Source: Chiloscyllium plagiosum (lineage: Eukaryota). From it: a stretch of DNA of 64,000 nucleotides. The notes below the pieces were generated by a model, which was not told the origin of the DNA, did not search any database, and was given only the letters and a program-made list of their open reading frames with translations. Positions 1-64,000 of the stretch are shown here, piece after piece; position 1 is the stretch's first letter; each line of letters starts with the position of its first letter. The stretch lies in contig NC_057751.1 in NCBI RefSeq assembly GCF_004010195.1, positions 17,771,768 through 17,835,767 on the forward strand, given 5' to 3'. The position numbers and the translations under genes were made by a program.

Positions 1-52
1 TCTCTGCTGGACCACTTATCAGAAAGTAAAAAAGAAGAGATGTATAAATGGA

Positions 53-274
53 GGACTTCCGCGCTCGAGATAAGATTTTAAAGGTTTAATTTGTGACTCA
101 CTGCTCACGGAAGGCCACCTGGTCCAAACCCCCGCCCTTCGAGCTGCTGCTGCTGCTGCTGCTGAAAAACAGAAACAGAGTACTCCCGTGCTCGAGGGAA
201 GTTTTTAAACGTTCAAATCAGTGAAACGCCGCTCCCGGAAGGCCCCTGGTCCATGCTCCCGCCCTTCCAGCTGC
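53..274. repeat. Two diverged ~95-bp direct repeats (53-147, 180-274) with a short (CTG)n tract between them
   Basis: 'acttccgcgctcgag...ggaaggccacctggtcc...ccgcccttcgagctgc' versus 'actcccgtgctcgag...ggaaggcccctggtcc...ccgcccttccagctgc'; period about 127 bp. Confidence 0.6.
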
Positions 275-590
275 GGCAACTACGAGAAGCAAAACTGGTC
301 ATAAACAAAAAGAATTTGCAAAAGCAAAAGCGATGTGCTTGTGACAAAACATCGGTCATGGGAATGCAAAGATGAAGGCCATCGAGGAATTGCCACATCC
401 AACCTAGAGGAAAAGAAGCTTCAATTCGTAGGACGAAGCGTATTCTATCGATAGTTTGTTTCTATCAGAAGGAGAACACAACGTTTCAGTGGACAGAACA
501 ATGCCAGGAGGCATTCTACCATTTGAAAGCAATATTAACTGGTGCATCAGTTTTAGTTTTCAAGTTGTCATAGGGCCTGTACTGCGCTGT
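275..590 (+). mobile_element. Gypsy pol (RT/RNase H) fragment
   Basis: Aligns by eye with the Gypsy pol at ~8180-8550 ('gaagcaaaact', 'gccatcgaggaatt', 'gaacacaa...tttc', 'atttgaaagcaatatta'). Confidence 0.7.
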
Positions 591-614
591 AATGTTCTAT
601 GTTCTATAATGTCA

Positions 615-1770
615 AATGTAGATGTTGATGACTGTGGGTATTGACGAGTGTTGATATTGACGAATGTTGGTGTTGACAATAGTTAGTATTGACGAATGTT
701 GATATTGATGGATGTGGATATTGACAAAGATTTTTATAGATGAAAGTTAAGTTTGATGAATGTGGATATTGATGGAAGTGGCTATTGACGAATGTTGATG
801 TTGACGAATATGATGTTGATTAATGTTGGTATTGATTAATGTTAGTATTGATGAATGTGGATATTGACAAATGTTTAGAGTTTATGAATTTTGGTCCTGG
901 TGAAAGGTAGCATTGACGAATATTGATGGTGATGAATGCTGATACTGACGCGTGTTGATCCTGATTAATGTTGATCTTGACGAAAGTTGCTATTCACAAA
1001 GTTGGTATTGACGATTGTTGATATCAATGAATGTCTGTTTTGACGAAATTGGATATTGATAAACGTTCACATTGAATGTGGATGTTGAGGAATATTGATT
1101 TTGACGAATGTTGTAATTAACAAATATAGACATTGATGAATGTTAATGTTGACGAATGTCGATGTTGATTACTGTTGATATTGATTAATGTTTTTGTAGG
1201 AGAAAGTGAGGACTGCAGATGCTGGAGATCAGAGCTGAAAATGTGTCGCTGGAAAAGCGCAGCAGGTCAGTCAGCATCCAAGGAGCAGGAGAATCGACGT
1301 TTCGGGCATGAGCCCTTCTTCAGGTTATTTGTAGGTTAGATTAGTTCTTAATTGAGTCCTTTTTTTCTTCTTTTTTTCTATTTGTTGTGTTTCATTATTG
1401 TTTATTTAACATTTAATGGTGTATTAGTGTTTAATGTTGTGTTATTTTGTAAGTTTGTAAAAAATTTTTAAAAATGTCCTTTTTCTACAATAAAAATATC
1501 TATAAATATACTGAAGCATGTTGATTTTGATGAACGTTGATATTGACAAATGTTCATCTTGAAGAAAGTTGGTACTGACGAATGTTGATATTGGTGAATG
1601 TTGGTTTTGACGAATGTAGGTATTGATGAATGTTCGTATTCACAAGTATGGCTATTGACAAATATAGATATTGACGAATGTTGTTATTGACGAATATGGA
1701 TATTGAAAAATGGCGATGTTGATGAATGTTGGTATTATTGAATGTTGTATTCACGAATGTTGACACTGAT
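615..1770. repeat. Degenerate 16-bp minisatellite (consensus TTGACGAATGTTGATA), interrupted at ~1190-1517
   Basis: Phased units ttgacgagtgttgata / ttgacgaatgttggtg / ttgacaatagttagta / ttgacgaatgttgata ...; ORF 1554-1766 is an artefact of this repeat. Confidence 0.9.
1199..1324 (-). mobile_element. Penelope-like terminal fragment (~125 bp) with hammerhead core
   Basis: Near-identical to 46530-46653 and 52151-52276; flanked by the apparent TSD tttgtagg (1193-1200, 1328-1335). Confidence 0.8.
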
Positions 1771-1855
1771 TCGAACTTTGGTTGATGGTCATTTGCCTGA
1801 CTATATTATTCTCCTCTGCTGTGTTGGTGCGATCGCTTGGCGCTGCTGCCAATGG

Positions 1856-4800
1856 TATTGACGAGGCTGGACCACACAAATCATGCTTAAGCAGGCAGCT
1901 CAGACCGTAGCTTTGCTATTTTTTTCAGTAAGAGAACAGTAAAAACTACCTAGCATAACTTAGCTAGGTTGACATCCAAGTTTTAAAACAAACAAAAAAG
2001 GTTTTCATCAAGTTATGGAATGAAACACCAAGAACAGAAAACAGAATATCCACAAAACTCAATGTATCCAAACTTAATTATGCTGTTCCTGAAATACACA
2101 ACAATCCCAAGAAACAAACCCTTGAAACACAGCGTAAAATGAGCCAGAGACTTACAGATCGAAATTAGAGGGGAAAAGGAGCGACAGAAATTCCAGTCTT
2201 AACTCAGACTGCCTCCAGAAGCCTTTCTTCACACGCATAAGTGCTCAACTGAACTAACACCCAAAATTCAGCTTTCAGGACTGATCACCCTCCTTTCATT
2301 ATAAAAATAACTTCTAAACCTTGAAATCTTTATTCTGAAGACTCGTTTGTTTATGTATGAACAGAAAAAAAAGCCTCTCAATACCTTTTTCGTCTATGTA
2401 CTAACCTAACCGATTGGGAGCTTTGGCTGTTTTGTGACCCTGCTTAAAAAAATCAAGGACCCAGCGTTCTTCAGAAAAGGTGCAGCTTTATATAAAGAAA
2501 CGAACAGATTTGTGACACCACCCCTTTAAAAATGTGAACTAACGATATCCAAAGATAGTTTCATTTTTAAATCCCTTCCAAATAAAATAAAACTCTTTAG
2601 TAACCTAAAACACACATACACACTGCAGTGATTATGTACGTTCAAACATGTGAAAACATATTCGAATTCGCCGTCGTACACTCACAACCGAGCGCCTCCA
2701 CATCTCATTCGTGTCTTGTCAATGCATCAGCAATCACATTTAAAGAGGAACTGCCACATGCACAATTGATAAGTTGAATGGCTGGAACAGGTTCCATTTA
2801 TGCAGTCTATTATTTTCGCCCTTACATTTCTCCACGAATGTCAATGGGTTATGGTCATAGGGTAATACAGTCATAGAGATGCACAGTACAGAAACAGACC
2901 CTTCGGTCCACTCAACTACGCCGAGCAGATATCCCAACGCAATCAACTCCCACCTTCCAGCACCCAGCCCATATCCCTCCAAATACTTCCAATTCATATA
3001 TCCATCGAAATAACTTTTAACAGTCGCAATTGTACTATCTTCCACAAATATAAACACTGAAATGTTGAAATACCAGCATCAATTTCAAAGACTTCCTCTA
3101 TAAAGTTGAGTATTTATATTGTTCAACTTGTTGCAAATAAAAGCCTGATGGGTCTTTTCATCCCACCGTAATCCACCTGCAGGAGCACTGCACAAACACA
3201 CACATCACTGGTGTCGTTAGCAACCTTCAAATGTTACACGTAATCAGGTGTGGTAATAATACTGGAGAAGTAGTTCTCGCAGTTTTAAGGCTGTCAAATG
3301 TGTCTTGACACTTTACCTCTAGCCCTTTTTTTTTACCAACCCTGTGACTGGAGCAGCCACACTGCCAAAATTCGGAGCAAACTTTTCGAAAAATCCACTC
3401 AATCCCAGGAACTGTAGTATTGTTCTTTTCATCGACGTTGTGGGGAATTCTACAATTGCTTTTAATTTCGCATCCTGCAAGGCCATGTATCTATGTCCAA
3501 TCACTTGGGCCAGAAAGGTGACTTGGGGCTTTGGCAAATTCACTTTTAAGTGGTTTACCACCAAACCTGCTTTCAGAAGTCGATCGAAAACGTCTAATAA
3601 ATGCTGTAAATGTTCCTTTCTTCAGTGAATAAAAATCACCAAATCATCAATATACACCACAAAATTGGGTATACAGCAATGACCTTATTCCTTAATGTCT
3701 GAAATGTGGCCAGAGGTTTCTCATACCAAATTGCCTGATTTTAAACTGGTATAGCCCATATGGCGTTACGAAAGCCAAAACTGCCTTTGCTCTTTCCGAC
3801 AAAACTACCTGCCAGTAGCTTCTGAGCAAGTCCAACTTATAAATGTAAGTTGTTTGCCTCTTCTTTTCGACACAGTCCTCCAACCGGGGAATTGAATCTG
3901 CTTTTGTCTTTGTAATGGCACTGACTTTGCGATAGTCCACACATAGCTGTTTAGTACCTTTTCGCTTTGATGCCATGATTATAGGTGAGTTGCTGTCACT
4001 GTAACTCACTTCAATAATGCCATCATGGAGCTCGTGTTCTATCACTTTCTGAAAATGTTCCAACTTTAGAGGGTTATAACAAAAACGATGTTGCTTAATT
4101 GGAACACCACCTCCTTTATCTCCATGAAACTTAATTTGTTTACTATTTCCCAGTTTATTTCTGCCTATCTACCACTGTGATTGTAATAACTCTTAAGGAC
4201 AATTCGTTTCTCTTGTCGAAAGTAACTCAATAATTTATCTCAATGTCTGAAAACTTTCTTTGAAAACTTGATTTGAGCAGTGCCGAATTCATAATCGTCT
4301 AAATTTGGTTCTTCCTATTGGTTGTTAACAATTAACACCTTCTGTTCTTACTTTCCTTCTCTGTCAAAATACCTTCAGACCATATTCGCATGATATTCTC
4401 TGAGAGATTTCTTCCTGTCTGGAGTCCCTGGAGTTCACCTCACTCAAGTTCCTCTTGATTTGATAAGGTCCACACAATCTTGTTTTTAAAGGTTCTTGTT
4501 TTACTGTGGCACCAATACAGAATTCCCAATGGCAAAGTTATTAATTTTTGAATTCTTATCCACCTGTTTCGTTAAATCCCGCGATACTTTTAAATGATGT
4601 CTAGCCAACTTCTGGGCTCTATTTCGTCGTTCTCTAAAATTTGACATATACTCCAAATGAATTCTAACTTATTAATTTCTCCTTAAACATTTTTAACGGT
4701 TCTCTTACTTTATGACCAAAATGGTCAGAATTTGGTCGATTGATGTGGTGCATCTCCGATCGCAACAAGCACAAAATGAACCTTCTTAGCCCAACTGTCT

Positions 4801-6490
4801 GGATAGCCTTTGCCATCACCCACCAAATTGCACTTTAATGTTTAATGCCACCTTTCTGAGCGCTCCTTGCGATTGTTAAATCATTTGGATCTGAATTTTG
4901 ACCATTGACCTGACTGTAACTCTATTGGTAGACTGTATCTAGTGAAAAAAATCAGTAATTCTTCTGCAAAATGTTTGGCTGTGATACTGCAGAATTGGAC
5001 TTCCTTGGGAAATCTAGTCTATTCATGCATTACTGTGAATAATATTTATTTCCACTTTTTTTTTTGTTTGAGGTAGCGGATCGTGCAATCAATCAAGACT
5101 CTTCTGCAAGGATCATCAAATGCTGAAATAGTTAATAAAAGTGCAGTTTTTAATAAAGCCCACAGCTTTCCGATTATCTGACATCTTCACCCTTGTGCTG
5201 TCTAGGACAGTAAAACGTCTTTATCATTTAGCCTGTGCTTTCCTGACTTGTAAATGAGTCTCAAGTGCAAACTCATGTGCCGTTGCAGCACGTCCTTTCT
5301 ATATGATGCTGGCAAAACCATCAGATGAACTTCTGCCCAGTTCTCATCTGCCTTAATATGTGGTGTTCTCTATTTCCTCCTGAAGACATCATTTGTTAAG
5401 TAAGAACACATAAGGATGCATTCACTCTCCTTTCATCAGAATACCGTTCGATATGGAACTGGTTTAAGTTCTGATCTTTCTTCTGTAAGTCGTTAAGCTT
5501 AGTAGAGCTAATGATACTTGAATTTCTAACATTTCGCTCCCGTTCTGTCCCACGTAACTGATCAAAATCAATCTTTGACAATGCTATTTCAGTTTCCATA
5601 TCTGTGCACATTGCTTTTTCTCGATTCAGCTTGTGACTCTGCGATGTCGTTGAGACACAATTTGGGAAGATTCCTGGATAAACATCCTGCCTTACTTTAG
5701 TTGCCTGCCCCTACCGGTGAATGAGCTCGATCATTTGAAAGGCCAAATCGCATACCTGGACCTGAGACTTTTCCAGTGTTCCCACCACAAATGCTCCACT
5801 CTTTTCTGGATACTCTAGCCTCACTACCCATAACTGAGCGTTTTTTTTTGTCACACTGTGAATTCACGTTACCAATACATTTCTGGCAATAGACCGTCAG
5901 GATTATATATCTCCTCATCCTTCAGCATCACAGACTGAGAAGTTAATATGTCCGTTAATATTGTAACGTCTTCGCTTGCCACTCCTGAACTATGTGATTA
6001 AACATTACCCTTGCAGTTATATTTTTTAAGCAGATCTGGAACTTCCTCCTGAACCAATCTCTGATCAGCTTGTACACGCTGATGCAGTTTTTATTTTCCT
6101 CTGTGCTTTCTGTCACCATGGGAACAAATTTCCTGGCTTGCCCTGTTTTCCCACGTCTGGCTTTCTACGAACCCACCAAAGCAATGAATTCTTTTGCCCA
6201 TTATCTTTGCTTTGAAAGCACCAGAGTTTCTTTTAACCTTCTTTGCCGCCTTTAAGGTTTTCTTTTTCCCCTGTGGTGAGTTTTCCTTATGATCTTCACC
6301 ACGATCTAACTTTCCCTTTTCACGTGAGGATTTCTCTTTGCCCAATTTCTATCTCACATGGATTGAAATTGACTCAGGGAGCTACGCCATATTTTATGGA
6401 CCAGCTCACAATCATCAGCCACTTCAGCTGCTGACCTTGCCTTTTCAATCACATGCTTCATCACAGGAGTTCACACTGCTTCATTTACAC
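1856..6490 (-). mobile_element. Decayed Gypsy (Gmr1-like) LTR retrotransposon: gag remnant, PR, IN, RT, RH and 3' LTR (~1856-2517); 5' LTR missing
   Basis: RT ORFs 3692-4063 (LCVDYRKVSA, KLDLLRSYWQV, AFVTPYGLYQF) and 3319-3564 (LQFLGLSGFF); integrase motifs QSQGAL (~4860-4875) and PLKTRLCGPYQI (~4460-4490); minus-strand purine tract aaaggggtgg abuts TGTCACA at 2517. Confidence 0.85.
2870..3045 (-). mobile_element. CR1/HER1 LINE 3'-end fragment inserted in the Gypsy 3' region
   Basis: Translation ATVKSYFDGYMNWKYLEGYG and a 3' UTR matching 38100-38270. Confidence 0.8.
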
Positions 6491-8994
6491 TTTTTTCTTT
6501 GAGGTCGCGGATTACACAATCAATCAAGATTCTTCTGCAAGGTTCCTCACATGCTGGAATAGCTCTTAAAAGTGCAGTTGGAGGAGAACTTCCGAAAGAT
6601 CAACAAACGTCCGTGCTTGTGAGAACTCTTCGAAAGGTACTTGTCTAGAGATGGAGTCGGCACGAAGGAAAAAAATATCGACACCGACCTGGATAGCATA
6701 TTGACAAAGGAAGGTACAAAGAAAAGCACCTGACTGGGTTTAAATCTGAATTCTTCAGTAAACAATCATCAGGGTTTTCATTGGACCAGAAATTGAGAAG
6801 GGTAAATTAAATGATAAGTGAGATAACGTAGTTGTAAATAGTTGTGAGTTAATTATTTACTGGTAGACGTTACGAAATAAAGCTGTTAATTTTTACTTTA
6901 TGTAGTTCTTTGTCTGTCGCATTTTAATAGATGACTGTACAAGTTAAATCTTTTCTATGTTGCTGGTTTCAATTAGTGGCGGGGGGAGGGTTTATCCACG
7001 TGTTGGAAGAGTTTGAGGAATCGTTCGGGAATTAAACAGTTTCAGACAAATGTGTATAGATTTGGGGGTACGAAAATTCCCAGAAGATTTAAACACTTGC
7101 AGATTAGTGACCTCTATCTTAACATAAAACATAGTTGAGACAATTTGTTTAATTTTGGTGACTTGTGGTTGATTGCATTAAAGCTGAGCGAAAATGAAAT
7201 TGCTAAAGGGGTTCTGCGATTTAAAAGTGATTCTCAAATTTGACAAGACACTTCAGAACGAATGAAAAAGGCCATACAATTGGTATTAGCAAAGGCGTTA
7301 GATCTGGGTTTTGCCAAGGGCAAAGGAAAGCTTAACTTGTAAAGGAATTACTTATTTACTCAGGTCAATCAGAGTAACAGGCAAGTGCAGTAAAGGTAGA
7401 AAAACTTAAATTGCAATTAAGGAAAATGGAGTTAGAAAGTAACCACAGGGAGAGAGAAATTCAAAGAGAGAGAAGAAAGAGACAGAAGAGAGAAAGAAAG
7501 GAAAAGAAAGCGAGATGTTTCTTAGCTGAGTCGAGAAATAAAGAAAGGGAGATCAAAAAAGATCGAGAGGAGAGCGAGGTACTGCAGGATATGGACATAT
7601 GTAAGAATCAGATGGAGAGGCCAAAAGCTTTTGTACATGAAGTTGACATAGGGAATACTGCTCCCGATAAAACAATACCCATATTGGCTTAATCCTGTCA
7701 ATGCCAGACAGGTCCACATGGAAGTGGAGGCCATGTGCAACAAGGATGTAATCGAACCAAGCCAAAGTGAACGGTTTTAGTCTTAGTTCTCAAACCGGAA
7801 CGAACTTAACGATTCTGTGTGGTGTATTGGAATGTCAATGCTATTACAATATCGGGCTCATATCCAATTCCGAGATTGAAGCACTGTATCAGGAAAGTCG
7901 GGCAAGCCAGTTACATCGCTAAGTCGAACTTACTGCGTTTTCACTGGCAGGTAACTTTATCTGAGACGGCAAAAGAAATGTTTGCTGTTGCAACCCCAAA
8001 TGGGCTAAATTAGTTTCAATCAATGACCTTTGGAATGAAGACCACATCCGCCACATTCCAAAGACACATGAACAGATTTGTGGCTGGGATAACAAACTTT
8101 GCAATTTGTTTGATATTGTAGTCATGTTTAGTAAGTCCTGGAAAGATGACATCATACAGTTGCCAGAGCACTTGGCACGACTACATGAAGCAAAACTAGT
8201 AATAACCTTAAACAAATAAGAATTCGTAGTAAAAGAGGTGACATTCTTGAGGCACGACATCACTCATGGAATGTTGTCTGCACAGAATACAAGGACGAAG
8301 TCCATCGAAGAATTTCCAAGACAAACGTCGGAGAAAGATGTCCTTCGATTCTACGGACTCAGAGAATTCTATGAGAAGTTTTTTTTCCAAACTTCAGCAG
8401 TTTAGTGGCAGTGTTAGCCGATTCGCCGAAGAAGAACACAATGTTTCGGTAAATAGAATGCCACGAGGCATTTGAATATTTGAAAGCAATATTAGCCACT
8501 AAACGAGCTTTAACTATACCAAACTTTTCAACAACGTTTGAAGTCGCCGTCGATGCTCGTGACATAGGAGTTGGAGTTATACTGCTCCAGGAAGATGAGA
8601 ATGGGATTGAAATATAAGTGGGTTAGTGCACGGAGAAGCTCAGCATTCACCAGAGGAAGTACTCCACGATCTCAAAAGAACTACTGAGTTTGATAAGTGG
8701 CTTTACAACATTTTAATATATATGTCATGAACAATGTGTCAGAGACGGTTGTGTACACGAATCACAATCCTCTTACACACTTAGAACACTTTAAAGGCAT
8801 TAATTTGAGACTATTTTTTTGGCGTCTTGTGTTATAGATTTTTAGTTTAAAAATAATACATGTTGTGAGTCATAAGAATGGAATCACGGATGCATTATTA
8901 AACTGAAAATGTTTTGATGAGATTTGTATTTATTTAATCTTATGTATATATAGATATATGGGAAAACGTTAAGGTGAAAATAGATTAATGATAT

Positions 8995-9827
8995 CTGAAG
9001 GCGAAAGACCCCACCACCAGGGATATATTTTCCTCCCCACCCTTCTCCAGATTCCACAAATACCATTCCCTCTGTGACTACCTCCTCAGGTCCACGCCCC
9101 CCAACAACCCACGCTGCCATCCTGGCACCTTCTCCCTGTCACCACAGGAATTGCAAAACCTGCACCCATACCTCCCCCCTCACCTCCATCTAAGAGCCCA
9201 AAGGAGCCTTCCACATGCATCAAAGTCTCACATGCACTTCCACAAATGTCATTTTTTGCATCCGTTCCTCCCTTTATATTTGGGAGAAGGGGAGACTTAT
9301 TGCAGAGCGCTTTAGGGAACATCTCTGGGGCACCCACACCAATCAACCCCACTACTCCATGGCCGAAGTTTTCAAGTCCCCCTCCCACTCTGCCGAGCAT
9401 AGGTAAGTCCTGAGCCTCCTCACCGCCACTCCCTCACCACCCGACGCCTAGAGAATGAATGCCTTATCTTCCGCCTCAGAACACTTCAATCCCAGGGCAT
9501 CAATGTGGACATCACCAGTTTCTTCATTCCCCTATCCACACCTGACACCAACTCCAACCTGCCAGCTCAGCACCATCCTCATGACCTGTCCTACCTGTCA
9601 ATCTTCCTTCCCACCGATCCGCTCCACCCTCCTTTCAGACCTGTCCCTTTCATCCCCACCTCCATCCACCTATTGCACTCTTAGCTACCTTTTCACCATC
9701 CCCACACCCTCCCATGTATCTCTCTACCACGGGGGCTCCCTGCCTTCATTCCTGATGAAGGGCTCCTGCCTGAAACGTCGATTTTCCTGCTCATCGGATG
9801 CTGCCTGACCTGCTGTGCTTTTCAAGT
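8995..9827 (+). mobile_element. Penelope-like element 3' part (GIY-YIG endonuclease plus terminal repeat) inserted in the Gypsy element
   Basis: Peptides CHHRNCKTC and HQSLTCTSTNVIFCIRS..LYI..GRLIAERFREHL are typical of PLE GIY-YIG; ends with the cctgatgaagggc...gaaacgtcg terminal motif. Confidence 0.85.
9746..9786 (+). ncRNA. Minimal type I hammerhead-ribozyme-like motif in the Penelope terminus
   Basis: CTGATGA (9752-9758) - A GGGC tcct GCCT stem II - GAAA - C GTC; matches the minimal HHR described for Penelope-like elements. Confidence 0.65.
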
Positions 9828-11194
9828 GAGCCGATTAAATATATCTGTATGTTAGTGTCATGTGTTTGAAGAATCGAAAATAAATAGACATCTTTTAGTA
9901 CGGTTCTTAACTCTTTCCTAACGGGAGATGTGTTATTAATGTGTCAGTCGCACTGTACATTTAAGAGAGTTAAAAGCTAGCCGCATTACCTAACACAGCA
10001 CCAAATGTTCTGAACAAGGTAACAATGTATCATGTGTTCAAACAGCTAGAGTAGCTGAGTTGCCTGGAGACGAAAGAAAAATTCAAATTCAACGAAACAG
10101 TTTAAATTATGCCCTAAAATACCAAATTTCAATCAAGTTTGAATTTAGCATTTTGACAATATTACACCCAATGAAACAATCCGAAACCTTGGGGTACAAA
10201 ACCGAAACAAAAACCAACAGTTGGAGGAGATCTGCCACAAAGGTTGGCTACTCATCAGAACTCTCTAAGCAGTACCTGCTTTGAGAAGGATTTGGCACAG
10301 AGGGAAAAAAATAACATTGACACCGACATGGACAGAACATCTGCAAAGGAAGATACACAGAGAATATTTGAAAGCTGGCCTGATTTTGAAACTTGAAGTT
10401 TTCGGCAAATCTTAATCATAGACTTGGAAGGTAAACGATAGTTCAGAGGAAACAGTTGTAAATAATCGACAGTTATCTGATCTCTGCTGGAAACTCAGAA
10501 ATGAAGTTGATAACCTTTACTTTAAATAGTTCTTTGCCTCTCGAATTTTAGCGTATTACAGCACGGGTTTTCCGTGTTGCTGGTTTAATTTAACAGGGGG
10601 CGGGTTTATCATGTATCATAACAAAAGGAACAGTTTTTTTAAAAAATGAAGGAGCAGCTTTGTGACACATGTCTGAGCTATCCTGAAAAAACACAGTCTG
10701 CAGATTACGTGTGATGACAACATCACTGTCAAACAGTTGTACGGACAAGCTGTTTTTTTTTCTGTGATGGCCAAGATCCGGGAGATGCGGAAACTGGAAT
10801 GTCTCTGGGTCACTTTGGGAATGGGCAGCACACTATATAAACTGCACCCACAGCGAGTCAGCTCTGGGTAGCTTGCTACCTATGTCGGGGCCGTGTTAAC
10901 AATGAGCCAATTGTAAGTGACATCAGCGGTTGGGGGCGTTCGCATCACTAGTAACCCAGCGTAATGGACTTGGAGGGCACTGGGGTTCGAACCCCAATGC
11001 CCTCAACAGGCGGAAGAATTTCAATTCAGTTTGATGACAAGTGAATTCTGAAACAAAGCCAGGAATGGCTGGAGAAACAGGGGGAGACAATGAGCAGATT
11101 CGACGTTTTTGTTCTGAGTCACTATTAGTTAAAATATAAACGATTGAGGTTGTGCCCGTGTTACCCAAATCCAGGGTAGTGTATGCATTCCTCA

Positions 11195-11990
11195 CTGCTC
11201 TGACACAGAGTCACATGGGATGGCAACAAACTCTCCCACCCAACTGTTCCATGCTGACCACCCTTGCCAATCTAAACTCATCCAATTTGCTTGCATTTGA
11301 TCCATTTCCCTCTTTACATTTCTTCTTCGTGTCTCCATCCAGTTGTCTTTTAAATATTGCAATTGTACGCTCCTTCAACAGTTCCTCTTCCAGCTCACTG
11401 CATACATGCAATGTCATCTGCATGAAAACGTTGCCCCTCAGATCACTTACAAATCTTTCCCCTCTCAGCTTCAATCTCTGACCAACTATTTATGGTGTTC
11501 AATATCATTGGAAAAAGATCTTCGGTTGCTTACTCTATCCATTTACCTCATGATTTTATAAACCTCCTGCGCTTCGGGGAATAACAGTCCCAGCCTATCC
11601 CAATAACTCAAACCTTTTAGAATCAGTAATATCGTAGGAAATATAATTGCACACTTCCAAATGTAATTATATCCTTTCTCTAGCAGGATGACCAGCATTG
11701 TATACAGTACTCCAAACGTAGCCTTAACAATATATGCAACATGATGTCCCGACTCTGATACGCAGTGCACTGACCAATGAAGGCAAGTCTGCCAAACACC
11801 TTCTTCAACACGCTGTCTACCTTTCACGCAATTTCTGGAAACTATGCACCTTAACCCCGAACCACACTCCCCAGGCCTCTGCAGCTACTTGTCTAAGTCC
11901 TGCCTTGTATTGTCTTCCCACAATGCAGCAGCTCGAGTTTTTCTGCATTGTACTACATCTGCACTCCTCGGCCCATTATACAAATGCTCC
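11195..11990 (-). mobile_element. CR1 LINE 3' fragment
   Basis: KLRGERFVSDLRGNVF...IAIFKRQLD C-terminal CR1 ORF2 motif. Confidence 0.8.
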
Positions 11991-12486
11991 CTCTGCTTCT
12001 GAATTCTTGTGCCAATGATTTAAATGTAGTCAGATCCAAGGAGTACGATTTGATGAATATTTTCAAACTCGTTTGAGAGGTTAAACCATTTGAAATCCTT
12101 CCCGCAGAATTTGCGAATCCCTTACATTGGAAATGCTCCAATCAGTCACCAACGAATCAATTGAGAGAAGCGGGATGTTAGTGTTTAGAAAGGGAGGTTT
12201 GCAGATAAGACTTTCAAACTTATTCAGGTTCAAAGTTTAGAAATGAGGAACGGATAGAGCATCGCTGTCTGAGTTGTGTTATGAACTTGGCGATTTAATG
12301 GATGTGCCTCTGACTCCGCTCAAGAAGGTGTTTGTACTACCTGGTTAAACTCCCGGGAGATAAGATGTGAGCTTTTGATGCACCTGTGTTTGCTATGGTG
12401 AGTAGACTGAGATGGACCTAATGGACAATTCATGTCTCTCGCAGGTGACATGTTCAACCTATTTCGGACGCGTCCATGCTCGCTGT

Positions 12487-12785
12487 GGGCGGCCCGGTGC
12501 CATAGTGGTTAGCACTGCTGCCTCAGAGTGCCAAAGAGCCGCGTTCAATTCCCGTCTCAGGCGACTGACTGTGTGGAGTGTGCACATTATCCCTATGTCT
12601 GCGTTGGTGTCCTCGGGGTGCTGCGGTTTCCTTCCACAGTCCAAAATTTTGCAGGTTAGGTGAATTGGCCATGCTAAATTGACCGCAATGTTAGGTCAAG
12701 GGCTATATGTAGTGGAATGGGTCTGGGTGGGTGTGGACTTGTTGGGCCGAAGGACCTGTTTCCACACTGTAAGTAATGTAATTTA
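12487..12785 (+). mobile_element. HE1-type tRNA-derived SINE
   Basis: gggcggc...gtggttagcactgctgcctca (A box) ... gttcaattccc (B box); LINE-like 3' tail 'gtttccacactgtaagtaat'. Confidence 0.85.
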
Positions 12786-14695
12786 CGGCACACCTTTGCC
12801 AGCAGAGTGGTGGGAAATGTCCCATTTAACACAGGCAAAAGCAGAGCAGAGAACATTCAAAATTGGAACCAGAATATATGATGAGAACTAAGACGGATGG
12901 ACGAATGTTCGGAAGGACCCTGATGTCGATCTACAGCAGCCCTTATCACAATCAAAGTTGATTTAAGCAGGCACTTGCCATGCCAAGGCAGTGGGACAAT
13001 GGCTGGGGAAACGTGAATTAGAATAGTGAGGTAGTTGGCACAGACTCAATGGGCTGAACAGACTTTTCCTGAGCTATTGATCTGACTGAGAATGCTTTCC
13101 TCCTTGGCTATCTCCACTTAATCCCCTCCACAACCAACCTTTGTCTGAGGGAAGAAATTCTAAAGACACACGTCTTTGGGATGAATAGAAACATCCGATT
13201 CCTCCTCAAGGAGGGGTCGATATGGAGTCAATTGCAGGCCAGACCAGATGATGATGGCAGATTTCATTTCCTAAAAAGACGTGAATGAAACTAATTGGGT
13301 TTTTCCACCAACTGATAATCAGTTAAGAAGTAATTGGAACTGAGATTCAGTTAGTTTTGCAGAGTTTTTAATCGGTTTCACATTCCTATGAAAGGCCTGG
13401 TTTGAGATTTGATCCCATGTCGGACGAACATAGGCTGACACTCCACCACCCTAGCATCCTACTGGCCGCTTTGAATTATTCCAACTGAATCAATTTGTAA
13501 CTGTTTGGGCTGAAAGCTGGACTCCTGTTGGGCTGCACGATTGGGTCGGGAGTGATTTTGCCCTCATTCTGATACTGTCTCCCTGTCTAAATGCCTCCCA
13601 GCATGTCTCTAGACATTACTGCGAGGTCAAGATGCTGAGGCAGATCGATAACAATCCGATTAAATGAGGTAATGGGTTGGAGAGAGGACTGAATGGACTG
13701 AATCACTGTCTGAGTTGGGCCCTAGATTCCACCCTTCTTACGTATGAGTTCGGGATGGGATCTGGGATCCATCATAAGCTGATTTCATTTCTCCCTTCGC
13801 AGCTTTTACTTGATATTGCTCGAGATGGTCCAGAGTTTGGCTCCCCGATGGGATTTGTCGTACATCTAGTCCGAAGGTGGAAGTGGCAGGTGGTCAGCGC
13901 TGGTCATGGCGGTCTCCTCTCTGATACAAGAAGTTGGGCAACATGAGGACACCACTCAACCACAAATCTTCGCCCATCACCACCGCCATCTCTTTCACTT
14001 GGCCGTGAATATCTTCTCCACTGCCCTTCGCCCACACAGCGCTTTACCTAATGTTAACCAACAACTGTGAGGAACTCAGACATCCAATTGCTCAGGCAGC
14101 CCATGTCCTAGCAGTTGGGGAAGGGGCCCGTTCTGAAATTTCGTGGCAGCCAGGAAGTGATTGGATGTGAAAATGAGAATCATCTTGTTGGAAGCCTGAA
14201 ATGGCAAAGGTAAGTCAGCAAGTCTGTGGAGAGAGAGGGAGAGAGATGTGCGCGTGCGTGAGAGGCAGAGTCGACATTTCAGGACCAGCCACTTTTCTTC
14301 AGCACAATCATGTTTTCTCTTTTTGAATCAGAAACCAGTTCAGTTGGATAAATGTGTGTGTGTGAGATAGAGACACGCAGACAGATGATCAGACCCTTCA
14401 AAGTGCAAAGATGGTAGGGTGGTCTCAATCAGTCTCCAATTGCCGCTCAAATGACAATGGTTTTGCCAAGGGGAGTAATCCACTGGACGGGAGTGGGGGC
14501 GGTGTGTGCTAATGACCGTGTCACTTGTCGGAACCCATTTTCAAGGGAGTGGGTTAGTGGAATTCGGATCCAACTCGGCTGAAAAGAGGGATCAGGTGCT
14601 CATTCACATATCATTATGCATTCGGGGCAAATTTGTGAAATTTAGCAGGGGAGGGTGGCATTTTCTGCAACCCTTTATGATTCCATGGACATACC

Positions 14696-15251
14696 ATGAA
14701 GGTGTCCTCCTTGCTGTTATATCTCTCACTACTGTATCTGGCTGGACACTGTTGCCTTGCGTGGCAATCTTTCGACTGTTACACAGGAGGGAAGACATGT
14801 CGAGGGGAGTGTTTTCAGCACGCCCGTTCCGGGACTCTTGCTTCCATCATTCCCACCACCCTGCTCGTGCAATTGGTTTTGACAGAGCCTGCTTTTCACC
14901 TGAAATTCACAGGCAAACGTTCATCAAGTCAAAGCAGTACAAAGAACATCTGGAAATCTGATAAGAAGGTAGAAAACGTTGGAGAAACTGAACAGGTTTG
15001 CAAGCATTTGTGGAGAGAGGGAGAGAAATTGAGTTAGCGTCCTTGGTCCCGTGTGCCATTTGTTTTCAGGTGCTGTCGTCCGTGCATATTATCGTCAGGA
15101 GATCTTGCTCTCTCAAGCAAGCCATCTCCTGCAATTTTAATGGTTCGGTGGCGTCGCCCCCCTCCTCCCACCCCCCCCCACCCCCATCAGTTATGATCAC
15201 GTTTTCTCAGCCGGTATTCATCCAGATGGGTTTATTCATGACGACCTATGA
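14696..15251 (+). other. Candidate small secreted-protein gene or pseudogene (4 putative exons; family unknown)
   Basis: accATG plus signal-peptide-like MKVSSLLLYLSLLYLAGHCCLA; putative exons 14696-14789, 14913-14968, 15070-15142 and 15211-15251 join in frame, but the first donor is GG rather than GT. Confidence 0.3.
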
Positions 15252-15692
15252 GATGGTCAAAGCATTCATCGAGACATCTGCCTGAAACGCTGCGTCAGAA
15301 AAGTTGCAGTGAGATTTAGTCCGATCAGTGGCAACATGTCAACAAAGTTAACGGTGCAGAACGTTGTGCCAACAATGTAATATTCATTGGGCCCGAGACA
15401 GAACAGGGCGTCTTGAAAGCTTTGTAGTGACCAGGACTCACCAACAGCACCGGTTTTAAAATTTCAGAGTAACTACTCCAACAGACCAATTTGACATTTA
15501 CATGTGACCCGAAAATTTGAAATGTAGCAGTACTGCAATCAGATGTATGAACACATTATAGAGAGAGGGCACCCATTGCCAGTTGTAACTTGCTGCTTGA
15601 ACCTTTATAGTGCGAAAATGTTTCAAAGGAAAACGATCATGCAATATTTTGTTTTGTGTCAGAATCAACCATTTAATCTCTTAGCTTGTTTC

Positions 15693-15695
<3 letters not shown>

Positions 15696-15738
<43 letters not shown>
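15696..15738. repeat. (CA)n microsatellite
   Basis: About 21 perfect CA units. Confidence 0.95.
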
Positions 15739-15740
<2 letters not shown>

Positions 15741-17004
15741 CCTACCGTTATAAAGAGGCGATTTGAAATGCCAAGGGCAGACGGGAGTGGATGGCGACAG
15801 CATTGAGTACTTTGGGCTCCAGGGTTGACTGGTGCTCCAGGAATGAAGCCACTCTAAACTGGAGCGGGGCACTGTCCCCGTTCAGCTCCAATCCAGGTGT
15901 GGGAGCAGCTCCTCAGGAAGAAGTTACCTTCTGGAGGAGCTCAGCACTGTCAGCTTACTAATCTGCGCTCGCTTGTGCAATAGACTGTTGGAATCAGTTG
16001 GAGAAGAGTAATTTTATTTATTGATATTTCATTTTGCTCTGGTTAAACACGAAAAGGCGACAACTCTTCTTCATGGGTAAGTGTAGGGGCTGTTTGTACG
16101 ACTTGACCCTGTCATTCAAGGATTTCAAGCAAAGGGTCGACGCCACTGTGTAAGGTGTCTTTGGATCAATTCTTTGATCCTGGGGAGTGGGAATAAGCAG
16201 CAGGGGGCAAGTCAGAGGAAGTAACTTTCTAATACAGCTGGGGAGTCGAAAACTGAACTCCAGTGAGCTCCAAGGCGCCTGCCCAGCAGATCTCTGCATT
16301 GGTACTTTGACTTATTGACACGGCCTCTCTGCAATGGTACATACTTTGAGTGAGTAAATGAGGAAGTCATGATTCAAAGTCTGAGACTCTATCCTTCTCT
16401 GTGTAATTATATTCTTTTATTTAATGTCATGCAATGCACCCCTCCCCTCAGCCGACCGACACTGCTCACGTTTCGACAGGGAATCACTCAGAGATGAAAC
16501 AGTCCATTGAGAGATGAGTCAATCCCCATCAAATTGCTTACGCAGTCCTGTCGGTTGGGTGCATTGACGCCAGATAACTTAGATGACCCCGTCCTCCAGA
16601 GGGATGTTTCCATAGACCATCAGAAGTAAAGGATGTGGAAAATTAGGGGACTGTAGGGCGACGCCACGTAACAGGTAATAAAATGTATAAAATCATAGCG
16701 GGTCATGCAACTCAATATTTCCCGCACTAACCGTTGCTCTGAGAACTACATCCAACTCCTCTTTGAAAACATAGAATATTTTGCAGCTGTGGCAGAGATT
16801 TGCACAGACTCCTGCACTCTGTCTCTGGACATTTACCCCATCTCATTCCAAGTCCTTATTCTCTGACTGTGATCCCTGGTTCGGGACTTTCCCTTTTTGG
16901 TCATCAGGAAAATGTGTCCTGCAATTGTCCTTAGCAACAAGCCCACCTGCAATGTGATATCTATTGGAAATATAAGAACTGCAAGAGAATCGTGAAAGGA
17001 TAGA

Positions 17005-17906
17005 TTAATAAATTGATCTGGTTAATTGATAAATCTGAGTAAATGGATATGCCAGCACTTTTCTTAACTGCTGTCTAAATTTAGTTTGGGTCGCGGTATA
17101 AATTGCAGTGTTGGTGCAGCAACTGAGAAGCTGCAGGACAAAACCCAATTCTTGCACATAAATGGTTGGATTTAGATTCGTTATCGACATAGATTCCAGC
17201 CGCCAGCTGACGGAAAAAAACATATGCAGTGACCATAGGAGGATAAAATTGGCAGAGAGGAGGAACAACAAGGTCATAGACTTTCTTCGACTCTCCATTT
17301 CTTGGTCTCTGGTAGCCTGTGCGTTGCTCTGAGTCCGGAGTCGCCTGCGGGCTCTGCTGGTCACTAAAATATGTCTGACCGTGAAAACATTAAGGAACAA
17401 TATCAGGACAAATGGAACACATGGATTTAAAACAACAAAAATGAGTTCAATTGCGCCATAAACTCCAGACCACTGACCAGTAGATGTTACCAAACAAAAC
17501 CAGGGGAAGTTATCCTTCCTATACCAAACCTCAAACATAAAATACCAGAACATATTTTTTACACAACTTGTCACAGTCACTGTTGCCAGAACCACAGTCG
17601 TCGTTTCCTTGCTGAAATATCTACTTTTCATCTTCTGGCAACAAATTGCCATAAATCGATCAAAGGTGAAAATAACTGTGAACCAGACAGAACAGTCAGT
17701 GGCTGCATATACCAGGACAGCGTGGATATTACACATATCGAGGAACATCAGGGCATAAATCGAATAAGTAATTGGCATGTGCCTCAATATCAGATCAATA
17801 ATAATGACGGAGAGATCAGCAATAGCCATAGCCAACAGGTATTGAGTGATACATCTAGATAGCCCGCAGTTTCTGCGAATCAGGATGAAAATTGTTATTG
17901 CATTAG
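17005..17906 (-). CDS. GPR139-like: GPR139-like GPCR exon 2 (end of TM1 to C-terminus)
   Basis: ORF 17005-17835 extends upstream in frame (NAITIFILIRRNCGLSRCITQYL) to the AG acceptor at 17908-17907. Confidence 0.9.
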
Positions 17907-20900
17907 CTGAAAAGAAGGAAAGGAAACAAAAAATCAGACATCAGCCGATAGGTGAAGACATTAGTTTGATTGAAAATCTTTTGAGATTTATGCATTTGCT
18001 CATCAACAGAAATGTTTGCATCTGAATTGCAAAATGACATTGTCTGATTTTCATTAAATGAGTTCAAACGACAGGGAGAACTCTCTCCTCAAACAGTAAG
18101 TTGTAAGACAGCAGGTTACACTCCAAGCAGTTCATCTGAAATCACAATATTTTGTTGTGTCGACCCTTCGTTCCCTCAACCTGTTGAAGAGGCGGCACTC
18201 CAAAAGCTTGTGACATGAAATAAGTTTATTGGACGAAGACTTGGTGTTGATGGCTTCTGGGTTTGTTCACCTCAACCCAAGAGTGGTATGTCCACCGTGC
18301 TAGGGCGGCACGGTGACACAGTGGTTAGCACTGCTGTCTCACAGCGCCAGAGACCCGGGTTGAAATCCGGCCTCAGGCAACTGCCTGTGTGGAGTTTCCT
18401 CCCACAGTCCAAAAATGTGCAGGTTAGGTGAATTGGCCATGCTGTACGACACCGTAATATTAGATGAAAGGATAAATTTAGTGGAATAGGTCTGGGTTGG
18501 TTGCTGTTCGGAGGGTCTTTGTGGACTTGTTGGGCCGAATGGCCTGTTTCCACACTGTGAGTAATCTAATCTAATTTCGTCACTCCTCATACCAACAGGT
18601 ACATATGCACAAGCTCATGTACGAATCTGTCACCATTAGATCATCGCAGAATAGACCCTGATCATTATTTAATATTCCATAATATGGAGGATATAAACAT
18701 TGTGAGACTGAAATATGCTATACAATTGCCGAAAACACAAACACTGTTTGAAAATTTCTTACTGTTTTGTTGCAAAATCGAGTCATCCCCTCTGTCTATC
18801 TGTGTGTGTCTGAATTCACGTGTTTGTGTGCATGTGTGAGCGTGTGTTTGTGTACGCTAGTTTGAGAGGGAGAATTGGACAATACAATGTATAGAATACT
18901 TAATACAGTACATAATGCAGAAGATAGAGGTGAGATTCAGTGCTCAGAGAGAATCGGGGAGGGATTTGGAGAAAACGGGATTGACAGTGGAACTGAGACG
19001 TGGCGGACTTGGAAGTGATGGGAAGAGCAGACTCACAATGGAGCAGCAAGTGATGGAGGGTCTGAGGTCATAAGGTCCTGAGACTGATGGAAGTGCCAGC
19101 AGTACTAGGTGTACATAGATTTACCACTGATCTGCAAGAGGTCGGGGAACATAGAGTGAGAACAGAGCTGTAATTGCCAGGGAAGTATCAATTGGCAGCA
19201 GAGCTAACCGTGATAAGGAATAACAGAGTAATAGAGCAGTGTGAAGCGACAAGATAGTTGTATTGCTCAGCTACGGCATTAGTTATCAGGGAAGTATGTA
19301 ATGCAATGGTATAAGGAGTTAAAGGATAGGATGGAGAAGCGCAGGATTATGCAGTGAGAGGGAAGTGTGCAATTTAAGAAACATTAGTGTCCTTGAATTC
19401 TCATGCTTTCATTCAAATCGATAAGATATCTCAAACAGGTAAAAGTATACAGATATTCTTAGTGGCAAAAGTAGTGGCTAACTAAAGTAGAACTAAAGAA
19501 AACGAAGGAAATGTAAAATTATTCAGTACAAAATGGAAAATGAAGTATTGACTGAAGACTTCAGGCTTTAGAAGAGACGTAGAATTGGGAGACAAACATA
19601 ATTCTGGAGAGGATTCTGGATTTAAACATTTTTCACTTACGGAACAAAGTAGAAACAACACTGCGTGCTTATGCACTCCCTTTGTTTTAATTTAAACATG
19701 CAATGTAGGTAGCAGTGGTCAGGGGAAAATATTCTGCCCATTCCTTGTTGCACAGAGGACATTTAAGGATCCACAGTATTGCTGTGCGTCTGGTGTCATA
19801 TGTAAGCCCCACCAGATAACGATGGCAGATTTCCCTACACTAAAGGGCACGTATACCAGATGGGTTATGCTCGAACAATTGAAATGGATTCGTGACCATC
19901 ATTAGACTCTATGTTCAAGATTTTGTTCTCGTTGAAGTCAAATCCCATTCTCTCGAAAGGCAGGCTTTGAATCCAAGTCTCGACCTACTCTTAGGAATAA
20001 TCAGTTACCGATATTCCCACTAACCCGTCGTGTCCCATTTACTAACAAAACACGAATCAAGTTTTGCCACACTCCAAATTCCACTTTAGATGAGAAACTG
20101 TTGCCCAACCATGGCAGAGTAGATCGTTGAATCCTTCTCCAGACAAAAATTAACTGCAGTATAACATTTCAATCACTCAGGGACATCTTTCTGCAAAGTT
20201 ATCTGACATCCTGAAGAAAGATAAATAAATTCAGCGGGCTAGTTAGTTTCTGTGACTTTTCAGTCTCTCAGAGCTGCCCAGAGGAATTCTTCTCAACATA
20301 AGCATTCCTAATTTCCTACTCAAAATGCAAAAATATATATGCAGTGGCATGGACCATTTTTGGACCATCCACTCGAGAAGCGTTCGGAATCCACTGAGAG
20401 GAGGAGGTACACGGGAGAGAGTGCAGAGAAGATTGATCAGGATGTTGCTCACTACTACAGAATGTTTGATATAAAAAGAGATTTCACAGAGTGGACTAGT
20501 TTTTCTTTCGTGTAGCAGCCAAAATCCGAAGTGTTGGCCATCGCTCAAAGAAATAAGGAGGCTGAGATAGTAACTCGGATCATTAAAATATTTTTGACTA
20601 TTCAAATATAGTTTTTCAGCGATCAAGAAACTGATAGGCCAATCTGTGAACAATCCGTAGAAACCTTCAAAACACAGAAATGAGTGGCGTGCTTTTGTTG
20701 GCAAAGTTGGGGATGGGCATGTGGTGTTTATTCATATGGAAAGACGAATTTAGATAGGACATTTGTGAATGCATTTCCGAAACAGCAGAGGGAAAAAAGC
20801 CAGAGAACATCTTAATTCCTGCACAGTTTCTTGTTGGATCGATAAGCATCCTCAGGACGAGCAGACCTTATATGAGGCTTGTCTCGTGGGTTCAATAACT

Positions 20901-21213
20901 GAGTCAGGAAATTAAAGGTAGGAATCAAAAAATCACTGAGTCTCAATCGAAACAACGCTAGCAGGGAATGTGACACAACGAATGAGCAGGGAGTGTGACA
21001 TAACGAATGATCAGGAATACACTCTTGTTAAACAATCAATAGCTGAATGGGAGACTTACCAATGACTCCAACAAAAGCCAGGATTGGGTACGAAAAATAC
21101 TGGATCACGAAAATCAAGCTTGCGAACCAAAAGTCTGACACAGTCGCCTTAGAAAGAGCGTAGAGAGACCAGGATAAATCCCTATCCATTGTCACAACTG
21201 TCCAATCTCCCAT
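17005..21213 (-). CDS. GPR139-like: Intact two-exon class A (rhodopsin-family) GPCR, GPR139/GPR142-like, 351 aa
   Basis: Exon 1 21213-21060 (51 codons + 1 nt, donor G|gtaagt); exon 2 17906-17005 (acceptor tttccttcttttcag|CT), phase-1 compatible with no stops. Seven hydrophobic segments: YPILAFVGVIANAITIFIL, YLLAMAIADL, SVWFTVIFTFDRFMAICC, TM4, LNPCVPFVLILFLN, RRKSMTLLFLLSANFILLW, LQLLSCCTNTAIY. Confidence 0.9.
18175..18300 (+). mobile_element. Decayed Penelope-type terminal fragment (second family) in the GPCR intron
   Basis: Similar to 52700-52824 ('ttgtga...aa...ttgga...tggtgttg...tccac'). Confidence 0.5.
18303..18575 (+). mobile_element. HE1-type SINE (internally deleted) in the GPCR intron
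   Basis: gggcggcacggtgacacagtggttagcactgctg...; tail taatctaatctaat. Confidence 0.85.
20370..20530 (+). mobile_element. CR1 ORF2 fragment in the GPCR intron
   Basis: 'gagagagtgcagagaagattgatcaggatgttg' = ERVQRRLIRML, a CR1 motif. Confidence 0.6.
21060..21213 (-). CDS. GPR139-like: GPR139-like GPCR exon 1 (N-terminus and first half of TM1)
   Basis: MGDWTVVTMDRDLSW...IQYFSYPILAFVGVI followed by a canonical gtaagt donor at 21059. Confidence 0.85.
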
Positions 21214-21826
21214 TCTCAGATCCTATCTCTGCTCTCGTTCTTTCTGGAGCAGCTAATCCCTGTTCGTGTTGAAGATCACGCTCTCACTGACATTGTGGGA
21301 TTACGCGCTGAAAACTGCCTCTTATTAAGGAAAGAGGGCAACCCTCCAGTGACACAATTAGGATCCACTGAGGGTGAATATTAGTCGCTCAAGAAAACAG
21401 ATCTTTGAATAAGCTGACTTTAAACCTTAGTACTATATTTACCTCAAAAGGCATAACAACTTTTCCTCCCGAAATTCATAAACTTTCGCAGCTTGGAAGC
21501 AAACAGTTTGGCTTATCCGCTGATCAACAGTGCTCTCTGTAGGGCAGAAAGTGAATGCCAATATATTCTGAATCAAAATTTTATCTCTCTGTATCTATGT
21601 CTCTCTCTGTCTCTGTGTCTCTCTGTCTCGCCCTCATTTGTGCACGAATGTTTATGCTCTGTCTGAAAATGTACTGCCATAATTTGAAGGCAACTAAATA
21701 CAACCTGTAACACCTCAAATTAATTAGAATTATTTCTGTCTTTCATTGATCCAGCAGCACATGCGTCAATTACTTCAATGTCAGGCGTGAAACTGCTTGT
21801 GTCTGTGCTCCCATGAAGGGACATTT

Positions 21827-22208
21827 AGGAGACACATAGTGGCTCGGTAGATGGCATTGCTGTCTTACAGCGCCAGAAACCTTGGTTCAAATCCAAGCTC
21901 AGGCAACTGTCTGTGTGCAATTTGTACGTTCTGGACGTGTCAGTGTGGGTTTCATCTGGGTGCTCTGGTTTTGTCCCAAAATCCAAGAATGTGCGGGTTT
22001 GGAAAATTGGCCATGCTAAGTTTTTATGGATGTGTAGATTAATGTGTACATTAATCTAGTGTATATGGAGTAGGGCCTAGTTTCACACTTTAAGTAATCT
22101 AATCTAGTAATTGGGCCGGGTGAATGGGTCTCGGTGGGTTAATCTTTGGAGGGTCGGTGTGGACTTATTCGTCGAATGCCTCACAATGTAGGGATTCTAT
22201 GATTCTAA
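21827..22208 (+). mobile_element. Decayed HE1-type SINE(s)
   Basis: 'gtggctcggtagatggcattgctgtcttacagcgccag...ggttcaaatcc'; tails taatctaatcta and attctatgattcta. Confidence 0.7.
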
Positions 22209-22644
22209 GTTCAGAAGCTCACAGTTGCTACAAGGGAAGACCTTAAAAAAGATAGATATTGATGGGGTAGAAGGGAGAAAGAGAGAGAGAAAAAAAACCT
22301 CTGTCCTGAGTTTTTTTTTCAAGGATAGTTAAACTGAAACATAGTTTAAACAGACCTCCAGCATGAGTAAACTTCCCCCAAAATTAAATAAGTTGCTTGT
22401 CTGTCTGAAAGAAGCCTGACCTTTCGTTAAAGTAATTCAGTGGTACTGAATATGCTGCAAACTTGATAGTTCACCCTGTTTAGATTTACAATTTGGTTTC
22501 TATCATGGTGAGTCAATGATCAGCTTCACAGGAGGTTGACGATTTACTTGTAATAATGGATATCACTTAATATCGCTCCTTTTTCAACAAAGAAGACCTA
22601 TTTCAGTTAGTGCAACAATTCGTTGTGCTGGTCTCACAAATCTA

Positions 22645-25260
22645 CAAGCATTGTACAAGAGCAGGCCTCTCGCCTCTTTAAGCCTGCTCCAGATGTCAAT
22701 AAGAGCATGGCTGATATAATTTATACCTCAGCTCTGTAATGTGCGTACCCCTGATGATATTTCGTTGCAATTCACACGGAGGATTTACCTTACTCTGCCG
22801 TGGAAGTATTGAAACATTCTACGCCCACTCTGTTTTGATACAAGAGTTGCACGAGAGCTTCAGCCTGAATAGAGAAGAACATTTCCTCGTCTCTATCTGA
22901 AATGTCCAACCACTCTTTTTCAACTCTGACCATTTTGCTACATTTCCGCACAATAGGAAATATCCTCTCCCAGTGGACTGAGTCCAGTCTGCTCAGATCA
23001 TCTGTGTTTACATGAAGTCACCATTGACTTCTGAACGATAAGGATACTGACTGGTTTGATTTTCCTCATACGGCAAGCAACTCATTTGATTTTTGTCTCA
23101 AAGATTTGATATGGAGGTGATGCACTTTTATTTTCAACAGAAATCTTACAGATACTCCAACTTGTATCGCATCCACAAGCCTCCCTATCGTCAAGAGTTA
23201 CCCTGATTACCGTTTGAAAATGTCTTGCTCAGCGAACACAACTCGATTTGGTTCATTTTGAAGAGTATCTGAATTTATTTGATTAAGCTGATTAGTTACT
23301 GCCTTTTATGAGATCTCTATATATTAACATTGATGCTGATCTCCCGAATCCACAGTCAACTGTTCCTTGAAATTTTCGCACTTAGGAATTGCTTTGGTGT
23401 ACCCTGAGTGTTCTGAAGACTGCCGGACTACATTGGTTCTACAGCAGCGGTCTAACTCCTGCCAGACAAATTTGTATTCTCTCTCTCTCTCTTTCTCTGA
23501 TACAATTTAGGTCGTTTAGGACTGAGATGACAAGAAACGTCCTTAACCAGAGAACGGCGAGCCTGTGGAGTTCTCGGCCATACAATCTGTGGTCAAAACT
23601 TTATGTATCTTGTAGAAAGAGTGAAATACATTCCTTCCGGTCTTTAAGATTAAAGGAAACGTGGTGAATCTGGAACGAGGACTGAGTTGAGCGTGCGGCC
23701 ACGATTATATTGAATGACAGAGCAGGCTCAGAAGACTGAATAGGCTGCTACTGTTCCTATCTTCAATGCATTTTTTCTGGCAATCGGCTCTACCAAGTGC
23801 TCATTCAGTGAATCAGTCTTCGCTTGAGTTAATTGAATCATCTAACTGATATTACTTTTTTATATAGTCACTGAAAATTTTCAAATCAATCTCATCAAAT
23901 ATACGTGTCAAGCATAGTGATGCACTTCGCTCCTTATATTTTGTCAACAGCAACATAATTCCACGAACAATTGACTTAAACCAGTGGGTCTGCGTATGCA
24001 TGTTTGCACAATGAAGTATTATTGTATTGTCTCTGGGTGAAGACATTTCCCCTTACCTCAGTTTCAAATGGCCCACTCTGTTTCCTCAGCCGGTGACACT
24101 TGGTCTGGACTCCCTAGTCATCAGGAACATGCTTACCATATTTACCTTATTTAGTCCCATCAAACTTTTGTAGATTTCTAATACATCACCCCATTACTCG
24201 GATAAGTTCAAAGTGAGTTCTTCGTTCATCAGTCATGCAACCTTATGGGTGCCGTTGCTGAACATTTGTTGCATTCCACCCATCTCGAGAAATCCTTCTT
24301 AGTGTGAGGGCACCAAACAGTGCAACATTTTCCAGTTGGAGCAAGACATACCCGCTCCTGTGCACCAATCCTCTCGCGATGAAAGTCATCATTCCATTTG
24401 CTTACATCACCGCCCACTGCTCCTGAATTGCTGACTTTTATCCCAGGTGAACGAGGGCTAAACAGGTCTTGCGGCAGCTCCCTCCTTTCCAAATCAATTA
24501 CCGCTCAGATAATAACCCACCTTTCTGCTTTTGTTTCGAAAACCTCACATTGATCCACATAATACTTTACCTGCTGCAATGCCTTTCACGACTCACTCAA
24601 CGTGCACAAACCACACTGAAGCATTATTAAATCCTCCTCATATCTTTGTGTTTCGGTAAAGTGAAGAGATGATTTTAAGATCTTGCCGCTAATCATGAAT
24701 GATTACTGTAAATAGCCTAGGTCCTATTCCTGATCCGTAGTGTCCTGGCACTGATTTCAACGTTACCACAATCGTCAAAAGGTGTCTGACATAAAATACC
24801 CAGTTAATTCCCACATTTCGTTCCCTGTCTGTCAGCCCATTCTTTCCCCACGCCAGTGTGTGACACATGTTTCAGTTTTGCTTCCAAACCACTCCTGCAG
24901 TACCTTATGAGAGGCCTTTTCAAATAACCGATTTCCATGAGCATCTCTAATGGTTACATCCTTAAAGCAAAACTCCAGTGAATGTGCCAAGTGTTATTTC
25001 CCTTTTGGAAATGTGAGCTGATTCATCACAATTTTTCAAGGTGCTCACTTCTTAAAACAGCCAGCTGTGACTCTAATCTTTTCCCTCGTGACTGATGTCC
25101 GGCTAACAAGTCTATAATTCCCTGTTTTCAATTTTCCTCCGACATTAGAAAAAAAAGAGTGGTTAGAAGATCTATCCTCCAGCCTTTCAGAGCCTACTTC
25201 TTGACATATGAGCAACAACGCATTCCGTCATCCAGGCATTCCAGGACTTTAAGTAATCTT
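22645..25260 (-). mobile_element. Cluster of old CR1 LINE fragments (mostly minus strand; plus-strand 3' end at ~23500-23770)
   Basis: FRSFRTEMTRNVLNQRTASLWSS (+); minus-strand remnants resembling the WCPH motif and NYRLVS ('ggctaacaagtctataatt'). Confidence 0.6.
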
Positions 25261-26020
25261 AAGGGGATGTAGACAAATGTGCTGAAAATACATACACGGG
25301 TCGTGGATTATTATTTGAAATGTTGAAGAACCTCATTATCAATGCAGAACAGTGGCAGCCTCATCGCCATGTTGTGTATGTTTGTGCTCACCAAAACTAG
25401 GTACACGAGACTGAGGGGCAATTCACAGAGACACATTAGACATTTGGAACTAGTCTTCACTGCATATTGGGATGTACCTCATTTGAATGAATCCTGTCTC
25501 TATCCTGTCCATACATGGACTCAAGATATAGTTATTTTACCCTCATACTGGAGGAGAATGTTGTCTTCTAAATCCAATAATATTGAGTTTCGCTCTCAGA
25601 TTCACCCTGCAGAATGAGTGAGGACAACAGTCCAGCTTTAATACCACTCGGGCGTCACCTCCGATTGCACTCTCCTGTTACACCATCACCTTTCCCAGTA
25701 CTCAGGTCGAAGTACAGTTTGTTATGGACCAGACCGATATCCCTCCAGATACGTTAAGGATGCCTAGACCTGAACTTATATTTGAAGTCATGTGTCTGGG
25801 AGGGTATTTGATCAATACTGTCACTGATCAGCTGGATTGAGATGAGAGGCAAGATCATCCACATCAGAAGCTGAGAGAAAAAAAGATCCTGAAGACTGGT
25901 GTTGGGAGAGCGAAATAACCAATTAAAGTTTTTAAAAGTGTTCAATGATGACAATATTGTGCATATTCATAATGATAGACAATATTTATTAAAAACTACG
26001 TTACAGAGTTCGGTAATAAC

Positions 26021-26190
26021 GCTTGTTTCTGCATTTTATAAGCTGTGTTGCTCAGAACTGCAGATGGCAGTTTCACTCGTGAATCCCCTGTGCATTATTA
26101 CTCAAGTGCAGCCTTCGTAGTGATTGGTTTGTGCTGATAATGGAGGCGAAGTCTTCAGCGCAGGACACTGAGAGGCCAACGGCATTCAGG
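26021..26190 (-). pseudogene. NLR leucine-rich-repeat exon (ribonuclease-inhibitor type), distal to the TE block
   Basis: cccag|c ctg aat gcc gtt ggc ... = LNAVGLSVSCAEDFASIISTNQSLRRLHLSNNAQG/DSRVKLPSAVLSNTAYKMQKQ (frameshifted); ~170 bp, ends at a gt donor. Confidence 0.75.
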
Positions 26191-26661
26191 CTGGGAGTCA
26201 CAGCAGGAAGTATCAAGAATCACAGTAAACCCAGATGATTGTCCACTACGAAAGATACAAATTATGCTGCAATAATAACCGTATTACTGATATCAATATT
26301 GTAAAGTTGATGAAAAACACTTACTGACATGACAAGTGATACGACATCTTCTGCTAATGAAACTAAATAAACAGGAAAGCTCACCTCGTCTCGACATTTA
26401 TTGCTGTATGAGTAACAGAGAAATACCGAATTCCACCATTTAAAAACAACTTCAAAAGAGAATATTAAACAACTGTCTACAACTGTAAGCCTCCTGCTCT
26501 TAAAGGTTTGTTGTCCACAATCCCACTTTATAACAATATACTTATCCGATAAAAGGCCTTCTAAATTAGCAGCAAATTAATTTTCAAATCTAGACCATGG
26601 GAGTCGTCCGCGGGTGTCGAATGTCGTGTTTGCAGACTTTTCTGGGTCGTCTTCGCTGTTC

Positions 26662-29600
26662 AAGAACATGGAACACAGGACAATACAACGTAGAACAGGC
26701 CCTTCGGCCCTCGATGTGGCGCCGACTTGTTAACTATTCTCACCTCGTCCTCCTACACTATCCCAAAATCATCCATGTTCTTATCTAAGGATTGTTTAAA
26801 TCTATCTAATATGGCTGAGTTGACTACACTAGCAAGTAGGGCATTCCACGCCCTTCCCACTCTCTGCGTAAAGAACCTGCCTCTGACATCTGAGTTAAAA
26901 CTATCACCCCTCAATTTGTATTTGTGCCCTGTCATACAAGCTGACGCCATCATCCGAGGAAAAAAGTCTTTCACTATCTACCCTATCAAATCCTCTGATC
27001 ATCTTGTATGTCTCCATCAAATCCCCCCTTAGCTTTCTTCTTTCCAATGACAACAGACCCAAGTCTCTCAGCCTATCCTCACAAGACATTCCCTACAGAC
27101 CAGACAACACCCTGGTAAACCTCCTCTGCACCTTTTCAAATTCTTCCACATCCTTCCTGTAATAGGGCGACCAGAACTGCACACAATATTCCAAATGTGG
27201 CCACATGGACCTCCGTAAAGCCTTTGATAAGGTTCCACATGGTAGGCTGATGGAGAAAATGCAGAGGCATGAAATTGAGGGTGAGTTAGCAGTTCGGATT
27301 ACAAACTAGCTTTTTGAAAGAAAGCAGCGAGAGGTGGTCGATGGAAAATGTTCAGGCTGTAGTCCAGTTGCTAGTGGTGTGCAAAAACGATCTGTTTTGG
27401 GACCACTGCTGTTTGTCATTTTTATAAATGACTTAGACGCAGGCATATGTGGATGGATTAGAAAATTTGCAGATCACACTAAAGTCGGTGGCGTTCTGTA
27501 CAGCTGCAGCATGATAATGCGGTTCTGGAACTCAATCCCACTACCAATGAAACCTAACAGACCTTATGCCTTCTTAATAGCACTATGCACCTGGGTGGCA
27601 ACTTTCAGGAATCGAAGCACATGAACTCCAAGATCCCTCTGCACATCCACACTACCTAGAATCTCTCCATTGATCCAGAACTCTGCCTTCCTGTTATTCT
27701 TCCCAAAGTGCATCACCTCACATTTAGCTGCATTGAACTCCATTTGCCACATCTCAGCCCAATTCTGCAGTTGATCCAAGTCCCTGTGCAAACTGTAACA
27801 TTCTTCCAAACTGTTCACTACGCCACCGACTTTAGTGTGATCTGCAAATTTTCTAATCCATCCACATATGCCTGCCTCCGCCCTCGCTTCCCAGGGAATC
27901 CAGGGATAAATCCGGATCAGGGGGCATGTCTACTTGCACTCCTTCAAGAATTGATAAGACCTTTGCATAACTCACCTCGATCCTTTCCAGTCTAATATCT
28001 CGTACCTTATTCTTCTCCGCTACTATATCCCCCTATTCCTGAGTGAACACCGATGAGAAATATTCGTTTAGGACCTCACAGATCTCCACAGGGTCCACAC
28101 TCAACTTCCCACTTTTGTCTTTGACTGGCCCTATTCCTAATCATCTTGTTATTTCTCACATAACTAAAGAAAGCTTTAGGGTTATCCTTTATTCTATTTG
28201 CTAAAGACTGCTCGTGTCCTCACGTTGCTCTTCTTAACTCTCTATTTAAATCCTTCCTTGCTGATCTGTAACTCTCCATCGCCTCTTCGGTACCATCTTG
28301 CATCATGAACACAGAAGCCTCCTTCTTCTTCTTAACAAGAGATACAACCTCTGTAGTAAATCACGGTCCTCTTACCTTATCACTCCCTCCCTGTCTGACA
28401 GGGCCATACCTATCAAGGACATGCAATATCTGCTCCTTAAACCAGCTCCACATTTCGATTGCTAACATCTCCTGAATTTTGCTACCCCATTCTAAACATC
28501 CTAAATCATGCCTAATCGCATTATAATTGCCCTTGCCCCATCGATAACTCTTGAACTGTGGCATGTACCTATCCTTTTCTACTGCTAAACTAAACTTAAC
28601 TGAATTATGGTCACTCTTTCCAAAGTGCTTACCTCCAACTAAATCAAACACCTGGCCTGGTTCATTACTAAGCACCAGATCGAGTGTTACCTCCCCTCTT
28701 GTCGGCCCTTCGACGTACTGTGTCAGGAAACCGTCCTGTGCACATTAGACAAATACTGATCCATCCGACGTACTAGAACTATAACATTTCCAGTCAATGT
28801 TGGGGAAGTTAAAGTCCCTAACAATGACCACTCTGTTTCTTTCACTCCTACTCAGAATAATTTTGCTAATCCTCTCTTCCACCTCCCTCGAACTCTGCGG
28901 AGAACTATAAAAAACTCCAAGCAGTGTGATCTCTCATCTCCTGTTTCTAAACTCAGTCCACACTACCTTAGCAGACGAGTCCTCAACAAAAATTCTCTCA
29001 GCCACCGTTATACTATTTTTGACTAACAAGGCCACGCCGCCACCTCTTTTACTGCCTTGCCTGTTTTTAATGGAAAATCTATACCCTGTAAACTGCAACA
29101 TCCATCCCTCACCCTGCTCTACCCATGTCTCCAAAATGGCCACAACATCGAAGTCCCAGGTACCTAGCCATGCTGAAAACTCGCCTACCTTATTTCGGAT
29201 ACTTCTGGCGTTGGAGGACACACACTTCAAACCAGTTTTCTGTCTGCCAGCACATTCCTGTGACCGGGAAATCCTGTCCCTGTCCTTCCTACTCTCATCC
29301 TCCTGTGCACTGCAACTTCACGTCCGGTTCCCATCTCCCTGCTCAGCTAATTTAAATCCACCCGAACAACACCAGAAAATTTCTCACCCAGGAGATTAGT
29401 ATCCTTCTGGTTCAAGTGAAGACCGTCCTGTTTGTACACAATGAATCCCAATTATCCAAAAACCTGGAACCCTCCCTCCTGCATCATCCTTGCACGTGTT
29501 CAGCTGATATCTCTCCTATTTCTTGCCTCGCTATCACATGACACGGGTAACAAACCAAAGAAAACAACTGTTTTTTCTAGGTCTCAGCTTCCACCCTAGC

Positions 29601-29705
29601 TCCTTGAAATCCTGCCTTATATCCCTATCCCTCTTTCTACCTATGTCGTTGGTACCTGATGGACAACGACTTGAGGCTGGTTACCCTCTCCCTTCAGGAC
29701 CTCAA
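26662..29705 (-). mobile_element. CR1/HER1 LINE (end of ORF1, APE endonuclease, partial RT, 3' end) with an internal inversion/duplication
   Basis: APE: KCVSSNARSIRNK..WDFDVVAILETW, GGGVALLVK, SDHNSV; C-terminus GHKYKLRGDSFNSDVRGRFFTQRV; plus-strand RT piece at 27205-27494. Confidence 0.9.
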
Positions 29706-32554
29706 AGATACTGTCTGCATATATTTTTTACATCCAAAATGTACATTTTACAGGGATGGGCTGTGGAGGTATGGAAAGATGGCTTCTATTTTATCTAGCT
29801 CTTAACCCATTATCATGAAATATGTCGGACATCCATCTAAATTGACATTAACGTCTGCACACATGCATGTATATGTACCATCAGCAGTGCTTCAATCTCA
29901 TCCATACTTTATCCATTAAATTGGTGATAACTCATGAGCTGTCAAAACCTTTCGACCCGCAATCTGCACGAATTATAAATTCGGAGTCTATAACATATTC
30001 TTGTCTTCAAAGCGTTCCAAGAATGTAAGAGAATTTTAACATGTGTCCACAACAGTTTCTGACTCATTGTTCATGACATAAAAAATGTAAAATTTTGGAA
30101 AGCCAGTACCGAACTCAATAATTCATTTTTGATCGTAGAATATTTTCTCTGACGGGTGTTGAGCTTCTTTGTAAAGTAAACAACTGTCAGTTGAATTCCG
30201 TCATTAACTTTTTGTGGCAGTACAGCTCAAACTCTTGGGTCAGGAGCATGGATTGCAACTTTGAAGAGTTTCAAAGAGTTTCATGTAGCTAACTTGTGCT
30301 GTGATTAATACTGCGTTTAAATTGCCTCTTGGTTTTTGTTTACGGTCTTTTCTTTTTGCTTCCACTGATAAAGAAAACTGCCAATAACCACGCAGTAAGT
30401 CCTAATTTGTGATGTCACTGGCTTGTGGAACTTTCTCTCCAGTCCTCCAACCTCCTTATGAGGTATCAGTCCAATGTTGATACGACATTGTCCTGACTAA
30501 TGTCCATAAACAATCGTTGAGACCCGTCAGGTATTTGACTAGGACGACCCTTGTACTCCACTCGCTCTGTCTCGGTTCGATGACATCTTCATTGAGCACC
30601 GTCTCCAGTTCCTTCTGTAGCTCACTGGTTATGAAGGAGAAAGCCTGTCGGGGTATTGCTTTGTCGGAGCAGCATTCCCTAAGTCTACCTAACACACCAT
30701 AGTATTAGCCCTCCCCAGTGCATTCTGCAAATAGCCTCATATTGCTGTAACAAAGGTTTCAACTGCGCTCTCTGCTCCTGAGACAGATACTTTACGAACC
30801 TGTTCCCCACCTCAAGAGTTTCCTCATTGTTTTACGTATTTTGAGGCACATCAAACTTCACAATATCTGGGTTTGACTCCTCATTCTGAGGTTAGTAACT
30901 AAATCTGTTTCCCCAGTTTCTTATCGCTAGTTTTTAAAAAAACGTTTCAACACATTCACGTCAGACCAATACTGTTTTTTTTCGATCGAGCATCTTTATC
31001 AGATAATTCACCTGGTTTAATTGTTTCTAAATTTGATAAATGACCACTAAACCTAACCTTCAAGGGGTCTCCTATCACTTTTCCCAAAACTAACACTGCA
31101 TCTCGACTGGAAAATGTCCAATTTTCAGAGTTTCTCTCTGCTAACTGCTTCTATCTGTGCTCTGCCATTTTAAGGTGCTGTTTAGCTAACTCACCTACCC
31201 GATTTAATCTCTCCTTCAGCTCCGATACATAATCCAAATGTGAGATGACCAACTTTAGTTCTGTCGATTTTTCTTCGATTAATTCAAATAACCCTCATTT
31301 CATGTCCAAATATTAACTCAAAGGGAGTACGCTGAGTACATTCGTTTGAGGGCATCTCTAATGGAAAACAGTACAAAACATATATCTTTATCCCAATCAT
31401 TCACGTAATCCTGACACGACAGACTCAACATGGTTTTCAGGGTCTGAAACCACCTTATCAATTTCCCTGTGGTGCATGATAATATGCATTTGATCGAAAG
31501 TACTGTATATCTAAGCTATACATGAATTTCTTAAAAAAGATGAGCAGAAAGATTAGCCCATTGGTCTGTTTTAATCTTCCTGGGAAGCCCATACCGCAAG
31601 AAGAAAAGTACTAATTCCTCCACTAAACTTTTTGTCTTAATGTTCCATAATGGAACAGCATCCAGAATCTGGGAGACACAAACAAAATGGTCACCAAGTA
31701 CTGATTCCCACTTTTAGTTCCTGGAGGGAACTTACATATTCAATCATAACCAGCGTGAAAGGTTGTTTGAATGTGGGAATTGGCAACAAAGGTCCGGGTT
31801 TTACTACTGCCTATGGCTTACTTGGCAAGTAAAACACCTATGGCAACATTTAACCACATCCTTGCGCATATCAGCCCAATATAAATATTTTTATACCTTA
31901 GCCTGATGCTTTCATGCACCTAGGTGACTTCCTACTCTTAGTTCTTCGACTACCCGTAACACCTCCTCGCTGATTGCTACAAATCAATTAATCTGGTGCA
32001 CTTCTTCCAATTTTCCGCTGCACTGAGTTACGTGGTCTCCATTTTCGTCTTAGTATTCTATCTTTGAGATAAGAAACCTCTGCCTCCTTTACTGGGTATG
32101 CACAAAGTAGAGAACTTTTATTGTCTCGCCTTCCTGTTGTAAGTTAATTCGCTATTCGGAACTAAACACTTCTCCTTGACCCTCTGCCTGTTCAGGTTTT
32201 TCGTAGTGTAGGATCTCCCCTTCTCCCATTTACTATCCCTGACAGGATGAAATTATTACTAGAAGCTAATCTTTGTCTTGTGCACCAATGTATATTCATC
32301 TGCCATCTTCAAAGCCCTTATCACATCCTAAGCATTCCGTTTATCGACGTGAACTCTTCTCATCTCACGAAGTATGTTTTAATCTCTTCCAGCAGAATGA
32401 TCTTTCTTATCGCCCAATGGGCCTTTTCTGGATTTTAAGGCCCACGCCAATACATCAATATTGCTAGGCTTAATTCTTTGAACTCAAAAGAAGTCTGACC
32501 TTGTTCCGTTTTTCTTTTTCTGAAAATCTGTTTGCGCAGTTAACAAACAAACAA

Positions 32555-35500
32555 AAAATAAAGAAACCAAAAACAAAGATCATTGCAGCACGGGATCAGG
32601 CCCTTCGCCCCTCCAAGTCTGCACCGATCCAGACACTCTGTCTGAACCTGCCACCTATTTACCAAAGATCCGTATCCTTGCACTTTACCCATGCATGTAC
32701 CTGTCGAGAAATATCATAAATGAATCTATCTTTCCTTGACTGCCCACCACCTCCGCTGGCAACACATTCCAGGCACCCACCACCGTCTGATTAAAGAACG
32801 TTCCACGCATATCTCCCGAAATCTTTTGCCTCTCACTTTGAACTCGTTACTTCGAGTAGTTGAGTCCTCCAGTATGGGAGGAAAAACTTTCATGTTATCC
32901 ACCCTGTCGACGCATTTCATGTTTTTGTGAGTATCAATTCGTTCTGGACTCAGCATCTTTCTTGTCAATGACAATAATCCAATTCTTCTCAAACTCTCCT
33001 CATACCTAGCACCCTCCATACAAGGCAACCTCCTGCGGAATCTCTTCCACACCCTCTCTAAATCATTCACATTCTTTTGGAAATGAGGCGACCAGAACTG
33101 TACGCAGTATGACAAACGTGGCCGAACCAAACTGATACAACTCTAATGTAGAACATATAACATAGAATAATGCAGAGCAGAACAGGCCCTTCGGCCCTCA
33201 ATGTTGCGCCGAAGTTCATCCCCCATTCTATCCCATCATCATCCACACGTTTATCCAAGGATTTTTAAAATCTCCCTCATGTGGCTGAGTTAACTACATT
33301 GGCAGGTAGAGCATTCAATGCCCTTACCACTCCTTGAGTAAAGAACCTGCCTCTGACATCTGAGTTAAAACTATCACCCCTCAATTTATAGTTATGATTC
33401 CTCTTACAAACTGACGTCATCATCCTCAGAAAAAGACTTTCACTGTCTACTCTATGTAGTCCTCTGATCATCTTGTATGTCTCTATCAAATCCACTCTTA
33501 TCCTTCTTCTTCCCAATGAGAACACACCCAAGTCTCTCAGCCTTTCCTTATAAGACCTTCCCTTCAAACCATGTAACATCCTGGTAAATCTCCTCTGCAC
33601 GTTTTCCAATGCTTCCACATCCTTCCCAAAAAATGGCGATCAGAACTGAGCACAATATTCCAAGTGTAGCCGCGCTAGAGTTTTGTATAGTTACATCATG
33701 ATATCGTGGCTCCAGGACTCAATCCCTCTCCCAATCAAACTTACACACCGTATGCCTTCTTAACAGCACTATCAGCCTGGGTGGAAACTTTCAGAGATCT
33801 ATGTACATGGACCCCAAAATCCCTCTGCACATCCACACTACCAACAATCTTACTTTGACGTAGTACTCTGCCTTCCTGTTATTCTTCACAAAGTGAATTA
33901 CCTCACATCAAGAAGCATTGCACACCATTTTCCACCGCTCAGCCCAATTGTGCTGTTTATCCCAAGTCCCCGGCAAACCATAACATTCTTCCACATTGTT
34001 AGTGTCATCTGCAAATTTACTAATCAATCCACATATGCCTGCGTTTAAGTCATTTTAAAAATGGCAAATAGCAGTGGTCCCAAAACAGATCCTTGTGGTA
34101 CACCAGTAGTAACCCGACTCCAGGCTGATTATTTTCCATCAAACACCACTCGCTGCCTTCCTTCAGAAAGCCAATTTCTAATCCAAACTGCTCAACCACC
34201 CTCGATCCCATGCCACTGCATTTTCTCCAACAGACTACCATGTGGGATCTTATCAAATGCTTTACTGAAGCCCACGTACACCTCGTCAACTGCCCTACCC
34301 TCATCTACATGTTCGGTCACCTTCTTAAAAATCTCAATAATATTAGTGAGACGTGACCTGCCCGTGACAAAATGACGTTGACTATCTGAAATCAAATTCT
34401 TGCTAGATGGATGGTTATAAATCCCATCTCTTATAATCCTTTCCAAAACCTTTCCTGCAACAGAGGTAAGGCTCACTGATCTATAATTACCTGGGTAATT
34501 TCTAATGCCCTTCTTGAACAATGACACAACATTTGCAATCCTCCAGTTGTCTGGTACTAAACCTGTAGACAGTGACGACTCAAATATCAAAGCCAAAGTG
34601 TCTGCTATCTCCTCCCTAGCTTCCCAGAGAATCCTCAGATAAACCCAATTCATCCTAGGGGACTTGTCTGCTTTCACTCATTCTTAAATTGATCATACCT
34701 CTTCATAACTAACCTCAATCCTTTCTAATACTTCGTATCTCATTCTTTTCCTCTACAATATTCTCCTTTTCCTGAGTGAAAGCAGTTAAGAAATATTCGT
34801 TTAGCACCTCCCCGATCTCCACAGAGTCCACATACAACTTCCCACTTCTGTCTTTGACTTCCATTATTTCTACCCTAGTCACCTTTTTTATTCCTCACAT
34901 ACTATAGGCAGCTTTAGAGTTTTCCTTTATTCTATTTGCTAATGACTGCTCGTGTCCTCTCTTTGCTCTTCTTAACTCTCTCTTTAAATCCTTCCTAGCT
35001 GATCTGTAACTCTCCATCGCCTCATCTGAAACATATTGTCTCATCAACACATAAGCCTCTTTCTTCCACTTAACAAGAGATTCAAATTGTGTAGTAAACC
35101 ATGGTTCGGTTACCTTATCACTTCCTCTCTGCCTGACAGGGCCATACCTATCAAGGACACGCAGTATCTGTTCCTTAGCCAGCTCCACGTTTCCATTGCT
35201 TACATTTCCTACATTTTGCTACCCCATTCTATGCATCCTAATTCTTGCCTAATCGCATTGTAATTGCCCTTGCCCCATCGATAACTCTTGAACTGTGGCG
35301 TGTACCTATCCCTTTCCATCGCTAAAGTAAACGTAAGTGAATTGTGGTCACTCCCTTGAAAAAACTCACCTACAACTAAATCAAACACCTGGCCTGGTTC
35401 ATTATCATGCGCCAGATCCAGTGTGGCCTCCCCTCCTGCCGGCACTTCGAAATATTGTGTCAGGAGCCCTCCTACACACATTGGACAAAAACTGATCCAC

Positions 35501-37275
35501 ACGACGTACTGAAATTATATCATTTCCAGTCAATATTGTAGAAGTTGAAGGCCCCCATCATGACAAATCTTTTCCTTTCACTCCTACCCAGAATCATTTT
35601 GCCAATCCTCTCCTTCACCTCCCTGGAACTCTGCGGAGGCTTTTAAAAGACTACCAGCAGTGTGACCTCTCCTCTCCTGTTTCTAACGTCAGGCCATACT
35701 ACCTCAGTAGACGAGTCCTCGCCAAAAGTTCTTTCAGCCACCGTTATGCTATCCTTGTCTAACAAGACCACATCTCTTCGTCTTTTACCGTCTTGCCTGT
35801 TCTTAATGAACGATCTAAACCCTGGAACCTGCAACATTTATTCCTCACCCTGATCTATCCATGTCTCTGTAATGGCCACGACATCAATGACCCAGGTACC
35901 CATCCATGCTGCAAACTCGTCTACCTTATTTTGGATACTTCTGGCGTTGCAGTAGACACACTTCAAACCAGCTTGCTCTCTGCCAGCACATTACTGTGAC
36001 CGGGAAATCCTGTCCCTGTCCTCCCTAACCTCATTCTCCTGTGCACTGCAACTAAACTTCAGGTTCCCATACCCCTGCCGAGCTATTTTAAACCCATACG
36101 AATAGCCCCAGCAAATTTTCCACCAGGATATTCGTACCCCTCTGGTTCAAGTGAAGACTGTCTCGTTTGTACATATCCCAACTTCCCCAGAAGGAACACT
36201 ATTATCCAAGTATCTGTAATCCTCCCTCCTGTACAATCCATGCAGGAACGTGTTCAGCTGATATCTCTCCCTAATCGTTGCCTCGCTATCACGGGGCATG
36301 GGTAACAAACTCTGTTTGTTCTGGCTCTCAGCTTCCACCCTAGCTCCCTGAAGTTGTGCCTTTCTTCCCTATTCTCCTTTCCACCTATGTCGCTGGTCAC
36401 CCTCTGCCTTCAGGACCCCAAAAATACGATCTGATACATCACAGACCCTGGCACTGGGAAGCAACACACCAACTGTGAGTCTGGCCTGTTCCAAACAAAC
36501 GTTCTATCTGACGTTCTCAGTATTGAGTCCTCAATGTCTAACAGTTTCCTCCTTTCCTTCCTTCCTTTCTGTGCAACAGGGACAAGCTCTGTGCCAGAGT
36601 TCTGGGCCCACTGCATACTGCTGTTAAGTCGTCCACACAACAGTATCCAAAACGGTATACATTTTTTTTCAGGGGAACAAATACAGGCGAAAACTCCACT
36701 GAATGTTTTCCCACCTTCGACCAGTCACTCAGCTTTCTTAGTGCCAAAGAGAAACTGCTTCCCTGTAATTCTTATCTATCTCAGCCACTTGCCTCCAATA
36801 TGGTATGGCTCCCACTTCAGTTCCCTAACACGGACTTTGAGGAGCGAGAGTTGGGTACACTTTCTGCAGATGTACTTGAATGGGACACTAATTGCAAGCC
36901 TCATCTCCAACATCGTGCAGAACGAACATTGATCTCCCTGCACTGCCATCGCTGCTCGTGCCCTTAACATGACCTACCAACTCTTGCACTCAATACCGAG
37001 TCTGATAAAGGAACGCATGCCGTATGCCTTCTTGTTCACTCTACTGACCTGTGTTGCCAGCTAGCGGGGAAAATGGACCTGAAGGGCACGAAATCACTGT
37101 CCATCAATTTTCCCCAGAACTTTTCCATTTACTGTATAGTTTGCTCTTGAATTGGATCTTTCAAAATGTATCACCTCGCATTTGTGAGGATTAAACTCTA
37201 TCTGCCATTTCTTTGCCAAACTCACAAATCCCTCTGTATTCTGCTGTATTTTCTGACAGTCCTCTTCACTATTTA
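32555..37275 (-). mobile_element. Older CR1 LINE (32555-33148 and 36963-37275) split by a younger LINE
   Basis: ORF 32726-33130 [15 protein letters not shown]...; the sequence resumes at 36963 'cttaacatgacctaccaactcttg'. Confidence 0.75.
33149..36962 (-). mobile_element. Near full-length CR1/HER1 LINE: ORF1 (zinc finger + SGNH-esterase-like) and ORF2 (APE + RT), decayed
   Basis: ORF1 MAVQGDQCSFCTM...YICRKCTQL and IEDSILRTSDR..SQLVCCFP; ORF2 DNWRIANVVSLFKKG..PGNYRSVSLTS, GRSRLTN, FSKAFDKIPH. Confidence 0.9.
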
Positions 37276-37464
37276 TGACTGCATATTTGCATATTCATTA
37301 CATCTCTCTTCATCTACATTTTGTTAATTCGACTTTCCTGACTAAATCGCAACTTCTAAAATTTGAACTCTCTCCATTTTACTTCCTTTTCTCTCTTTTT
37401 CTCATTGCCTTCATTCTCTCTCTCTCTCTTTGCTCAGCTAAGAGTCTTCTCTCTCTTTGGGCTT

Positions 37465-38268
37465 AGACGTGGAGATAGAGTTTAATTCAGATAAATGCGA
37501 GGTGCTGCATTTTTGATTAGCAAATCTTAGCAGGACTTAAGCAGTTAATGGTACGATCCTAGGGAGTGCTAACGAGACGTTCGAGTGCAAGTTCATAGAT
37601 TCTTGAAAGTGGAGTTGCAGGTAGATAGAATAGTGAAGAAGGCGTATAGTATTCTTTCCTTTATTGGTCAGATTATTGAGAAGAGGAGGTGTGACGTCAT
37701 GTTGCAGCTTTACAGGCCATTTTTTAGGCCATTATTGGAATATTGCGTGAAATTCTGGTCTCCTTCCTTTCGGAAAGATGTTGTGAAACTTGAAAGGGTT
37801 CAGAAAAGATTTACAAGGATGATTCCAGAGTTGGAGGATTTGAGCTATAAGGAGAGGCTGAACAGGCTGTTTTCCCTGGTGCGTCGGAGGCTGAGGTGTG
37901 ACCTTATAGATTTTTACAACTTATGTGGGGAATGGATAGGATAAATAGACAAAGTCTTTTCCCTGGGGTGGGGGAGTCCAGAACTTGAGGGCATAGGTTT
38001 AGGGTGAGAGGGGAAAGATATAAAAGGGAGTTAAGGGGCAACTTGTTCGCCCAGAGGTTGGTACGTGTATGGAATGAGCTGCCAGAGGAAGTGGTGGAGG
38101 CTGGTACAGTTGCCACATTTAAGAGGCATTTGGATGGGTATATGAATAGGAAGGGTTTAGAGGGACATAAGCCGGATGCTGGACTAGATTGGGTTGGGAT
38201 ATCTGGTCGGCATGGACGGGTTGGACTGAAGGGTCTGTTTCCATGCTGTACATCTCTATGACTCTATC
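37465..38268 (+). mobile_element. 5'-truncated CR1/HER1 LINE inserted in Gypsy gag
   Basis: RPLLEYCVKFWSP..KLERVQKRFTRM, RLVRVWNELPEEVVEAG; tail ctctatgactctat. Confidence 0.9.
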
Positions 38269-39441
38269 TTCTAACTCAATTTTCCTCAATTGTAACTGCA
38301 AGTTTTTCTAACTCTCCTGCACTTTCATGTTTCTCTGACACACATTTCAGCTTTACTTTTGTCCTTTGTTAAACCTAATTGAAACCTCTTTGCGAATTAT
38401 AAAAGTACATTCTTTTCTTTCTAAACTTTCTTGGCAAATTTTGGAATTATCCTCAAACCCTAAAACGTCTTTATCAATTTTAAGAGCCTGTTGTCACTTT
38501 TTCTTGAAATTCAATAATCCACAAGTGACTAAAATTAAACAAATTGCCTGACCTGCAGTTTATTTTAATGTAAAGGGCACTAGTAGAAAAATTATTACAT
38601 TTGATGGGATCATTCGTACCCAAATCTGTTCAAAGCTGTCCAAATTTCAGACTGGATCTGTCTCAAACTTTCCAAATCACGGACGTGAGCCTCCAAACTG
38701 CTCGGACACAGTGTTAAGTCTTCTGCTTATCTCGCCCCGTACTCTGATAATGCATGACTGACAGCGAACGACCACACTCCACTATTTCAAGGATAAAAAA
38801 CGTTTTTCGTTTTCTCCAAAAGAGAACATTAAACAACAACTCTCTATAACTGGATACTCCATTCTCTTGAAGATTTGTTGTCCATCTCCAATTGCATAGT
38901 AAGATATTGATCCGATAAAACCTTTACTGAATTTGAAGCAAATTAATTTTTAAAATGACACCACGTGTGTTGTCTTCAGGTGTCTAACCCCCTCTTTATG
39001 TCAACCTCCCTGGGTTGCCTTCGCTCTTCTGTTGCGCAGATATTGGAGAGAAGGATTTCGGGCACTCTATGTGACAACGGGTGGCGTTGCTCTTTTTCTG
39101 TGTACCTAAAACAGTTGCTTTTTATTCCTGAAGCTATCAGGGCGTTTCATTGGTTCGATGATGTCAAAACAGTAATATTCAAATTCGATTGTGTTTAGCA
39201 CTTTGGAGTATCTATTAAACTGATTGGCTGAATCCGAACTGCTGTGAAAGCAAGTCAGTATCTAACGTAAACCCCAAGATGTTACATCTGTAAATTTTCC
39301 AGCGCACTCTGAGACATGCAAACTTTTCCAAGCTTTCATTCTCCCTGAAAGGTATTGTACACAGCTTCTACTTCAAAACACAAATGTTCTGTGATGTCGA
39401 ACAACAGTGCCTTCAACATTTTCAGAGAGCCTGCCATTTAC

Positions 39442-39826
39442 TCGAGTGTGTGTGTTGCAATCCTGATTTTTCAGTACCGTAAACATGAGCTTCACTCCTG
39501 TATCTTCCAGTTCACTACTACCCAGATTCCGATCCATCAGTGACCCGTTTGTACTGAGAACCGAGGCGAGGTCCTCAGCACAAGCATCTGAGGTATTTTT
39601 TGTTAGTGTGTCTGAATCACATATGATGATGAAAGGGAAATAGATATTAAAGCAACTCCAGTGAATACTGATAACTCTGCGCTTGATATCAGTAAAACAC
39701 GCAGTGTCAAACATTCAGTTATTATAAATATAGTTTCATCCAGGTACTTACTGCAGTTTCTGTATCTTGCAGTCTGAATTTCTCAGAGACTCAGAGCGCA
39801 CTTTTACACTTGAATTGCAACCCAAT
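39442..39826 (-). pseudogene. Two NLR LRR exons (39826-39752 and 39611-39442)
   Basis: LGCNSSVKVRSESLRNSDCKIQKL|gtaagt and SDACAEDLASVLSTNGSLMDRNLGSSELEDTGVKLMFTVLKNQDCN|gtaaat; ribonuclease-inhibitor-type LRR pattern with AG/GT boundaries. Confidence 0.8.
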
Positions 39827-41121
39827 CTTAGCAAATGGAATGAGAAGCAGCCCAAATCAAACCTCGCTTCTGATAATGCAATTTTTGTTGTTGCAGATAT
39901 TAGAACGCATATTAATACAGAAAATAAAATTATGGAAGGGAATGGAATAGATTTCTCCAGCGTTCACAATGAATCGCGCTCTACTGAACTACGTTCAGTG
40001 GTGGGCAATAAATACACTGCTACCTCCAGAAAACCACTATCTTATCTTAGTCCTCTGAGGATCAAAAGTGCTGTTGGAGGTGCCCACAGCCTTTACATTT
40101 CAGTAACCTTATCAGCATAATGGTCAGATTTTTAAACGTTTCCCAAACATCCCATGCAGAGACTTATCTCACACGTGAAATGGATTGGATGAAATGCCTG
40201 GTGACACTGTGATCTCCAAGGTCCTGCCCACAGTGTTTGAAGCGTTGTTATGCGACTGTGCTCTAGGGCTAATGTTTCACAACATTTTAGATTTCAGATG
40301 TTGAAGTTTAAAAGCGTGAATCCTCAAGAATGCGAATAGCGCTAACCATGTTAAATTAAGAGAATTTCCATTTTCCCAACCTAGAAATTTTCCCTTGACA
40401 AAACACCAAATTGGATTAAGTGTGGAATGATTATGAGTCCAAATTCAACTTGGTTTCTCAAAATGTCTTTTGAGAACAACGTTTTTTTTGTGAGCTTGTA
40501 CCTTATGCAGGTATAGCATCCTTTGTTTTACCTGGCACCTTCTGAACTAGCACTCTATTAAAACTGGCAAAAGCTTCACTCCAGAAATGACAGACGTTTA
40601 CTGTATTATCGCCATCTCAATGTAGTCAGTTGGGGGTGCTCTCTGCGGTACGTTTTATTTAAGGCAAGTTACATTATTTTTGGGGGGGAATTATGCCATA
40701 AATAATGAATAACTGAAATGTGTGCACTCCTGGTATTCTGATTCTTTCACTTTTTGTGTGTTTTCTTACATTTTGGACATCTTTATCAACTGACATAGGT
40801 ACTGGATAATAAAAATGTTGTTGTATTTATGTTCCACCATCTAGCCTTATGAGCTGAATTACAATAATTACATCAGCCACTTCCAGTGATCTCGACTTGC
40901 TGAGTGAACATAGACTGTAAAATCACTCCTGATCCAAAAGGATCAATTTTACGTTCTCTAGCGCTGTCAAAATAACAGAATGATTCCTTGCATTATTGAT
41001 ACTTTCCGTGTTGAAGCTACTTCTGTCGTTTAATGGTTCAACTCGTTCCGTTTATGACAGAGAAACAACAAAATGCATTTCTGACCACTAACTCATCCAT
41101 CAATTGGAAACCAGGAATTAC

Positions 41122-42802
41122 TGCAATGCCTTGTGCAGAACACATCCCTGTCATTGTAGAACTTCAGAACCAATGATACATCTTTCTAAATCGAACAGTT
41201 TTACTGTCGCACAGAGATCAATAGCCTGAGACAGGACCAAACACTCAATCGTTTCAGTCGCAGCTCGCGAAATGCAAGTGCTTGCATAGATTCCACAGTG
41301 ACCTGAGCCAGTGCTTTATTGTGAGACTCGATCAGATGGTGAAATACATTCTGGTGATTCCTCTTTACAGTTCCAGTATTTATGTTTTCACACCGTGCTC
41401 TAAAACTTATCCTTCACCCAGTCAGTCAGGCAAGAGTTTGCGTGATGACAAAATGGGCCGAGACACTCTTCAAGTAGCCGAGCTGGCTGGGCGGAGGCCA
41501 GACCAGCAAACAAAAACAGAGAAATATCTATAACGGAACATCAACATTGCTGTGGGATTCACGGATGAGCTTCTGTATGTTTCCGTTGACTGGAGGGAGG
41601 AATTGAGAGAATGCAGACACAAAACCTTGGATGATGAGTGGCGGGAATTTGCAAACTACACTCCGGGCAGAAACATTTTCTCTCCAAAAGTTTCATCAGG
41701 AACCCAGACAGGAACCGGGAGTGTGTCAGGTGGTACGGTATCAAATCTGTTTTTCCAAACACAATCTTCTTCTCAGAGACTCGAGCGAAGGCCATCTCCT
41801 GAAACTTTAGTAACACATGACAGGAGGTTTCCAACTCTCGGTCATGGATTTCCAGAATATTGCTAACCCAGTGGGAGTATTTTTGTGTGAATGGTCCTGG
41901 GAACGTGCTGCTGTTTCCTGTGAAGAAGGGAGTCCAGTGAAAGGCCGAGGATCCTGCAGTACGAACGGTTGTACCTTATGGTGAACTGGAGCTCATTCGC
42001 CTCCACGTATTTGAAAGCGATGCTGACACTTACCAATCTCCAAAAAAGAACTTGAAGTATTCCTTTCGGCTCAGCACTAACAATTCCCGGATTTCGTATC
42101 AGACGTTGATCTCAAGCCTATTCCAATTAATGCCATGCAGTGGGACGAGTAATCAATAAAACTGAAAATCCTGGAGGAAGCTTGCATTGGATTAAGTGGC
42201 ACACACTGTCAGACACTTCACAACAGTTTTTAAAATCTGTGCACATGTAGTTTCTGTAGTTTTCCGATTCTCAGCAAAATCGATAGTGTCCATGAATTAA
42301 TCCAAACAATTGAATATACAAAGCAAACCCTCTGACTTCTTCCAAAGCACTCCCAAGCATTCCCGAAGTAAGGATATTGCTCCAGTGTGAAATTCCGCAT
42401 GTTAATCTTGTTCAAATCACGAAATTTAAAGCTTACATCAAATTTAAAATCCTGGCGCACTTTCTCAATTACCCAGTCATAAACTATTTTCATATCATTG
42501 CCTTTTTTTGTAATCTATGGGACACCACTCATGAGGATAAACTGCTCTTCAACAACGAGTCGTTTCAATTTTATTTTTCATTCCTCTTCGGAGATGTTTC
42601 TTTCTCCAATCCTTACGATATCACCCTGATACCAGCATATCATGCTCTACCAGTGTACGATCAGGTAAAGCAGAAATTATTGTTAGCTCAGCATATCGAT
42701 CAAACAGCTGGAAAGTGTTCTTTATCTCCTTTACTTGAACCATGCTCATTCGCAGGATTACAGTGTGCAACTCTAGTGTCTCATTTTCTTTCTCTTGAAT
42801 TG
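41122..42802 (-). pseudogene. NLR (NLRP3/NLRC3-like) large exon: FISNA-like + NACHT + winged helix + helical domain; pseudogene
   Basis: FQLFDRYAELTIIS..LVEHDML; degraded Walker A (SGVP*ITKK) before KIVYDW; FKFRDLNKIN; EQYPYFGN; LLKFQEMAF.RVSEKKIVF; FLSGFLMKLLE; SVVCKFPPLIIQGFVSA; HLIESHNKALAQVTV; many stops and frameshifts. Confidence 0.88.
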
Positions 42803-42859
42803 CTTCAGTACGAGCAGACAGAAAGTGATTTCCATGATATTTAGTTATCTTGAATAACT

Positions 42860-43815
42860 TTTCGGTGAGATGGCGATAGAAAGAATGTTGTGAAACTTGA
42901 GAAGGTTAAGATCAGATTTACAAGAATGTTGCAGGGTTCAGGGGCTTGAGGTATATCGAGAGAGTTTGAATCGGCTGTGGCGATTTTCCCTGGAGCATCG
43001 GAGGCTGAAGGCTGACCTTACAAAAGTTTTTAAAATTAGGGGAACATGGATAGTTTGAATTGTCATGGTCTATTTCCCTGGTGTGGGAGTCCAAAAGGAG
43101 ATGGATAAATTGGATTGAAGACTCTTTATTCGAGCTATACAGTGCTATATCTCTATTGAACGGTCAATGGATTAGTGTGACATTTGATTTGCAGCTTCGA
43201 TGACTGTTGAAGCATTTAAGATATGGTCACTTTAAACGCCACTTAGAAGTTAATACCAGTGGAGAAAATTTTTAATTTTTTCACAGAATTCTAATTGTTG
43301 CACATGGAGATTTTTCTCGTTATATATGGTAGATTGATAGAGATGTCCAGAATGGAAACTGACCCTGCTGTCAAGCCCGGCCATGCTGGCCACGTACTTT
43401 AAATGTATCTCATCACATTTGGCAGCGTTTGGCCCATATCTCTCCGAACACTTCCTTTTCATGTACATAACCAGATTCCTCCAAGCTGTTTTAATTATCT
43501 CAGCCTTCAACACATGCTGTGGCAGCTCATTCTATGCAGGCACCACCCTCCACGTGAATAATGTTTCCCCTTGGATCGATTTCTAAACGTTCCTCTCTCA
43601 TCCTAAAACTTTATGCTCCAGTTCTGGACGCCATTACACCAAGGAAGAGACTTTGCTCATTTACCCTGTTCATGCCTTCATGATTTTCTTAACCTCTATA
43701 AGGACACTTCTCACCTCCGACGCTCCAGGCAAAACAGCCCCAGACTATTCAGACTCTATCGATAGGTAAAAAATTCCAATGCCAGGATGCTTGTTTTTTT
43801 CTGAAACCTTTCAAA
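42860..43815. mobile_element. Two CR1 fragments (+ 42860-43110; - 43330-43815)
   Basis: 'gttgtgaaacttgagaaggtt...tttacaagaatgttg' (+) and a minus-strand 3' end with 'YMKRKCSERYGPNA'. Confidence 0.7.
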
Positions 43816-44179
43816 TTTAGGAAGAGTTAACTGCCTTGTTGCAGTACCTCAACTCCACGAGGCACAACATACGTTAGACAAAAAATGGTGCATTCAGTTT
43901 TAATTATGACCAGTGATATATTATGACATCTGTATTTCTGAAAACAAAGGTTTCTTTTATAAAGAATCGCACAGATATTCTGATCAGATTCAGAAATTCC
44001 AAGTACCTTTGGAAGCTTACTCGGCTTGTGATTACTTTAGAATGGTTTCCTTTAACAAATTAGGCAGAAATCCACAAATCCACTAAAAAGGAGATCTTTG
44101 TTAAATCTAAAATGTCAGTGTACCATGAACTGTCATTTTGTTTTACAGCTGCGCAGTCAGCCAACTGTGACCGTTGCTA

Positions 44180-45430
44180 AGAAAGGGTCGAGACAAAAAC
44201 ACTGCAGATACAGGGAATTCAAGCCAGGCAAGCAGACGACTGGAAGAATACAAGAAACCAGGCAGAATCAGGTGGTGGAAACGCCAATGTTTTGGGTGTA
44301 ATCCGTCTTTAGAACTGGGAGTTTGTGCATGGGGAGCTGCAGATAAACGAGTGCAGGGCTTTTTTGAGGAGATGGGTAGTAAGTTCGGGATAGGTGAACA
44401 TAGGTCAATGGTAAGACTTGGTAGATCGATGGGAGGAACAAATATAGTTGGCAAAGGGGAGAAAGGGTCGATCAGAGGAATTGAATGGGACGAGGATGGA
44501 AAGGAAGACAAGGCTGGGAAGGGTTGTTGTCTGAAATCGGAGAAAACAATTATGTCTCCTCCAGGTTGGAGGGTGCATGATGAGACCAAACATAAACTCA
44601 GCGTAATTTCCCCACATGGGCCCACATGGGCTGATCTGACTTCTTAGGCACCACTCACTGCAATTTCTCCTCTTGATCCCTTTCTAACCTGACCATCCTT
44701 GCACCCCTCCATTGCTAAAGCGAATTGGCGCAGAAATTGGAGCAACTTCACTTCATTTCCTGGGCATTCGAATGACAACGTGCAGTTCCTGCAATGGAAG
44801 GGAGGGAATGGACCGGAAAGGTCGTCAGGGGAATGGAAAGGGTTGTTATTGAAATTGGAGAACTCAATGATGTGATCTACAATTTCCAAAGAAGCACCCT
44901 TTCCATCCCCTCACTCCCTTTCCAACTCCTTCCCCTCGACTCCATTGCTCTGATCTGCCATTCCAACCACAGTTACTCTTACCATCTACCTAAAAGAGTG
45001 TACCCTCTGCCTGTGTCCACCTCTTCGTATCTGTCAACGCGACCCTCTCCCCACCAAGAAGCCTTCCCCAATGCCCAGATCCCCTGACACACACCCCCAG
45101 AGCTGAAGAAAAGTTCTACCTGAAACGTTGATCTCTATACGTCCTGATGCTGCCTGGCCTGCTGTGTTCTTCCAGATGGACTACTGTGAAAGAGTAAGAA
45201 AAAAACCTATATGTTGAGGAAAGATAGCAGATGGTTCGGCGAGCACATGAATAGGCTTGTAGCATTCCAGGTGAGTGTGGCGTCAGGTAAGTGGAATACA
45301 ATGGTGTGAGATGATTGAAAGAGTGTGTAGCCTATATCAGGATTTGGGTTCAACCCCCCCCAGTGTTTTGGATTCGGGAGCTGAAGGATGGTCTTCTGTT
45401 GTCTTTGAGGGGGTCATCGGGTACAGCCAG
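44180..45430. mobile_element. Penelope-like fragments in opposite orientations (- 44180-44640; + 44640-45180; - 45180-45430)
   Basis: Terminal motifs 'aacactgcagatacaggg' (-) and 'ctgaagaaaagttctacctgaaacgttg...gatgctgcctggcctgctgtgttcttccag' (+); GIY-YIG-like 'EEAKFMF/TLQPGG' remnant. Confidence 0.65.
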
Positions 45431-45454
45431 GAGTGAAAATGTCATTTGGTGAGG

Positions 45455-46925
45455 TAAAGAATGATTAGGGATAGTCAGAATAGCTTCGCACGTAGGAAAT
45501 CGTCGCTCAAAAATGGGATTGTTCATGTTTTAAGAATTGACCAAGCATACAAAGGAAAGAAGAATGGTAGACATTGTCTGCATCGAATTTAGCATTGCGT
45601 TTGACATGGTGCTGCATGGTAGACTGGTTAGTGAGTTCAGATTACATGAGATCTAGGGAAAGCTCGCCAATTGGATGAAAGATTGGCTTGATGATTGGAG
45701 AAGAAGGGTGCTAATGTGAGATTATTAAGGATCCACTTTTGTTTGTCATTTCCCAAGCGATTTGAACCAAAACATAGGAGGCACGGTTAGTAAGCTTACA
45801 CATGACAGCCACATCAAAGTATTTCAGTCAGTGTAGAAGGTCATTTCAGAATCAAAAGTGATCTTGTTTTACTTGTCCAGTCAGTCGAGAATGTCAGATG
45901 GAGTTTACTACTGTTGATTGCAAGAGGTTGCATTTTTTTAAGACAAGGCAGAAAAAAAGCAAGCAGATTTAATGGTAGCGCCCTGTGCAGGGTTGTCAAA
46001 CAGAGAGAAGCAGGGGTTCAACTGCGATAATCCTTCATTGTGGCATCACAGAAGGGAGGGTGGGAAAAAAGGCCTTTGGAATGTTTGACTGAATTAGTCA
46101 CAGCATGCACTATCGGCGTTGGGACACATTGTTCCAGTTGTATAGGATGTTGCTAAGGCCACATTTAGAGCTCTGCATGCTAGTCTGATCACCCTACTGT
46201 CGAAAAACTTGTATTAAATTAGAAAGGGCAAACAAAAAGATTTCCAAGGATATTACCGAGATTGAAGGGAGCCTGAGTTAAAAAGAAATGTTAGAAAAGC
46301 TGGGGTATTTTTCCCTGGAGTATTGGAGACTGAGAGGTGACTTTCCAGCGCTGTAAAAATCACGTTCGACATAGAAAAGGTGAATAGTCAAAGTCTTTTT
46401 CCCAGAGCAGGGGAGTCCAAATTGTAATAATTTTAAGGTGAGCGAAGAACGTTTAAAATTGAACGTGGGGCAACCTTCTCACACAGAGGGTTGTGTGTTT
46501 ATAGAATGAGCTGACAGATGAACTAGTGGAGAAAGTGAGGTCTGCAGATGCTGGAGATCAGAGATGGAAATGTGTTGCTGGAAAAGCGCAGCAGGTCAGG
46601 CAGCATCTAGGGAACAGGAGAATCGACGTTTCGGGCATTAGCCCTTCTTCAGGCTAATGCCCGAAACGTCGATTCTCCTGTTCCCTAGATGCTGCCTGAC
46701 CTGCTGCGCTTTTCCAGCAACACATTTCCATCTCTGATCTCCAGCAGAGGAACTAGTGGAGGAGAGTATAATTGCAATATTTAGATGACTTTGGAAACGT
46801 AAATGGATAGGTTAAAAATAGAGGGGTATTGATCAAATGGAGGATAACTGGACTAGTTCAGTTCACGAAACCTGGTCCGCATGAATAGGTTTGGCCAAAG
46901 GGTCAGTTTGCATTCTGTATGATAT
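45455..46925 (+). mobile_element. Old CR1 LINE RT and 3' end, hosting a Penelope fold-back insertion
   Basis: 'gaatttagcattgcgtttgacatggtgctgcatggtagactgg' resembles [14 protein letters not shown]; 3' end at ~46920. Confidence 0.75.
46530..46746. mobile_element. Penelope-derived fold-back insertion: perfect 95-bp inverted repeat with an 8-nt loop and TSD
   Basis: 46549-46643 is the exact reverse complement of 46652-46746; flanks caga(t/g)gaactagtggag at 46515-46531 and 46745-46761. Confidence 0.9.
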
Positions 46926-47289
46926 GGAGCGTCAGAGTGAGCAGGTCGGGAGAGTTATTGGGTTTGGGGCCTGGCTGTGGTCATGGAGCAGGGACAGGTT
47001 TCAGAGTGATGTGTGGTAGGGAGACACAATGGGAAAGGTCTGACACTGTTATGTGAGGGTTCATAATGATGATGGATGTGGTGACTGGCCAGTGGGATGG
47101 CAGTGACAGTAAGATGCAGAAGTAAGATCAAATGCTGAAAAGCTTGGAGACAGGATTTAGGATTGCTGGTTCAGGATTGAATTAACATGCAGGTTAGTTG
47201 GCACTTCGGAAGGCAAAAACAATGTTAGCATTCATTTCGAGTTGGGCTGGAATATAACAGAAAGGCTGTGGAGCAATAATAACACCAAA

Positions 47290-49975
47290 CGTCGGAGCAA
47301 GAGTAGGCCATCTCGCCCATTGACCCTCCTTCTCCATCCAAAAGAAATCTTGGTTGATCTTTTCATGCTCTCAGCTCCACCTACCTGCCAGCTGACTGAA
47401 ACCCTTAGTTCCTTACTGTTCAAAATCTAACTACCTTTCCTTTAAAAAAATTACTTCCAATGAGCTGGCGTACATTGTGCAACTGGGCAGCGAATTCAAA
47501 GCCTTTAGTGCAGAAGTATTACCTCAACTGAGACCGAAATCTGCTCACCTTTTCTTAATGCTATGCCTCCTGGTTCTAGTTTCACCCGCCAGTGGAAACA
47601 ATCGACCTGCTTCTATCTTATCTATTCCCTCCACATTTCTCTATGTTCCTCTAAGATGTCCCCTCAGTCTTTTAAATTCCAATGAGTATAGTCCCAAATT
47701 ACTCAATCTGTCCTCGCAAACCAACACGCTCAATTCTGGAGTCAACTCAGTGAAACTCCTCTACACCTTCTCCCGTGCCTTTTCACAAGCCCGATAAACA
47801 AAACTGTACGCAATGCTTCAAGTGTGGTCTCACCAGCACACTGCACAGCTGCCTCATTGACGCCCTACTTAAAACTACACGCCTCGAGAAATGAACGACT
47901 ATATTGCATTCCCATCTTAATTGCCTGCTGCAATTTCAAATAATCTTTTTGAGATTAACAGACAAGGACACACAGACCACTCTGCACAACGGCATGCTGC
48001 AATTGTTCATCATTTAAATGATAGTCCATAATACTAAAATGGTAACCTAATATTTACCAACCTTGTCCTCGACCTGACTTATCAATTCGCCTCAACGTAT
48101 GAATATCCATGTGTATACTTTCAGTGTCTTCTGCATACTTTGGTCTATCATTCATCTGTGAACTCTGCATTTGGTCCCCAACTATAAATCCTGTGTGCAA
48201 ACTGAAAATAATTGCGGTTCCAATACGTATACTTGTGGAATATTAATAACCACTGATGCTTAACCAGAAAGTCAACTAATTATATTTTGCTTACTGTTAA
48301 TTCAGCAATCTTTTGTCATGCTTGACACATGACCCATAATGCAGTCACTATTAATTTTATACAATTAACTTTTGTGTGCAATTTATCGAATGCCATCTGT
48401 AAATGCACAGACACCACATCTGCTGGGTCTCCAATGTCCGCCGGGCTCAGAATGTCTTCGAAGAATTCCAGTGAAGCAGTGAAACTGACTTGCGTTTCAT
48501 GAACCCATGTTGAATCTGACAAGTTGGACAATTTCTGTCCAGATGTCTCGCTAAATCTTCTTTGAATAAATATCTAAACATTTAACACATTGCATAGGTT
48601 AAACTAACACATGTACACTTACACGCTTTTTGTGTAGCTTCTTTTAAAAAAAAGTCGAGTCAAAATTGCAGTTTTCCAATCTTTTGTAAGCGCCAAGCGA
48701 AAATTCCTCAAGCATATTTGTTATTTATCTCCCCTTCCGTCTTACTACTCAAAGATGCATTTCATCAGGGTCAGCTGACTTGTTTACTTCCAACCATACT
48801 AACTTGGCCAGTACTAGTTCTTTAGTGATATGATCGCTTTCAAGTCTTCACCTGCCTTCGACTCCTTGTCAACAATTATTAGCAAGTGATCTGTGTCTCC
48901 CACACTGAAGACGGGCACACAATAGCTGTTCAATACGTCGACCATTTCCTCATTTCCAACTAGTACATTCAGCTTCCCATCTGCTAAAGAACCAATGTTT
49001 AACTTAGTTACTTGTTTTCGTTTTATATATTTGTTAAAAAGAATCTTTGTTTGACATATATTCCGAGCTTATTTACTCTTCATTATTACTTTCCTCTGTA
49101 CTTTTCTTCGTGGTTATCTTTTGACCATTGACGATTTCCAAATTCCCTAGTTTCCCACTATACTTTGTTACTTTGCATGCAGTAGCTTCCAATTTACATT
49201 CATAGAGTTATAGAGACGTACAACACAGAAACAGACCCTTCAGTCCAAATCGGTCATGCTGACCAGATATCGCAAACCCAATCTAGTCCCACCTGATAGA
49301 ATCTGTCCCATATCCCTCCAAACACTTCCGATTCAAACACCCTTTCAGATGTCTTTTAAATGTTGCAATTTTACTAGACTCCACCACTTAATCTGGCAGC
49401 TTATTCCAAACACGGACCAACATCTGCGTGAAAAAGTTGTCCCTTAGGTTTTTTTTTATATCTTTCCCCTCTCACCCCAAACCTACGTCCTCTAGTTCTT
49501 GACTCCCGAGCCCCAGGGAGAAGACTTTGTCTATTTATCCTATCGGTGACGCTCAGGATTTTATAAACGTTTATAAGGTCAGCCGTCAGCCTCCGACGCT
49601 CCAGGAGCCATATTCAACCTCTGCCAACAGCTCAAATTCTCCAAGCCCGGCAGCATCCTTGTTAATCTTTTTTCTGCATCCTTACAAGTTTTCAACATCC
49701 TTTCGATAGGAAGGATACCAGAATTTCGCACAATATTCCAGTAGTTGTCGAAAACACGTCCTGTACAGCTGTAACATGACCTCCCAACTCCTGTACTCAA
49801 TACTCTAACATATAAAGGAAAGCATACCAAACGCATTTTTCACTGTCCTATCTAACTGCGAAACCACTTTCAGGAAGATATGAACCTGGACTCCAAGGTC
49901 TCTTTGTTCAGCAACACGCCCGATGACCTTACCATTAAGTGTATAAGTCCTGCTAAGATTTGCTTTCCCAAAATG
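47290..49975 (-). mobile_element. Old CR1 LINE (47290-~49190) plus a younger CR1/HER1 3' fragment (49200-49975)
   Basis: SLEFFEDI...DVVSVHLQMAFDKL; the 49200-49975 block is the reverse complement of the family at 37530-38268. Confidence 0.75.
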
Positions 49976-51824
49976 CATGTACCTCTTATGCTTGCATCAT
50001 CTTTCTTTCTGGTTTCACCTGTGTGTAGTGTTGTTCATGCTCTGCGTTGTTCAGCCACAGAGTATTCAGCCCCGTCCACGCTTAATTTCCCCTTTGGTAG
50101 ATTTGCAGCAATTTGTGGTCAAAGTTAAAAGCAAATTATTGCACTGCCAGAACCACAGCGTTAGTTCTATCAACAAGTGCTGTTTTCCTCTCTTTTCTTC
50201 AACAAAACCTGACGACTTTATATCGTAAGATGAACATATAACAAATAATCCTGGATGCGAGTATGTCGATTATTTGCATACGGTTAGAACTTCATTGCAC
50301 CCTTCCGTTTTCATTTTGTTTCCTTAGACACTTGCAGTGAGTTTTTAAATCCGTAAGAGACTGAAAACTCCGAACACCAAACTTGATTATAATGACACAG
50401 AAATGAAAGGGGTCTTTGACATATTTTTTTTCTTTAGGATATCCTGCAGATTCATTTTTCCTTGCTTCGAACACTTTATTTTTTCTTATATTATAGCATA
50501 ATAGCAATAAATGGCATTTCGAACTCATTTTACAAAGAGCACATTCATCCAGCTGGAAAGATTGAAGGTGATTCAGAAGTTTTTTTTAGGTTAGTGGTCA
50601 AATTAATTCGAGATGTGAATTGAAGGACTGACCGACAGTTGTTCAAGCAATGTTTCTCTTTATTTTGTACTTCCTTTCATAAACTTGCAAAGGCAGAGAC
50701 CTTTTTGAAAACTTAACAGTTCCCAAATTATGCTCTGGTCGCGTAAGTATTCCTGAAGGACTTCGTCTCAATGCAGAAGTTCATTGGTGATTTTTATTGT
50801 TATGGACGAGAGCAGACCAGACCACAAATGTACCCCCCACGTCCAATTCCAGCCAACCCTCAAGCCAAGGTATATTATGGGAATAGCACAAATCCCAACA
50901 AGTATATTTTTCAAATGACAAGAGTAAGGCATTTTTTTCCAAACATAATTTGATTTCACTACCACGAAATTTTCATCAAAACATACCATATTCTGACGGG
51001 ACAACTGAAATAAAACTTAAAAAGGATTTTACTGTGTTGCCATCCTTAACAAGCTAATATATTATTTACCCAGATTAAGAGCAGCGAGGCTATTCTGCAG
51101 CTCGAAATAACCCTGGTTAGACCACAGTTAGTATGTTGTCATTAGTTCTGGAAGTTTTAAGAAGGGTGCAGAGGAGATTTACCGGAATGCTGCTGCATGG
51201 GTTTTAGGGTATGTATTAATAAGGGAGGTTGAGGAGGCTACACCTTTTCTCATTGAAGCGAAGAAGGATGAGAGGTGACCTGATAGAGGTGTACAAGATG
51301 ATGTGAGGCATAGGTAGAGTGGATAGCCAGAAACACCTTCGCAACAGAATGCAAAACGGCAGCTCCAAGAGCAACCAAATTAATAACGATGTGAAAGGAA
51401 ATCTGTTCAATCTGTGTTAACCTTGTTGTGTTCATTCATTATTTTTTCATCTTACTGAAAAAGTAAAATCAACCAGGGAGAAGTCACAGCTATTGACCCC
51501 GCTGCCTGTCTGAGGAGACATTTCGGCACGAATGTGACAGGACTCCTCTGCAAGGGAAACAAGTCAGAGTCTCTTATGGGGACAATATCGCCACGATGTT
51601 TCAAACATATAGGCGAGAATGAAGAATGATTCAGAAGTGTAAGTCTGTAAACTGTGGATTATAGGGGGAAAAACAAAAAAAAAAACATTGTCTTTCAAAC
51701 ACTTAATGTTCTTGGAAAAAAATCCAAATTTGATTCACAGACAGTTTTGTTTTACCTTGATAGGAAAATCTTGAACTAGAGCTCGGAACCCGACGTCGAG
51801 GGTTCTGACAATGTGGTCCAAAAG

Positions 51825-52145
51825 ACCATTAGACCATAAGACCTAGGAGTGGAAGTAAAGGCATTCAGCCCATCGAGCCCACTCCGCCATTCAATCATGG
51901 CTGATGGGCATTTCAACTCCACTTACCCGCATTCTCCCCGTAGCCCTTAATTCCTTGTGACATCAAGAATTTATCCATCTCTGCTTTGAAGACATTTAGA
52001 GTCCCGGCCTCCACTGCACTCCGCGGCAATGAATTCCACAGGCTCACCACTCTCTGGCTGAAGAAATGTCTCCACATTTCTGTTCTGAATTGTCCCCCTC
52101 TAATTCTAAGGCTATGTCCACGGGTCCTAGTCTCCTCGACTAACA
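51825..52145 (-). mobile_element. Young CR1 3'-end fragment
   Basis: Open frame ETRTRGHSLRIRGGQFRTEMWRHFFSQRVVSLWNSLP...; tail repeats agaccat(t/a)ag. Confidence 0.85.
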
Positions 52146-52150
52146 ATTGA

Positions 52151-52435
52151 GGAGAAAGTGAGGTCTGCAGATGCTGGAGATCAGAGCTGAAAATGTGTTG
52201 CTGGAAAAGCGCAGCAGGTCAGGCAGCATCCAGGGAACAGGAGAATCGACGTTTCGGGCATAAGCCCTTCTTCAGGAATGAGGAAAGTTTGTCCAGCAGG
52301 CTAAGATAAAAGGTAGGGAGGAGGGACTTGGGGGAGGGGCGTCAGAAATGTGATAGGTGGAAAGAGGTCAAAGTGAGGGTGATAGGTCAGACTGGGGTGG
52401 GGGCAGAGAGGTCAGGAAGAAGATTGCAGGTTAGG
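52151..52435 (-). mobile_element. Young Penelope 3' terminal repeat with hammerhead core (~52243-52280)
   Basis: Minus strand reads cattc CTGAAGA a gggc ttat gccc GAAA c GTC gatt. Confidence 0.85.
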
Positions 52436-52439
52436 AATT

Positions 52440-52656
52440 ACCCCTTACCGAACACTACAGGCAATTTAGTATGGCCAATTCACCTGACCTGCACATCTTT
52501 GGACTGTGGGAGGAAACCGGAGCACCCGGAGGAAACCCACGCAGACACAGGGAGAACGTGCAAACTCCACACAGTCAGTTGCCTGAGGCGGGAATTGAAC
52601 CCGGGTCTCTGGCGCTGTGAGGCAGCAGTGCTAACCACTGTGCGACCGTGCCGCCC
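52440..52656 (-). mobile_element. Young HE1-type SINE (5' part)
   Basis: Minus strand gggcggcacggtcgcacagtggttagcactgctgcctcacagcgccagagacccgggttcaattccc. Confidence 0.9.
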
Positions 52657-52824
52657 AACAAACTTTGAGAAGGCTCTCCTTCGTCAACTGAAGGAGACTT
52701 CACGTGAGGAAGGGGCAGTGTTCCTATTGGTTGTGATTTCAACTGAACGTGCTAGGTTGTAACCTGAGGTTGTGTGACCTCTGACGTTCTCCAACCCATT
52801 CCAACGCCAGTACCTCCACATCAT

Positions 52825-53078
52825 AAAGGGGACATAAATTTAAGGTGAAGGGTGGAAGGTATAGGGGAGATGTCAGGGGTGGGTTCTTTACCCAGAGAGT
52901 GGTGGGGGCATGGAATGCGCTGCCCGTGGGAGTGGTAGAGTCGGAATCATTGGCGACCTTTAAGCGGCATTTGGATAGGTACATGGATGGGTACTTAATC
53001 TAGGTTAGAGGTTCGGCACAACATCGTGGGCCGAAGGGCCTGTTCTGTGCTGTATTGTTCTATGTTCTATGTTCTATC
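52825..53078 (+). mobile_element. Young CR1 3'-end fragment
   Basis: GHKFKVKGGRYRGDVRGGFFTQRVVGAWNALP; tail (gttctat)3. Confidence 0.85.
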
Positions 53079-53149
53079 ATTCCTAACAGAAAATATGGGT
53101 TGAAGGGATGATACATTTCTTCACTTAAGGTGCTGTTAATATTTAGGAA

Positions 53150-53545
53150 CAATCAGAGAACAATCACAAAGGCCAATATCCAACCTATAGAATCTATCTG
53201 CCAGGCCCGCTGTCAAAGAAAGGCTGCCAGCATTCTCAAAGATCCATTCCACCCTGGCAATCTTTTTCTACAAGCTTTACCATCGGAGAGAAGGTACAGA
53301 AGCCTGAACACACGCACCAGCCGGTTTTGTAACAGTTTCTATTCCACTACTGTTAGAATACTGAATTGACTCACAAACTCTTAACATTCGCCTGTACCTG
53401 TCTTTTTGTTCTTGCTGTTATTCACCTAGTATTTACTACCTATGTTGCTTAACTGTGTAATCTGCCTGTATTGCTCGCAAGACAAAGCTTTTCACTGTGC
53501 CTTGGTACATGTGACAATAAATTCATGTCATTTCAATTCAACTCA
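53150..53545 (+). mobile_element. Rex1/Babar-like LINE 3' end
   Basis: KAASILKDPFHPGNLFLQALPSERRYRSLNTRTSRFCNSFY; aataaa followed by ttcaa-type tail repeats. Confidence 0.7.
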
Positions 53546-53852
53546 ACGTCGGTGACATTGCTGTAGCTTTCTTGAAGCAGCCTAATCGTTTCCATAATAT
53601 GGACATTAAATAAAAATCTGCATGGAATTTATGCACACTTCTGCTGAAGTATGATTTGCATTTCAATCATTTTCGTAACAGAGAAACCAGTGTTTCAAAT
53701 ATGGATCCAGCTTTGTCCCGAAACAGCTTAATGGGAAATATTTCTTTTCGTTTCATATGATCTTAGGTTATGAATAAGTAATGCTGACAACACCAGTCAG
53801 AACTTCCCTCTATTATTTAATTAAGTGTGACGTTGAGATAATTTAGTACGAT

Positions 53853-54434
53853 TGTTCGATGGTAGTCGTGACCATGCTGCACCTTTACCAAGGTTATGTC
53901 GTCCTTCGGTTTTCTTGAAGTGTGTTCATAAAGGAAGAGGTGCTGACATCTGGAGGAGGCTATTTTCAACTATGACAGGCGGCCTGTTTTCCCAGCTCAG
54001 GCTTTTCAAGGGGGTTGAGTTTGAGCAGGTAGTCAGAAACACGGCTGGTAGCAGAGAAGGTACGACAAGAAAAATAGATTCCATGCTTCAACAGATTGTC
54101 AGGCCGTATTGTTCTCTCTGAAAAACTCGTCTGCCTGGAAGAGCTGTGTTTTAATTTACTATTTGCCAAGAGATGTGTTTATGGGATGTTGTGAGAATTG
54201 TAACAGCTTCGTTAAGTCGTGGTATTATATCAGCTGAGTTTTCAAATAGTTCATTATTCGGAATTCTGTTTTCTTTTGTAAGGTTCAACTGCATTGTTTA
54301 AATATATTCTGTTTTTTTAAGGCGATTAAATTGACTAGCTGCGTCACTTCTGCAATATCCGCTGCACAGGTATCAAAAAAATGCTAACTTATGGTTTATG
54401 CTACCTTTTTGGGGGCATGACCTTCTCTACAACA
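53853..54434 (+). mobile_element. Solo LTR related to the LTR at 1856-2517
   Basis: TG...CA termini (tgttcgat...tacaaca); shares 'gctgcaccttt' and 'gtcctt' at its 5' end with the reverse complement of 2517-2450. Confidence 0.55.
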
Positions 54435-55494
54435 TAATGCATTTGCTGGAAAATGAAATTCATTTGAATGGGAACCTTCAGGCCGTCATTTCCCTTCAGT
54501 CTTCGTGTACTGCAAGAGTGAGAAGTCGATCTTAATTGGGAATATGAGCATGTCAGACATCAATGTCCACCTACCTAAGCAAGATTATTCCAAGAGCTCC
54601 ATCTTGGCATTCCTCTGTTTAGAAATGTAGGGTATCTAATACCTCCTAATATATGCTGAAATAAAAAAAAAACTCTTGCAATCATATGGAATTACACAAA
54701 GGTGGGTAAAAAGAGTGAGAGCATTTACCCTATCCATGCATCTCATGACCTTATGCGCCTCTGTAAGCTTCCCCATCAGTGCCCTCAGCTCGAAGAAAAT
54801 GTCCTTGCTTCTCTGAACTCTCCCTATAACTCAGACTATTGTGTACAGACAGAATCCTTGTCGATTTTTTCTGCTCTATTTCTTTTTTAATAACATCCTT
54901 CTAATGGCAAGGTGACCAAAACTGAACACAATACTCACCAGAGTGTTGCCTCACCAGAGTACTTATTGAAGGAAAGGTAACCTTTCATTTCTGTACTAAA
55001 ATGCCACTGATGGAGGTCAGTGTGCTTTTCTCTTTAATATACTTAAGACACGTATTTGGATTCTCCACAATCTTCTCAATCAGTGCTGTCTAATGCCGCA
55101 TTATTGCTCTCCGGTTTTCCAGCTTAAGAAAACGTCTGTATACCTTATAGGCTTCCAGGGAATATTTAGATCACAAATGACTGCTGTTAATCACATATTC
55201 ATCACTGCTCATCATCTATTTCGTTCCTTCTTTTCCCAGTCCACTTGTGCAAACCTGACGGTTTTCCAGATTGAATTTCAAACGATGGCTTTCTTTCTGA
55301 AAAGACTCTAAACTCAAGAATGGATGTATTGCTACAATTGGTGGGACCAATCCGGGTGTACTGTGTGAAGTTTTGCTTTCCATATCGTCGGAACGATGTT
55401 CCTGCTCTGCGGGTTCTGGGGCAAAGGTTTACCACAACAATTCTTGGAATTGCAGTTCTGGCATAAGGAGACAGATTTTTCCAGATCGCATAAT

Positions 55495-55682
55495 AACAAA
55501 AAGTGGAATTTCTGGAGAAACTCTGTCGGTCTGGAAGATCCGTGGAGAACAAGAAGAGTTCACTTATTTCGTCAAACGACCCTTCTTCAGAAAAATGATG
55601 ATTTGACTCGGAACATTATCTCTGCTTTCTGTGCACAGACATTGCCAGAACTGTTGTATTCCTCCAGTAATTTCTGCAATTC
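55495..55682. mobile_element. Decayed Penelope-type fold-back terminal fragment
   Basis: Minus-strand copy with ctgaagaagggtc (~55578-55590) followed by a plus-strand copy 'gactcggaacatt...cacagacattgccaga...ccagtaatttctg'. Confidence 0.55.
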
Positions 55683-56049
55683 CCATTCTTGTGAGAATTC
55701 GGCGAAGGTCGGCTCAGAATGAGCATTACCTGGAAGGAACTCCAACTCACATTATTGTCAACTCAATCCTTTCATTTCTGATTATTATTCAATGAATAAT
55801 GCCCATTTAAATCAACGTAGTCTTTGGAGCAGATGATGCACAGCTACCTAGACACTTGACGCAAAACATCCTGAAAATTAACTCACCGGCGAAACAAAAC
55901 TCTTCTCTGACGTTGTCAACCAGGCTACACAAGCATACAACATGTGCAGAACATTCCGAGACCTCTGTGTAGTGTTACATCTCTCACACGAGAGGCAGCG
56001 ATGAGAGTCACAGTTTCCTTTGCTACTGCAATGTTATTCGTCATGAAAA

Positions 56050-58605
56050 GACAGTAGCTTCATGGATGCAAATTGTAAGGGGGAACTGAGAATAATGATG
56101 AAGAGCCAGGAGGCACATTCCAATGTTATGCGACAGGACATTTCGGACTGAGTTGAAGGGAAATGTCTGCGGCCAGAGACTGCTGAGTTTGTGGAATCCT
56201 CTGCTGACGAAAACGGCTGAATCCAAAACTTGGAATATTTTCCAAAAACGATTTTGATATAGTTCTTACGGCTAGACGGTTGAAATGTTATGGGGGCGAA
56301 AGTGGGATCAGGGACTGATTTAGATAACCCGCCATTATCATATTGAATGGCGGATAATTTTCCAATGACGTACTGCAGCTTATATCTTTCACTTTCTATA
56401 TGTCAATGTTCAATGGTTTTTACTAGGTTTGGAGAAATTTTTCGAGTAGATATTTCCAGTGATCGATATTGTAACCATTGATCTTCGTGGTATCATTATT
56501 TACCTGGATTCTTATATGCATTCGACAGCTTCCAAGTTTACAGATGACACAATTTTGGAAACTCGATAAACTGTGAGGAGGTCAATTTGGAACACGACAA
56601 TTACATTGAGAAGATAGTGGTGTGGGCAGAGAGTTGCTAGAAGAATTTAAGTGCTCACAGGCGTAACGTGATGTATTTTGGTCGTCCGAACTTTGAACGG
56701 CAATATAAATTCTGGAGTCCAAATCAAAAGCGAAAACAGGAGGGACGGACATGTATGCATATGCACATGGATTAGTGATGGTGGTAGAACAGGTCAAGAG
56801 ATCAGTTATCTCACAATAACAAGCGAACATATGGTGTTCGTGACTTGATTGGTAGGCTGTGAATGACAAGACCTAGGAAATGATGACATACTTGCTCATT
56901 ACACTTCTGAAAGCTCATTTGGCATGTTGTGTACCTTATAGCAAAATTGGGAGTAGATTGCAGAGACTGCAGACAGGTTACAGGAATGGATATACAAATG
57001 AGAAATGGCATAGAAGAGAGTAGATTCAAGAAGTTGGACGTTTCTCCTTGGAGATAAGAAGGCTGAGAGGACAGGTGATGTTGGTTTTTGCCATGGAGAC
57101 AGTGAGGTCTGCAGATGTGGGAGGTTTGAGTTGTGGGCTGGATAAAATGAATAGAGAAATGAGGAAGAACGGGTAGGAATAAATGCAGAGTGATTGTTCT
57201 TTTTTTATTTTTGTTATCTGTCCATCGCTTACTGGTCAGCATATATTGCCTGCACTTGATTGCACTGAGGAATTTGTGGTTACTGCCTCCTTGAACTGCT
57301 GCCGTCCACCGGATATGAGTCAACTGACAGTGTCATTAGGGAAGGAATTTCAGGCTTTTGACTAACAAATACGAAGTAAGTGAGGTACACATCTGCGTCT
57401 GTATGCTGGGAATTTTGGAGAGGAACTTACAGGTGTTCGTCTTCCCACGTATCTGCTGTCTTCTCCTTATAGATGCAAATGGATTTAAAAGCTGCGCTCT
57501 GAGGATCTTTGGTGATATTTTGCATTGTATCTAGAAGATTGAATACACTGCTGCTACTGAGCCTTCGTTGCGGAGGGAGTGAATGCACTTGAATATACTG
57601 TCAGTCAAGCAGGCCATGTTATCTTGAATGACGTCAAACTTCTTTGGCATTTAGCTGCACCCATTTAGCAAGTGAGGTGTGTTCCATGTCAGTCCTGATT
57701 TGGGCCGTGCAGATGCTGGGCAGCCTTTGGGAATTCAAGAGTCGACTTAGTCGCCGCATAATTCCTATCATCAGACCTGCACATGCAGACATTCTATTCA
57801 TATGGTTTGACCCGTTGCCTTTGTGGTCAATGGTAACTCTCAGGTGTTAAATCGTGCGGGATTCATTGAAGTTCAAATCATTGAATTTCAAAGTGTGCCA
57901 GTTAGGTTAGTATTATCGGTGATGATCATAACGTGGTATATGTGTGTCACAACTGTTACATGCCAGTTGTCAGCCCAAGCGTTGACATCATTCAGATCAT
58001 GCTGCATTTGTTGTTGAACACTGTGAAGTCATCTTTGAGCGTTCACACTTCTGAAAATATGATGTAAGGAAGGTAATTAAATGAGCATCTTAAGACTGTT
58101 ACGCCGAGAGTACTATCTTGAGGACGCCCTGCATAGATGCCCTGGAAGAGAGATCACTGACCTCGAACAACCATCACCATCTTCTTATCTGCCAGAGACA
58201 GAAACGTAGTAGCATAGAAAATAGGAGCTGTAAAATGTCATTCGCATTTCAAGCCTGCACCACCATTCATTATGATCATGGCTGATCATGCAATTTCAAC
58301 ATGCTAATCCCGATTTCTCTCCATGCCACTTGTCTCTTGAGCCACAAGGGTCTCATGGAGCTGTCTTTTGAATTTATCGAATGAACCGGCTATTGTAGCT
58401 TCGTGCTGGAGAAAATTCCACAGCCTCAGAACTCAGAATTAAAAATATCTTCCTCATCTTTGTCCTCAATGGTTTCCTCTTATTCTTCGGCAGTGAGTCC
58501 CAGTTCTGGACTTGCCCAAATGTGAGAACATTTTTCCCGCATCTATCTTCTCCAGTAATAACATGTTTTCATCTCAAACGATCCAATCTTTCCTCAGATG
58601 TAGGT
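56050..58605. mobile_element. Series of old CR1-clade LINE fragments (+ 56050-57090; - 57200-58195; - 58200-58605)
   Basis: 'ttccaagtttacagatgacacaattttgg' = SKFTDDT; characteristic 3' UTR remnants. Confidence 0.6.
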
Positions 58606-59306
58606 CCTGCGATTCCAGGAAACAGCGTTGTATATTTTCACTGGATTCTCACAATAACAAGAATGGCCTCGTGGCAGCATCGCAGCGAAGGTACATGCGA
58701 AGGGTGAAATGCTGTGAGCGTCTCAGGAAGCCACACTGGTAACTGTGACCTGAAGTCAGCATCATTTGGAAGCAGGGAGAAAGGGAGGACTGCAGATGTT
58801 GCAAATCAGAGTCGAGAGTATGGTAATAGAAAAGCACAGCATATCCTGCAGCATGCGAGGAGCAGGAGAATCAATGCTTCGGGCATAAGTCCATCATGAC
58901 AGGGAAACAGTATGGAAAGAGTGGCCTGCAATCTGCAGTAGAGTGGAAGGGAGCATGGGCTGAAGCGAACGAACGCAAAGCAGCAGTTTGGAAGTGCATT
59001 CTCCAATGACAAACACAGGGAAGCATACTAGAAATACTGGCCTTCAGTCAGTGCTGCAGTAATAATGTTCACAAAGAAAGGTCTACAGTTACATGAAGTT
59101 GGCTCCAGTGCGAAATAGTCCAGGAAGAGTGGTGTGAAGTCATCATGTCAGTGAAGCTGTTTGAGAACATTGGCCTGAAGTTAGCATCGCAGTGAAACCA
59201 GGTGTAGGAAGCGGATTGCAGTCAGAATTCAGGTAAGCAGTCTCTGAAATGTAATCTGCTGTCAGCATCATAGAGGAACTTTCGCTGGACTCTCACAATA
59301 ACAAGC

Positions 59307-62300
59307 GAACATAGAATATAAAAACATACAGCACAGAACAGACCTTTTGGCCCACGATATTTTGCCGAGGATTAATCTTAATGGAAAATAAAATAACCTA
59401 ACCTACGCACCCGTCAATTCGCTGCGATCCATATGCATGTCCAGCAGTCACTTAAATGTCCCCAATGACTCTGCTTCCACCACCACCAGTAGGAATGCAT
59501 TCCATGCATTCACAACTCACTGCATAAAGAACCTTCCTCTGATGTCCACTTTATACCTTTCCCCTAATATCTCAAAACCATGACTCCCCGTGCCAGTCAA
59601 TCCTCCCCTTGGGAATAGACTCTGGCTATTGACTCGATGCATTACTCTCATTATCTTGTATGCCTTGATCAGGCAACCTATCTTCCTCCTTTCTCCAGAG
59701 AGAAAATTCCGAGCTCAGTCAACCTCTCTTCATAAGAAAAGCCCTTCGTCCAGCTAGCATCCTGGTAAACCTTCTTTGCACCCTCTCCAAAGCCTCTGTA
59801 TCTTTTCTATAGAAAGGCGACAAGAAGGGGATGAAATACTCCGAGTGTGGTCTCACTAGGGACTTGTAGAGCTGTCGCAAGACCTCGCAGCTCTTAAACA
59901 CGATCGCCTATTAAAGAAAGCCAAAATGCCATATGGTTTCTTAACAACCTTATTCATTTGGATGGCAACTTTGAGGGAGCTATGTACTTGATCACCAAGA
60001 TCCCTCTGTTTCCACACTCTGCCAAGAATCCTGTCTTTACTCCTATATTCAGCATTTCAGTACGACCTTCCAAAATGCATTGCCTCGCATTTATCCAGGT
60101 TGAACTCCATTTTCCAATGCTCAGCCCAGCTCTACATCTTGTCTATGCCGCACTGAAGCCTGAAGTAGCCCTCAATACTACCAATGGCACCTCCAACCTT
60201 TGTGTCATCTGCAAATTTACTAACCCGCCCTGCAACTTCCTCATCCAAGTCGTTAATAAAAACTACAAAGAGCAGAGGTCCAAGAACAGAGCCTTGCGGG
60301 ACCCCACTCAACACTGACCTCCAGGCAGAATACTTTTCATCTACACCCACACTCTGCCTTCTGCCAGTCAAACAATCCTGAATCAAGGTAGCCAACGTTC
60401 CCTGTATCCCATACCTCCTGACTTTATGAGGGAGCCGACCATGGGAACCTTATCAAATGCCTTGCTGAAGTCCATATACGCCACACCTACTGCTCCACTT
60501 TCGTCGACCTGTCTTGTCACCTCCTCAAAGAACACAAAAAGTTTTGTAAGGCACGACCTGCCCCTCATAAAGCCATGCTGACTGCCTTTAATCACGCTAT
60601 GCTTTTCAAAGTAGTCATAAATCCTCATAATTATACTCAAAACTTTGTTTACCACAGACGTAAGACTGACTGGTCTGTAATTGCCAGGGATTACCCCATT
60701 AATCTTGCTGAAAAGTGGAACAACACTTGCCTCCTTCCAATCCTCTGGTACGACTCCCATGGTGAGTGAGGAGGCAAAGATCTTCGACTGCGGCTTAGCA
60801 AACTCCTTTCTCGCTTCGCGGCACAGCCTAGGATACATCTGTTCTAGCTCTGGGGCCTTATCAATCTTAATGTTTGCCAAACATTCCAGCACATCACCTT
60901 CATCAATCTTGATCTGGTCAAGTAGGTATCCCAGCTCCTCAAAATTCTCTTTCACAACAAGGTCCCTTCCTTCCTGATCTGCTCAGACTCCACAGACATG
61001 TCCCCTACCGTATCCCTGATCGGCTCTATTTTCTCCCCGAACATTCTCTTATTCCGCAAATATGAGAAAAATGCCTTTGGGTTCTGCCTAACCCTTCTTG
61101 CCAGGCCTTTTCGTGCCCCCTCCTGCATCTCCTCAGTCCATGTCTGAGGTCCTTTCTCGCAAGCCTGTAATCATCTAAAGCTGTGCTCGATCCTTACTTC
61201 CTACATCTTACATAAGCTGCCGTCTTCCTTTTTGACGAAAACTCTTCTGTTCTCGTCATCGAATGTTTCTTAATCTTACCCCTTCTTACCTATCTCAGAG
61301 GAACAAATTTGTGCATCACTCACAACAACTGCTCCACATGTCAGCTGTGCCCTTTCTGTGAAACAATTGCTCCCAGTCTGCATTTCCGAACTCCTGATAG
61401 CGTCGTAATTTCCTTTTCCCAAATTAAATATTTTCCCTCGGTAACTGCTCCTTTCCCTCGCCATGGCTAATGGCAAATGTGAGACAGTTGTGCTCACTGT
61501 CACCAAAGTGTTCTCGCACTGCGAGATCTGACACCTGTCCTCGCTTATTGCAGAGCACCAAATCCAAAATGGCCTCTTCACTCGTTGGTCTGTCTACATA
61601 CTAAGTAAGGAAACACTCCTGAACACACCTGACAAAAACCGTTCCAACCAAACCATTTGCACTAAGGAGGTGCCAGTCGATAATGGGAAAGTTGAAATCA
61701 CCCATAACAACAATCCTGCTACATCAGCACTTTTCCAAAATCCGCCCGCCTATGAGTTCTTCTATCTCTCTACTGCTACTAGGGGGTCTGTAGAAAACGC
61801 TGAATATGGTGGCTGTTTTCTTGCTGTTCTTAACTTCCACCCATACTGACTCGGTATACAAACCTTCCTCAACAGCTTTTCTTTCTGTAGCTGTGAGGCG
61901 CACTCTGATTAACAATGCTACACCCCCTCCTCTGTTGTTGTGGTTCTGTTCGCCGAGCTGCGAATTTGTGTTGCAGACGTTTCTTTCACTGTCTAGGTGA
62001 CATGCTCAGTGCGTGGGGACCTCCTGTGAAGCGCTTCTGTGATCTTTTCTCTGGCATTTATAGTGACCACTATAAATGCCGGAGAAAAGATCACAGAGGC
62101 CCTCCACAGGAGGCTCCCACGTACTGACGATGTCATCTAGACAGGGGACAAAACGTCTGCAATACAAATTCCCAGCTCGGCGAACAGAACCACAACAATG
62201 AGCACCCGAGCTACAAATCTTCGCACAAACTTTGACCCCCTCCTCTTTTTCCACCCTCCCTGTTCTTTTTTACATTTTCTAAATCCTGGAGCATCAAGCA

Positions 62301-62965
62301 ACCAGTCCTGCGTCAGTGAAACCCACGTCTCCGTTATGGTCACAACATTATAGCCCCAAGTACTGATCCATGCCGTAGGTTCATCACTCTTATTTCTGAC
62401 ACACTTTGCATTAAAGCAGACACATTTTAACTGATTCACTTGCTTAATCGCGTCAGAATCCTTCCCGATAGATTCACTATCTCCTGTCACTTCTCCATTA
62501 GCAACTGCCCCCTCTCAGATATGTGGCTCTGATTCCCACCCTTCTGTCAAACTCAGTTAAACCCTTTTGAACCACACGTGTAAACATCCCACCCAAGTCA
62601 TTTATGTCCCTTCAGTTCAGGTGCAACCCATCCTTCATGTACAGGTCCCACCTTGCCAGAAGGTGCCCCAATGTTCTAGATATGTGAAGTTCTCCCTCCT
62701 GCACCAGCCTCGCAGCCACGTGTTAAGCTGCATTCGCTGACTATTCTTTACCTCACTATTTAGTGGCACCAGTACCAAACCCAAGATCACTATTCTGCTC
62801 GTGCTGCTCTTCAGTGTCCAACATAGCTCTCTGTCGTCACTTTTCAGATCGTCAATCCCTTTCCTGGCTATATCTTTGGTGTCAATACGCACCACGGTTT
62901 CTGACTGCTCACGCACTCCCTTCAGAATCCTGTAAACGCGATTGGCGACAACCCGGACCTTCGGT
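59307..62965 (-). mobile_element. CR1/HER1 LINE (ORF1 esterase part plus ORF2 APE/RT and 3' end), decayed
   Basis: LKCVCFNAKCVRNK..ITETW; PEDWKEASVVPLF..GNYRPVSLTS; GRSCLT; MDFSKAFDKVP; GVPQGSVLGPLLFVVFINDL; FADDTK; ORF1 VVRIDTKDI..LNTWLRGWCRRENF. Confidence 0.9.
61934..62234. mobile_element. Penelope-derived fold-back insertion (third family): ~130-bp imperfect inverted repeat with a 12-bp TSD
   Basis: Arms ~61936-62065 and 62068-62198 (centre tagtg-ac-cacta); TSD accccctcctct at 61922-61933 and 62235-62246. Confidence 0.85.
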
Positions 62966-63231
62966 GTTCCTCCCTCCCTCTTGGCAGAATGTCTTTCCTT
63001 AGACGGGAGACCAAACTGCACATAATATTCAAGTTGTGGCCTCACCAAGGCCCAGTTTAACTGTCAGACAAAAATGTGGGAAGAATGCCGTGCGATGAGA
63101 AATGCAGATGTTCAGTCCGCAAAGTGTCAACTGAATTCAGCAACACAGTGTAGCAGAGTGAGGAGAGTGTTCGGCAATGGGCAAAGAAGTAAAAAGGGGT
63201 TGGAAGAGTGATTTGAAGTATTCCTCATATT

Positions 63232-63398
63232 AAATTATGTTAGGTGAATTGTCCATGCTAAATTGCACGCAGTGTTTGGTGCATTAGTCAGAGGTGAATG
63301 TAGGGATATGGGTCTGGGTTGGGTTGCTCTTCGGAGGGTCGGTGTGGACTTGTTAGGCCGAGGCGCCTGTTTCCACACTGTAATGAATCTAATCTAAA
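63232..63398 (+). mobile_element. HE1-type SINE 3' part
   Basis: 'ttaggtgaattgtccatgctaaattg...gtttccacactgtaatgaatctaatctaa'. Confidence 0.8.
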
Positions 63399-63884
63399 TT
63401 AACGGAGGATGAGTTGCCTGAAGTCAGCCTTTCAATTAAGCAGTCTGGGAAGAAGGGCAAGCAATCAGCATCACAATTAAAGTCACTAGGGCTACGGTGA
63501 GTGGCCTGGAGTGTAAACGCAGTGAAAATGTTTGGGAAGTGTACCTTGTCATTTACAAATTAGGGATTTTGATGGCTCTGCAGTCAAATAGAAATGGAAA
63601 TGGCTGTGTGGAGCTGTCTGCAATTAGCATTATGATAAAATGGTCCACAAGGAGAGGCTTGAATCAACATCATAGTGTTGCAATGTGGCAAGAGAAATCT
63701 GCAGTGGTGAATGCAGTGAAACTGTCTGCGAAGAGTTGGCTGCAGTGAGCCAACTCTTCGCAAATGCGATGCGAAATGTTGATTATGTTGAAATGTTACA
63801 CTTCAGTAACAATGAGGAGTGATCAGAAATGTATAGAGCTCTTGATAGTCCCAGCGATTGCCACTATTTTGGCAATTAGATTTT

Positions 63885-64000
63885 TTTTAGATTAGATTAA
63901 AATTCCGACACTGTGGAACAGGACCTTTGGTGCAACAAGTATACACCGACACTCCGGAAAGTAACCATCCAGACCCATTCCCCTAACTAATGCACCACAC
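63885..64000 (-). mobile_element. HE1-type SINE 3' part (runs off the window)
   Basis: ttagattagatt tail followed by the reverse complement of the SINE 3' body. Confidence 0.75.

What the first reader, a model, noticed from the sequence alone, without database searches (positions are those of the whole stretch)
17005..21213. Intact, divergent GPR139-like orphan GPCR with non-canonical activation motifs, the only clearly intact gene in 64 kb
Seen: a clean 351-aa two-exon ORF with canonical splice sites amid decayed sequence. TM3 has DRF; TM6 reads FILLWSL (no Pro of CWxP); TM7 reads NTAIY instead of NPxxY; the TM3/ECL2 cysteine pair (MCNIH, PWFCL) is kept; the N-terminus (MDRDLS) has no N-glycosylation sequon. 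Recalled knowledge: shark genome annotations contain many 'probable GPR139' paralogues of this architecture, whereas mammals have single GPR139 and GPR142 genes that respond to aromatic amino acids. Inference: this is a member of a chondrichthyan-expanded, little-characterised receptor family, possibly chemosensory or immune.
Basis: partly seen in the sequence, partly recalled or inferred. Interest (0 to 1): 0.7.

Follow-up and report, generated by a model that had tools for sequence, protein, structure and literature searches.

The report
Shark receptor from huge overlooked family
This intact receptor gene belongs to a large family of shark and ray cell-surface receptors whose outer loops vary far more than those of their apparently single-copy relatives, so the family is likely an overlooked set of chemical sensors, though where it is active and what it detects are untested.

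Summary
The two-exon, 351-codon class A GPCR is real and all quoted motifs are there. But the motifs are the family consensus, not an oddity, and the gene is not the GPR139 orthologue: human GPR139 scores only E=4.7e-4 and lacks the cysteine pair. It nests in a chondrichthyan-only clade. All 118 named proteins among the best 120 hits are shark proteins, 41 from one species. Read depth suggests roughly 200 or more look-alike copies in this species (rough). Shark paralogues vary 2-2.9 times more in outer than in inner loops; two apparently single-copy relatives give 0.63 and 1.06. That is the pattern of a ligand-diverse sensing repertoire. Best guess: peptide or amino-acid chemoreceptors (0.5). 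Expression is not shown: no read matched this copy or its splice junction, only paralogues. This copy may be under relaxed constraint. My paper searches found no description of the expansion, but this scan has noted the family before on other DNA (18 notes, at least 8 genomes).

The parts
21060..21213 (-). Coding exon 1: N-terminus and most of TM1; ATGs at 21213 and 21189
   Evidence: 62-70% identity to N-termini of P0004-P0007 and P0023
17907..21059 (-). Single phase-1 GT..AG intron, 3153 nt, with a SINE-like repeat at about 18303-18577
   Evidence: splice not observed in RNA
17005..17906 (-). Coding exon 2: end of TM1 through TM7, helix 8 and stop (P0001)
   Evidence: AlphaFold model pLDDT 87.9 with an ECL2 beta-hairpin
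21344..21360 (-). Homeodomain-type TAATTG 147 nt above the first ATG, followed by a degenerate O/E-like word; candidate promoter element, function untested
   Evidence: the pattern was fitted by eye; no strict O/E site within 600 nt
49976..50546 (+). Decayed paralogue (TM3 to TM6 remnant in three frames, with stops)
   Evidence: tblastn E about 1e-9; family profile hits E 1e-7, 9e-5, 1e-3

Best explanation
This is an intact copy of a large, chondrichthyan-only class A GPCR family related to but distinct from GPR139, and the family likely works as an external chemosensory repertoire whose members are predicted to bind different small peptides or amino-acid derivatives through a shared signalling face. 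Shown: the gene, its clade, the family's size in databases, and outer-loop variability against controls. Inferred: a conserved charged deep pocket (D2.57, R2.61, H3.28, Y3.33, E5.39, H5.42, W6.48, R6.59, E7.36) anchors a common head group; the variable pocket rim and ECL2/ECL3 set specificity; the near-invariant TM3 end, N5.58, R6.30 and TM7/helix 8 couple all members to one G protein. Copies arise by duplication and die (a remnant lies 29 kb away). This copy has H5.42 replaced by F, so it likely has a shifted ligand or is decaying. The olfactory epithelium is the most likely site, and this is untested.
For: Family size: 1284 proteins at E<=0.001; of the best 120, 118 are named and all are shark proteins, 41 clusters from Heterodontus and 31 from Heptranchias. 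10 of 10 mid-range representatives looked up are shark, ray, skate or chimaera. Summed contig depth at the TM3 end is 319,786 and 177,920 against 16-46 for this locus; divided by 31 overlapping words and the highest single-locus depth, that is about 200 copies or more (my arithmetic). Tree: chondrichthyan clade 93/91 and 92/91; query with Stegostoma P0004 at 100/92 and 100/99. Sharks hold a separate, apparently single-copy relative in another clade. Variability, outer/inner loops: 2.01 (120 hits), 2.88 (41 Heterodontus), 2.87 (11 Rhincodon) against 0.63 (22 amphibian orthologues) and 1.06 (47 of the coelacanth-type gene). Other individuals differ at four listed codons, all non-synonymous and all in the N-terminus, ECL2 or ECL3. 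Ligand class: family profile's best PDB hit is human GPR139, E=6.9e-22; the family keeps the aromatic 3x33, H5x43 and W6x48 of the Trp/Phe site named in PMC7318219; relatives in protostomes bind aromatic-amide peptides (PMC8557429 passages); the model has an ECL2 hairpin and ranks with peptide receptors. Sharks have large noses but only 34 V2R and 4-9 genes in each other family (PMC10116579 passages). TAATTG lies 147 nt upstream.
Against: No expression in any sensory tissue is shown. In a single-cell run of the same species label (about 2% read, tissue not given), 0 of 62 reads laid on exon 2 were 95% or more alike and none crossed the junction; only paralogues were seen. No strict O/E site (0 hits, up to 1 mismatch, 600 nt); the composite pattern was fitted by eye and 15 of 100 shuffles also give a match. 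The 50 most specific catshark brain-and-nose genes hold no GPCR (PMC11979771 section 11; weak, as sparse receptors would be missed). The polar GPR139 contacts E108, R244 and N271 are not kept. An NLR pseudogene lies between the two copies, a hint at an immune-type neighbourhood. Outer-loop variability can be relaxed constraint; no codon-model test was possible. This copy departs from 22 of 149 near-invariant sites (median 2.7%; its four nearest full-length relatives 14-21), 12 of them not shared with five near relatives, and one of four other individuals has a one-base gap in an exon 2 contig (X4 record 10, place not shown). The fold search does not single out GPR139 (rank 36). The tool warns that summed depth is no copy number.
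Confidence: 0.5

Rival explanations
1. The family is an immune or barrier-tissue sensing repertoire (working like formyl-peptide or MRGPR receptors), detecting microbial or damage peptides on leukocytes, skin or gut cells.
For: Same pattern of variable outer face and fixed inner face is expected. A broken NLR gene lies in the same 64 kb. Paralogue reads occur in a single-cell library and in run X7 (tissue not given, X7 only guessed to be RNA). MAS1 and its relatives are reported missing in cartilaginous fishes (PMC8455134 passage), leaving that niche open (inference).
Against: No immune expression data. Neighbourhood to an NLR remnant may only reflect a duplication-prone region. Nearest known relatives are neural or neuropeptide receptors.
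Confidence: 0.2
2. The family grew largely by passive segmental duplication; many copies, perhaps this one, are redundant or decaying, and loop variability reflects weak constraint.
For: Decayed copy nearby; 12 unshared changes at near-invariant sites including H5.42F and the ICL2 cysteine; only non-synonymous alleles listed and a possible frameshift allele; no transcript of this copy seen.
Against: The 1053-nt frame is open after a terminal branch of 0.28-0.30 changes per site; with 4.3% of base changes making stops, about 6 stops would be expected if neutral throughout (my arithmetic). 14 of 32 shown differences to paralogues are synonymous against 22% expected (40 of 72 rows were shown). 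Inner face is far more conserved than in controls. The family spans chimaera to sharks.
Confidence: 0.17
3. The family senses internal signals, such as endogenous peptides or dietary amino acids in brain, gut or endocrine cells, like GPR139 and GPR142.
For: Closest solved relative is GPR139; three of its six named pocket residues are kept in the family.
Against: Receptors for fixed internal ligands keep their outer face conserved, as the two single-copy controls do; hundreds of copies are hard to explain by a few hormones (inference).
Confidence: 0.1
4. The gene is a fast-evolving true orthologue of GPR139 or GPR142.
For: Database label; family profile's best PDB hit is GPR139.
Against: 23 bits to human GPR139 against 450 bits to shark paralogues and 76-81 bits to other bony-vertebrate orphans; has the 3.25/ECL2 cysteines that GPR139 lacks; GPR139 is described as highly conserved across vertebrates (PMC12208981 abstract passage). 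True GPR139/142 could not be put in my trees.
Confidence: 0.03

Closest known systems
GPR139 / GPR142 (human GPR139: PDB 7VUG, 9M42)
   Same: Best solved match of the family profile (E=6.9e-22); no Pro at 7.50; N5.58; aromatic 3x33, His 5x43 and Trp 6x48 kept in the family.
   Different: Only E=4.7e-4 for this protein; has C3.25 and an ECL2 Cys that GPR139 lacks; lacks P6.50 that GPR139 has; E108, R244, N271 not kept; this copy has Phe for His 5x43; hundreds of copies instead of one gene each (the last recalled for mammals).
Bony-vertebrate orphans near GPR139/142, named GPR210A/B by Rinne et al. 2019 (PMC6504862, passages and one supplement row; authors' name recalled)
   Same: Two apparently single-copy genes are the nearest non-chondrichthyan relatives: a coelacanth/teleost/amphibian/reptile/shark gene (P0246 group) and an amphibian/sturgeon gene (P0249 group); 27-30% identity; together with the expansion they form a 100/100 vertebrate clade against four or five unnamed invertebrate-type outgroup proteins.
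   Different: They are not expanded in the hit lists and show no outer-loop excess. That paper has no shark in its text (0 hits). Which of my groups equals GPR210A or B was not verified.
Vertebrate chemoreceptor families (OR, TAAR, V1R/ORA, V2R) as a working model
   Same: Large copy number, pseudogenes, short N-terminus, variable ligand face with fixed signalling face.
   Different: No sequence relation beyond class A; expression in sensory neurons not shown; two coding exons.
Protostome W/Y/F-amide receptor supergroup (MIP, proctolin, FMRFamide, myosuppressin receptors; PMC8557429 passages)
   Same: Sister group of GPR139/142 in that paper; weak hits here include an FMRFamide receptor; feature look-alikes carry Srw/Srx families.
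   Different: 23-28% identity; outside the vertebrate clade in my trees.

Membership tests
Class A (rhodopsin-like) GPCR | 7tm_1 domain above cut-off and seven-helix fold | tested here: met
   53.9 bits, cut-off 30.5; model pLDDT 87.9, TM-scores about 0.7 to class A structures
Class A (rhodopsin-like) GPCR | D2.50, C3.25, D/E-R-Y/F, P5.50, W6.48, N7.49, Y7.53 | tested here: met
   All present; P6.50 and P7.50 absent
Chondrichthyan 'probable GPR139' expansion | Nests inside the chondrichthyan-only clade | tested here: met
   clade support 92-93 bootstrap, below the starred level; sub-clade with Stegostoma 100/99
Chondrichthyan 'probable GPR139' expansion | Family words (CGLS, DCSVWF, DRF, PWFC, RRKS, NTxIY, TQxxFR) | tested here: met
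Chondrichthyan 'probable GPR139' expansion | N-terminal 14-residue repeat with sequon (common, not universal) | tested here: not met
   Only a remnant without sequon; 34 of 90 homologues also lack the repeat, so not defining
GPR139 / GPR142 orthologues | High sequence similarity to human GPR139 | tested here: not met
   23 bits, E=4.7e-4
GPR139 / GPR142 orthologues | Agonist-site residues E108, F109, H187, W241, R244, N271 (PMC7318219) | tested here: not met
   2 of 6 in this protein (Y118, W276), 3 of 6 in the family; mapped by eye and counted
GPR139 / GPR142 orthologues | Groups with GPR139/142 in a tree; conserved synteny | not testable with these tools
   No stored GPR139/142 protein (motif checks); no genome held
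GPR139 / GPR142 orthologues | Activation by L-Trp / L-Phe | not testable with these tools
   Needs an assay
Chemosensory receptor repertoire (functional class) | Many copies with gains and losses | tested here: met
Chemosensory receptor repertoire (functional class) | Ligand face more variable than signalling face, beyond controls | tested here: met
   (protein distances only, no dN/dS)
Chemosensory receptor repertoire (functional class) | Lhx2/Ebf-type promoter | tested here: inconclusive
   Homeodomain word present, strict O/E absent; the motif's letters are a figure in PMC5608512 that I could not see
Chemosensory receptor repertoire (functional class) | Sparse expression in sensory neurons | not testable with these tools
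   Tissue of runs not given

The most novel reading that the evidence does not exclude
Sharks, rays and chimaeras carry a fifth, unrecognised family of smell receptors, hundreds of genes strong and derived from the GPR139-related neuropeptide-receptor branch, that outnumbers their V2Rs and overturns the view that their large noses run on a few dozen receptors; this gene is one member.
Probability: 0.4. Interest if true: 0.9.

Novelty: new variant of a known kind. Interest (0 to 1): 0.66.

Why it matters
Published surveys describe cartilaginous fishes as poor in GPCRs (PMC8455134 passage) and as smelling with about 34 V2Rs and a handful of other receptors despite large noses (PMC10116579 passages). 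A family of hundreds of receptors with a diversified ligand face, hidden under one automatic name, would change that count whatever its tissue. One look at existing tissue RNA-seq would decide between smell and immunity. The single gene adds little by itself; it is one more, possibly decaying, copy.

Tried and rejected
No genome is held for this window, so no locus count, synteny or dN/dS. No RNA holder listed; run X6 laid 0 reads, no test. True GPR139/GPR142 could not be had as stored proteins (three homologue searches; motif checks 26, 67), so they are missing from all trees. The sister group is unsettled: amphibian/sturgeon gene at SH-aLRT 80 (quick tree) and 90/88, unresolved once shark single-copy genes were added. 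Two long-branch outgroup rows (P0265, P0270) were left out. The 'rim' numbers were chosen after seeing shark data and are not used as a test. Fold search did not discriminate. Paper searches for a description of the expansion: GPR139+shark (4 papers), full name+cartilaginous fish+expansion, 'coupled receptor 139'+shark (1), catshark/GPCR/orphan, GPR139/142 phylogeny, GPR139+chondrichthyan terms, shark novel receptor family, small repertoire, 'probable G-protein coupled receptor'+shark: judged from listings, none describes it. The library lacks most subscription papers. PMC8455134: 0 hits in the main text and in 12 of 24 supplements. The supplement of PMC11979771, which holds tissue expression, could not be read and may bear on the main claim. 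Rejected: motifs as a peculiarity of this gene; lack of sequon as a family trait; weak tblastn hits at 27.7, 33.8 and 60.1 kb (retroelement pieces inside mis-annotated N-termini of P0026 and P0093; checked by eye for P0026 only). The protein printed used a wrong junction residue; the corrected junction is.
Full report
OBSERVATION. The minus strand holds ATG 21213, a GT donor at 21059, an AG acceptor ending at 17907 and a stop ending at 17005; the spliced frame is 351 aa with no internal stop. MDRDLS starts at the second ATG (21189). Homologues start at either kind of position: P0004 and P0005 at the second, P0006 and P0023 one 14-residue repeat earlier. Exon 2 matches Pfam 7tm_1 and folds as a class A receptor with an ECL2 beta-hairpin. 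No other intact gene was seen: 6 of 143 scanned ORFs (of 161) hit Pfam, five from retroelements and one from a broken NLR gene. A decayed paralogue lies at about 49976-50546.

WHAT FAMILY. Exon 2 finds 1284 proteins; only the best 120 are listed. 118 of these are named, all from sharks, and 117 carry the automatic name 'probable/putative GPR139'; best identity is 68-70% to zebra shark proteins, so the source is likely a carpet shark (inference). Of 150 listed representatives I looked up 20. The 10 mid-range ones (34-44% identity) are all sharks, rays, skate or chimaera. The 10 weak full-length ones are a coelacanth, a salamander and a teleost protein, a springtail FMRFamide receptor and six unnamed proteins. 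The coelacanth and salamander proteins score only 70 and 53 bits against human GPR139, so they are further orphans. Each defines an apparently single-copy gene: one in amphibians and sturgeon, one across bony vertebrates with its own shark orthologues at 60-66%. A 2019 survey named orphans next to GPR139/142 GPR210A and B, without sharks (PMC6504862 passages); I did not verify which is which. In trees the window gene sits with Stegostoma proteins (100/99) inside a chondrichthyan-only clade (93/91, 92/91), apart from both single-copy genes. The sister of the expansion is unresolved, and true GPR139/142 are not in the trees.

THE MOTIFS ARE ORDINARY FOR THE FAMILY. DRF occurs in 117 of 120 homologues; W6.48 in 120; none of the eight commonest TM6 words has Pro; N7.49 and Y7.53 in 118, T7.50 in 116; C3.25 in 120. 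Human GPR139 also lacks P7.50, keeps P6.50 and has neither cysteine (read). So the cysteine pair separates the family from GPR139. The family's N-terminus often has one to four copies of a 14-residue repeat (56 of 90 scorable), and 54 of 90 have a sequon; this gene's branch has eroded it.

SIZE IN THIS SPECIES. In two DNA runs of other individuals, contigs of this locus have depth 16-46, while contigs 80% or more alike sum to 319,786 and 177,920 at the TM3 end, with peaks at three conserved coding stretches. Each base lies in up to 31 overlapping words (assembly word length recalled), so a cautious floor is about 200 copies, genes and pseudogenes together. The tool warns against reading depth as copy number; I give this as order of magnitude. 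Earlier notes of this scan claim 430 to 2,800 copies in this genome; I could not test them.

WHERE THE VARIATION LIES. With regions set by topology, mean pairwise difference in outer loops over inner loops plus helix 8 is 2.01 for the 120 hits, 2.88 for 41 horn-shark paralogues and 2.87 for 11 whale-shark paralogues. The controls give 0.63 (22 amphibian orthologues) and 1.06 (47 of the coelacanth-type gene). Within the 120 the deep pocket is conserved and charged, while 5.43, 6.51, 6.54, 6.58, 7.32 and 7.35 vary; across the wider family the deep positions vary too. Three of the six GPR139 agonist-site residues (PMC7318219 passage) are kept in the family: the aromatic at 3x33, His 5x43 and Trp 6x48. 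With aromatic-amide peptide receptors as the protostome sister group (PMC8557429 passages), small peptides or amino-acid derivatives are the most likely ligands (inference).

THIS COPY. The frame has stayed open over a branch of about 0.3 changes per site, where about 6 stops would be expected without selection (my arithmetic). But it departs from 22 of 149 near-invariant sites, third highest of 121, 12 of them unshared with five near relatives, including His 5x43 to Phe. Other individuals differ at four listed codons (R11T, K22A, V178I, T299P), all non-synonymous and extracellular; differences in conserved stretches can be hidden by paralogues, and these may come from very close copies. One of four individuals has a contig with a one-base gap in exon 2. 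I put the chance that this copy is a working receptor at about 0.65.

EXPRESSION. In single-cell run X5 (about 2% read, tissue not given) no read matched this copy or its junction. At 93% likeness the 9 reads over 17710 all carried paralogue letters; at 80%, 62 partial reads were laid, none 95% or more alike. Some loose ends, translated by hand, match the P0017-type subfamily; one set of 14 runs on into unrelated sequence. So relatives are transcribed somewhere; nothing is shown for this gene. A TAATTG word lies 147 nt above the start (4 homeodomain words in 600 nt against 1.28 per tile, reached by 6% of tiles; CTAATT 2 against 0.24; four patterns tried), but no strict O/E site. I looked only because earlier scan notes proposed an Lhx2/Ebf-like promoter; the test here is inconclusive.

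MECHANISM AND RIVALS. Best: an external chemosensory repertoire, most likely olfactory (0.5). Rivals: immune or barrier sensing (0.2), passive duplication with weak constraint (0.17), internal peptide or nutrient sensing (0.1), true GPR139 orthologue (0.03).

NOVELTY. The proteins are in databases under a machine name. Nine paper searches (listings only) showed no description of the expansion, and the catshark sensory genome paper has no 'GPR' hit in its main text (supplement unreadable). Papers seen: passages of PMC8455134, PMC11979771 (plus section 11), PMC6504862, PMC12208981, PMC8557429, PMC7318219, PMC5608512, PMC10116579. This scan has noted the family before: 18 notes in at least 8 genomes. 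I reached the family reading and ran the amphibian control before seeing them; they are AI notes, not support. Verdict: the gene is an ordinary, slightly eroded member; the family is a new variant of a known kind, and one expression analysis would decide its role.

Noticed in passing
window 39400-42950 (-): Broken NLR (NACHT-type) gene with many stops and frameshifts: NOD2_WH hit at 41562-41975 (E=5.2e-7); a leucine-rich-repeat-like exon near 39500 recognised from recalled motifs only.
   Followed up: partly
window 49976-50546 (+): Heavily decayed paralogue of the receptor, on the opposite strand, more like a distant subfamily (best hit P0012) than like the intact gene.
   Followed up: partly
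P0002-P0121 N-termini: A 14-residue N-terminal tandem repeat, 0-4 copies, each starting with Met and often carrying a sequon; a variable glycan stalk or set of alternative starts.
   Followed up: partly
P0313, P0316, P0320: Sharks keep a separate, apparently single-copy orphan of the coelacanth type; two database entries of this group are named as TMEM183A isoforms, which hints at its neighbour gene.
   Followed up: partly
P0249, P0289-P0308: An apparently single-copy orphan found only in amphibians and sturgeon in this search, about 70% conserved, with unusually constant outer loops; a candidate receptor for a fixed ligand.
   Followed up: partly
window 17612-17735, run X5: 14 single-cell reads leave the family sequence at 17632 and run into unrelated sequence: possibly a transcribed truncated copy or a chimera.
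   Followed up: no
window 17764-17976, runs X3 and X4: A close paralogue at single-copy depth shares the intron end and acceptor region (31 differences in about 210 nt), which supports the acceptor position.
   Followed up: no
window 20416-20609: Intron stretch with raised depth (32 and 119 against 5-16): a low-copy repeat or an element shared by close paralogues.
   Followed up: no
window 615-1192 and 1518-1763: 16-bp tandem arrays, 36 and 15 copies; one earlier scan note links a satellite to this family's genes, not tested here.
   Followed up: no
window 3230-4168 (-), 27-38 kb and 60-63 kb: Retroelement remnants: an LTR-type reverse transcriptase piece near 3.7-4.2 kb and several LINE-type RT and endonuclease pieces (types recalled).
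   Followed up: no
window 16416-16421 and 16013-16022 (-): AATAAA words 0.6 and 1.0 kb below the stop, candidate poly(A) signals; no reads there.
   Followed up: no
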